Shown piece by piece: positions 1 through 64,000 of a DNA stretch of 64,000 bases. Location: the NCBI GenBank assembly GCA_964188305.1, contig OZ076894.1; one strand, given 5' to 3'. Within the stretch, counting starts at the first letter, position 1; each line of letters starts with the position of its first letter. The notes below the pieces were generated by a model that saw only the letters and a list, made by a program, of their open reading frames with translations, was not told the origin of the DNA and did no database searches. Both the position numbers and the translations under genes were made by a program. This DNA is from Podarcis bocagei. Lineage: Eukaryota.

Positions 1-133
1 TAATCCCTGACCACGGACTATGATGACTTGGGCTACTGGGAGTTGGGAGTGTAGCAACATCTGGAAGACTACAGGTTTCTCTTCCCTGATTTAGTCCTAC
101 ACAGGTGATTTACTCACGCATTGTGCCATGTAT

Positions 134-190
<57 letters not shown>

Positions 191-568
191 TTTATTATTT
201 ATAGCCCGCCAATCTGGCTGGGTTTCCCCAGCCACTCTGGGTGGCTTCCAAACACATAAAAACATAATAAGATGTTAAAATCTTCCCCAAACGGGGTTAC
301 CTTCAGATGTCTTCTAAAAGTCAGAGAGTTCCTTGACATCTGATGGGAGGGCGTTCCACAGGGACGGCACCACTGTTGAGAAGGCCCTCTGTCTGATTCC
401 CTGCAGCCTCACTTCTCGCAGTGAGGGAACTGTCAGAATGCACTCAGAGGTGGACCTCAGTGTCCAGGCTGAATGATGGGGGTGAAGATGCTCCTTCAGG
501 TATACTGGGCCGAGGCCATTTGGGGCTCTAAAGGTCAGCACCAACACTTTGAATTGTGCTTGGAAACA
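134..568 (-). mobile_element. L2 LINE 3' end fragment with (AAC)n tail
   Basis: Minus-strand peptide AQFKVLVLTF..GPVYLKEHL..RAFSTVVPSLWNALP resembles the L2 ORF2 C-terminus; (AAC)n at 134-189 marks the 3' tail; same family at 17367-17731 and 32587-32975. Confidence 0.8.
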
Positions 569-2915
569 TGCACCTCTAATGTCATTGTGCTGACTAGCCA
601 CATCCCCCAATGTTTATTCATTTGGTCCACACATCAGCAGGGAGAGAGCTTTCACGTTTACAGAGGATTCCACACAATTAGAATCCCTGAGCAACTGGGG
701 TTCCAGATCACATGCAAGCCTCTACACATGCAATTGTTTGTGTGAAGTCTCCCTGCCTGCAGATGTTTGCACTGTGTGCAGCTGTGTGTGCAGATGCCAG
801 GGGTGGCTGCTTAGCATGGCTCTATTCCTTGCTCATGTATTGGCAGCTGTGATTGGCTACACATTCCTGCTGCACACCCACTCCATGTTTGGATACCAAA
901 ATGTATTCTTCACAATTTATGCATTCTCCTTGGCTAACACCAAGGTAGCCAGGGCAGCATCAAAAGTAAGAATCAGCTCTAAGTATCCCATCTCTTGTGC
1001 AAAAGGTTGTGCTCAAGCACCTTGATTAAATAGTTGACTTTATCAACTGCTGGGAGCTCACTGGTGAAAGCCACTGATTCTACAAATAGATCAACACATT
1101 GACCAATACGCAGATAAACTCTGGGGCTTTTGTTTTAGCTCCGAACGAGACATGATGTTATTGCATTTTTTTTGTTAATAACACCCATGAGGAAACCCAG
1201 GCAGCTTCGATACCATGGGAGGTAGAAAGGGAGAGTTTAACTCTTTCTCTCTCTGCTACAGTCCTGACAACAATCTCCTCTCTGGACCAGCTACTTCTTG
1301 TCAGGAATTCAAGCCTTATCAGGAGAATCTGGCCACTCTCCAGGCACCCGGCTTGATCTCCTTGTTGACCTCCCTGTCTGCGTTTCCCGGCAGGATACAG
1401 GCTAGGTCGCGATCGGCGATCCTCCTCAGCGTGAGAAGGACACACCACTCTTCCCTGCTCCCCCCAGGGAGGGGAAAGAGATAGACAGAAATGTATTTAC
1501 ATGTTTTTATTTCTGTCCTTGCAGCGTCACAGAAAACACGTCTGCTCTCCTCAAACTCCAACAGCCGAGAGAGTAAAAAACTCCTCCTTCTGTACTTCCT
1601 GTACAGCTCATATTACACTCTGAGCTAATTCCAGTGCTCTGCACAGTGAATAGACTGTCCCTCTGGTTCCCACGGTACAGCCCCAACATTCCCATCATGT
1701 TTTGTTTTCCAGCTAGCTGCAGCTCGCTGCCGCATTGCTTCTATATCGTAACACTTCTATCTCAAGGGAAGCTTCTATTGGCACCAAGGCACCAAGGGGA
1801 ACCTCTCATTACTCGTGACAATTATATTTACATAGTTCATGCCACATATAGCTTTAGTTTTACCACTGTACCAATAGATAGTGCTATGGTTCATCTGGTA
1901 GCTACCTTTAAGCAATGGGTACAATAACTTAACAGAAGTCAAATAAAAACTTCAAATTGCCTCTAGTACTATGTGAACAGCTGGTTACAAAAATCACAGG
2001 ATATCTGTCAGTTAGACAAAGATCTGAAATGATCCTGTGGAGTTTGTGGCCAAAACTGAAAGCCAGAAACTTGTGTTATTGGTTTTCTGGCAACCTCCAG
2101 AACCTCTCTCCCCATTAGTTTATCTGATCCTATCATTTCTCAAGTCCAGCACTACATCTAACACTTCCTATCATTTTTCCTAAGGTTGTGACCTAGAAAT
2201 TTGCATTGGGCTAAATTAAGGGAAGTCCAGAGTGCAAAGAGGAACTCAGGGCAAGAGTTTCAGTCAGAGCAAAGGCAACCATGTGCAACGTGATCTTCTG
2301 TATCTCCCCTGTACAAAATGGAAGCTGACTTGGAGTCATTTGAAAAAATAATAATCTTGCATTCGGTAAGCCCTTTCATTCTTCTTTGCAGTGGCTTGAA
2401 ATCTAAGTTCATATATAGCTAACCTTGTGTTTTCTGAACTCTTGGACTGGACAATTCAAATGTCATCATCATAATTGTACATGCCATGAAAGCAACACAA
2501 ATACGAGGCATCCATCCAGCGCTTCAAATCTAATCAACATTTTCTCAGTCCCAGTTCAGGTTCCCTTTTCTGGTTTATGGTTTCATGAGACACTCCTGGC
2601 CACGGCAGGACTGCAACCCAATCTGTCTGACCAAGAAACCTGCAAGAGCTGAATCAAAGTCACTGAAACAAAAAAAGGGGGGGCAAGAGAGCAGTGTTTG
2701 CTAGATGCATTCTTGGATTACTGAATACAGACAGTTTGGCCTAAACTTCTAACATTCCCAGGCCTAAACACATTGGCCCTGGTCCAGAGAGAAGAGATCA
2801 GTGCCCGGAAATAGGCTTCTGTGTGCAGATCCCTCCTAGAACACATGCAAGAGACTACTGCAGGAAGGGAAAGAAATTGACCACATCCATCATAAAAATG
2901 CTTATCATTTATATA

Positions 2916-3218
2916 CAGTGGTGCCCCGCAAGACGAATACCTCGCTAGACGAAAGGGTTTTGCGGTTTTTGAGCTGCTTCGCAAGACGAATTTCCCTATG
3001 GGCTTGCTTCGCAAGACGAAAACGTCTTGCAAGTTTGTTTCCTTTTTCTTAACACCGTTAATAAGTTGCGACTTAGAGTGTGGTAGCCTTTTTTGAGGTT
3101 TTTGGTGATTTTTGAAGCTTTTCCAAAACTTTTCCGACACCGTGCTTCGCAAGACGAAAAATTCGCTAGAAGAAAAAACTCGTGGAATGAATTAATTTCG
3201 TCTTGCGAGGCACCACTG
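2916..3218. mobile_element. Tc1/mariner (pogo/Tigger-like) MITE, family A
   Basis: TIRs CAGTGGTGCCCCGCAAGACGAA / TTCGTCTTGCGAGGCACCACTG, TA target duplication; relatives at 29828 and 48540. Confidence 0.85.
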
Positions 3219-3712
3219 TAGCACTTCAGTGTTCAAATTGCTGCTCTGTGCTGAATATCTCTCTCCCTCTCTCCCTTTTTGAATCTGGCATCACCCCTGG
3301 TAGCAATGTGCAATGTGTTGTTAATGTTTACAAGCTGCAGTCAGCTAGTCTATAGGCTTGCTTCTTCCATATTTCTGCTCCTTCCATTGTTGTTCTATCA
3401 GCAACAACCGAATCATCCATGCTACTCTCCACGGGGAAGAATTCATCTGCAATTACCTTGGGGACTGTGACTGCAGAGCAGGGGTGCTGTACTTGACAGC
3501 TTAGCACAGGGATTGTCAAAATGGCACCCTGGAGGTCTTCCCCTGGTGCCCACAAAACCTCTGTCCCCCTAATGTCTCCTTGGCCATTAGATGGTGTGGG
3601 CTGCTGCTTTCTTCTCCCATGAACAGTACATAGAGCTGAAGGAGGAAATTAGAAGAGTGACATTTTCCCACTTCCTCTTTCAGCTCTATGTACTTTTCCA
3701 GGTTTGGACTTA

Positions 3713-3954
3713 TAGTGGTACCTCGGGTTACAGACGCTTCAGGTTACAGACACTTCAGGTTACAGACTCTGCTAACCCAGAAATAGTGCTTCAGGTTAAG
3801 AACTTTGCTTCAGGATGAGAACAGAAATCGTGCTCCGGCGGCGCGGCGGCAGCAGGAGGCCCCATTAGCTAAAGTGGTGCTTCAGGTTAAGAACAGTTTC
3901 AGGTTAAGAACGGACCTCCAGAACGAATTAAGTTCTTAACCCGAGGTACCACTG
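3713..3954. mobile_element. Tc1/mariner (Tigger-like) MITE, family B
   Basis: TIRs (C/T)AGTGGTACCTCGGGTTA / TAACCCGAGGTACCACTG with TA TSD; near-identical inverted copy at 36617-36858. Confidence 0.85.
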
Positions 3955-4829
3955 TATTCTACTAGACGTGGCTAGAAGTGGTTGAACCCATGGCACTCCC
4001 TAAAAAAATTGCAATTGTGCCCACAGGTATGAAAAAGTTGTTTAGCATTTGCATCCCACACACCTTCTACAGTTAGGGGGAGAGAACACACAGAATGTAC
4101 CTATAGCAAAGACAGGCCAGTAATCCTAGTGTTACCCAGTAGTTGGAAGGGCACCCTTGGTGTCTTCTATTGACCCTGCCTGAAGTGTATTAAACAGAGA
4201 TGAGCAGTCCCAGAGAGAAGCCACAGCTCAGGGACAGAGAACATTCACAGTTTCAGTCCTTGGCATCTCAAGTTCAAAGGTATCAAAATGGGAGAAGACC
4301 ATGGAGAGCTACTGTCAGGGAACTCCTTGGCAAAAAAAAAAAAGTCCAATGGTTGAAGCCAATGAAATCATTCAACTCATGGGATGATGTCTGCTTGTGG
4401 CACAGAATGTCCCCTCCCTCTCCTCCCTGCATGCACACCTCCCCAAATCTACTTTGAGGGGTTCTCCCACTCTCCAGAGCATATGGGGGGTTGCATACAG
4501 AAGGAGGGGAGAAGGAGGACAGGAGGTCTAATGCAATATGTTCCTTATGATCCTGTTCCTTATGTTCCTATCAGCTGCAATTCATTGGAGCATCCAGGGG
4601 CATTCCTGTTAGAATTCCTGCTCCATGATTGCAGTCATGGGATTGTTGTCTATCACATGACGGTGTATGTTTTGACTCCACAGAGTGGGAAGTGACGGAG
4701 ACAGGATGTTTGTGTTACTGTGTTCCATGAAGTGGGACTATTGTCCTTTGTTCTTTTTCTCTTTGCTGTCTGATGTTAGAGAGAGAGGGAGCCATGTTGC
4801 AGTGCTCTGTGTGTGTTTATATGTAAATA

Positions 4830-5081
4830 CAGTGGTACCTCTGGATGCGAACAGGATCCGTTCCGGAGCCCCGTTCACATCCTGAAGCGAATGCAACCCA
4901 CATCTGTGTGTGCGCAGGTCGTGATTCGCTGCTTCCGCGCATGCGTGTGACGTCATTTTGAGCATCTGCACATGCGCGAGCGGCGAAACTCGGAAGTAAT
5001 GCGTTCCATTACTTCCAGGTCACCGCAGAGCGCAGCCCGAAAATGCTCAACCTGAAGTATATTTAACCTGAGGTATGACTG
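4830..5081. mobile_element. Tc1/mariner (Tigger-like) MITE
   Basis: CAGTGGTACCTC ... GAGGTATGACTG termini flanked by TA; CpG-rich interior. Confidence 0.75.
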
Positions 5082-8048
5082 TAAAGTAGATTAGCCAAAA
5101 TGCTGAGTTGCTGAGGTCTGTCACGCAGGTGTGCAAACTCTGTGGATCCCTAAGTGTGCCGGTGTCAGTTGGCATCGGTCACTGTGATGTTCTGGCTGAA
5201 GAAAGCTTATGAAGCTCCCAAACGATCAACCAGGTGAGAGGGAACATGTCAGTAGGGGCATGTGTCTCTGCCAGGGTCCTACTCGAGTGTAGGCCAAACT
5301 CCTGACAGAGATACAACAGTCTCTTCACAGATTACCAAGAGTACCCATAGAGGTAGGGGGTGAGATTGAAGCCTTCAACCTTTCTTCCACCTCCTACATG
5401 CAGACAAATTCTACTCTCATGTGATGTTTTCTCTTGGTTAGAGAACATACCCTTTTCAGGATTTATCAGCTGCGTGGGCAGATTCTATGAACTGCTTTCT
5501 GAAGGTATGCTGAATGAGCATAGAAGACAGGAGACAGGACAGTGGGTGTGCTGTGCTTCCACACAAGCGGCATTTATCAAATTGTATGAAGATGGCAATG
5601 GTCTCCCTTCATTTCTTGATCAAACTGGACCACCTGGCGAATGCTTGCCCTCTAGAGGACAAGATGGTGCAATATACTGGAAAATAAGCATGACAAATAG
5701 GCAAAGATGCTTTTCAGAATATGACTGAGCAATTCAAAGGTGAGTCTATGCGGTTATCCATTGTGCATTTCAACCTTCTCACAGGTTTAGTCAGTCTGCC
5801 AAGCCTTCAGCAAAACTCACAAGCTGCTGTTGGCCACAGCTGCAGATTGTACTGTCCCAAAGGTGCAATTTGTGGTCATGTGCCGTATACCACCCTGGCT
5901 CAGTTTAAAAGTCCTGGCACCAGTTGAGAGCTTTGAGGATCAAGCTGAATGCTTGCCCAGTTCTTAGCAGCCTCCATTCCCACCACATGACACCAGATGC
6001 ATTTAATATAGCTGGGATTCTAAAATGCTCCTAAAGTGCTGCCATGATTTAAATTGCATTTGCCGGACCCGGCAAGGAAGGTGGAAATGCTGTAGATGGG
6101 ACTTCCAGTCCCCATATTTCAAATGAAATGATGCATGATAGTCATATGCTAAATATGGTTTGGAATATCACTTTCAAGCCATTGTCTGGAAAATGTGAGC
6201 AATCCACCACTCGCCCTGTTGAATGAAGACCAAGAGCTTGTGAATTAAACTGCTGTCAGTTGTCGAAGGGTGAAGACAGGTGCAATCTTGACCTGCCAGC
6301 TGCAAACAGAGCAAGTTCAGTGCTTGCAAAGAAGCAGCCCAGACCACATTGCGATCATCCATTAAGAAATGGAAAAGTAATGGAGTGCTTTATAAAGAGA
6401 ATGGGTGGCTTTTCACTCAAATCATCCTGGTTTGAATCCAGCCTCAGTCAAAGAGACTAGAACTTAATTTGATGATGTGATGGTAAAATATTCAGCTTGT
6501 ATGATGCTCAATGGCCCAAGCCATACTGCCAGAAAAAATAAAACTTCCCGCACAAGTCAACTTTGGTCCAAATGGCAGACTCTTATTTTATTGGATGGGG
6601 TGAGGAGGTCAAAAATGGGTGGGTGGGTGGGGGCTCAAGAAGAACACACATATTGGCTGAAATAATACTACCAATAAAGTTCTCCTGAAGTCCTATTGAA
6701 ATGAATGAGACATAAATGAGTCACAACTTGTACAACTGATTCCAATAAGGTTTAAGGACTCCTAACTTTCTCTGGATTTGAGATACCAGATTTTGGGTTG
6801 AGAAGATCAGAGAGAGAGAGAGAAACAAACAAACAGGCAGACATGGAGACAGGATGAGCCCCATAGAAATTTGAAAATACTGCTATGGGGAAACTGGTGC
6901 CCCAGTATGAAGAAGCCTTCAAGGAATTGTGGGTCAACCTGCAAATAGAAAAAGGACTCCTAGCCTCCCAGGCTTATCAAAGTTGAAAAGCAGGCTCTCA
7001 TGAACAGAACATTTATCACTCGCTAGAGCAGAATGATTTCATTTATGACCCCTACAACACAGTCCACAAGGAGATGTGATGAATAAGCTGAGACATTCTG
7101 TTTTACAGACCTGTTGACTTTGCATTGTGGGGAACATTGAGCCAGTTGCAATGCCGATTAGAAACTGCACACCTGCACATTCTTAGACAGACAGGGAAAT
7201 TCTGGGACTTTAACTCTCTGATTATGCCATTTTCTGCAAATGGGTTTTTTTGGTAATTTTTATAACACTTCCCCAATGAATGTGTATTATTATTATTTTT
7301 TGCAGGATAATAATTCTTCATAGTAGTTTGCAGCAGAAGATTCCACAGAAGGCTTTAATTTTCTTTTTAAAAAGTATTTTAACAATTAGTTTATAATTAA
7401 TCTTTATTGCATTATCTAAGGATGCAAAAAAAAAAATATCAAATCATGAGATTAGTGATCAGATTTTCTGCTTTCCAACTCCACCTTTTCCCAATTAACC
7501 CCCTCCCCAAGTTGCTATGATGAAAATGAACAGGTAACATACCACTCTCAATGCCATGACTGGTTGTGCTAAGCAATTGTGTTTTGGCTAAGCATTTGAG
7601 TGATCAAAACAGAGGACAAATGACCTGGACATGCCAATTTGTAGAACACCTCTAATAACAACCTTTTGCATCAGATTAATTATTAATACATTCAAATGAT
7701 TTTGCGCAATATAGTATAAATGGAGAGATATTTTACAATGCCCAATAATTAATTTGTATAAAACAGGATCGGGCTATATGGTGTAGTGCAGTGGTCTTAA
7801 ACTTTTTCAGAATCAAGAGTCACCTTTAATCCCAACTTTCAATATGTTTAATCCCATATTCCTCCACTTACATTTTGCTTTCCAACTTCCTACCACTTTC
7901 TACCTTACTCAACTGAGCCAGGAGTCCTTAAACACCCAATGCTGAGAGCAAAGTTCTCAGGGGGAGCCATTTTAGATTCTCCCACCCCACTCTCCATATG
8001 ATATGACCTCCTTCTGTCATTGTGCTGGGAGGAAACTTAACATGTATC

Positions 8049-8225
8049 CAGTGCTTTTTTCTGGGGGGATGCAGGGGTATGCATACCCCTAAACATTTTG
8101 TGAATCTTTGTACGTTTGTCCACTTACTGTATTTATTTTCCCTGATTTGAACTATAGAATGGTGATTTTCTTGAGTCAAAATGAGAGTACTCCTAAACAT
8201 CTTTTTTTTTGGGGGGGAAGCACTG
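8049..8225. mobile_element. hAT MITE
   Basis: CAGTGCTT...AAGCACTG termini with perfect 8-bp TSD CATGTATC (8041-8048 / 8226-8233). Confidence 0.8.
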
Positions 8226-11129
8226 CATGTATCTCTATATTCTTCTTAGATAGGTTTGATCAAGAATGAAGCTTTGTGGTGCAAAGTATTTGACACCACA
8301 GCTAAAGCATCCTGTTGATCTATACAAGGCCATTTGGTACCTTCTCAGTCTCCTTGTTTCTCGATTTCTCTGTCCTCGAACTGTACCTCCTACTCTCATA
8401 GGGCTACTTTCCCTTTGTTAGTACCTGCAACAGGCACAGACCTGGTGGGTTTTTATGCTTCTGGCAGGACTTCAGATTGCAGAGCTTCCCTTGCTTTTGG
8501 CCCTCTCCAGTCCTTGATCAAGAGCTCCCTTGTGCATCCAGATCGAGATGCCTGTTTAACTTCTGTCCGCAGCATTTCAAAGTGATTAGTCAGGTCCTGG
8601 ATTGTGGCCATCGGAATATGACTTTTTTTTATTAAAAAAAAAGCACAGTTCCTCCCATATTTTCCTCACCCTCCGCATCTGGAAGACAGATAATAACTCC
8701 CCCAGTGTCTTGCTTCTCCTTATTCTATATTAATTTCAGTTACGAGGTTAAGCTAATAGCTTATTGCTGGCTGGTGACTTGAGGAAAGCAGAATGGGATC
8801 CATTGACTCATTGTGGGGCAACTTAACCACAGAGGGCCTTGAGAGATGTTAAGTGACCACAAAATGGCTTTTGGGTGGCAAAGCCCCAAACTGGTCAAAT
8901 AGTACACCTGTGTTGTCAAGCTTTTAACCATATCTTGAGTTTCCTCTACAATTAATAGCTTTGGCCATTTCCAGTCCAATAAGTCAGTCTTGTGACAGTC
9001 TGAATTACCTGTAAGATAATTGCTGGCCAACTTTTTGTCAGTGCAAACTTCCATTACTAAAGCCTACTAAATCCCTAGGTTTTCTAGCCTCCAGCTGCAT
9101 TGCCATAAATAAGTTGCTTGCACTCCTGAGGAGCTCAACTGTTAAACTCATCTGTAGGTGCACTGTGCCTTCAACTCATCACTGCAAATTCACCGGAGTC
9201 CATCTCTTCTTCATTTCAGATTATCTCAAGTTTCTTCTCTCGAGAGAGACCTAACACTTACATCTCTAACTCCCTCTTTCTAGGGAGGATCGCAGAAGAC
9301 CCGAGTTTGTGAAAGGAATGAAGACAGGCAGTGAAAACTTCAGGCTTCTCATCCTGTCAGTAGCAGACTTGAGATATCGTTGTCTTGGTCTAAGTGTTTG
9401 TTTAATGTTCTCTCAGCAGCAGACCTTTCCAAAAGCTCCTTTCACATTCTCAGGCCGTCTGTCACGCAGGATTGCCATATATGTACAAATCATAACATAT
9501 GTTCTTTCATTTTAAAGGACTCGCTCAAAGATGTTTGTCTTTCCGTCAACGAAATTTGTCTTCCTTGTGATGAAATGCACAGAAACTCCACTTTCGGGCT
9601 GCACGTCGCACCATCAAATGCTTTTAAGAAACTGAAATCTTCTTTTAGAGATGTTTTTATTGAGTGCACATCCTTTCTGGCCACTTAGAGGCACGCTTCC
9701 CTCCTCACAAATGCATCCTCTTTTTGTTGTTGTTGTTCTATTTGTTCAGTGTTTTGAGCATTAGCAGAAGTTAAGCAGCATTGCTCATTTATTCCACCTG
9801 AAAATGCAGCTCCAATAACGTATTCCAGTAATGCAATGGGTACAGTCAGTGCTTTTATTCTGGGGCTACTCAAGCATACACAGTACTGGTTCCAGTGTAT
9901 CATTACAGATTTAAACTGTTCATCTTTTGTATGCTGGAATTTTGACCCCCCCCCCCAATTGTACTCCACTTGCAGACTATTTTGGATACAGTACACACAA
10001 ACACACTCTGTCATCCACCTGAAGATCTTCTTCCCATTGATCCCTCCCCTTCCATGCTTGTGACCCAAATGTGTGACTGCGACAAGGATACTCCATGCAG
10101 ATACTGAATTGTTTAACTTTCTTCTCATCTCAAAAGTGGGAAGAAAAGGAGGACACATGCTTTCAGCATAAAGTGCCCCTCTCACAAATCACATCATGAA
10201 CATAGTGGAGGCAGTTATAGCAGGTAACTGGTGCAGGTAAAAATGTCTGAAGCTGCCTTACATTTCTCCGCAGAACTGACATCTTCATTTATCAGAAAAA
10301 CAACAACACAGTCATCTTTTATGTATATAATCACTTATCCTGACATGAAAGAAAAACCCGTTAGTCTTGGCATGGATTTTTGACTCCCTGACAACTAAAG
10401 TCAAACGAGACAAGGATTCATAATTGGACCCCGTGTCTATTTCAATTTCAAAAGAAGCTGAGAGAATTTGATTCAGACTAGCAGTGTGGGGAAATGCTCT
10501 GAATATGGAAAATGGTATGGTATGATAATTCCCATTTTCACTCTCTCCCATTGCTGCACTTACAAAGAATTGTACAAGAAGATCTGGTGTCTCACATAGT
10601 TTTTCTCCTTTTCACCCTCTAGCAATCTGTAAAACCTGTGGCTCTGCAAGTGTGGCTGGACTCCAGCTCCCATCATCCAGTGTCACCCTGACTGGGACTG
10701 ATGGGGGCGGGAGTTCAAAATCTGTGGAGGGCCACAGATTCTCCACTTATAAAAGGAAAACAAATGCTATAAGGTAACGGGTTGTAGGAGCATTGTTTAA
10801 TTATGCACGTCAGAGAAGGAAACCACCAACACCTTTCTCCCTCCCTCTCGCTCTCACACACAGTCAGTTTGTATGAGGTGGAAGTGATAAAAATAAACAA
10901 CACAACAGGAAGGCAACAATTTAGCTGTGTGTCGGATAATAAAGACGTTAACAATCAAAGCCAAAAGCAGACAGTATGGTGGGGGAGTGTGTTTGTGTGT
11001 GAAATACATTTGAAACATCATCCTGTGTGAAATATTGTTACTTGGCAGTTTATTGAGTGATTTTTATATTCCACGGGCCAATTGTTGATCTTTGATTAAA
11101 TGTTACAAGGATTTAGAGCTAGTATATGG

Positions 11130-11143
11130 CCACTAGGGGGCAC
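11130..11143 (+). promoter_or_regulatory. Candidate CTCF motif
   Basis: CCACTAGGGGGCAC matches the CTCF core consensus; occupancy unknown. Confidence 0.45.
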
Positions 11144-11230
11144 CCATTTTGTTTCGTGTAAGCAATTACCATTATATTCTAAAGAAATATATTAAAATGC
11201 ACAATTTGAACATATTGCTTTTCAGAAAGT

Positions 11231-11428
11231 TAGGAATGGAGAAAGCTGCCATATACCTAGTCACACCAATGGTCCATCTCACTCAGTGTTGCCTGCACTG
11301 ACTGGCAGCTGCTCTCCAGGGTTTCAGGTAGGGAGTCTCTCCTAGCCTACCTGGAGTTGCTGAGAATTTACCCTGGGATCTTCTACATGCAAGGCAGATT
11401 CTCTACCGCTGAGCTTTGACCCTTCCCC
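11231..11428 (-). mobile_element. tRNA-derived SINE (Squam3-like)
   Basis: Reverse complement of the tRNA-like head and body seen at 29586-29772. Confidence 0.7.
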
Positions 11429-11881
11429 AAGCAGTTTCTGTTGCCTCTTCTTGATTTCCTAAATGAATTTTAGGAACGAGCTTTTGTGAACAGCAATACC
11501 TCGCTATAGAAAAGGGAATTAGCTGTTTCTCCTCCAGCACAAAACCAGGTTTTGTCTTCCACCCAAGCACAAACCCTGTGTGTAAGTACAGAAAACCATA
11601 AGTACATAAATGGGGAACGACAACACATTTGCCCATTACTTAAACGTGTGCTAACTGCAGCCAATCCTGTGTTTTGCATTAGTCTGTGGTTGCTGCAGTT
11701 GCATCCTTAGTTACTGGCTTATTCTATGAAAGGAAGGAAGACCGGTCTGTCCATGCTATAAGGTTTTGTCTCTACTCTCAACTTTTTGTCTAGGGGACTA
11801 GATGGTTAATCTGTTTTCAGAGTTTGCCTTCAAACCTTGTTCATACTGAAAGTTGTGTTCTCTTAGGTGGGGCGAATCTGG

Positions 11882-11882
<1 letters not shown>

Positions 11883-11930
<48 letters not shown>
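11883..11930. repeat. (TTTC)n microsatellite
   Basis: Direct tandem repeat. Confidence 0.95.
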
Positions 11931-11931
<1 letters not shown>

Positions 11932-13020
11932 GTTGTACTGCTTCGAAGTTTGCAAAGACATCCATTGACTCGTGTGAGATTTCTCATCTTAAAAACAGTT
12001 TGAATCAGATACCACACACAGAGCTATAACTTCAGGTAAGCAAAATATTAATGGCACCTGCCAGTGAGGGACAACTTTCCCGCCCACCCCCCAAATAATG
12101 CTCTTTGGAGCAGTGTTATGTCATGATGTAAATATTATGCTGGGCATTTTTCTTTGAAACAACAACAGTGGCCAAAACTCACTGATGAGTTTTGCTGCCA
12201 CCCCTGAAACCAGCTGAAACAACCCACCCATTTTTGCAGCCTGAATACTTGCATGTGCAACAAGGGCTGTCTCTTTGCCCCTCAGTTCCAGTTATATGTG
12301 TTTATGAAAAATTCAAAAGCAATCAGCGGTATAAAACTAACCCAACTTTAAAACGGCAGGGCACCGAGCATAAAAAGGCTTAGTGATTTTTCACTGAAGG
12401 CAGTGGAAACAATCTTTCCCTTGTGAAGGAATTTACAACGGAGCTGGCATTTATTGAACAAGTAATCAAAAACATCTGAAATCACTGCACATCCATCAAG
12501 AAGCTTCATGTAAGGAAGTTTGGAGCATTTCTCTTTGTCTGAAATAGCTTCTCAGCAGCGCCCGGCCTTGGAATGTAAGCTTACCTGAGACGATCTGAGC
12601 CTCTCTGCTTTCTATGGCTCTGGCCTTCCAGCAATTGCAACCTCTGGAGAAGGAAAAAGGAAGAAGGACCCGCTGCTGGCTAGGAATGGGCCAATCCGCC
12701 CATTTCCAGTCACATTTCCACATTAGTTTGCAAATTTTTAATTAAAAAAAAAAAAGTTTTCGTGAGAACACACCAGCATTTCAGTTCTCCTAACATGCAC
12801 ATTTTGCTTGCGATTTTGCCCAGCATACACAGTTTTGCAAAACAGTTTTCCTGGAGACTGCCATCTCCCCCACCAAGGGGACCATCTGCATTTGCTGCTG
12901 GGGGATTGACAGCCATTTTATTCAGAGGGTGGGGTTGTTTTAAATTGCTGTTAAATGTTATATGTTAATTCGGATCCTTGTATTTGTATTTGCTGGCTGG
13001 AGTATTGTTTAGGGCCTTTT

Positions 13021-14880
13021 CATAGAATCATAGAATAGAATCATAGAATCATAGAGTTGGAAGAGACCACAAGGGCCATCGAGTCCAACCCCCTGCCAAG
13101 CAGGAAACACCATCAGAGCACTCCTGACATATGGTTGTCAAGCCTCTGCTTAAAGACCTCCAAAGTAGGAGACTCCACCACACTCCTTGGCAGCAAATTC
13201 CACTGTCGAACAGCTCTTACTGTCAGGAAGTTCTTCCTAATGTTTAGGTGGAATCTTCTTTCTTGTAGTTTGGATCCATTGCTCCGTGTTCGCTTCTCTG
13301 GAGCAGCAGAAAACAACCTTTCTCCCTCCTCTATGTGACATCCTTTTATATATTTGAACATGGCTATCATATCACCCCTTAACCTCCTCTTCTCCAGGCT
13401 AAACATGCCCAGCTCCCTTAGCCGTTCCTCATAAGCCATCGTTTCCAGGCCTTTGACCATTTTGGTTGCCCTCCTCTGGACACGTTCCAGTTTGTCAGTG
13501 TCCTTCTTGAATTGTGGTGCCCAGAACTGGACACAGTACTCCAGGTGTGGTCTGACCAGAGCAGAATACAGTGGCACTATTACTTCCCTTGATCTAGATG
13601 CTATACTCCTATTGATGCAGCCCAGAATTGCATTGGCTTTTTTAGCTGCCGCGTCACACTGTTGGCTCATGTCAAGTTTGTGGTCAACCAAGACTCCTAG
13701 ATCCTTTTCACATGTACTGCTCTCAAGCCAGGTGTCACCCATCTTGTATTTGTGCCTCTCATTTTTTTTGCCCAAGTGCAATACTTTACATTTCTCCCTG
13801 TTAAAATTCATTTTGTTTGTTTTTGCCCAGTTCTCTAATCTGTCAAGGTCGTTTTGAAGTGTGATCCTGTCCTCTGGGGTGTTAGCCACCCCTCCCAGTT
13901 TGGTGTCATCTGCAAATTTGATCAGGATGCCCTTGAGTCCATCATCCAAGTCGTTGATAAAGATGTTAAATAAGACCGGGCCCAAGACAGAACCCTGTGG
14001 CACCCCACTAGTCACTCTTCTCCAGGATGAAGAGGAACCATTGATGAGCACCCTTTGGGTTCGGTCAGTCAGCCAGTTACAAATCCACTGAGTGGTAGCA
14101 GAGTCAAGACCGCATTTTACCAGCTTCTTTACAAGAATATCATGGGGCACCTTGTCAAATGCCTTACTGAAATCAAGGTAGGCTATATCCACTGAGTTCC
14201 CTTCATCTACCAGGCTTGTAATTCTGTCAAAAAATGAGATCAAGTTAGTCTGACATGACTTATTTTTCAGAAATCCATGCTGACTATTGGTGATCACAGC
14301 ATTCCTTTCTAGGTGCTCACAGACTGTTTGCTTAATGATCTGCTCCAGAATCTTCCCTGGTATTGATGTCAGACTGACTGGGCGGTAATTATTTGGGTCC
14401 TCTCTTTTCCCCTTTTTGAAAATAGGGACAACATTTGCCCTCCTCCAGTCTGCCGGGACTTCGCCTGTTCTCCAGGAATTCTCAAAGATGACTGTCAGTG
14501 GTTCTGAGATCACATCTGCCAGTTCTTTTAATACTCTTGGATGCAGTTCATCTGGCCCTGGAGACTTGAATACATCTAAACTAGCCAAATATTCTTGTAC
14601 TGTCTCCTTAGTTATTCTGGGCTGTGTTTCCTTTGCTGAATCATTTGCTCCAAATTCTTCAGGTCGGGCATTGTTTTCTTTATCGGAGAAGACTGAGGCA
14701 AAGAAGGCATTGAGGAGTTCAGCCCTTTCTGTGTCCCCTGTTTGCATTTCACCATCTTCTCCTCTGAGTGACCCCACTGTTTCTTTGTTCTTCCTTTTGC
14801 TACGAACATACCCATAAAAGCCTTTTTTGTTGCTTTTAACCTCTCTAGCAAGCCTGAGTTCATTCTGTGCTTTAGCTTTT
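13021..14880 (-). mobile_element. 5'-truncated CR1 LINE, very young
   Basis: CR1-type (ATTCTATG)n 3' tail at 13021-13055, RT-containing ORF2, abrupt 5' truncation near 14880. Confidence 0.95.
13113..14879 (-). CDS. CR1 ORF2 reverse transcriptase, C-terminal part (no native start; 5'-truncated)
   Basis: 554-aa ORF with CR1 RT motifs ([54 protein letters not shown]); frame stays open upstream to the truncation ([30 protein letters not shown]). Confidence 0.93.
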
Positions 14881-17365
14881 GCTAAAAAGCAAAACTCCTT
14901 TTGTTGGGGAGTGTATTGTTTAGTGGTGTGTATACATTAGTATTGTTAATTGTTTTGATTATTTTTTATTAAGTTTTTTGTGTGCTTTGTATATTGTAAC
15001 TTTTTGTTGTGAACTGCCCCAAGACCTACAAGTATAATTTATTACACATGTATCAAATTATAATGATACCTTGGATGTTAGTATATTATTTTTGCCATAT
15101 ATGCATTCTTTATAGCAAGATGGCTGCAGTTAGTTCATGTATTCAAGTGGGAATTAAGTACGGTAAGTTCAGTTTTGGAGCTTTGAAGATAGTGGGTAAA
15201 GCAGTATTTTTGCTTAATTTGTTTGCTTTACACTCCTTTTATGGCTTTTAAAAATGCAATTGTTTTTATGCTTAATTCTGTTAACTGTTTTTAAAATGTT
15301 CTTTATTAACTTTCAGATTTTTAAAAGTTGCATTGAAACAAGTGGACAAAAATGTGTTGTGGAAATAAATATGTTCTGCAGCATGAACAAATGCATGTAT
15401 ATCCCGACTTTTTGCTCCATTGAATTTGGTAGGCTGAGCCATACACCCGAGGAAGCACATAGTATTCCATTCATCCTCAGAAGTCTGGGTGAGCATTTTC
15501 TGTAGCAGCCACTACATTATGGAATTCCCTCCCCACAAAGGTGTGTCTGGCCCCTTCATTGTACTGCTTTCATCATATACTGAAGACACACCTCTTTAAC
15601 CTGGGCTTGGACACCTGAGTTATATATTTTTAGGACCCACTCTAGTTGCGAGCATAGTTTGTTTTAAAATGCTTTAATGATGTGTTTTATATTGCTGTAA
15701 CCCACCCTGGGACTTTCTAGTGAAGGGAAGGTAAATAATAGTAGTAATAATAATAGCAATCCTTAATTGCTGCCTAGTATGAAAATGAACTGGTACCACT
15801 GAGACTGTTAAATCTTGCGCAGTTAATTGGATGATTCAATTTGGCACAATCACTTCACTGGATTTCCTCCCCTAATGAGCAGATTCCCTGTTCTCCCCAA
15901 ATGGATGTAGCAAACTACCAATAATGAAGTCAACCATCCCATGCCAGAAAATGCAGATGTGCTGGGCTTTGCGCTAGTGACTCCCAATGCCGAGTCCACG
16001 GAAAGCTTCAGCCAGGAATAGGTACCACGCCCAAAAGAGCCACAAAAGCTGTTCTTCTTGCTCACGCACAAAGCATGAACCTTCCCAACACTGGGACAGC
16101 ATTCATATCCAAGCCAAGAAGACCAACAAGAGCAACTGGGTGGGAAACAAGGGGAAATATGAATACACCATGAGTATACCCTTCTTCCATGCTCAAAGGA
16201 AGAAGCCAGCCATGAAATTCTGGTCTCCCAATGATCCCCTCAGGTGATTATAGAGGATGGGACAAAGGTAGGCTGCAGGCACTAGATTCATGGAAACATT
16301 GCACCCAACTCCCTAATGATTAAGCTGTGTGTGGTCTGCACTAAGACTTCAGTACTGTAGCTCAAGGTTCAGTACGACATCCTGGCTTTTAGAAGAACAA
16401 AGAACGAAAAAGTCTGGATTGAGCTACAGTGTGACAGCCATTATCAGAAACTGTTTCTGTGTGTTTCCTAGGACAACTAGGACAACATTTCTGTGTGCTT
16501 CCATAGCAACATAAACGTATTATGTCATAATGCAAAATACATCCACTATATACGGAAAAAATTTAAAATGGCTTGAACAACAGGACAACAGGACACAACT
16601 AGGAATCACGGTTCATATCTAGCAGATTTTCTCCTGGAATACATGTAATGTCAACCAATACTTAAAAGGTATATTGCTTAATTAACATTCATGGAGATAA
16701 TGGATTTCCCCCCTCCTGTGCAAATAAAACTCATATTTGGTTCTGGTTTCTACATTTCTTTGTAGTTATAATAGACCTTATAAGACATCTTCATTCTTTA
16801 CTTTGCCCTCTCCGTGTGCACCTGAGATGCATCTACATCTGTCATCACTGGTCATTACAAAACTTGTTGAATGTCTGCTGTTATCATTTGGGAGGGTGCA
16901 ATGCCGAAACTGTAGAGCTGCCAGTATCCATTGATGCAAAGAGGTTTGAAAGAATTATATGGAGAAGAATGCAATTGTGACTGAATTTGGCTTCCCAAAA
17001 GGAAAAGGAACGTTGGTATGAGTTTCTGGAAATGCGATTAAACTTGATTGCCTTACCGCTGTTTGGTGACTGTTTAATGCAATTCAAAATTCCACTTGTT
17101 CTCCTCAAACAAGACATAATTGCACCACAAGGTTCTTCATTGCATCTTGATCAGCTTAGTACTAATTAGCAATAATGTCTTATTTTATTATTTTAACACT
17201 ACTATGCCACCTCCTACACCAGCTCCAAGGCAATATACAGCCAATTTAAAAATACGTATCCAACACTCAAACTACAAAAGATAAAACCAGCTGGTAACTC
17301 AGGGCAGTGTTTCAAAGCACAGTAATTTGCTGGAGTCAAGCACTTGCAAAGGCTTGAACTACAAA

Positions 17366-17366
<1 letters not shown>

Positions 17367-17409
<43 letters not shown>

Positions 17410-17731
17410 TTACTTTTAACCCACCTATCTGATTGGCTTGCCCCAGCCACTCTGGGTGGCTTCCATATGTGTGTGTGTGTGTAATGAAACATCAGACATT
17501 AAAAACTTCCCTATACAGGTCTGCATTCAGATGTCTTCTGGAAGTCATATAATTGTTCATGTCTTTGACATCTGATGGGAGGGTGTTCTACAGGGCTGGT
17601 GCCACTACTGGGAATGGCCTGTGCTAGTTCCCTGTAACTTCACTTCTTGAAGTGAAGGAACTGCCAAAAGGCCCTCAGAACTGGACCGCAGAGTCTGGGC
17701 TGAAAGATGGGGGTAGAGACGCTCCTTCAGG
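17367..17731 (-). mobile_element. L2 LINE 3' end fragment with (AAT)n tail
   Basis: Homologous to 190-500; (AAT)n at about 17368-17409. Confidence 0.75.
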
Positions 17732-19624
17732 TGTACATGTTGACAAGGGCTGAGGAGAGATGTAGTTCAAAACATCTGGAGGGCACTAGGTTGAGGGAGG
17801 CAGCCCTGGTGGATTTTTCAAGTAATCCTCAAGGTTTCCAGCAAACCTATTTTGAAAATCATAGCAGTAAATACACACTGAGTGGATGCTGGGCAAATAG
17901 AATAGTTTTGTAACACTCCATGCCAAACTTCATCCCTGTTCACCATTCAATCGTAATTTTGCCATCAATATACTTTAAATTAGATCTGGGACAACACCAG
18001 TACATTGGTCTAGTCTAGAGTGACTCTATTGGAGTGATATCATTTCAAGAAACTATCCTTCAGGGTCACTTCAGCCCCAGAGCACTTTCAGAAGAGAATG
18101 AACTCCTATATTTCAGAATTTACCACTGAAATGATTTACCAAATGGTGGCATGGATGGGTCTCAGACCTCAGCTATTCTCTCTCCAAAATTGACATGCAG
18201 GGCAACCACAAAACATTTTCTACCTCTGAAAGCTTATTTCATGACCTTTTCTTAGAATAATCTTGCTGGTCTCAAGATTGTTGCTTTTTGGATCAAAATT
18301 CATAGCAGCAGAACTGGTAAACATTTTCTTTCCCTCCCTCCCTCTTTTTCCTTACATAAGACAATTCCAAGATGATTTCAAATTAAGGTAGATTTTCTGC
18401 CTTGCATTGGAGTTGTTCAAACTTGTCTAAATAACTGTACTCTTTGGCTCACACCATTTTAATAAGCCCCGGGTGTATTAAGCCAGATTATATGACACAT
18501 GTTAAGGTTCATGTTTGATATCAAATTAAGTATCTGGATGATTTATGGAAAAGACTTCACCTCCCTTTCCCCCACATGAGGTTTAATACTAATCTTCAAC
18601 TAGATCTTCCAACACTTTCTGAATTTAAACCTTCCCCACTCGAAACTGTCAATGTTGTTTTTAATTTCACATGAGACTGATACCCAGCCTTGCATCTGTT
18701 ATTATTCCCTTGACTTCTCTCTCTGGGAGTAAGTATGAGTCTAGAGTATATCAGTGTGATTACTGGAGGCTGCTAAATTCCTACGGTTAAAAAAAAGGAA
18801 AGGAAAGAAAAATGACTTTCCTTTGTCTCATAGCAGGATTTGATTACACTATTACTCTCTGCATTAATGTGCTATTTGGCTATAAAGGGAATTGCTGAAG
18901 AGTTTGTCTTCAAAATCCAAATGCATTCCTTGAATATGTGGAAATCCATTATTAGCTCTTACCCACAAGAAGGAGCAAATCAACTAATATTAATGTCAAC
19001 AAAGCTTCACCTGGATTCTGTTTTGTTGACAGAGGTAGAACTTCCATCAACTAGCTTTGCCGCAACACAAGGTTGTTTTACTGAAGTCTGGTTGCATGAC
19101 ATCTTTTCATTCATGGCATTTAAAAACAAAACAAAATGGGAAACATTCAGTTTTAAAAGCCACCTGTGGAAACTCAATATTTCCACTTTTCAGCATGTTT
19201 GGTGATTTTTGACCATTTACTTTTTTTCAGAGCTTGCTTGCAATCCCTTGTACTTGATGCCACTTCCGCAGCGAGCAGAAACAGGTGTGGGGTTTTCATC
19301 TCCTTATGCAATTATGCGAAACGACCTCTTGGGCATTGTGTGCAACATCTAATGGGTTATTCTATTGACTTTTTCTTTTTTTTGGAACAACAACAACAAA
19401 AGAAACTACAACCAAGTCTCATATATTTTCAGAAAAGGTGTAAGGCACAGCTTTCTGCATGTGCAAGAAAGGTGCAGGTGGACGTCTGGGCTTGCATGTG
19501 CACCATGATGCTCACGAAGATCACACTGAACTGGAGGGATGTGACTTCTAATGCAAACAGGGGTGCAGCTTCCTACCCAGATCCGCTAAGTGACACATCA
19601 ACTCTACCAGGTGATGTGATTATA

Positions 19625-20119
19625 TGTCAGGGACTGGACTGAGAGGGACGAGACTGAGGTGGAATGGTGGAGATCACCCACCCTCCTTCTGAACTTCCCA
19701 GAGAAGAGGAAGGCAGTATTGAATTACAGCAGTGGTTTGAGGAAGGCCACAGCTCAGAGACAGGTGAACAGAAGAGTTAGGAGGTGTTGGGAGAAGAGAA
19801 GGGGGAGACAGCCAGCTGACACATTATCACTGGAGAGCATTTCTGGCCCCCCCTTCCTCCCAGAATTCAACGTGCATTGAAAGTGAAAGAGCGAAGGACT
19901 CCGAGACAATTAGCCCCTGGTGGCCACCATAAGGGGATTTGCTGTTGCTAGGAAGGGAGGGGGCAGCAGCTCAGTTGGAGCAGCACCATTATTTTAGAGA
20001 CAGCGTTCTTTTCTCTCTTTCTGTGAATACTGAATAAATCATGTGGTAAGAACTCTTTCGGTTATCTGCCTTTTGACTGTCACCAGGGGAAGGAATCATA
20101 ATTCCCCGAAGCTTTGTCA
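19625..20119 (+). mobile_element. Solo LTR (Gypsy-like), family II
   Basis: Starts TGTCAGGGAC, ends ...TGTCA, TSD TTATA/TTAGA, AATAAA near 20033, similar along its length to 24266-24747. Confidence 0.7.
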
Positions 20120-20335
20120 TTAGAAGGCCAAGCCTGCAATCCTAAACACATCTACATGGGACACAATGGCACTTGTGGGTAATGTTGTATGTATGACACT
20201 TCCCAAACCAGGAGTGGGAGCACATTGGATGCTAAGTAAATGAGTGTTCACATAGCCATAATGTATAGCTTACACTCGCATCCTTAAAAAACAAACAAAA
20301 AACAAAAAACACACGTGAATAGCAGGTGCAGGTCA

Positions 20336-20515
20336 CATAGAAAGCTGAGTTGTACCATTGGTTTGTCTAGGTCAGTATTCTCTACACTGACTGGCAGCAG
20401 CTCTGTAGGTTTCCAAACAGAGGGCATTCCCAGCCCTTTATAGAAATGCCAGGGATTGAACCTTGGACCCTCTGATTACAAAGCAGGTGTTCCACTATGG
20501 AGGTAGGGTCTTTCC
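20336..20515 (-). mobile_element. tRNA-derived SINE (Squam3-like)
   Basis: Similarity to 11231-11428 and 29586-29772. Confidence 0.65.
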
Positions 20516-21566
20516 TCATATACTGATTTCATCAGAACCACAAAGGGGGCATTTTTCCTCAGGGCCATGATGGGAAAGGAAAGGGTTAAGCTTCCCCTTT
20601 CCTGCTTGCTAAGGTTTTAAGGATAATCCTGGGGGCCTGCACACACACACAGTCACATTTGGTTCAGCCCTAAGGACTGGGTCAATATTTGAGACACTTG
20701 TGGCACTTTAAAGACTATGAAGCACATTGTGCCAAAAGATTTTGTAGGCTCCAGCCTGCTCCGTTTGATGTCTCAGATGACCTGGAAATTTAAGGCTTAT
20801 TTGCAGAAGAATCTGGGTTTTATTTGTTCTAGAGCTAATCCAAATCCAGCCTTTTCATTTGTGTCCGGTGCCAGGTCTTATAACTGGAGTATGAGAAATA
20901 AAAATAGCTGAAAGTGCTACTGTACACAGCATTCAGACCCCACACATCACAAATCAGAGGAAGAGCTTTCAGACAAGTGAGCTGGTTCCCTGGATAAATT
21001 TAAGGCCTTTAAGCCCTTTGTACCTGATATGAAGCACTAATAAGAAAAGAAACAGCTTTGCACACTGAGACTGTTACAGTAGAAGGGCTTCACACAGGCC
21101 CATCCAGAGACTACATGGAGGGAGCTGGAGGGCACATGGGGTTGTGTCTGCCCCTCTCAGTATTTCGCCAGCAGACACCCATGCATTTGATATCCCTCTG
21201 AAAGAGTTTTACACAGACACACATGGACACTGATGTGATTTCTGCAAGATGTGCCCTCAGCTCTGCCACTTATTTCCATCTAGCCTGGGAGGATGGAGCC
21301 CTGGCTGATTCTGTTGCTGCTAAAGGTACCAGAGACTATACTGATGTGAGTCTGGAGTCTGGAGTGTTTGGGATGCCCAGAAACAAACAGAAGTTGGGTG
21401 GCGTTTAAGGGTTTCTGCGTAGAGAAAATACATGGACTCCTTACGAGAACACCTTACAACATATAGTACATCAAAAGCACAGTTCCTGTTTTGGAAATGT
21501 GATGTTCATTGTTCTTTGATTTAAATGTCAAACAAAATATTTTTTTTAAAAAAAAGGAAGGAAAAA

Positions 21567-21611
21567 GAGAAGAGAAGAGAAGAGAAGAGAAGAGAAGAGA
21601 AGAGAAGAGAA
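21567..21611. repeat. (GAAGA)n microsatellite
   Basis: Direct tandem repeat. Confidence 0.9.
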
Positions 21612-22532
21612 GGTGCAGAGGTTGCGAGAGCACTGTGGCAGTGAGAGGACAAGGATAGCCACTGCAGGCCAGCAACTACAGAAGGTGGCTGGCTTCTTTT
21701 TCAAAGTAAACAGATATATTCTGGTTGTTTCCTAAAGGGCACAGATTGTCAGGACTTCACCTTGCTTAAAGAAGGATCTTTCCATCTCAAAGTTCCTGCA
21801 TTCCTCCTGAGACACTTGCGAGATACCTGAGACACCTACCGATGCAGAAACTGTCTGCTAGGGATACTCTTATGTATATATCATTGGGACTGGAGCGCTC
21901 CGAAAGCCTGTTCTGTATCCGAGGCCATTAGTAACCCGGAAAGAGCAGGCAGCTGTCATCACTTGCAAAGCACTGGCTGGTAAAAGGATTACGGGAAGAT
22001 TTTGCTTGCTGAGTGAGCATCATTACTATGGACGGTCGAAAGCGTCAGATGGAGGCAGGGATCTTGAAGCTGAAGTGGCAGAATCCTTTCTTGTCCATTG
22101 TGCAAGTTGCTTAAGACAGCATTGTGTCTTATTCCATGTTATCAGTCCCATATACACAAGTGGACTTGTATGTCCGAGCCCCAAGACTCTTTGGCACTGT
22201 ATTCAAAACACACACTTTTGTTTTTTTCAAAAAGGGGTGGGGGAGTGAAGTTTGACATCTCAAAGGAGGGGGAAATATATTAGACATTTGCAAGCCCATG
22301 TGCTTGTTTAAAATGGTCATTAAATCTGCATGTGTTTGTGTGTGCCACATGGATGGGGGCAGCATGTGTTTCTCCTCTGCTCCACAGCCCCAGGGCAAGT
22401 GTCTGTTGGAATGGAGTGTTCAATTTTTGGCAGAGAGAGGACAAGGGGGAGAGATATTATCTACCCTCCTGCTGCTTTTTCTCAACCCTATAGATAGGGC
22501 AAGGATGGTCCTCTATGGAGAACAGTTGCAGC

Positions 22533-22622
22533 CATAGCTGTCAACGTTTTCCTTTTTTTAAGGGGAATTCCCTTATTCCAAATAGGATTCCTCGCAAGAA
22601 AAGGGAAAAGTTGTCTGCTATG
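22533..22622. mobile_element. Tiny hAT MITE (about 90 bp)
   Basis: CATAGCTGTCAAC / GTTGTCTGCTATG termini, 8-bp TSD GTTGCAGC/CTTGCAGC. Confidence 0.65.
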
Positions 22623-22851
22623 CTTGCAGCATTTGGGATTTTTTAGTTTAGAGAACCGGTGAGCAAGAGCTGACATGACAGAAGTTTATAAAATGATGCA
22701 TGGCATGGGGAGAGTGGTGAGATGCTAGAACTCAAGACTATCCAAGCAAGCTGAATGCTGGAAGATTCAGGGCAGATAAAAGAAAGCTCTTCTCCACACA
22801 GCTCATAGTTAAACCATGGACCTCGCTCTCCCAGGAAGCAGTGATGGTCAC

Positions 22852-23286
22852 TGTCAGGGAACTGACATTGGAGCCAGAGGCGGAGGGAAGGCTCCCAAGT
22901 GATGCTGGAGAGGGACCCAGCAGGGAGAGAGGCAGCTCATCAGCTGGGGAAGGTAATCAGCGCAACACCAGGGACAAAGGGGGGCAGATGGGGGAATCGG
23001 CGAGAGGGCTCCAGGACTCCTCGCCGGACACCAGCGGGGAGAGCACGGGTCCTCCGCTACCCACACCCTCCCTGCGCAGAAGACTTCCGCGCAGGGAGAG
23101 TAGGAGGAGACTTGGCGTCAAACAGCTTTTATGCTGGAAAAGGTTTAAGAAACGCCCACTGACGGATTCTGCTAGCGACTGAAACAGCCACGAAGTGAAG
23201 GGCTGTCCAGACAGAAAAGGTTTAACAAGGCAACATAACCAGGAGAGGCGGCAACTTACGCACGAGCAACCCCTATATTCATTACA
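22852..23286 (+). mobile_element. Solo LTR (Gypsy-like), family I copy 1, inserted in an old CR1-like 3' remnant
   Basis: TGTCA...TTACA termini, perfect 5-bp TSD GTCAC, homologous to 26886-27318 and 41431-41867; the flanks rejoin as GTGATGGTCAC|CAACTTGGATGGCTTTAAAAGAGGATTGG. Confidence 0.88.
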
Positions 23287-23691
23287 GTCACCAACTTGGA
23301 TGGCTTTAAAAGAGGATTGGCCCAATTCTTGGGAAATAAGGAGACCAGGAGCTACTGATTTGGATGTCTATGTTCTGTCTCCACGGTGAGAGGCAACAAG
23401 AAACCACAGGAGGAGAGAGGGCTCTTGTGTTCAGGTCCCACAGTCATCTGGTTGGCCATTGTGAGAACAGGATGCTGGCCTGATCCCAAAGGCTGCTCTT
23501 ATATTCTTACTTAGTTTATTATATTTATGAGCCAACCTTCCTCCTCAGAGCCCCAAACCATGTATAGCACAAGATAAGCCAACAAAATGCATCCCTAAAT
23601 AAGTCACTAAAACCCTCATTAAAATGGCAGTCACTTAAAAAACCCCCACCAAATCCAGAAAATTCTATTAATGATGACATTACATTATCAA

Positions 23692-24010
23692 GGACGCGGG
23701 TGGCGCTGTGGGTTAAACCACAGCGCCTAGGGCTTGCCGATCAGAAGGTTGGCGGTTCGAATCCCCTGCTCCTGCCAACCTAGCAGTTCGAAAGCACGTC
23801 AAAGTGCAAGTAGATAAATAGGTACCACTCCAGCGGGAAGGTAAAATGGCGTTTCCGTGCACTGCTCTGGTTCACCAGAAGCGGCTTAGTCATGCTGGCC
23901 ACATGACCCGGAAGCTGTACGCCGGCTCCCTTAGCCAATAAAGTGAGATGAGCACTGGAACCCCAGAGTCGGCCATGACTGAATCTAACGGTCAGGGGTC
24001 CCTTTACCTT
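23692..24010 (+). mobile_element. Sauria (Squam1) SINE
   Basis: GGACGCGGGTGGCGCTGTGG head with GGTTCGAATCC B box, (ACCTTT) tail, TSD ACATTATCAA; small internal deletion. Confidence 0.9.
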
Positions 24011-24265
24011 TACATTATCAAACTGAAAAGACCTGGGTGAACAAAAGCACCTTCAGTCGATGTCAAAATCCCAGCAATGAAGAATGCAGATCAAACTCCA
24101 GGGCGCGATCATTCCAAAATTGAGGCCCTGCTATGGAGAATGCTCTTCTAACCACCCTCTCACCAGAAATCCCCATAGAGACCATGAGCAGAGCACATAC
24201 ACACCAAAATCTTATGGATCAAGTCACTTGATGCTTCTGCAGGTACTTGAGCCCAAGTATCCTGC

Positions 24266-24747
24266 TGTCAGGGACTGGGCAGAGGAGGAATGGTGGAGAC
24301 CGCCTCCCAAGCTTGACCCTTCCAGAGAAGAAGACTGTTCAGAATTGCAACAAGGGGTTGAGGGAGGTCACAGCTCAGAGGCAGATGATGGAGAAAGCTG
24401 GGAAATAATAGGAGAGGAAGCACCAGGAGAGCAACAGCTGACAGACACTGTGTCTAGAAAGCATTCCAGACCCCACCCCCAGAACCTGGCGAGCCTTGAA
24501 AGTAGTAGAGCAAAGGACTCAGAAGCAAAGGGTCCTCAGCGCCACCCATAGGGAAGAAGGTGACGAATGAGGAAGTAGGAGAAAAGGGGGGACAGAGATT
24601 TACTCAGGACAACGCTATTATTCCAAGAGATTTCATTCTCAAGCCTCTCTCTGTAAATATTGAATAAAAGCAGATGGTAAGGACTTTTCCTTGTCTTATC
24701 CGTTCCTGGCAACGTGTTGTGAGGGTCAGTTCCTCTGCCTCCTGGCA
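24266..24747 (+). mobile_element. Solo LTR (Gypsy-like), family II
   Basis: TGTCAGGGAC...CCTGGCA, perfect 5-bp TSD CCTGC, AATAAA at about 24663. Confidence 0.8.
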
Positions 24748-25343
24748 CCTGCATATACTTCTCCTTGCCACAATGTTCTTCCTTGGAGGCAGGTGCTTTC
24801 GACTCTCAGAGACCCTTGGTCTTTGCGCTGGTGGTACAGGCACATGTTTCCCATCAGCTCTGCAGTGCCTGGGCAACTCTCACATATTTTATAACACTGT
24901 ACCCACAGTTTAGAAATGCCCCATTGGCTGCGTTTCACCACATATTTCTGTTAAACAGACTTGCATAATTTAGATTTATCATTATCTTTTCATGTCTTTC
25001 ATTTCACAGGCAAATTCCCCTTAGAACAATAACCCCCAGTAACTATATTAACCCATATGTGTAACCAAGAGAACTTTAAAGGACAGCCATCCTGCATACT
25101 GCTGCTGCAATATAGGTTAAGAATTGCAGATAACATTTTATCTGTTTGTAAAGAACTGCCTACATTCCATTAATCTGCCGCTGAGGATCTAGTCATCAGC
25201 AGAGCATTTTTCAGCAATCTTATTTTAATGAAACACGTTTGGAATCTTGTTTTAATGAAACACGTTTGCCTTTATATGCGGAGAAATAAAATGGAAGGGT
25301 TACATTCTTCCCTTCACAATATCACAAGCGGGGTTTTTTAAAA

Positions 25344-25344
<1 letters not shown>

Positions 25345-25382
<38 letters not shown>
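25345..25382. repeat. (CA)n microsatellite
   Basis: Direct tandem repeat. Confidence 0.95.
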
Positions 25383-25387
<5 letters not shown>

Positions 25388-26008
25388 AAGAGAGGGATGG
25401 AAAAAATCTAAAAGTGAAGAAAAATAAGAAAGCAGTAGAACCACCTGGACTTCTAACTGTAGGTCTCATCCCTCTTTCATTTCCTCTGGTTAACCGTAAG
25501 TCACTTTATATCTCCCCAGATGAGAAATTAGAGGAGAACATTTCTTATCCTTTGCAATCAGGGCTTAATTTTAAACACAGCATTAGAGTCTGGATAGATT
25601 ATAAGTGACCAAAAGTAATTTCACACCATTGCTCTTTTAGTTAATATTGGTAGCTCTCGAACCGGTGTGAGGCTTAAGGAATTTAAGACATTTCACACTT
25701 GCTAAAATCCCTTTGCACCTCCGATGTCAGAATCAGAGTGGAGTAATGAACATCAAATCCTGTTTGCTGCTTTCATAGATTGCTATGCAGTGGAACATTC
25801 TTTAACCTCTTCAGGACAACCATAACCCACCCATTTCCCAAGCAGGAGGATGAAAGATACCAAGTATGCTTGAAAGAAGTGAGGTGAGGGAATGCACTCA
25901 CCACATGATTCAAGAGCCCAATTTAATGCTTTGGAAAATAATGCTCCTTAGTCCAAGGCACTTCATGGACTGCCTGATTTGGCCTGGGGTCTATTTAAGC
26001 TAAAATAG

Positions 26009-26352
26009 AGCGGGTGGCTCTGTGATCTAAACCACTAAAGAGTGGGTGGCATTGTGGTCTAAACCACCGAATGGAACATCAGTGGTTCGAATCTGCACGC
26101 TGGTGACAAGCTCCTGTTGCTCTGTCCCAGCTCCTGCCAACCTAGCAGTTTGAAAGCATGCCAGTTCAAGTAGATAAATAGGTACCACTGTGGTGGGAAG
26201 GTAAATGGCATTTCTGTGCACTCTGGTTTCCATCACGGTGTTCCGTTGTGCCAGAAGCAGTTTAGTCCTGCTGGCCACATGACAACGGAAAGATGTCTGT
26301 GGACAAATGCTGGTTCCCTCTGCCTGAAGCCCGATGACCCTTTGACTGGACT
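26009..26352 (+). mobile_element. Degenerate Sauria SINE with duplicated 5' head
   Basis: Two successive GGGTGGC..TGTG.TCTAAACCAC heads, then the CAAGTAGATAAATAGGTACC body. Confidence 0.75.
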
Positions 26353-26885
26353 TACAGTGAGTAAGAAAGGAATCACTTAATCTCTCTTATTGCTTTGTGG
26401 AGAAGTACTGTAGTCTGAAAACTGTAGAGATGAGAGATGTGCCCCTAGGTAGGAACCTACTAAATTACAAACAAATAGGTCCAGGGCCTTATATACTAGA
26501 AACATTTAAAGTTTTTTGTGGGGGGTGGGGTGGGACGAGAATTAAAAAGGATTTGCTTTTCAAGTAAAATAATTTCCCCTGTTTACAAGCTCAGCCTGTC
26601 AGCTCTCTCCATCCACCTTCTCCACCCTCTGGTAAATATGGCAAGCTTTGAGATATTACCTCAGCTTTTAAGGAAACACTTTTCCACAGCAATTTTTTTG
26701 CAGTCAGATTATTGAAGCATTGTCTGATTTTTCGCATTCATTGGGAAACTGTGTTGTTTCAATGCCGCTTGGCCCCAACTTGTTCTCCTGCCTGTTGCTT
26801 GATCTCAGCACAATTATTATTCTTATTTGCCCTCTCTGTCCTTTCCCTCATTTGCCCTCATTGGCATTTAATCTCCAATGGTGCC

Positions 26886-27318
26886 TGTAATGATTCTAGG
26901 GGTTGCTTGTGTGTAAATCAACGCCACTCTTGGCTGGTTGCCTGAATGAACCCTTTCTGTCTGGACAGCCACACGCCCGTGGCTGTCTCAATCGCTGGCA
27001 GAATCCGTTAGTGGGCGTTTCTTGAACTTCTTCCAGCAAAGAAGCTCTTTGATGCCTAGTCTCCTCCTAGCCTCCCTGCGCGGAAGCCTTCTGCACAGGG
27101 AGGGTGTGGGCATCGGAGGACCCGTGCTCTCCCCACTGGTTCCCGGCGAAGAGTCTTGGAGCCACCTCGCCGATTCCCCCATCTGCCCTCCTTCTCCACT
27201 GGTGTTACGCTGATTTCCTTCCCCAGAAGATGTGCTGCTTCTCTACCTCCCGGGACGCTCTCCGGAATCCCTCTGGAGCCCTCCCTCTCCCTCTGGCTCC
27301 AATGGCAGTTCCCTGACA
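26886..27318 (-). mobile_element. Solo LTR (Gypsy-like), family I copy 2
   Basis: Reverse complement starts TGTCAGGGAA and ends CATTACA; TSD GTGCC/GTGAC. Confidence 0.86.
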
Positions 27319-27349
27319 GTGACCTATGTCATTTTCTGGGTGGAACCCA

Positions 27350-27698
27350 GGACGCGGGTGGCTCTGTGGTGTAAACCACAGAGCCTAGGGCTTGCCAATC
27401 GGAAGGTCGGCGGTTCGAATCCCCGTGACGGGGTGAGCTCCCATTGCTTGGACCCAGCTCCTGCCCACCTAGCAGTTCAAAAGCATGCCAAAGTGCAAGT
27501 AGATAAATAGGTACTCTGGCGGGAAGGTAAACGGCATTTCCGTGTGCTGCTCTGGTTTGCCAGAGTCATGCTGGCCACATGACCTGGAAGCTGTCTACAG
27601 ACAAACGCCGGCTCCCTTGGCCTATAGAGCGAGATGAGCGTGCAACCCCAGAGTCGTCCACGACTGGACCTAATGATCAGGGGTACCTTTACCTTTAC
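27350..27698 (+). mobile_element. Sauria (Squam1) SINE
   Basis: Full head, body and ACCTTTACCTTT tail. Confidence 0.9.
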
Positions 27699-28085
27699 AT
27701 ATTATTATGTTATGTATTCTTGATTTTGTGTTTTTTATGTTGTAAACTGCCCTGTCATTTTCGGATGAAGAGTGGTATATAAATGTAACAACAACAACAA
27801 CAACAACAGATGATGTCGCAACTGCTAGTACAATAGATTTGAACAAATCACTACAGATTAAACAGTGGTAAGGACAAATTGGGTTCGTAGACAGTGAAGG
27901 AGGAGAAGTTCAGTAAAGAAGCCTGGGAAGAAAGGGGTGCCAAACAGCACTGAAACAACAAGAGAGCAAAAAGTTATGTAACTACCTTTTCTAGCAACTA
28001 GTTTGGCTGTAGACAATGAGCTAATTTCAAAGCAAATATTATAAACTGACATTAGGGAATATTTAGTATAGCCCTAATTGTTTGA

Positions 28086-28451
28086 GGGGACGCGGGTGGC
28101 GCTGTGGGTAAAAGCCTCAGCGCCTAGGGCTTGCCGATCGAAAGGTCGGCGGTTCGAATCCCCGCGGCGGGGTGCACTCCCGCTGCTCGGTCCCAGCGCC
28201 TGCCAACCTAGCAGTTCGAAAGCACCCCTGGGTGCAAGTAGATAAATAGGTACCGCTTAGCAGCGGGAAGGTAAACGGCGTTCCGTGTGCTGCGCTGGCT
28301 CGCCAGATGCAGCTTTGTCACGCTGGCCACGTGACCCGGAAGTGTCTCCGGACAGCGCTGGCCCCCGGCCTATAGATGTGAGATGGGCGCACAAACCCCA
28401 GAGTCTGTCAAGACTGGCCCGTTCGGGCAGGGGTACCTTTACCTTTACCTT
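28086..28451 (+). mobile_element. Sauria (Squam1) SINE, young CpG-rich copy
   Basis: Intact CpGs, (ACCTTT)3 tail, perfect TSD TAATTGTTTGA. Confidence 0.92.
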
Positions 28452-29585
28452 TAATTGTTTGACATGGTTTTGGCCAGAGTTAAGGATGGTTTGCTGGTTC
28501 TCTCTGCATGGACAACTCTGTTTTTTGTGTACTCCTGTGGCAACAGTTATACCAGGGGTAGCTAATATGGTGTCTGCTGGACTACAACTTCCAGCATCCT
28601 ATAGGTTGTGCTGGAATAGGACTGGACAGGCACCATGTTGATATCCTCTGAGTTATGTGGTCCTTGTGCATCTTCTACTAGCCCACAGCATCTTGGTGTA
28701 TGAGGGAGAATCGTGGGGGGGGGGGGTGTCAGTCACAACTATATAATGTTTCAAAAAGTATGGAGAGTGCCATTTGTGCCATCTGAAGGTTTAATGGAAT
28801 TATACCAGTTTGTGTCCAGTTAGAAGCACAGATCAATAAATTCACCCTTTTGCAAAGTCTATCATCCACTTTCAGCATAAGTGTCATTTTACTGTATTCA
28901 CAAGAGCTACTCCCAGGCTAACTGTTAAACAGGTTTGCAGTTTTAAGACACAGGGCCTAATTGGGAGAGTGCATGAACTTGCTCACCATATGCGCCATTT
29001 AGGTATGGATACAGCTGGCCAATGATGCTCTATTAGTTTGTAAGCATCCATGGATCATTAGTGAAAGGGCTTTTCATTCTGTTTCCGTTTGAGTCCTGGG
29101 TCTGGCATCTGCAAAGGACAAAAGGCAGTACCGTTGCACTTAAACCAGGGGGGGCTAAGACGATTTAAATGCAAGCTTTATGTGGTATTCAGGTTGTGCT
29201 AAGCTAGTTTATTCTGGGTGCAATCCTGCACTTCTAGGAATCAGTGGCAAAATCTGTGGATATTAATGGAGCAGGATTGCAGTCACTGGCTTTTGCATCG
29301 AAAGTCATGCATATTCCCTTAATGCAGCTTTTGGGACTCCTTTCTCCTTGCTCCATTATCCTTATTGTTCCAGTACATTTTTTTCCAAGCTTAAAATATG
29401 TAAAAAGTACAGTGCAAAGGAAGTCTGATGTACATTAAAATGCAAAGGAATAAATCCACTGGAAAATCTGGAAATAGGCCCACTCTAGTTATCAAGAATA
29501 AAAGCAAATGAAAGTAATTCTTATTTAACCAAAGCGGTAGAATCTAGCATTACAGCATTCCCATAGTCCCTTGCTAAAACACATG

Positions 29586-29772
29586 GAAGGGCCATAGCTA
29601 GTGGAAGAGCATCTGTTCTGCGTGCAGAAGGTCCTATTTTCGATCCCTGGCATCTCCAGGTAGGCCAGGGGGAAAAACTCCATCTGAAATTTTGGAGAGG
29701 CACTGCCAGTCAGTGCAAACAGTACTGAGGTAGATGGACCAGTGGTCTCACTCTGTATAAGTCAGCTTCCTA
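29586..29772 (+). mobile_element. tRNA-derived SINE (Squam3-like)
   Basis: tRNA-like head (GGCCATAGCT.AGTGG.AGAGCATCTG...TTCGATCCCTGGCATCTCCAG) and GCTTCCTA 3' end. Confidence 0.75.
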
Positions 29773-29827
29773 CGCTTCAGTGTTACAAGAGTCTTGCGCT
29801 GCAATCCAATGCAGGCAGAAGGCATTA

Positions 29828-30172
29828 CAGTGGTGCCCCGCAAGACGAATGCCTCGCAAGACAGAAAACTCGCTAGACGAAAGAGTTTTCCGTTTTGGAG
29901 GTGCTTCACAAAACGAATTTCCTATGGGCTTGCTTCGCAAGACAACAATGTCTTGCGAGTTCCTGCTGGTTTTTTTTCCTCCCCCCCCCCTTTCTAAGCC
30001 GCTAAGCCGCTTATCAGCTGATCCGATCAGCAGATAAGCCGCTAAAAGCCGCTAAAAGCCGCTAATAGCGCTAATCCGCTAATCCTTCAATGGGCTTGCT
30101 TCGCAAGACAAAAAAACCGCTAGACGAAGAGAATCACAAAACGGATTCTTTTCGTCTTGCGAGGCACCACTG
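29828..30172. mobile_element. Tc1/mariner MITE family A with internal AAGCCGCTA repeats
   Basis: Same TIRs as 2916-3218, TA TSD. Confidence 0.85.
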
Positions 30173-30879
30173 TATAACTATTTTGTGGTGTGCCATTAAA
30201 TATACGGTTTCCAGTAAGTGCTAAACATAGACCTCTTGGACAAGGGGAAATGCTTCTGAAAAACTCCTTCAAAGTTGGTCGCAGAAATTCATTCTCTTCT
30301 TCTTACGTCGTGCAATGAGACATCACTTTGCTGCAGATTTCAGCTACACACATTTCCTTGTTTGTTACATTCCTGCCTTTCTCTGAGGACTCCAGAGTGG
30401 CATACCTGGAGCTCCCACGTCCTCCAAATATTGTCCAGATGTGAATCAGGCTACATCCTAGAGAAGGTGTGAAACTTTGAATGTAGTGAGGGGGGGCAGC
30501 GACAGCTTCTCCCATTGGATTCTCCCTCTGATCCCATCATCTGCCTGCTGTACTGACTAGGGATAGGGGTGGGATTTAGTTAAAAACACGAATCTACCTA
30601 ATTCAGGCTTCCTGAAATACACAAACCAGAACACAGCTATCCTTTGAAATCCTCACTTTTCTGAATTATATGATGCCATTCTCCAAGCAAATAAAGTGTT
30701 TAAAAAAAGCATACGTATGGAAAAAGTGTACATAAAAATGCATAGATTAGTCAGAACAACATGCAAAAATGCATTATATTATGTTAATGGTATAAAAAGA
30801 AAATTGTGACTGTGTAAATTATGGATGTATTGCAATATGGAAGGGTTAAATAGCACGACTGTGCTCTATTACTGTTATT

Positions 30880-31090
30880 TATTCATTTATTAAATTTACA
30901 TTCTGCCTCTGTTCCAAGGAGCTCTAGCTGGTGGACATTGTTCTCCCTCTCCCCATTTTATCCTCACAACAACCCTGTGAGGTAGGTTCGCCTACCTAAG
31001 GTACATAAGGTAACCTAGTGAGCTTCTTGCTTGAGCGGGGATCAGAACACTGGTCTCCCAGGTTGTAGTAGATCACTCTGCACCACACTG
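30880..31090 (-). mobile_element. Old MIR-like/CORE-type SINE remnant
   Basis: CCCCATTTTATCCTCACAACAACCCTGTGAGGTAGG core motif; similar remnants near 33600-33855 and 51445-51630. Confidence 0.55.
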
Positions 31091-31106
31091 CTGCACATAT
31101 GCATAT

Positions 31107-31142
<36 letters not shown>

Positions 31143-31456
31143 ATAAAGACTTCCCTGTGGATTTGGGCAAAGACTACAATCTTGCTCACAGCACCATAGA
31201 ATTTGGTCAGGTGGTATCCAAATAAATAGTTCCTCTAGCTTTTGATTGTGCAATTGAACTTCTCTTCTGCTACTCACCCCGTGCTCACCCCAAAATTTGT
31301 TCTGGGGTTTCCTCCAGCCCTCCTGAACAAGGAGGGCACAGGGGCACATGGGGAGAGGAGAAGAAGGGGAAGTTCCCTTGTGCAGGCAGAAATCCCTAGA
31401 AGAGGTACTTCATTGGGTACTGTCCGTAAGATTTATCTCTATTTAATTAGAGTGAA

Positions 31457-31665
31457 AGACCCTGGAAAAGACCCTGATGTTGGGAAAGATGGAGGGCACA
31501 AGGAGAAGGGGACGACAGAGGACAAGATGGTTGAATAGTGTTCTCGAAACTACCAACATGAGTTTGACCAAACTGCGGGAGACAGTGGAAGACAGGAGGC
31601 CTGGCGTGCTCTGGTCCATGGGGTCACGAAGAGTCGGACACGACTAAACGACTAAACAACAACAA
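31457..31665 (+). mobile_element. BovB (RTE) LINE 3' end
   Basis: GACCCTGATGTTGGGAAAGATGGAGGGC...CATGGGGTCACGAAGAGTCGGACACGACT and (CAA)n tail; TSD AATTAGAGTGA. Confidence 0.9.
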
Positions 31666-32586
31666 ATTAGAGTGAGGGCTGCACTTACAAACAATACCAG
31701 AAAGGCTATTTCCATAAGGTTTGAACAAATATGTAAGAGCTATTCAGTTTTTTTTTTTTACTTTAAACATAATGCTGAGTATGTTAAGTATCTTAGCATC
31801 CAGGGCTCCAATATAAGCAGCCTGATCTGAGTCTATTACATCTTTCATCTTTCTTTGTCTGCATCCAGATGGCTTACAATGACCTATTAGCATTGTGCCA
31901 GTTCTGTTCAAGTCTTTTAAATATCCCCATGGCTTGGAAAATTATCAAATGCCTGCTATGAAATAATAATAATAATAATAAGACGCAAAACATCCGAATG
32001 CTCACTGCTGAACATGCTAAATGAGCTAAATAATGGGAAACATATTTACAATGCACTTTAGTAGTAAACCTATCCAATTTGTGATTTAAGAGGTCAAACT
32101 ATTGGGGTTTTATTTTATTTTCCTTTTTTGCATTCTTCGTAATTTTAGAAGAAGCAGGCTAGGAAATCTGCACTCGCAGGCCTTATAAAACTGCCTCCCT
32201 TATTTTGAATAATAGACATCGATTGTAAAAACGGTGCGGATGGACCCCCTTCCTTCCCCTCCATCCTTCCGTTCATTCACACATTCTGGCTGGAGAGTCT
32301 GCCACCCGTGAGGCTTACAATACAGATGAAACTTTTTCTCCTTTGTTTCTCCCTTTTCTTGGCATCGATCATGGAGAATCCAGCCACCTACTTGCTCCAT
32401 GAATCAGGGCCAGAAGAGCTGCTAACAACAGATGCAAACATTCCCAAAGATGAGTGCCAGCCTTCATGTTCTGAGTTTAACTCAAGAATGTGAAACAAAT
32501 TATTTCCAATCACCAGGCTGCCCAGTGTTGGGAGTGCAACAGCAGAGATCATTCAGTCTATAACCAATGGATTAATTCTGTTAGGC

Positions 32587-32896
32587 TCAGTATACCTGAA
32601 GGCGCATCTCCAGCCCCATAGTTCAGCCCGGACACTGAGATCCAGCTCCGAGGCCCTTCTGGCATTTCCCTCACTGCGAGACGTGAAGCTACAGGGAACC
32701 AGACAGAGGGCCTTCTTGGTAGTGGCACCTGCCCCATGGAAAGCCCTCCCATCAGATGTCAAGGAAATAAACAACTATATGACTTTCAGAAGACATCTGG
32801 AGGCAGCCCTGTTTAGGGAAGCTTTTAATGTTTGATGTTTAATTGTATTTTTTATATTTTGTTGGAAGCTGCCCAGAGTGGCTGGGGAATAAATAA

Positions 32897-32975
<79 letters not shown>
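32587..32975 (+). mobile_element. L2 LINE 3' end with long (AAT)n tail
   Basis: Homologous to the element at 134-568. Confidence 0.8.
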
Positions 32976-33948
32976 TTAAGCCAAGACAGGGGAGGGTGAA
33001 GGTGGCAACCTGCTATGTTCAAGGCGTGACCTAAGAAAGAACTAGCCTCTTTCTTTCTCCTCAAATTATACACATTTTTCTTTCGGTTGGCTCAGTAAAT
33101 TTTTGTTTTGTTCTATTGTTTGGTAGAAAAACATGCAACAATAAATAAATTATACAAGAGGGCAAGAGTAGATGTGGATGCAGGAAAAAAAAATCAAAAC
33201 TTCTTGGGCTCCATTCCTCCTTTCTTCCTGCCCAGGGTCGCCCTGCCCTCTGCCAGCTGGGCCTTAGTGGCAGCAGTCTCTCTTGCTCCTCACTTGCACT
33301 CCAGCAGCTGCTACAAGCTGTTCAAGGGAGGAAGCTGACAGTTGTGGCCATGGAGAGGCAAAGGGGTGCTCCCTTGCCACTGCCCAGTGTCGCTGCCACT
33401 GCTCATCCTCCTTGGTGGCGGCACAGGGGGTACGCTTGGTACGCTTGGAGGGTATGCTGAAGCGTACCACAAAACAGTGCCCCTCTTCCCCAGCAGGGAA
33501 GAAGGGTGTGAGTGAAGACGTACATTATAGCGAGAAGCTGAGCATAAAGATCTACAATGGGATCTGCTGCCTCTGTGGATCCTGCCACCTGAGATGGTTG
33601 CCTCACCTTGCCTCGTGGGTCATAGTCACTTTATTTGTGTACTGTTTCTCTGTATCCTTAAACCTAAGAGTGTCGCCATGCCTGCAGCTGACTGGCATTT
33701 GGTCTCAGAATATTGCTCCAAAGGGAATAATGCACCCCTCAGACTGCAACGTGTTCCCCAGTGACATAAAGTGACATAGCAAGCTTGTGGCTGCTGTGAG
33801 ATCTGAACCAGGGACCACTAGGCTCCCACCAAACACACTTAGCCACTGCACACCATTTCTAAATGGCAATTTCTTCGGGGCCCTTAGTCAAATGACTGCA
33901 GCGTTTAAAAGGGGTGAATGAAGATAATAAAGTGGAGCTCTGTGGATG

Positions 33949-33962
33949 TTGCCACCTACTGG
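33949..33962 (-). promoter_or_regulatory. Candidate CTCF motif in GNMT intron 1
   Basis: Reverse complement CCAGTAGGTGGCAA matches the CTCF core. Confidence 0.45.
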
Positions 33963-34452
33963 CAAGCAAGGAGAGCTTCCTGCCACCCAGGGCCGTCTTA
34001 AGCACATCAGGTGCTGTGGTGCAAAGATCCCTCCGCGCCCCCCCCATTTCCCAGAATTGCCGACCTTTACCCAAGCCTCTGTGGGGATCGCTCTCCTCCT
34101 GCCCACGTGTCATATTCCTAACGGGGTGGGGGGAGCCTCTCCCACAACAAAGCGACGGGGGCCCTTTCCTTTCATTTAAATCACACCCGACTCGTTTGAA
34201 GCACACGCCTTCAAAGAATCCTGAGAAGTGGTGGTTTGTTAGAGGTCGCTGGGAATTGTAGTTTCCAGAAATCTTGGGTGCGGGGTGTGGAGCCATGTGC
34301 TTTCAATGAGGGGGGGAGGTCCTGATCAGCTGCCGCATGCGTAGATCTGGATTAGAGCCACAAACCCCCCTGGGGAGAAGGGAGCCCAGGCCTTCAAGCT
34401 GGGTCATGATCCAGCACCCAGCACTGCGTCCTCCTCCTGCCGTGTGACTCAC

Positions 34453-34658
34453 CCAGTGCCACAGGCCAAGTCGAGCACCGTATTGCAGCGCTGGGCATGC
34501 AGCAGTGACACCAGCCAGTTCTTGTACTCGGCAGTGCGGCTTCGCGTGTCGCCGATGTAGAGTTGCCAGACCTGTGCTGCACGGCCATTGACATACTGGT
34601 CTGGCAGCCCCTCGGCTCCCACGCCCAGTGAGCGGGTCTGGTAGATGCTGTCCACCAT
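34453..34658 (-). CDS. GNMT: Glycine N-methyltransferase, coding part of exon 1
   Basis: Translates to [69 protein letters not shown], closely matching the mammalian GNMT N-terminus ([49 protein letters not shown]...VLDVACGTG) with SAM-binding motif I. Strong Kozak context (GCCATGG), GG|gtgagt donor, and 206-nt phase-2 CDS length as in mammalian exon 1. Confidence 0.96.
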
Positions 34659-35050
34659 GGCAAGCGCACAGAGGCTCCTGCAGGCACCAACGGATGGACA
34701 GGAGAGCGCGCGCATCCACGAGCGAGCGCCTAGCTGCTGCTACTGCTCCTGCTGCTGCCAGCCATATAGTTGGCAGGGCACAGCTTCCATCCTAAGCCTC
34801 TGCAGGGAACACTCTCCTCCCACAGAGGCTTTGGAGGCAAGCTGCATGCCCGCCAGTCATATGGTTGACGGGGCACAGCTGGTGGGCGTGCAGGGAAAGG
34901 GGAGGCCGCCAGCAAAGCCACGCAGCTCCCCCACTTGCTGGGGCGCCCCTGAGAGGCCAGCGCCCTGGCGCAATGTGCCACTAAGCCCAATAGGAAAGAC
35001 GGCTCTGCTGCCACCACAGTGTTAGGATTAGGTGCAAAATCGGTATGTCG
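34659..35050 (-). promoter_or_regulatory. GNMT 5'UTR and CpG-rich proximal promoter
   Basis: Local GC and CpG enrichment around and upstream of the ATG; TATA-like CTATATGG on the minus strand near 34762-34769; CCAAT box near 34987. TSS not determinable. Confidence 0.6.
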
Positions 35051-35572
35051 AAACTGAGAAGCTCTGGTTTGCAGTTTTCAATGCACGCCTTAATCAGCTT
35101 TATACATTTCTGCAGTCTAATTCACATACAGAAGACCCCATTCTGCCTGACGTTTTCTTAGCCCAGTGATGAAATCTTCATGCCAAGCCCTGGCTCTCTC
35201 GCACACCCATCTCCTCCCATTCCTACCTCTGAAGCTGCCAAGTTTTCATTGCTCTGAAGCCAAAACTAAACAATATTACTGTCTTGCACCTTGAATAGCA
35301 GCTGTGACTCCCCCCCCCCCGCATGGTGATTTAGGAATAGTAAAGTTAAGCAACTAGATTTTTTTTAAAAAATCCCACATGAACACACAGGTGTTTTAGC
35401 TCTGTAAAATTGAAAAATACCTAACTTTGAAAAAAGTTGTGACATGATTACTTATGCATAGAAAACCCACGCTAGGTGGTTTTGGAGCGATTAGTACATT
35501 TGCTTTCTCTCTTATTATATTTAGTGCTTTCAGAGGTCGAAAGCCTCATTGAATAGGTGCCACATGTAAAGA

Positions 35573-36228
35573 AAGGGCTGTGGTCAGTGGCAGAGCAACT
35601 GCTTTCCTTGCAAAGGGTCCTCGGTTCAGTCCCTGGAATGTCCAGGTAAAGCTGCAAGTGTCCCTTGTCTGAAACCCTGGACAGCTGCTGCCTGTCAGTG
35701 TAGGTGTCATGTGTGGAGAGTCCTGTCCTCCCCCGGTAACTTCATAGGTGAGAATCACAAGCAGTTTGTATGTTATAGTCGTTTTTATTCAGTCATCTGG
35801 TTGCAAAGCAAGAATCCATATCTTTCCACAAAGAGAGGTCTTGGCTACTCTGAGCCCTTCCCCTTCTGCCCCCAGCAACATCCTGGGCACCAACAGGAAG
35901 TTCTGCCTCTCTGCGCTCTCTGTTCCCTAATATGGAGAGACCTACGAGCCTGAGGGGAAGAGGGGGTCACCCAGGCTCTCTAGGGATGTCTCTGCTGGCT
36001 GTTCTCTCCCTCCCCTCTCTCCCTCCACTATCTCATAGCTCGGTAACTCCTGTGGAGGCTATGCAGTATTCTCCTCTCTCTCCCCTACTGAAACTGCTGG
36101 GGAGAAGGGGGGTGAGTCTCTCCCCCCCCCCGCCTTCGGAGAGAAGCCAATGTGATTGCGGGTACCCTTCCCAATCCTCCTGTTCGGACCATTCCCTGAC
36201 AGTAGACAATACTGAACTCTATGGACCA
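35573..36228 (+). mobile_element. Squam3-like SINE interrupted by a solo LTR
   Basis: SINE halves rejoin as CTGTCAGTGTAG|ACAATACTGAACTCTATGGACCA. Confidence 0.65.
35705..36201 (-). mobile_element. Solo LTR (Gypsy-like), family III
   Basis: Reverse complement TGTCAGGGAA...TGACA, TSD GTAGG/GTAGA, AATAAA on the minus strand near 35784-35789. Confidence 0.78.
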
Positions 36229-36616
36229 AGGCTGGCCCTACCATTGGGCAGAGTGAGGTGGCTGCCTTGCGTGGCAGATTCTGCTAAGGGTGGTAGCACT
36301 AAGGCAATGGGGTGCAAAGCTCTGCTCGCTATGCGGCCTGCACTGTGCAGCCTAAATTAGCTTGCTTTCCTGAGGTGTGCTGGAGGGTCTTTTCCCATCA
36401 TCATTGTTGTGGGTTCCTTTAAAGAAACTTATTGCTGATCAGATAATTGTTGACATTCCATGCTGTAGCAACTCCATAGCAGCTCTTTGGTTCAGAACTT
36501 GAACATGGAGGCTTTCGCTTCTCATTGTTTTACATTTAATTCTAATTTAGGAATTCAGGGTTTTAATAGAAGGATATCTGGAGTCTGATGGGTTAGAGGA
36601 AGTAGATATTTAAATA

Positions 36617-36858
36617 CAGTGGTACCTCGGGTTAAGTACTTAATTTGTTCCAGAGGTCTGTCCTTAACCTGAAACTGTCCTTAACCTGAAGCACCACTTT
36701 AGCTAATGGAGCCTCCTGCTGCTGCTGCACCGCTGGAGCCCGATTTCTGTTCTTATCCTGAAGCAAAGTTCTTAACCTGAAGCACTATTTCTGGGTTAGC
36801 GGAGTGTGTAACCTGAAGCATATGTAACCTGAAGCGTATGTAACCCGAGGTACCACTG
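36617..36858. mobile_element. Tc1/mariner MITE family B
   Basis: TIRs and TA TSD; inverted copy of 3713-3954. Confidence 0.85.
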
Positions 36859-39017
36859 TACCACTTTCTCTCTTCATAACAAATGCCTTTCAACCCCCTG
36901 ATGATGAAATTCCAGATAATTACCTGAAGGGCTTTAATGTTTGTGCTGGTCAACAGGCAAAGAGGTGATATGCATAGCAACTGGGACTCCCAAGCTGCAG
37001 AAGTCTTCACCATATCCATCTGACAAATTAACATTTTGACAATTAACTCATCCAACAGAAATAATTTAGCAGTTTCAATGTGCAGCGTATTTGTTTTCTG
37101 ATAACAACCATTTAAACATATGTGAGTCCACAAAGAGTCAATGCAAAAGGAGTCTCTGAGCCTTAAATTTCAGTGCCAAAAGGATTGTTAATGGTGTAGA
37201 ACTAGTTTTGGAATGGCGAGTATTGATGGCTAAAGGCAGGCAAGATCACTCCTCACTAATCCTTGCTTTTGGTTCTTTTTCTCATGGGCTCTCCTATCTA
37301 AGAAGGACTCTGTACTGCCAAGACAATGTCATCCACCTTGCAAATCATAGTTGTGTGAGTAAAGAGTTTTAGAACTAAGCCAACATGTGCAGTGGGATAA
37401 GGGGAAGTGTCATATAATTCAATATAATATCACATAACAGAAAATGTAGCAAGTTTTAATTTCAGTTTTCACTGCACATAAAACACTTTCTAGGTTGAGG
37501 TTTCTCATCTTTTTATTAAAATACACGCATGCATACAAACACATTCTCCTACAATTTACTGTTAGTACAGCGATTTTTGGATTGCTCCTTTGATTTGCAT
37601 TTTTAAAAATAATAACATTTCGTTTGGGGTATATTTAATTTTTGTTTGTTTCCCTGACAAGCCAAATCAAGCTTTTATGAAGTGACCTCCAGTCTAGGGA
37701 TGTGTACCAATCACAATATTTGGTTTGGACTGCATTGGTGCTTGGGAAACAGCTCAACTTCATCTGAAGACGTTCAGAGGCTTCTTGGTTAGACTCAGGA
37801 TCTGTGTCCAAGTCAATTTCAGGAAGAAAGAGGGTTCGTTTCCCCTCCTCCCACTCCCTCTTTTCTTTTGACATAAGTGAATGAAGTGTGTGGCCCTTAC
37901 AGAGTGTATGAAACCTGCCAAATTACAGGCAGATTGTTGCGGGGTTTTTCCTGCTAGATAACTTTACATTTTGATATAAAATTTTAAAGAAACTTTTTCA
38001 TTTTGAGGGCAGGTTTGGATTAAATCTGAAGGTGAATTCTGACAAATTCCAGGAGGAGGGATGCAGTGATTTCCCCAGAATTTCAATCTTTCCAGTACTG
38101 GAGAGGAGACAAAAGTGAATCACTTAATCTCCCCTAGTGTTTTGTAAACAATTGGTCTGAAAATAACAGGCATGAGACAGATGCCACTGGGTAAGAAACC
38201 TGCCAAATTTCAGACAAATAGGTTCAGGATTTGTGTGTGTGCTAGAAACCTTTAAAATTGATTTGGGGGAGGATTAAAAGCTGCTATTTTGGTTCTGGAG
38301 ACCAATTCAATCGCATTAGGCAGGTATCCCTAGATGGTACGCTAGCAATATCTTTTGATTCAGGAAGTAGACTGGAAATTCATCACTGGAAATGTTCATC
38401 TCTTGGAGCCAAACGTCCTTCATTCCAAATTCTCCATAGCCATTTTCCTAATTTGAATCTGCTTCGGCTTTTAGGTGGTGGTGGTGGGGCAGAGTTTGAG
38501 AGTGTGCAGAGACTTCTTAGTCTTGCTCTGCCTTGCACACCTCTCATCATTTCTGCTTGACTTCCCTGGCTCTTTTCTTCCCCAAGCAAAAGTACTGGTG
38601 CCACCAGCGCAGACATAGGCTGCTGGTGTAGCACTCTGAAAGCTTTCCCCTTATCGACTTCTTCCAGGAATACAGGCAAGGATCCACTCTCAGCTCAAAT
38701 GGATCCTAGGCTATGCTCAGCCATTTAGTCCCAATTCTGGTGCAGGATCCAACCTGCTGCTGCTGCATATAATCACTGCCTGCAACAGTAAATGTGTTTC
38801 TTGAGCTTGGGGCGAGGTGAACTCAGAAAGCCAGTGCTGCTGCCACATCTGTATTTTCTGCACACACTTGGGCACTCTGGTCTTGGGAGCGCCATGTGTT
38901 GTTGTTTTTTTGCCAGCAGTGCATATGTGGCTCACAATCAGACAACAATAATGACTCGATAAGGCAGACCATGACCAGTCAACAAAATAAATAAAAATCA
39001 CCTGGGACAGAGTAAGG

Positions 39018-39150
39018 CAGGGTTTTCCAAACTTGGGTCTCCAGCTGTTTTGGGGCTACAACTCCCACCATCCTTAACTAGCAGGACCAGTCAGGAATGA
39101 TGGGAAATGTGGTCCAAAAACAGCTGAAGACCCAAGTTTGGGAAACACTG
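39018..39150. mobile_element. hAT MITE (palindromic)
   Basis: CAGGGTTTTCCAAACTTGGGTC / GACCCAAGTTTGGGAAACACTG termini, 8-bp TSD GAGTAAGG/GACTAAGG. Confidence 0.8.
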
Positions 39151-40597
39151 GACTAAGGCATCCATGTGAAAAAGTCAAACACACACACAAAGTGCATGGT
39201 GATGATGATATTAACAGCAACACAATAAGACAGCCTATGGTTTGGCAATAAAGTAAATAAAATTACCTGGGACAGACTAAGGTGTCTGCATGCCAAAGCC
39301 ACAAGCAGAAAGGAAGAGGAATTTAACTACTGTTACTACTACTACTAAATAAGGCTTGGCAGTAAAATTCATAAAAATCACTTGAGACAGACTAAGGTAT
39401 GTATTAAAAAGCTATACTCAAAGACTGAGAATTTAATAATATTGTCCCATCCTTTCTTCCTTATCTTTTTATTGTTATTACATTTTATTGTCAGGGCTGG
39501 TGGGTTGGCATGTCCATGGTTACAGATGTTCGTTTTATTATTTTTACTTTAATGCATATTATCACCTTCTACAACAAAATGGCACTTTCCCGCAAGTAGA
39601 CGCATTCACTGTCAGGTCTAACCAAGCCCCATTTTATTCTTGCAGCTGTAATGGTGCTACGATTTTATTCAAATTTAAAATACAAAACAACAGCTGCTCT
39701 GAGTGTTACTTTTTAAATAAAAAAGACTCAGGATGGACAAGCTGAACTATGTCTCTCTCACACACACATACACACACACACCAGGAATATACAGTTGTGA
39801 TGCAGGGGATGGTGGTTGGGGATCCATTATGTGTGGGTCACCTTTATAGTATGTTCACCAGGATGGCTAGGTGAGGGTTAATATGTTTCTAATGCATATG
39901 GTTCCTGTCTCCGTTGTGAGATCAGTTATAGGTCTCTGGCCAAAGATAACAGCTAAACTGTAACAGATGCTGGATCCTCCACAGCTGAGGTGAAGTATTT
40001 CCTTTCATCCTAACTAGTCATTGATAATGTCCCCACAGTTGGAAACGTCAAGGGCACGAGCAGGTTATTACAAAATTAAATAAATGAACTGCCTAAAGTG
40101 AGTTAAGATCAACAGATACGCTGTTCATCACTCCTTTTTGAAAGGCATCAAAATTAAAAGTAAAGTAACGGCCCTGCATTTCTACAGGAAGATATCAGGC
40201 TTATTAAAACCAAAGCTAAACATGCCTTGGTTGAGTAGCCCTACTGTGTGGCTGAGGCCAGCCCTACCAATCGGCAGAGTGAGACAACTGCTCAGGCAGC
40301 ACATGCCAGGGTGCAACAGCACTCGTTCACTCATTCCTCCCGAATCTCAGCTCTGTATCTCCTGCACTAGACTGCATTTCCTCAGGTGGAGAATGTTGTC
40401 CCATCAACAGGACTGAAAGACGTTTTGACTGTCAATCCAATCCTATTCTCTGTGTTGTATCCAGAGTAAAACCCTCTGAACTATGGGCCCCACCTGTGTT
40501 ATACATTTAAGGCGGTACCATTCGACTTTAAATGATCCTGGCTCCCCCTGAAGAATGCTAGAAACTGAACTTTGATGCTGAGAGTTATTAGGATACC

Positions 40598-40934
40598 TGT
40601 TATATACTAACCTTGGACCCTAGAACAATAGGCAAGTAGGATGCTAGAATGCAGCAACTGAATGGCTTGCACGAGAAGACCAATCAGGCTCCAGGAAGAA
40701 GTTACCGTAATCAGCCTATTAGGCTGGTAGGATTGTAGAATGCAACAACTGAACTGATTGGCCTGCAGGAAAAGACCAATCAGGCTCCAGGAGGGAAGCA
40801 GAGTCAGCCAATCAGACAGGACTCATTGTGTAAATAATGTATATAAAAGCCTGAGGTCTGACTGTGATTCAATCACAGTTTTACAAGCTGCAATAAAGAG
40901 CATGAAATCACTACAGGACTCTAAGTATATTTCA
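40598..40934 (+). mobile_element. Conventional solo LTR (Gypsy-like) with CCAAT, TATA and polyA signals
   Basis: TGTTATATACT...AGTATATTTCA inverted termini, TSD ATACC/AAACC, several CCAAT boxes, TATATAAAA, AATAAA, internally duplicated U3 segment. Confidence 0.8.
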
Positions 40935-41309
40935 AAACCCCTATTTCCCTCACAGAGCAGCAATTCCCAGACTTCCCTGGAAAGAGAGGTCGGCTGTTAA
41001 ACCATATTGGGAATTATAGTTTGTTAAGGGTTCTGAGAGTTGTTAGGAGACCCCCATTCCCCTCATAGACCTGCAGTTCTGAAACTGGCTTAACAGTCAA
41101 TCCCTCTTCCCAATGAATTCTGGGAATTGCAGCTTTGTGAGGGGACCTAAGGTATCCCAACAATTAACAGACTACAGTATTCTCTGAGGGGAGCCGTTGC
41201 TGTTTAAAGTGGTGTGATACTGATTATGAATGCAAAGAACTGTAGAGTTCAAAAGGACCTTGAGGGTCATCTAGTTCAACCCCTTGCAATGTAGGAATAT
41301 CAGCTAAAG

Positions 41310-41887
41310 CAGGCTTCCTCAAACTCGGCTCTCCAGATGTTTTTGGCCTACAACTCCCATGATCCCTAGCTAGCAGGACCACTGGTCAGGGATGATAGGA
41401 ATTGTAGTCTCAAAACACCTGGAGGGCTGATGTCAGGGAACTGACATCAGAACGAAAGGAGAAGGAGAGGCTCCCTGATTCTGCAGGAGAAGGTACCAGC
41501 CTCAGGGGGAGACGCAGCTTAGTAGAGGGGGAAGGAAATCGGCGTAACACCAGGGATCCAGGAGGGCAGATGGGGGAAGCGGAGGCAGAGCTCCGGGATT
41601 CTTCCCTGGACATCAGTGAGGAGAGCACTGGTCCTCCACTGCCCACGCCCTCCCTGCGCAGAAGACTCCCGTGCAGTGAGAGGCGGAGACGACTGGGAGT
41701 CAAACAGCTTTTATGCTGGAAAAGGTTTAAGAAACGCCCACAGACAGATTCTGCTAGCGACTGAGGCAGCCACGCTGAGATGGGCTGTGCAGTCAGGACG
41801 GTTTAACCCAGGCAATTAAGCTCCCTAACGGGGACAGTTTACGCACAAGTAACTCAACCCCATTACAGCCGAGTTTGAGAAAGCCTG
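41310..41887. mobile_element. hAT MITE interrupted by a solo LTR
   Basis: TIR CAGGCTTCCTCAAACTCGGC / GCCGAGTTTGAGAAAGCCTG, 8-bp TSD AGCTAAAG/AACTAAAG. Confidence 0.78.
41431..41867 (+). mobile_element. Solo LTR (Gypsy-like), family I copy 3
   Basis: TGTCAGGGAA...CATTACA, TSD GCTGA/GCCGA. Confidence 0.86.
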
Positions 41888-42300
41888 AACTAAAGCATCC
41901 ATGACAGATGGCCATCCGACCTCTGCTCCAAGGAAGGAGAGTCCACAACCTCCTGAGGGAGACCGTTCCACCGTCAAACAGATCTTACTGTCAGAAAGTT
42001 CTTTCTGATGTTTCATTGAAATCTCCTTTCTTGTAACTTGAATCCATTGGTAGCGGTCCTACCCGCTAGAGCAGAAGAAAACAAGCTTGCTCCATCTTCC
42101 ATGCCTTTTAGATATTTGAAGATGGCTGTCATATATCCTCTCCGTCTTCGCTTTCCCAGGCTAAACATACCCAGCCAACCAAGGCTTGGTTTCCAGACCC
42201 TTGATCATCTTGGTCACCCGTTTCTGCACCCATTCTAGCTTATCAATATCCTTCTGCTTAATATGTCCCTTCAAGTATCTGTTAGGTTACAACCAGGGCT

Positions 42301-42468
42301 CAGTGGCGTAGCGTGGGGGGGTGCAGGGGGGGCCGGCCGCACCGGACGCAACATTTGGGGGGGGGCGCTCGCACTCGCAGCTCTCTGCCCCTACCTGGCT
42401 CACTCAGGGTTAGGGGGCGCAAATTACTTGCCTTGCCCCGGGTGCTGACAACCCACGCTACGCCACTG
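42301..42468. mobile_element. Young hAT MITE
   Basis: Perfect 17-bp TIR CAGTGGCGTAGCGTGGG and perfect 8-bp TSD CCAGGGCT. Confidence 0.9.
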
Positions 42469-42689
42469 CCAGGGCTCACATCAGATAGATGAGGATGGGG
42501 GTGGATTGTGTACCTCTCTCAAATACACCACCTGCAGGCTCACATGCTTCAACTCACTAGCCAGCAGATTGGCATCTTCTTACCCACTTGCTGCTGCCAT
42601 ACAGGGGGCCTCTGTAAAAGATCCCAATTATTGGGTAGGATTCTGCTGTATTGTATTATCTGAAAAATATTACAAAAGTAAATCTAAAT

Positions 42690-43270
42690 CTAAACATAAA
42701 TTGCTTTCTGTTCCCCCCATGAACAGTATTTCAGCATTCAGGTTACATTAAAACACAATATATTCTACAAGTAGGACCAATAATCTTCTATTTAACATAG
42801 TATTCGATCTACTGTGATATATAATTCATTTTTTCATTTACAGTGTTCATTGTTTTTGATAACCTATAATCAAAACAAATGACTCCCTTAATTAGAGCCA
42901 CATTTCAAGTTTCCTCATTCATCTAACCCTCCTCTAGTTGATCCAATTTTCCCTTTAAAAAGGCCAAACGACTTTTAATGTAGTTGGAACCAATCTACCA
43001 GATTCCTGCCTCTTTATAAAATCAATAGACGAACGCCAGCCTGCCAAAAGCTTGTCCATTTTTGTTTGAACTTGAAATCTGTGAAATAGTCATTCCACAA
43101 GAGCTATTCGCTTTATTTAATCCACCAATTTTCCAGATTCATGAATCCCCCCCCACCGTTTACTTAGTTATTGTCATTCTTGCTACAAAAAGAAGATGAA
43201 TAATCAGTTTCCTTTGCCTTAAGATACTATTTATCATCCTCAGATAAGTTCAGCAAGGCCACAATTTTTT
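42690..43270 (-). mobile_element. Degenerate L1 3' fragment (ORF2 C-terminus and 3'UTR)
   Basis: Frameshifted minus-strand peptides (KLIIHLLFVARMTITK, NLENWW, LAGWRSSIDFIK) resemble non-mammalian L1 ORF2 C-termini. Confidence 0.5.
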
Positions 43271-43471
43271 TTCTTGCTTTACTGATCTATTTTATTTTTA
43301 AAGCATTTTTACTTCACTTTTCAGCCAAAAAGGCTTCTAGGGCAGCTTATAGATATATATGTTTTATTTTAATTTTTTAAAGGCAGATAAAGTGACCCTT
43401 CAGGTAAGTCATTGTAGGTCAAAAGCTGCACTTTGAATTGTGCTCAAAAATAAATAGGTAGCCAATGCACA

Positions 43472-44557
43472 CTATGCAAAAGCCTTTGACTGTATCGACC
43501 ACAGCAAACTATGGAAAGATCTTAAAGAAATGGGAGTGCCTGATCACCTCATCTGTCTCCTGAGAAATCTCTATGTGGGACAAGAAGTTACAGTTAGAAC
43601 TGGATATGGAACAACTGATTGGTTCAAAATTGGGAAAGGCGTACAACAAGGCTGTCTATTGTCTCCCTGCTTATTTAACTTATATGCAGAATTCACCATG
43701 CAAAAGACTGGACTGGATGAATTCCAAACTGGAATTAAGATTGCCGGAAGAAATATCAACAACCTCAGATATGCAGATGACACAACCTTGATGGCAGAAA
43801 GTGAGGAGGAATTAAATAACTTTTAAATGAAGGTGAAGAGGAAAGTGCAAAATATGGTCTGAAGCTCAACATCAAAAAAACTAAGTTCATGGCCACTGGT
43901 CCCATCACCTCCTGGCAAATAGAAGGGGAAGAAATGGAGGCAGTGAGAGATTTTACTTTCTTGGCTACCATGATCACTGCAGATGGTGGCAGCAATCACA
44001 AAATTAAAAGACGAATGCTTCTTGGGAGAAAAGCAATGACAAACCTAGAAAGCATCTTAAAAAGCAGAGACATCACCTTGCTGACAAAGGTCCATATAGT
44101 TAAAGCTATGGTTTTCCCAGCAGTGATGTATGGAAGTGAGAGCTGGACCATAAAGAAGGCTGATTGCTGAAGAATTGATGCTTTTGAATGATGGTGCTGG
44201 AGGAGACTCTTGAGAGTCCCTTGGACTGCAAGAAGATCAAACCTATCCATTCTGAAGGAAATTAGTCCTGAGTGCTCACTGGAAGGACAGATCCTGAAGC
44301 TGAGGCTCCAATACTTTGGCCACCTCATGAGAAGAGAAAAGACCCTGGAAAAGACCCTGATGTTGGAAAAGATTGAGGGCACAAGGAGAAGGGGCCGACA
44401 GACGATGAGATGGCTGGACAGTGTTCTCGAAGCTACCAACATGAGCTTGACCAAACTGTGGGAGGCAGTGGAAGACGAGAGTGCCTGGCGTGCTCTGGTC
44501 CATGGGGTCCCAAAGAGTTGGACATGACTAAACAACTAAACAACTAGACAACAACAA
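43472..44557 (+). mobile_element. 5'-truncated BovB (RTE) LINE, disrupted RT
   Basis: Peptides MGVPDHLICLLRNLY, INNLRYADDTTL, YGSESWTIKKA and LKLRLQYFGHLMRR split by frameshift and stops; (CAA)n tail; TSD CAATGCACA. Confidence 0.93.
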
Positions 44558-47500
44558 CAATGCACAGTTGGTACAAAAGTGCGGGCAACCTGAACCCTCC
44601 ATCTCACCCCTGTGAAAAGCCATTTTCTACAACATTTATATGGGTAGTGGCTTAGGTTAAAATCTACATGGAAGAATAGATTTCTCTCTCTCTCTCTCAA
44701 CTAACATATGTTAAAGGTATTATTTCATAAAATATATGTTTATTGTGCAGTTATCTCAGCCTGCAGGCTTATAGTTCTCTAGTATGTATAAAACAGTACA
44801 TAACTATAACCCACAGAGACTGCAGGTTTATTCAAATCCCTTGACTGTAAGGGAAATACCAAAATAGCAGAATGTAAATAGGAGGCTGCGTTATATGTAA
44901 TGACCTTAAAATATTTCTGTAGCAAACAACAGCACTTTTGTCTAATTTTCAGTTTCATGGGTTATTATCTCTGTTGAGATTCTTGTCGAGTTATTTACAT
45001 GGAATTCTTCAGCTTTCTACAGCTTCAGCCATACTTTCTGAATAAATCATGCAACTATATAAAGATGTTTAAATCGCCAGATGTATTTTGGTTTCTCAGT
45101 AGTGCAGATGATGTACTAAGGCACATCTGTTAAGGAACCTGTCCAGAGAAGAGCAATTTTCCCCCTGTAGTGCACATGCAAGCAGAAGATTCTGCACAGT
45201 CTCAAAAGTCCAGCCTCGTTTCCCAAAGCCCAACCCTCACCTGTGGTTGATGACCCTATTTGTCTGGAAATCATATCATCATATTTCCTGCTCCCATAAG
45301 CAAGTGTGTCTACAATTCCAGTAACCAACGTATTCTTCAGAATGTGTTCGCCCTCCCCTTTTTAATCTTTTGTTAGTCTGCTAAATCAACACTCCATCGA
45401 GGAACCAAAACAGATGTCAAGCTTCTGAATCTCAGGAGGTGTCAGAGAACTTTGTAAAATAGCTAAATAAAATTTCACACCTGACAACTATACACAGTAA
45501 CTTTCTTTTCCTCCATTGTCCAAGGTGCTGCAGATAGAACTCTAGGAGTCCCAGCTATCTATCACACCAGTTTGACATTTTCTGCACAAATCATTAACAT
45601 TTTTGTCTGTACTTGGTAGCAGGGAAGTTGCATTACAAATGATGGATCTTGGACCACTGTCTTCAAATCACTTTTTCTGGAGAAATCCCGTTGGAATCAA
45701 TGGAGCTATTCAGGGCTGCATCTGCCATTATATTTCCCTGACTGCGTTTTACAAATACTTGTGGGGAAGTAGCTCAGGATGCATATGCCATAAAAGTCAA
45801 TGACAAATTTGAGATATATGGATTCAAAAAGAAAGTCTTAGAAGCTTTCTGAAACACGAGTTTCAGGCATAACTCTAAAACCCAATTGACACAGGAGCCC
45901 TAAATAGTTACATCCTCCATGTGGCTAGAAGCCTCTGAGTGACTGTAATAGCTCTTAGTGGCTATAGTCACACACAAGCGGCACCCTTCTAGCTCTTTTT
46001 CAGTACTGTCTGTTTGTTGGCCCATAAGCTCTGCACTCTTTAGAAATGTCTGGCTTCAAGAAGTAGCAGCCCAGAACAAGGAAGCAGACTGGAATGGGCT
46101 TTTTCCCCCCAGGGAGTGCAGGCCATATTAGTTCATACAGTCACTAGAAGCTTTTCACTACATGAATGCTTCATGTGGACTCCTAATGAGCAAGCTTTAT
46201 ACTGAACCAGCATTACAAAGATGCACATCCTCAGGTGTTTTTTTTTTTTTGCCTGCCTACCTTTTGAAAAACTGATGCAAGAATATTCACTTGGGAAGGC
46301 GTTCTACAATAGTGCTTTGTTTGAAAATTGTAGAAAGGCAAGTCGTAAGGCCATCTGAGATAGTTTTCTAAAAATGGCTCTACAAATTAAACAAGTTCAT
46401 TACATGTTAAGAAACTTGGTCCAGGACCTTAGCTGGTGTATATCAGGTTTGTTCTGTTGACATCAGTATTAAGGATGCAAATTTCCAACAGCTGAGATGC
46501 TGGTCTTCTGCTTTTCTTTTTTCCAGGAGGACTCATCACAATAACTCCCAAGAGCACTTAAAATTGCTAAGGCAGCTGTGTGTTTACCTTAGGAAACAAA
46601 AAGGAAATCATTGACATTCGTGTAATAACATTCTCGTAGAAATGTAACAGGATAGTGTGAAAGTGTTTACACGGAGGGAGAAAGGCTTAGCTTCTCTTGA
46701 CATGTTGTGTTGTGTTTTTCCTGTTACAGCAGCAGAACATAATAAAGACTTGGATGCATATAATGGACATGCAGTCTGGGGCCTTTAAACAGAAAGTTTG
46801 CCTAAACCTAGTCAAAGTGTGAGTTCATTTTCTTTTCTCTTTTTCTAAATGCATTTAAAGGAATGCCAAGGGTGTGGGGCTTTTCCCCTATGAGGATAGG
46901 TGTTTCTTTTGGGGAGTGGGGGTACTTTTGCTGCTGCATTGTCCTCAGACTAAACTGAACAAATATTTGTCCAAAATATCTGTATCATAGAGTTGGTTGG
47001 GTCACTAAAATGGTATAACAAAGGCTTTAAAAGTGTTTATAAAGTATCTCAAGATAGTTCCAGCTTGATTGCTGGTCCAAGGGCTATGACCTGAAAACAC
47101 ACAATGCATGAGCTTTGCTGAGGAAAAGCATTTCTGGGTCTTTAGCATGTGCAGCATCAGAAGTGGCTCGCTGAGTGGGGCTAGCTTCCCAGCAGGTGGG
47201 TCACTGTTGCTTATCAGGAGGGAGAAGAGAGAGGTGGCAGAGAGGTTGTGCAGTGCAAATGCACTGGTGAAGTCAATCTGGAGCTCCTGCTAGAGTGTTT
47301 GCATTGCGTCAACCTCCCTGTCCCCTCTCCCTCTCCACTTGTCAAATGATAGCACTCAACCACTTCCAAAGATTCTAGTACACGTGGCAGAATAGCATAG
47401 GTCTGCAAACATAATTCTGGATCAAGGACTGGGCTATAAGGCTGATTCACATCTGTTGACATACATCATCTGAAAAGTATTGGGCTTGAGGTGATACAAG

Positions 47501-48080
47501 TTGAGGAAGAAGTGCAACATCTAGCCTCAGTGTGGCGACACTAAAGGAGTGTCTGACCTTCGAGTTGCCTCTTCAGAATGTGATGAGGGCGAGGGCAAAG
47601 CCCCATGTGGTTGTAGATGGGCTTGCTCCTAGGTGAGAGTTTGGAGCAGCCAGAGGTGAGGGAGTTTTGAGTTAATATGGCCTCCAAGAGGCAGGTGAAA
47701 TGCTGGGGAGATGTGGGTGGGTGGTAATTGCATGAATACAGCTCACAAATATTATTTGTGGATATCTGATGATTGCATTGTTTTATATTGTTTTGATTTA
47801 TTTATTGTACTTATATTGTTTCTTTTCTGTTAATATGCTGTTCATGGCTTTGGGAGCCTGTGAGTTCTATGGTGTGGAGTGGAGGTATAAATATAATAAA
47901 TAAATTAAAATAGGTTATTCATCTTGTTTTTAATTCTAGACATCTTTTTATGTAGAAACTCAAGATCAGAGTGGCTAACCAGTGGTCCTCCAGATGACTC
48001 CAGCTTCCATTAGCCCCAACTAGCATGGTCAATGGTCAGGAATGATATGAGGAAACACTCATAGGGCTGTACTGCTAATG

Positions 48081-48123
<43 letters not shown>

Positions 48124-48128
48124 CGCAC
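48081..48128. repeat. (AT)(GT)n(GC)n alternating purine-pyrimidine tract
   Basis: Direct sequence. Confidence 0.9.
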
Positions 48129-48328
48129 AAAGTCATATTGTTTCTGTCAACCCAACTCCACTAAAAATGAAGTTATGGTCAATTAAATTCTACTCAGACA
48201 CACTGACATTAACGAACATAAGTTACTGTGTATAATAATTTCAGTAGCTCTTTTTTGAGTAGGACTTTGAAAACCTTAAATACTAAGAAAATAATAAACC
48301 AAAAAGGATAAAAAGTAAGAAGCCAATA

Positions 48329-48926
48329 CAGTCATACCTTGGTTTTCGAACAGAATGCGTTCCGGAAGTCCTTTCGACTTCCGAAACATTCAGAAACCAA
48401 GCCGTGGCTTCCAATTGCGCAGGCGTGCTGGAAACAATAGTGGAAACCTCATCGGATGTTCGGCTTAAAAAAAAAATGTTCAAAAACTGGAACACTCAAT
48501 TCTGGGTTTCGATCGTTTGGGAGCCAAAACGTACAAGTACAGTGGTGCCTCGCAAGACGAAATTAATTCGTTCTGCGAGTTTTGTCGTCTTGTGATTTTT
48601 TTCGTCTTGCGAAGCATGGTGTCGGGAAAGTTTTGGAAAAGCTTCAAAAATCACCAAAGTCTTTAAAAACCTCAAAAAAGGCTACCACACTGCGTTCTAT
48701 GAGTTGCTCCTCGAAGTCAAGTCGCAACTGTATTAACGGTGTTAAGAAAAAGGAAACAAACTTGCAAGACGTTTCCATCTTGCGAAGCAAGCCCATAGGG
48801 AAAATCGTCTTGCGAAGCAACTCAAAAAACCAAAAACCCTTTTGTGTAGCGAGTTTTTTGTCTTGCGAGGCATTCGTCTTGCGAGGTACTACTGTACCAA
48901 GGCATTCGACAACCAAGGTACAAGTG
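48329..48926. mobile_element. Tigger-like MITE hosting a family A MITE
   Basis: CAGTCATACCTTGGTT / AACCAAGGTACAAGTG termini with TA flanks. Confidence 0.65.
48540..48894. mobile_element. Tc1/mariner MITE family A (inverted, nested)
   Basis: Same TIRs as 2916-3218; TA TSD. Confidence 0.85.
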
Positions 48927-50410
48927 TATAATAAAAACTAGGTAAGATGAGGGTGTTCAGTTTTGGTTTTTATCGGTTTCTCATTTTTCCAATCTTAATT
49001 ACCATTCGGCATGTTACCACATCAGGAATTAGGAACACTGAGGTTGCTGTTTGTTTTAAAGCTCTCATGGGAGTTTATCAACATTTTAATGGATGTTTTA
49101 ATGGATGCTTTTTAATGCCTGCCTTGCCCCACCCTCCAGCCCTGGGAGTCCTCATAAGGGAGCAGTGCCTGGAGGAAGAGCTGTGAGGGGAGAGACTTCA
49201 TCAGGCAAGGCCTCCTTCCACCTGCCTTGCCCCACCCTCCAGTCTCTGCTGCTCAATTTGTATTGCATTATTTTATGCACTGCGACTTCCCGTTGTTTTT
49301 ATTGATTATAGTTTAGAAATTATTTATTATAATTGTTAAGAGCAGATTTCTGTTTAATTTTTATAAGCTGGTATTTAATATTATTCTATACTATTCTAAT
49401 GGATTGTTTCTTCAGCTTGTAAACCGCCTTGGGTATTGTAAAATAGGAAGAAGGTATACAAATCAAAAGTGAAATGAAATGAAATGTTTTCTCCTCGTAC
49501 ACATTTTGTGTGGGATTTTGCCTAATGTGCACAATTCTGCAAGCAATTTCTCCAAATGTAAAGCAATTCTGATGTTATTTTCACTAATATCAAATGCATT
49601 TTTGTGTTCCTTTTCTCATAACACATGCATTTTGTATACATTATATGGTTGGTGAACTGCATCACAAAATTCAGAGAAGGGCGGATTTCAAAAGAAACAG
49701 TGTTTTCATTAACATATCATTTTGGGAGGTGTGAAATAGGCAGATTCACATAAAAATGTGGACCAAACAAAATTTCACCCTCATCCATAGGTGAACCTAG
49801 GAAAAATGTATTCATTGTAACATTCACAAAGGGGTATCCAGGATACCATATATTAATAGCACCTCAAGCATCTACTAATTAAATAGTATAGATGAATAAA
49901 CCAGACAGGGCCCTGCCCGCAGGCTCATAGTCAAATAAAGCATGGAAAAAAGGTTTAGGGAGCATGTCGCTACACATCATAGTACGTTGGATTTGCAAGG
50001 GGCAAGCATTCAAGGATGAAATTTGAATGGAGGCTTGTTCTGCACCACAAACAGCTGTGATGAATCCACACAATGACAATAGGCTTCCAGCTGTAATAAG
50101 AGGCCCTCCAACATGGCTGCAAATCCACAGACATAACTTAATTCCTTGTTCTTTTCTGGGCGGCAGAAAAGTGGTGGTTCTAGGCCGGATGAGGTGATGA
50201 GTTTTTAAGGAACAATAAAGGCAAATGACTCAGAAAATATAATTACCCTGGTTTTGGAAATTGCATTGGAGGAAACAGGGGTCATTTTTTTTTGCCTTTG
50301 TTTCTGTGGTTTGCTCTACTGGAAAATATTAAATAGCCATATGACAGTGCAATACGGTGAACGCCTGCTCAGAAGTAAATCCCACTGTGTTCAAAGGGTC
50401 TTACTTATTC

Positions 50411-50625
50411 CCACTGTGGTGGGAAGGTAAACGGTGTTTCCGTGTGCTCTGGCTTCCGTCATGGTGTTCTGTTGTGCCAGAAGCGGTTTAGTCATGCTGG
50501 CCACATGACCTGGAAAGCTGTCTGTGGACAAACGCCAGCTCCCTTGGCCTGAAAGCGAGATGAGTGCCACAACCCCATAGTCGCCTTTGATTGGACTTAA
50601 CCGTCCAGGGGTCCTTTACCCTACC
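50411..50625 (+). mobile_element. 5'-truncated Sauria SINE
   Basis: 3' body and GGGGTCCTTTACC tail. Confidence 0.8.
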
Positions 50626-52685
50626 TTACTCCCAGATAAGTGTATTTAGGGTTGCAGCCATAGTTTCCTAAGCCACACCTTTTAATTGGGTTTTGTTTTG
50701 TTTTGCCATGAAGCCACACATCTCTGCATTGTTCCTCAAACTGAAGAGTCCAGGCATATCTTCCTTCATCTCTTTGGGTGGTAAATTCTCGCAACCCTAA
50801 GAAAACACAAAGGACTCCACAGAGGGCCTTGATTTCAACAGGCCGCATAGAGGGAGTCTAACTCTGCTCCATGCCCACAGACGTGAACAAGGTATAATAA
50901 CCACTGTGGTTGTCAAGGATTACCTTTGGTATTGTGGTTAGCACATATCAGCACTCAGCTTGGCGAGCACTCTGGTAGGTGACTTGATCTACAGTGTGAG
51001 ACCCCATGGCTTTCTGAGGTTCTTAATTGAACCCAGCCTTGTGGCTGGACACTTTTCATCAAATGTGTCGGCCACCTGTGCATGCAGCAGGAGAAATCCA
51101 AGACCCACTAAGATTCATCTCACCCAAACCAGAATTGTTTGTCAGACACCATGCCTGTCTGGGGAGAAAATGAAATTGATGGCACACAGCTAGATTCCAC
51201 AGTATTCTTTCAACAGAACATCACAGGGAAACAATACCACAAGCATCCATAATGTATAAAACATGAAAAGGAGCAGAAGGAATAAACATGTCTCAAAATG
51301 CACTTAATCAAGCCATCCTCTTACTAAAACCAGTAATTATTCTGGATTATGAGAGAGAGAGAAAGCTTGCAGTATTTGGAGTGTACAAAATTGTTAAATT
51401 CACAAGAGTTTAAAGAGAAGTTGAGGGACAAGGACATCTTCTCCTTTATTTATCCCATTGCTAACCTACCCTTTCTTGAAGGAGCTCAGGGTGGCTTATG
51501 TGGAGCTTATTTTGTTTTCAGCAACCTTGTGGGATAGCGTAGGCTATTTTCCCCATGGTCACCCAGTGGGCTTCATGGCTCAGTGTGGATATGAACCCAA
51601 GTCTCCCTGGCAAAAATCTAACACACCACACCAGTTCACTTCGGAATAGCTAATTCAAGGAGATGTGCCCACCTTCATACTTCTCTGGCCAAACTCTATC
51701 AGTAATTCTTCCTAGGCAATTACTCACACAGTAAAGCCTATGATATCTGAAATTATACAGCAAAATAAGCAAAATTATACCAGTTATACTTAATCCCTAT
51801 GGACAAGATTCATTTAAGAACTGATAATAGGGATTGTGTGCATTCACCATATGGAACTTTAAAATAATAACTAAAAAGGCTTGAGTTTTCCACATTTTTT
51901 AGGGCCAACAGGATTTTCTAGGTCTCTACTTGACATCTCGCTTCCGCCCAATGTTCAGTTTCTTTCCAGAGACTATTTTAGACTGTACACATTTCGCAGA
52001 ATCATAGAATCAGTGAGTTGGATGGGATCTTTTTGCCCAACATGGGGCTCAAACCCACAATCTTAAGATGAAGAGTCTTGTGTGCTACCAACTGAGCTAT
52101 TCGAAAAAGTAAAATGTATATGCACATTCACAGTGAGTTGCTGGGGGTCCCCTCATGACCATACACAAACACTTCCATATATGCTGCCCAGTATGGGGGC
52201 CAGCACATGTTCCTAGAAGTCAAGACAAGTACGGTCGTCAGCCCAGGAAGAATTTAGCTCAACCATTTCTGTGGAATTTGTGGGCTGGAGGAACTTGATG
52301 GAAATACCTCAGGTGCTTAAGCTATCTAGGTGCTGCAAATGTATATTTTAAAGTATTGTATTCCCCCCCCTTGATTTTCTTGTTTTTACCTTTTTGTAGA
52401 CCACCCTGGGGTTTTTTGTTTTTTTCCAATCACATGGTATGTAAATTTAATGAAATAATTAAACAAAATAAATGCATGGATGTATGAACCGCACACACAA
52501 AAGCAGCCTATATCATTCTACAGATAAAGCTGGAAACATCCCAAAGCTGCTAGCTAATGCAAGCTTGTAAAATTCCTTCATGGATTATAGCTATGCAAAT
52601 CAACTTAGTCCTGAGTATACAAGCAAGACTGACTCTAGCCAACACCAGGGCACGATGTGTGTGTCTTTTTTGGTCTGTTGTGAAC

Positions 52686-52948
52686 TAGGGCTGGGCAGCA
52701 CCTGGTTTTCAACATTGTGATACATAACCAACTAAACATTGTTACATGCTGGTATAGCACGGTGTCTGAAATAAGGATGGAGCTGTGTAGAGGCATTGGC
52801 TGGTTTCACCGTTTTCCCCACATCTTGATTTTTTTGCATAGCACACAAAAAACACATCATGATTCATGATATATTGCCAAGTCAAAAATGATGAAACTGC
52901 TATCACGAAACGGTTTTGGACGATATATCAATATATCTCCCAGCCCTA
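52686..52948. mobile_element. hAT MITE
   Basis: TAGGGCTGGG / CCCAGCCCTA termini, 8-bp TSD TTGTGAAC/CTGTGAAC. Confidence 0.8.
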
Positions 52949-53683
52949 CTGTGAACCATCCTGGGATGCAGGGCAGTATATATACAAATTTAATTAATTA
53001 ATAATACTGAAGTCCGCAGGGCCTGGATCTCCAGTATCAAGGTGAAACATACTGGTTTCTGGAAATGCCCTGGGTCTTTTCTGGAGACGGTCACCATGAA
53101 GAGAACCACAAACATTTTGTTGCATTCTTCTTCATTTTGGACTCTGGTGGCATCTCAGTTCTGTTGTCCATTATTCAGTCCACTGAAATAACAATGTGTA
53201 ATTAGACACAGGGCTGTGGCCTTGGTAAGTATTTAGAAAACTTTCTAGCTATGCATGAAACATCCACTCCTTATGGTTCAGGAATATTATCGAAACTATT
53301 TGCCTAAACATTAATGCAAGAAGTATTTCCTATTCATTAGTCTTCTGTTTAAAATATGCCAATCACCCTCCAAAGGACCAGGAACAATAGTGTTGGACAA
53401 AACACAAGTAACAAGGAGCAAATGGTTTGAAGTAAACATTTCGCACACACAAAAACATTCCGAAACTCAGCTTCACTGGCTATTTGGCTAATAAACATGA
53501 ATGATGAACACATTCAAAGAAACAGATGATGGTTTCCATAAATATATGAAGTGGAAAATTCATAATGAAGCTTAAGAATGATTGATTGCTTGGCTAATTA
53601 TATTTTCTGCTATGCTATTTATTTTATCCCTCTGTGTAAATTCACAGAAAGAGCACAAACATATAAATAATATAACATATGCT

Positions 53684-53684
<1 letters not shown>

Positions 53685-53727
<43 letters not shown>
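53685..53727. repeat. (GT)n microsatellite
   Basis: Direct tandem repeat. Confidence 0.95.
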
Positions 53728-53729
<2 letters not shown>

Positions 53730-54772
53730 TCCAGCACTGTGGTCTGCAGACCACCCGTGGTCCATAAGCAGTGTGTTTGTGAAGAACACTTTCAATCTGA
53801 ATTTTATGGAATTCAAATCGTAATACAATAAAACAGAAGCAATAACAGAAGCAATAAAAACTTCGACTGAAAATCATATAGCATCTAGCACAGGGCATTA
53901 CAATTGCTACAAGAGGCAGATTTTTTTTAAAATAAAACTTTAAATGGTCCACTAATACCCAGAACAACTTTCAAGTCATTTTTTTTTGGGGGGGGAGGCG
54001 AAGTTTGGGAACCAGAGGCATATGCAATTTTATTCCTACGTATAAATTCACAGAAGCAACGGAAACATCTATTGATTAACAGTGCTGGGTGTCTAATGTA
54101 GCCAACAGTTTATTCCAAACAAATGGTTGCAAATAGACTAATTTAAATGGTTATCATTTAACCATTTATCATTTATTGTCCATTCTGGGTCTCCCAACCA
54201 CTGCTAACAGTGTCCTTTTTCTTGGCAGATCAAGATGAACAGGTGACAGCAAAAGTTGCAAGGTTTTTAACCGGGGCATATAGAATTAGATCCATTATTT
54301 GACTATTGATCCAAACCCCCAAAATGCATTTTATATAATTAACTTTTTACCTTTATCCTCCTGTATACTGCATTTTGTTTTATTGTTATGGCTGGTGGCT
54401 GATGCAAATAAAGATTCATTCATTCATTCATTCATGGCTACGAAGGGGAGAATGGATTTTTAGTTAAAAGTGATCATTTTAATTAACTGGGGATGGTTAG
54501 ACTCCATAGATAATTCATTAGGCTGAATGATCTGAAGCTTCCTAACAGATGGTTTGGTTTCATGTTCCGAGTGATACTGAAAGATTTTTCCAATGTCCCA
54601 AAGCTATAGCCCATGTGAAACATAATTTTTTATGTAAATAATTCTCCAGCAACAAAGAGGGAGAATCACTGCAAGGACTGTGTGTAACGAGCTTGATCTC
54701 TTACTGACAGCAAGGGCATTTCATGTCTGAAATGCTGCAGAAAGTGAACAGAGCGAGGCTGAGCAGACTTAC

Positions 54773-54888
54773 CCTCCACGTCAGAGACAGAGTACCTGGA
54801 TAGATTCATGGGGTCTGTTGCGGTGGAAACGCAGAGTATCACTGACCACATAACTGCGGCATGCAGTCCTACGACCGCACGCAGCCAA
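54773..54888 (-). other. Candidate internal exon of an unidentified transcript (116 nt)
   Basis: Acceptor tttcctttggtttcatttacag|, donor GG|gtaagt, locally high CpG content, one open frame WLRAVVGLHAAVMWSVILCVSTATDPMNLSRYSVSDVE; no recognised homolog. Confidence 0.4.
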
Positions 54889-55316
54889 CTGTAAATGAAA
54901 CCAAAGGAAACATATTGCACTCCTTTCAACCATTTAAACATCCCTTTTCCTTGCCAAGTTGTGAGTAAGATGGGCATTGTCCTTGCTCAGGGGACGGGGT
55001 CTGCTGTCGCTCTCTGCAGCTCGCTCATGTCAGCAATCAAGAAATACAATAAGGGATCCCTGTACATTAGCACTTAATTTAAGGTTAACAACTCCAATTT
55101 CTGTGAGGTCATCCCAGCCTCTCTCTTTTTGTTTTGCTTAGCCTGACAAAGACAGACTGAGTCCAAAGAAAATGATCAGTAACCAGTGTAAGCTCTGGTC
55201 CCACCTGCACTATACATTAAAGCAGTATCGTACTACTTTGTGCAGTCATGGCTTCCACTAAAGTATCTTGTTTGTGAAGGGTGCTGAAAGTTGTTAGGAG
55301 ACCCCTGTCCCCATTA

Positions 55317-55666
55317 GGTAAAGGTAAAGGGACCCCTGACCATTAGGTCCAGTCGCAGACAACTCTGGGGTTCCAGCGCTCATCTCACTTTATTGGCCGA
55401 GGGAGCCGATGTACAGCTTCCTGGTCATGTGACCAGCATGACTAAGCCGCTTCTGGTGAACCAGAGCAGCGCATGGAAACGCCATTTACCTTCCCGCCGG
55501 AGCGGTACCTATTTATCTACTTGCACTTTGATGTGCTTTCGAACTGCTAGGTCGGCAGGAGCAGGGACCGAGCAACGGGAGCTCACCCCGTTGTGGGGAT
55601 TCAAACCGCTGACCTTCTGATCAGCAAGCCCTAGGCTCTGTGGTTTAGACCACAGCACCACCCACA
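55317..55666 (-). mobile_element. Sauria SINE with 46-bp flanking duplication
   Basis: Reverse-complement SINE; flanks 55271-55316 and 55667-55712 are near-identical. Confidence 0.88.
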
Positions 55667-55870
55667 TTTGTGAAGGGTGCTGAGAATTGTTAGGAGACCC
55701 CCGTCCCCATTACAGAGCGACAATTCCCAGAGTTCTCTGGGAAGAGGGACTGGTTGTTAAATAATTCTGAGGATTTTAGCTCTGGGAAAGCAATAAGGTT
55801 CTCATAACAACTCTCAGCACACTTAACAAACTGCAGTCCCTTTCTTAGCCTTGAGAGACACATTTCCTTC

Positions 55871-57048
55871 GGGGGGCCACCAGGTGGCGCATTGGAAGAT
55901 GGCCGACAATAACATCTCTCTGACCCATACGAGGTAATTAAGGGGCTGCTATGGGAAGTATGCAGCCTTCCTACTCCCCCTGGATATGGGGGAGCACTGC
56001 CCTGCCAGCGGTGTTCACAATGCACCCCCTGATCCGAGAGATGGGGGTGCCGAACACTTGGCACAAGCCCTCGATGAAGTCAGATCTTCCTGACGCCGAT
56101 TCCAATTAGCGCGTGCTGGTTGCTTCAGCTCGGAATTATAATTGGAAATATATGATTGGAAACAAAGCTGAAGCACATACATCAAGTAACGCTCGACAGA
56201 TAAGACCGCTGATTAATGGATCTCTGTGACCAGGAGTGACGGATGGATAAGTAAATCTTCTGATGAATCACCACAAGGAGACTGTATGTTTGGAACGAAG
56301 GGGGGGGGTGGAGGAAAAAACTCTTTTTTTCTTTGCACGATGTGATATTAATATTAATAATCCTTCACCCCAGATAGAAACAAGATTGTCGCGTTTTTAT
56401 TAATCATAAGCAGGATTCTAAGACTGTGTGGGATGGATTACAACAGGAGAGAAGACTGGTGAACGGTGAGAAAGAGGACATTTTTTATGACGCAGTTTAA
56501 AAATGGCTTCTCGCCAAGACAGGCTTGCCGGAGAAAGAAGGACAGGGGGAGGAGAATCAGGATCGTTAGAATGAGAAGGAATGTTGGAATGTAAGTTTGA
56601 CCTGACAGAGCCCCCTGATTCATTTGATTTATTTGGTAAGCCTGAGAAAAATAAAGGACAGACCGGAGATTAATTTTGTTTATGGAAGCGTTGAACAGAG
56701 GCTGTCCCTGATCGATATGATTTTTGGAAGAGTACAAAACCCACACAGAGATACCAGTTTTCAGTCTGCTTGTGAAAATCATCAGAGATCGCAAAGAAAG
56801 GAATACACGATAACAACAAGAAGAGAAAGGAAGTAACAAAGGACTATCCGGATCAAACTGGATAGAACTGACTAATTAAAGCAGGAAGATAAGTGATGCC
56901 TGTTTTGGACTCGTGCGGAGCTTGATGTATGGGTACCCTCAACAAAATTTAAAATTTGGCTGTATAATTTGGAATTAATGTGATATGAATAATGTGATGT
57001 GATTGGCTGTTAATAAAAATTATTTATTTATTTATTTATTTTAAAAAA
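55871..57048 (+). mobile_element. Non-autonomous L1-type retroposon (about 1.18 kb)
   Basis: 5' GGGGGG, YY1-like AAGATGGCCG, AATAAA plus A-rich tail, 18-bp TSD GAGA(G/A)ACACATTTCCTTC. Confidence 0.72.
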
Positions 57049-58192
57049 GAGAAACACATTTCCTTCTGTGTAACCTTTTTGGGGGACACATGCTAGAGGT
57101 GGGCAAGGCCAGAGGCAAACAACATATATGATTTTTTACCTTTGCACAGTAGGCTGGTCACTGCAGATTTGCACGCTCTTCTTTATCCTTTATTCAAGCA
57201 AGCAAGATGCTTTATGACAGTTCAAGGGCTTTTAGCAACCCGGAGATCTCCGGACAAAACAAAGTTTTTAACTGAAGCTCTTTTTAACTGCAGCAGTAAT
57301 TTTTAACTATTTTAGAAAAAAGTGGATTTGTTTGGTTCCGTGGGCTCCTTCAAGAGGAACAATGGGATATAAATTTACTTAATAACAGATAAATGAAATA
57401 GTTTCAGACAGGGAGTTGTATGTTTTGAAGTATTTCTCAAGAAGATGAATGAGTACATAGGAGCAGTCCAATTTCTAGCAGCAGCAAATGAGAAAACATC
57501 TTCTGTGTTTCTGTATTCTTATTTGAATGAAGAAAAGTTCCACTTTCTGTGAGTTATGTGAAATCAGAAAAGGCTTAAATAGAGTAAGTTAAGTTCAGTC
57601 CAGAAATATATACCAATAGCGAAGCTGGGAATATTTGCATAAGCACACAGATCTGCTACGTTTCAGTGTTGGTCACCTGGGGGTGGCAGGCTGCCAAGAA
57701 ATGTCTTTGAAATCCCCTGTGTGGATAGAGGTGAACTTTCTCCAGTGCTGCCGAACCTTTCAACCCCTGAGGTTAAGCATATGATTGCAGCTGCAGCCAA
57801 GGAAGGTCTGCTGAAGGGGATTGCATATGTGCCACAGGAGATTTTCATTTCATTTCAAAGTGCTTTGTCAAACTCTTAATATCTGTGTCCATCAAAAGGT
57901 GTGGGATGGGGGGAAAGGACCATTTAAATCATAGCATTCTGGGTCTGAAAAAGGACCTGAGGATAATCTGACCTAAACTCCTGTACCGAAGAAGAGTGAA
58001 CCCACATTAACTTGATTTATAGTATGCCACAAATAGGGAGGACAGAGGGAAGTACACTAAGCCAGATGTGCACATTCAATGCTCAGGTCCCAAGCATGCA
58101 AACAAGGCACAATCATTATTCCCTTTCCACCCACCCACCCGAAGAAGGAGCGGTTCACTGGGAAGCTCTGTAGCAATATGGTAGTGCACATA

Positions 58193-58550
58193 GGTAAAGG
58201 GACCCCTGACCATTAGGTCCAGTTGTGACCGACTCTGGGGTTGCGGCGCTCATCTCGCTTTATTGGCCGAGGGAGCCGGCGTTTGTCTGCAGACAGCTTC
58301 TGGGTCATGTGGCCAGCATGACTAAGCCATTTCTGGCGAACCAGAGCAGTGCACGGAAATGTTGTTTACCTTCCCGCCGGAGCAGTACATATTTATCTAC
58401 TTGCACTTTGACGTGCTTTCGAACTGCTAGGTTGGCAGGAGCAGGGACCGAGCAACGGGAGCTCACCCCGTCATGGGGATTCGAACCGCCCACCTTCTGA
58501 TCGGCAAGCCCTAGGCTCTGTGGTTCAACCCACAGCGCCACCCGCATCCC
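58193..58550 (-). mobile_element. Sauria SINE inserted in a Squam3-like SINE head
   Basis: Full-length reverse-complement SINE; perfect 14-bp TSD TGGTAGTGCACATA. Confidence 0.9.
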
Positions 58551-58689
58551 TGGTAGTGCACATACTTAACATGAAAAGGATCCAAGACAGGTCCGATCCC
58601 AGCATCTCCAGATATGACAGGGAAAGACTCTCTGCTTAAGCCACTGTCTGTAAGCATTGAGAAGATTAAGCTAAGAGTACCAAAGGTAT

Positions 58690-58960
58690 AAGGCAGACCT
58701 CAAGGGCCACCTCTCTCCATATGAACCTCCCTGGACCCTGAGATCAGCTTCTGAGGCCCTTCTTCATGTGCCTCCTCCACAAGAGGTCCGGAGGATGTCA
58801 ACATGAGAACAGGCCTTCTCTCCAGTGACTCCCTGTCTGGAATGTTCTCCCCAGGGAGGTTCACCTGGCATCTTCATGATACACCTATAGGCACCAGGCA
58901 AATACGTTCCTCTTCAATCAGGCCTTGGGCAGATTGACATCCAATGCCCTTTTAAAATGT
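58690..58960 (+). mobile_element. L2 3' fragment (second subfamily)
   Basis: CCCTGAGATCAGCTTCTGAGGCCCTTCT...AGGCCTTCTCT...TGGAATG pattern shared with the other L2 ends. Confidence 0.6.
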
Positions 58961-61900
58961 GTTGGTGAGGGAGGGATTATTGGGTTGTTTTTGGTATGCT
59001 TTATTGAAACAAGATCAAAATAGTTCTCAATATCTGCAGGAATGTATGTTCTTTCAACTCAGGTTGGTTTTTACAGGGCTAAGGTTTCAATCAGTGCTTT
59101 CAGCATACTTGGATAGAAGACCAAGTGTCATCAAATTCCAGTGGCTTGCCTGTATTGTATCAGTGACATTGTCCAACTTAATGGTGTTGCATGCTATGTG
59201 TTTGAGTGTGCACTGAATAATGGACAGAGATGGCAATTTTTCTCACATCCTTCTACATTGCATATGCACAGGCCTTTAACTGATATTTCTTGCTTGTTAT
59301 CAGAGGAACATGCATAGTCTAGCTTTATTTATTTTTTTAAATGGCCAAAGTTTTTATTTAGGTAGTTGCTAGTTGTTTAGATAGTTCACTGGTCTAACAT
59401 ATGCTTAGTCAACAAACAAACTGCCAGTGTTAGGCAGAGTCACTGCTTTGTATCGGTCTATAGAATGTGACTTGACTGGAGTGGATTAAGCCTAAGATGT
59501 TTGGTCCTTTAGTCATATGGGTCATATGACCCATACCTGTTTTCTTGAAAGAAAACATAACATCCTGTTTCATGAGAGAAACTTCTCAAGCAACTTATAA
59601 TGAAGTCAAGCCTATCCTTTTCTCATTTGTTGGAAAGTTCTCAGTGGCAAGAGTTCTCTATTTGGCTGAGCAAGGAATTGGACAACTTCCAGAAAGTATT
59701 GAAACATCAACTACAGTTATCAAAGGCTGTAATTATACTTTCATCAAATGCTCTGGCTTGTCCAAAGGTAGTCAGAATACATTAAAGGAGGCAAATTTAA
59801 TTGACTCTAATACGTCCTGGCATGAGGCTTAATAATATTGTATAGAACTCATTGTCTTTGATTTACTTCATTGAGTTGTAGGCCTAATCAGCCACCACAT
59901 TTTTGCGGAAAACTAAATAGAGGAATATAGAAGAATTGTGTATCTTGGGTCTTATGGGATTTCAGAATCATGTTCTTCTAACCAGGTTCTTAGAATCTAA
60001 CTACATGTCTCAGAGAAACTTGTATAACCAACCCTTGAAAGCTGGATTCATCCTCCACTTCCTCTTCCTTGAAAAGCCTCTTCAAGAAGGGCCTATCAAT
60101 CACAAATCCATTTCCCCCTTCTTTCTTCCCTCCCAAAAATGATAAACATGGCAGATATTTGGTAGATGTGCAAAATCCGAACTACATTCTCATCTGTTCA
60201 CAAGGGAGGTGCAGATAAGGTAATTTAGTATTGAAATCAGAAAAGAACAAGTTCTCTGAGCATCCTAGATAGGAATATTGTAAAACACTGTAATATTTTG
60301 TGGCACTGGGGAGGCACTTTTGTTGATTTCCCCCACACATTTCACTTGTCTAATTTCCAATTAGTCACACAACTAACTTTAGCTGGTCTCAGCAGTCTAG
60401 GATGAAATTCCCCCAAAACCTCACAGATGATTTCCCCCCATTAATAATCCTGTGCATAAGCCATCAATTTAGATTGTATCCTGCAGCCCATGAGCCAAAT
60501 CTGGAATTAACACATCAGACATTTTACATCAAATCTATTCAATAACTGAAGCTGCACATCCACTGCATGGCATCCTGATCACAGGGTTCAAATTTTTCAT
60601 ATGTTGATGCAAACAGGGTCTAAAAAAAATCATTTCATGAAAAATGATCTATACTTCCTAACAAAATGTAAATGTTGAACCTTTGGCCCAGGTGCGATCC
60701 TATCGTGGCCACTGGGTATTTGGGCTTAGTCATTAGTAAAAGCAGGACCCTTTTGTAATCCAAAATGGGAAGTAGATGGAGTCCTTGATGAATATTGCAG
60801 AAAGAGTGATTTTATCCAGAGCGGAAGCAATGCTCTGTGAGCCACTTCCAGTTCTTTAATCTGATGTCATGTTGGGTACTGCACGGCTGCCAAAGAAAGG
60901 CAAAGAAAGGCAAGATACCATATTATCCAGCTTCAATAAAGACATTAAGTGGCAATTTAAATCCTCCCAGCAGAGATGATTTGTGATTTTGCAGAAATGT
61001 ATACGGAAAGGAAATGGAATAGCTTAACAGCAGCTGTTTGAACTGCTCTGTCTTCTTCATTTGGAAAAACAAATGCAGCAAAAAATGAAACCCTTGCTGC
61101 TTCCGATATATATTTTTCTTACTGGATTTTTAGGCCTGCTGCAATCTTAATTCTTCATAATGCTGCACTACAATCCCACTTGGCAAATAATCCCATGCAG
61201 CTATGAATTAGAGCTAGAACAAATGTGATGGACTATATGCAGAAAAGACTGTTGGACATTGCCCCGTGAAACATCCTATATCCTGCAATGTCTGGGATGT
61301 GACAGTCTGGAACATGGCACAGAGTTTTCACAGCAGAGGCCTTCCTCTGAGGGACATAGGCTGCTGCCTTATAGTGAGTCAGACCGTTGGTACATCTTCT
61401 GCAGCTTTATGGTGCTGGGTGATCCATGAGCTATCACATATGCATCGGACAGGCACAGAGACTAGTAGGGGATACAGGCAGCAGACAACTCACTGTCTCC
61501 CAATATCACATTATCCAATGCTAGGCAAAAGAGTTTGCCAGTGCTGTTTTCCTTCCAAGGCAATTGAGTGAGGACTTTTTAACAGTGCAGGGATATGCAT
61601 GTTTGCTTGAATGTATCTCTAGTAAATGTATGTTTAGAATTGTGGCTGGAAACTCATAACCCAGCAAGTGAATTCTAGGTATGAGGCCCATTTTAGATTT
61701 AATTTTACTTGCTAAAGCTCTAGACACCAGGTTCTCCTTACAAAGTGTTTGGATTTTCAGAAAATTCACTTAGGTTAAGATATTTCAGCTTAATGTAATA
61801 TGCAGCAAAGTCTTTAGAATGCTGGCTATTTAGTGTGAATGTGCTGGATCATGTCATTCCTATTTCTGTAACCTGTCACTCATTAACTCACCCCTCTGCT

Positions 61901-62718
61901 TACTATGACCATTTCTTTCAGGCGCCTTCTTCTCTAGGACTTCTGCCATTTAGATCTTCTATTGCTGGCATCACCTCTTAGCCAGTTTTCCAGTCCTTAG
62001 CCTTTCCCACACAGCTCGTGCGTCCATAGGGTCCATGTGAAGGAGACAAACAGAAAGTCTCCCTTTCTACCGGAAGCTGAATTGTCAACATTTCATTGTT
62101 GACTGCTTTGTTCTTTGAGCACTTGTACTGCTTGTGAACATTCTGTGGCCTCATGGCAGCTCAGCCAATTGATGCCAGAGGCTTCACTGCTATGAGTCTA
62201 CAGGGGTTTCACACCAAATGCATTGTAATGGCATGGAAAATCAAGCATACCATTTAAAATGTCAGAAGGAAACAGGTTTCGACATCAAGCTTGCGGAGGC
62301 TGATTAGACACAGCAAGAGAGCTTTGGAATGGGAAAGATTTTAAAACATTGTGAAAACTACCTTGATGGTTCTCTTTTAAGTTTGATGAAGTCCTGCAGC
62401 ATAACATGGAAATATTTATGTACTGAGGAATTAGGCAATGCCCTCTTTTTCCTTTCTCCCCTTGTCCTTTTGAATTCCTAATTGTTTTTGAACTCCTGAC
62501 ACAGTTAATTAGACACTAAAAAACACAAAAAGAATTCTTACTGGCATTTGGCAATCTGTAAATTGTGTGTACATGGGTCATGTTTTGTTAACAATCTACA
62601 AAGCCCCCTGTTCTCAATTTTCTCCATTCTTTCATGCAATAATAGGTTTGGTTAAGCCTCCAGATACATGGTAAATTGGATAAAGTTTGAAGCTTTGACT
62701 CCTAATGGCTTTTCTTGT

Positions 62719-62780
62719 AAAGAAAAGAAAAGAGAAAAGAAAAGAAAAGAAAAGAAGGAAGGAAGAAAGAAAAAAAGAAA
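62719..62780. repeat. (AGAAA)n-rich microsatellite
   Basis: Direct tandem repeat. Confidence 0.85.
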
Positions 62781-64000
62781 GGCCAGCTTATATATAATTA
62801 GTTCTTTTGTTCTTTTAGATGGTGCAGATTCAAGGTGAACTGAATGAGGTAGAATGTTTGGGGTGACAATGAGGTTGTCTGGACCATCCTTATATGTCGT
62901 CACAACTGCACCAGATGCACCATGCACTTTACTGTCATGGCTTCCCCCAATGCATCCTGGGAACTGTGCTTCCTTAAGAGTTGTTAGCAGATCCCTCTTC
63001 CCCTCACGGAACCACAATTCCCAAGAGTTCCTTAGAAAGTTGGATTGATTGTTAAGCCAATGAGAACATTTTTATTTTAAAAAAACAACCCATTAAAAAC
63101 AGCAATAATAGTTAAAAACAGCCACATACCCTCACAACTAAAATAAATTCAGGGTTGCTGGGAACAATATATTTCAGACATCAAATCCCTGGGTGAACAG
63201 AAATGTTTTAAAAGCCTTCCTCTTGAGTCCTATAGAGGAAGAGTAGGATGGCTAGACTTCACTGAGTATGAAACAGAGATGGTATCACAGGGTGCCGGCC
63301 AACATGGTGGGCCTGCAAGTACCTCCTGTGGTGTCTCTTCTGGTCTTGTCTGCACTGGCTGAGCATCTCCTACATTGAATATGCTTCCTCAGACAGGTCC
63401 ACCTTTCAGTGGATTCCAGGATTGGACACCCATCCTTACTTGCCACACCTCCCACAGCAGCTATTTTATGAAGGTCACCCACAGCTAGGTTTGGATGAGT
63501 CTTCCAATGTTTGTTTCTCTCAATTGGGGGGGGGGGACTATTCATTTCAGTTTTCCATATTTCCGCATTAGTTAGTTTGTTTTTTTAAAAAAAGAAGTCC
63601 TGGTGAAAATTCATCAGCATTTTAGTTCAAATTTCTTCTAATATATCCATGTTTGTATGCAATTTTCCCCGAGGTATACATTTTTGCATAGCAACTTTCC
63701 CTGATACAATGCGTTTTTGAATGTTCTTTTCATTTTTACCCAAGCAAATGCATTTTTGCACATGCTTATTGACCGGCATTGCAAAATCTGGAGATCTGTG
63801 AATTTTGAAGTATGGATGTGTTCCGGTTTGTGTGTTGTTTTAGGAACTGTGAATTGCATAATTTTACCTTTCAATGTGAGCTCAGTCAAATTCTTCCCAC
63901 ATCCCTATGCACAGCACTGTCTCAAAATTCCAAATGTGCCCACTGGATCTTAAAGGTTGGTTCAGAGGATGCTCTCTGTTAGTAAGCAATAGATAGACAC

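Follow-up and report, generated by a model that had tools for sequence, protein, structure and literature searches.

An open frame in lizard solo LTRs is the C-terminal end of Pol in a chromovirus family

The three solo LTRs of the window (the whole 64,000-nt stretch of Podarcis bocagei DNA that was analysed) are best explained as remnants of an element whose pol continues into its 3' LTR, a reading to which we assign a probability of about 0.8. In full elements, the open frame that these LTRs share codes for the C-terminal ~109 residues of Pol, and its basic end is constrained at the protein level. The LTRs belong to a large lacertid family of Ty3/Gypsy chromoviruses, of Tf1/sushi type by its priming. 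The three copies and the parts of their frames are as follows.

22852..23286, + strand: solo LTR copy 1, 435 bp, subfamily A, TSD GTCAC/GTCAC
22853..23182, + strand: copy 1 frame, 109 codons plus TGA, the C-terminal tail of Pol/integrase in full elements
22853..22987, + strand: copy 1 codons 1-45, a Gly/Ser/acidic spacer, near-neutral by net dN/dS
22988..22990, + strand: copy 1 internal ATG (Met46), within U3, not conserved across the family
23045..23179, + strand: copy 1 codons 65-109 (Pro, Arg-rich, LLCW, KRFKK), under purifying selection, with a predicted bipartite NLS (RR-x10-KRFKK)
23158..23168, + strand: copy 1 self-primer (11 nt), which can pair with the PBS of full elements, and putative U3/R border (transcription start)
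26886..27318, - strand: solo LTR copy 2, 433 bp, subfamily B, TSD GTCAC/GGCAC
Within copy 2: premature TAG at 27245-27243 (codon 25), stop at 26990-26988, self-primer at 27012-27002
41431..41867, + strand: solo LTR copy 3, 437 bp, subfamily C, TSD GCTGA/GCCGA
Within copy 3: 110 codons open, stop at 41762-41764, self-primer at 41740-41750

An earlier note on this DNA had described the three solo LTRs, and most of its description stands. They are real, with TG...CA ends, lengths of 435, 433 and 437 bp and a common frame from LTR nt 2. Copies 1 and 3 are fully open (109 versus 110 codons), copy 2 keeps the frame with a single TAG at codon 25, the TGA is aligned in all copies and the three 64-aa peptides read as given there. 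Pairwise identity between the copies is 80-83% over their aligned parts; within the frame, copies 1 and 3 are separated by one in-frame 3-nt indel, and indels of 1-2 nt fall after the stop. A 5-bp TSD is present at all three sites, as had been claimed, but the TSDs are not all different: the left TSD of copy 2 is the same as that of copy 1, and copies 2 and 3 carry one mismatch. Six bases (GGTCAC) precede both copies 1 and 2 (22846-22851 and 27324-27319), which is probably chance; the wider flanks differ. Copy 1 was inserted into a repeat that we take to be CR1-like, and a joint in RNA reads (22814>23290) represents the uninterrupted type of its flank. AATAAA is absent from the window LTRs, as had been noted, and eight other hexamers were likewise not found in them; their single TATA 4-mer is at nt 423 of copy 1, consistent with the reported lack of a clear TATA box.

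Each window copy has dozens of relatives with 96-98% identity across chromosomes, and solo copies are dispersed over all chromosomes. Genome searches returned 3,750-4,401 candidates with a DNA query and 10,742 with a peptide query, figures that are not copy numbers. The 90 best matches comprise 30 for each query and include the window copies; an exact 5-bp TSD flanks 72 of them, the frame is open to the aligned stop in 71, and 19 contain stops or frameshifts. A fourth subfamily-A solo LTR lies ~15 kb past the end of the window (G000:C9:56871349, L010). Near-identical elements that include internal sequence are strongly concentrated on contig C19 (G000), as would be expected of a non-recombining sex chromosome. 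Two candidate loci were rejected as clean two-LTR elements: L032, with two LTRs 9 kb apart, has a LINE between them and no internal region, and L031 belongs to a local duplication in which LINE pieces are nested.

Full elements are laid out with two TG..CA LTRs, a polypurine tract (PPT) and a TSD, and their internal sequence also holds gag (Retrotrans_gag, zf-CCHC), in the order gag, PR-RT-RNaseH-IN. In a natural copy, one frame of 1178 codons contains the Pfam domains RVT_1, RT_RNaseH, Integrase_H2C2, rve, SH3_Tf2-1 and Chromo (the last with E 2.2e-9, scoring over the cut-off) and terminates at the LTR stop. The chromodomain is followed by an acidic stretch, then by the PPT, read as Gly-rich ..EVD, and then by the LTR, whose TG is read within GAT GTC (Asp-Val); the stop is the same as in the solo copies. 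We took 63 loci chosen by similarity, several of them segmental duplicates, of which 60 had a scorable chromodomain motif; the LTR is reached in the VRE frame in 48 of these 60 3' ends and LLCWK in 38, and in the remainder the frame is broken by private stops or frameshifts. A C-terminal Pol tail was one of two readings offered earlier, and it is borne out by a pol in frame through the PPT into the VRE frame, together with selection on that frame.

Read-through into the LTR is also found in two distant families of the same genome, over ~116 codons of a 460-bp LTR in family E and ~219 codons of a 784-bp LTR in family D. The elements of both families are young, since their LTR pairs are >99% identical. 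Pol entries of Podarcis muralis in UniRef have the same ending, with 43-46% tail identity, and entry names that do not mention the tail. The 109-aa LTR frame matched no Pfam family, neither it nor the TIM region described below matched a solved structure at E<=10, and the ESM Atlas gave no usable match to the tail.

Openness of the frame alone is not beyond chance. It proves little, because such length is common for this composition: among composition-matched random 435-mers, 37% contain a 109-codon open frame in any frame and 3.5% in the exact frame. Chance does not account for the frame-specific dN/dS or for the in-frame junction with pol. Between subfamilies A, B and C, counted from individual copies only (28, 29 and 30, respectively), net dN/dS over the whole frame is 0.39 (95% 0.23-0.64), a value that, like all the ratios, is somewhat lowered because NG86 counts ignore transition bias, and that comes from three non-independent subfamily pairs and from best-scoring matches, which lean intact. 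Constraint is concentrated in codons 65-109, where net dN/dS is 0.14 (0.04-0.30) and net dS of 0.33-0.87 stands against dN of 0.03-0.10; the same codons give 2.80 and 1.66 in the other two frames, and the same frame past the stop gives 0.68. In a set of 17 copies with open tails, the basic LTR segment has the same dN/dS as the chromodomain (0.18 each) and codons 46-64 are weakly constrained (0.56). The domain that had been proposed as selected is constrained at its basic end, whereas its acidic 5' half, codons 1-45, is near-neutral (0.80, 0.39-1.65, between subfamilies; 0.75 in the 17-copy set).

Private changes in codons 65-109 comprise 29 synonymous, 50 missense and 6 nonsense changes, against a neutral expectation of 24.3, 58.2 and 2.5 (p=0.16). 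As these changes are indistinguishable from neutral, selection acts chiefly during replication of the element and not on solo LTRs in place. Over the whole frame, synonymous private changes are in mild excess (70 versus 53.6 expected, p=0.006) and nonsense changes are not depleted (8 versus 6.1 expected). The synonymous excess indicates that genomic copies are not perfectly neutral and likely reflects unsampled active sub-lineages.

In full elements the PBS, two bases past the 5' LTR, is an 11-mer whose exact complement lies at LTR nt ~307. Across five lineages (subfamilies A, B and C, families D and E), differences in one member of the pair are compensated in the other, and pairing is perfect over 11 nt, or over 10 in one of two family-D copies. 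In self-priming of the Tf1/sushi type, as two papers describe it, the 5' end of the RNA acts as the primer (PMC4600332, PMC6317226). Transcription would start at the 11-mer, at position 23158 of copy 1, within the last eight codons of the frame. Because this places the putative start at nt ~307, 170 nt downstream of the ATG at nt 137, U3 would be wholly coding and the ATG would be absent from LTR-initiated RNA. In four raw RNA runs from a related lizard, 267-417 reads mapped to copy 1 or its flanking sequence, mostly with 85-95% similarity; these reads covered both strands of the LTR and showed no start or end site.

On the basis of these observations, we propose that transcription begins at the 11-mer, with Tf1-type self-priming. 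The genomic RNA would then contain U3 (nt 1-306) at its 3' end only, to be translated there by ribosomes that are completing pol. Gag-Pol would arise by -1 frameshifting, cleavage would leave the tail on integrase, and the tail may be disordered and act through short motifs. LTR-LTR recombination would then produce solo LTRs, in which the frame would be kept as a passenger while young and decay afterwards.

Judged from its sequence, the tail could well serve nuclear import and/or chromatin docking of integrase, a role that we consider reasonably probable. A classical bipartite NLS has two basic residues, a 10-12 residue spacer and a basic cluster. The conserved basic end is likely such a signal, predicted from the pattern RR-x10-K[RK]F[KR]K, which is present in 17 of 18 copies; family E fits the pattern and family D does not. 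Family D ends in a basic cluster and SxxxLL(S/N)W with no KRFKK, protein P0015 has basic residues and then LL(C/S/N)W but an incomplete KRFKK cluster, and both families D and E keep the read-through and a basic..LLxW end. Because family D and P0015 have basic..LLxW without the full KRFKK, the deeper constraint may lie on a different short motif instead of a bipartite NLS. By eye, the HP1 PxVxL motif, the PIP box, the ASF1 B-domain motif and the nucleosome arginine anchor were compared with the basic end by their usual definitions, and none fits all families. C-terminal integrase NLSs are known from other LTR elements (PMC3605345).

A more specific reading, compatible with the Pol-tail explanation and adding a particular partner, is that the tail is mainly a host-factor tethering module, in which two upstream TND-interacting motifs (TIMs) would have LEDGF/p75 or HRP2 as their partner, while the basic..LLxW end would hold on to nucleosomes or another chromatin protein, steering integration. 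We advance it tentatively. Two motifs lie between the chromodomain and the PPT (L145:7531-7761), each a helix-like aromatic stretch, whose helical nature is deduced from sequence, followed by 8-9 acidic/Ser/Thr residues and FxGF. Both match the TIM pattern of a short helix, an 8-16 aa acidic linker and FxGF. In a review, a TIM is defined as a helix with a Phe/aliphatic anchor, an acidic, Ser/Thr-rich linker of 8-16 residues and FxGF, and tandem pairs, a precedent for the arrangement here, are described in JPO2 and others (PMC9987994). The FxGF part is needed for LEDGF and HRP2 binding, as stated in that review and in a preprint (PMC9987994; bioRxiv 10.1101/624023).

The motifs are more constrained than the adjacent spacers (dN/dS 0.16 and 0.10 versus 0.25 and 0.46) and better kept in family E (identity 55% and 54% versus 21% and 9%), and they are retained in P0001, P0002, P0008, P0010, P0015 and P0017, all of which favours tethering. 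Across 138 chromodomain-motif proteins, [FL]xGF occurs downstream in 10, nine of them relatives of the lizard element. The availability of a partner points the same way: the genome contains two genes with a LEDGF domain, one of them PSIP1, of which an exon matches Podarcis muralis entries at 100% identity. When residues 400-492 of lizard PSIP1 were modelled in complex with a 37-aa peptide of the first TIM, the score was 0.32 against a mark of 0.34, and 0.00 for three controls, a result that weighs on neither side. The chromodomain itself (L145:7390-7530) apparently lacks the first and third of three cage aromatics, at positions that we assume to correspond to those of HP1, a further point in favour; family E retains the first. 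The comparison used the description of type II chromodomains in PMC3059260. Against tethering, the match is to a short motif only, some copies and families deviate from it (LEGF, MEGF), and in family D a single FxGF follows a linker that is not acidic. The motifs are encoded neither in the LTR nor anywhere in the window. LEDGF itself would favour active gene bodies as targets.

A less favourable alternative is that conservation of the 3' frame is a by-product of DNA or RNA signals, namely the core promoter and the self-primer, pol merely having no earlier stop. The self-primer does overlap the last codons of the frame (PLTDS/PQTDS), and a Leu>Gln change in copy 3 fits its PBS; the LL codons lie 32 nt before the putative start in families A and D, a core-promoter position, and codons 1-45 are near-neutral. 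However, synonymous sites in codons 65-109 vary freely while amino acids are kept, in this frame only, Leu, Lys, Arg and Phe codons differ silently among subfamilies, and a T-rich run of subfamily A is missing from B. We regard this alternative as unlikely.

The second reading offered by the earlier note, a stand-alone accessory peptide of 64 aa whose translation would begin at the internal ATG of a spliced or LTR-initiated transcript, in the manner of nef or sag, is largely refuted and now seems very improbable. Of 18 open copies, 12 carry Met46/47, as do the three window copies, and most of the constraint lies downstream of the ATG. Yet the Met is missing from the other six open copies and from family E, no stop separates pol from the frame, the ATG lies in U3 upstream of the putative start, and codons 46-64, which would open the peptide, are weakly constrained. 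Least probable of all, and hardly credible, is host co-option with selection on solo LTR frames at genomic sites: a Podarcis muralis UniRef phospholipid-transporting ATPase entry (P0004) carries the final 45 LTR-coded residues in frame at its end, either an annotation artefact or exonisation, and private changes show the mild synonymous excess, but 19 of the 90 top copies have stops or frameshifts, nonsense changes are not depleted and copy 2 of the window is broken.

With the frame read as the end of pol, the lizard element resembles the Tf1/sushi chromoviruses (Tf1, Tj1, Sushi-ichi, Amn) in having gag and a PR-RT-RH-IN order with SH3 and a chromodomain. It also shares with this group a 5-bp TSD, the lack of env, none having been seen in the lizard element, and a self-priming PBS (PMC4600332, PMC6317226). 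Its TGTCAG..TACA LTR ends resemble the Sushi att motifs, whereas its LTR lacks the AATAAA of the fish Sushi LTR model, both as given in PMC3601003. The lizard Pol differs from that of the group by ~100 residues past the chromodomain and ~109 inside the LTR, with all of U3 coding. In the leading results of literature searches on chromoviruses, Sushi-ichi and lizard Gypsy or solo LTRs, we found no description of this tail.

Pol running into the 3' LTR is already known from plant CRM elements, and the lizard tail is a variant of that layout. In CRM group A, as in the lizard element, the pol frame extends into the 3' LTR; in contrast, a CR motif replaces the chromodomain there and the elements are centromeric, whereas the lizard element keeps its chromodomain upstream, is dispersed and is self-primed. 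It works like group A in layout and is not a member, and the likeness, drawn from layout alone, would be convergence. HIV nef and MMTV sag also overlap U3, as separate frames with their own start on a spliced mRNA; the lizard frame is instead the end of pol. Ty1 is a copia element whose integrase signal is not known to be LTR-encoded. That signal is described, like the predicted one in the lizard tail, as C-terminal, basic and bipartite, and as serving import and target choice. Lentiviral integrase binds LEDGF through its folded domains. The TIM/IBM carriers JPO2, IWS1 and MLL1 have the same helix, acidic linker and FxGF in tandem as the lizard tail; the known carriers in the review are cellular proteins, and the string 'transpos' is absent from it (PMC9987994).

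Selection at the protein level can extend over about three quarters of an LTR, taking in the entire putative promoter region, when this sequence codes for the end of integrase. As the last codons would also be an RNA primer, overlapping codes occur in a vertebrate retrotransposon with thousands of copies. For annotators, such ORFs in solo LTRs are Pol tails and not new genes. Taken with the upstream motifs, the sequences raise the possibility, held with less than even confidence, of a vertebrate chromovirus lineage whose integrase has a motif-bearing tail of ~210 residues, half of them LTR-encoded, combining tandem TIMs that mimic LEDGF/HRP2 partners with an LTR-coded basic..LLxW end kept across unalignable LTRs. 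The leading results of each literature query contained no account of a TIM in a retrotransposon integrase. If true, a retrotransposon would reach the lentiviral tethering factor by motif mimicry, and plant CRM would be joined by an independent second example of a U3-encoded targeting motif. If the FxGF motifs bind LEDGF/HRP2, they would give a peptide-level answer to site choice by vertebrate chromoviruses with a degenerate chromodomain.

Family D shows a further feature of distribution: by hand count, with lengths for some contigs, at least 27 of its 89 best matches on large contigs lie <1 Mb from a contig end, against ~3% expected, for which we propose subtelomeric targeting or retention of full-length copies. 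Elsewhere in the window there are many SINE-like and DNA-transposon-like repeats, and a 607-codon open frame at 13113-14936 (- strand) is presumably a CR1-type LINE reverse transcriptase.
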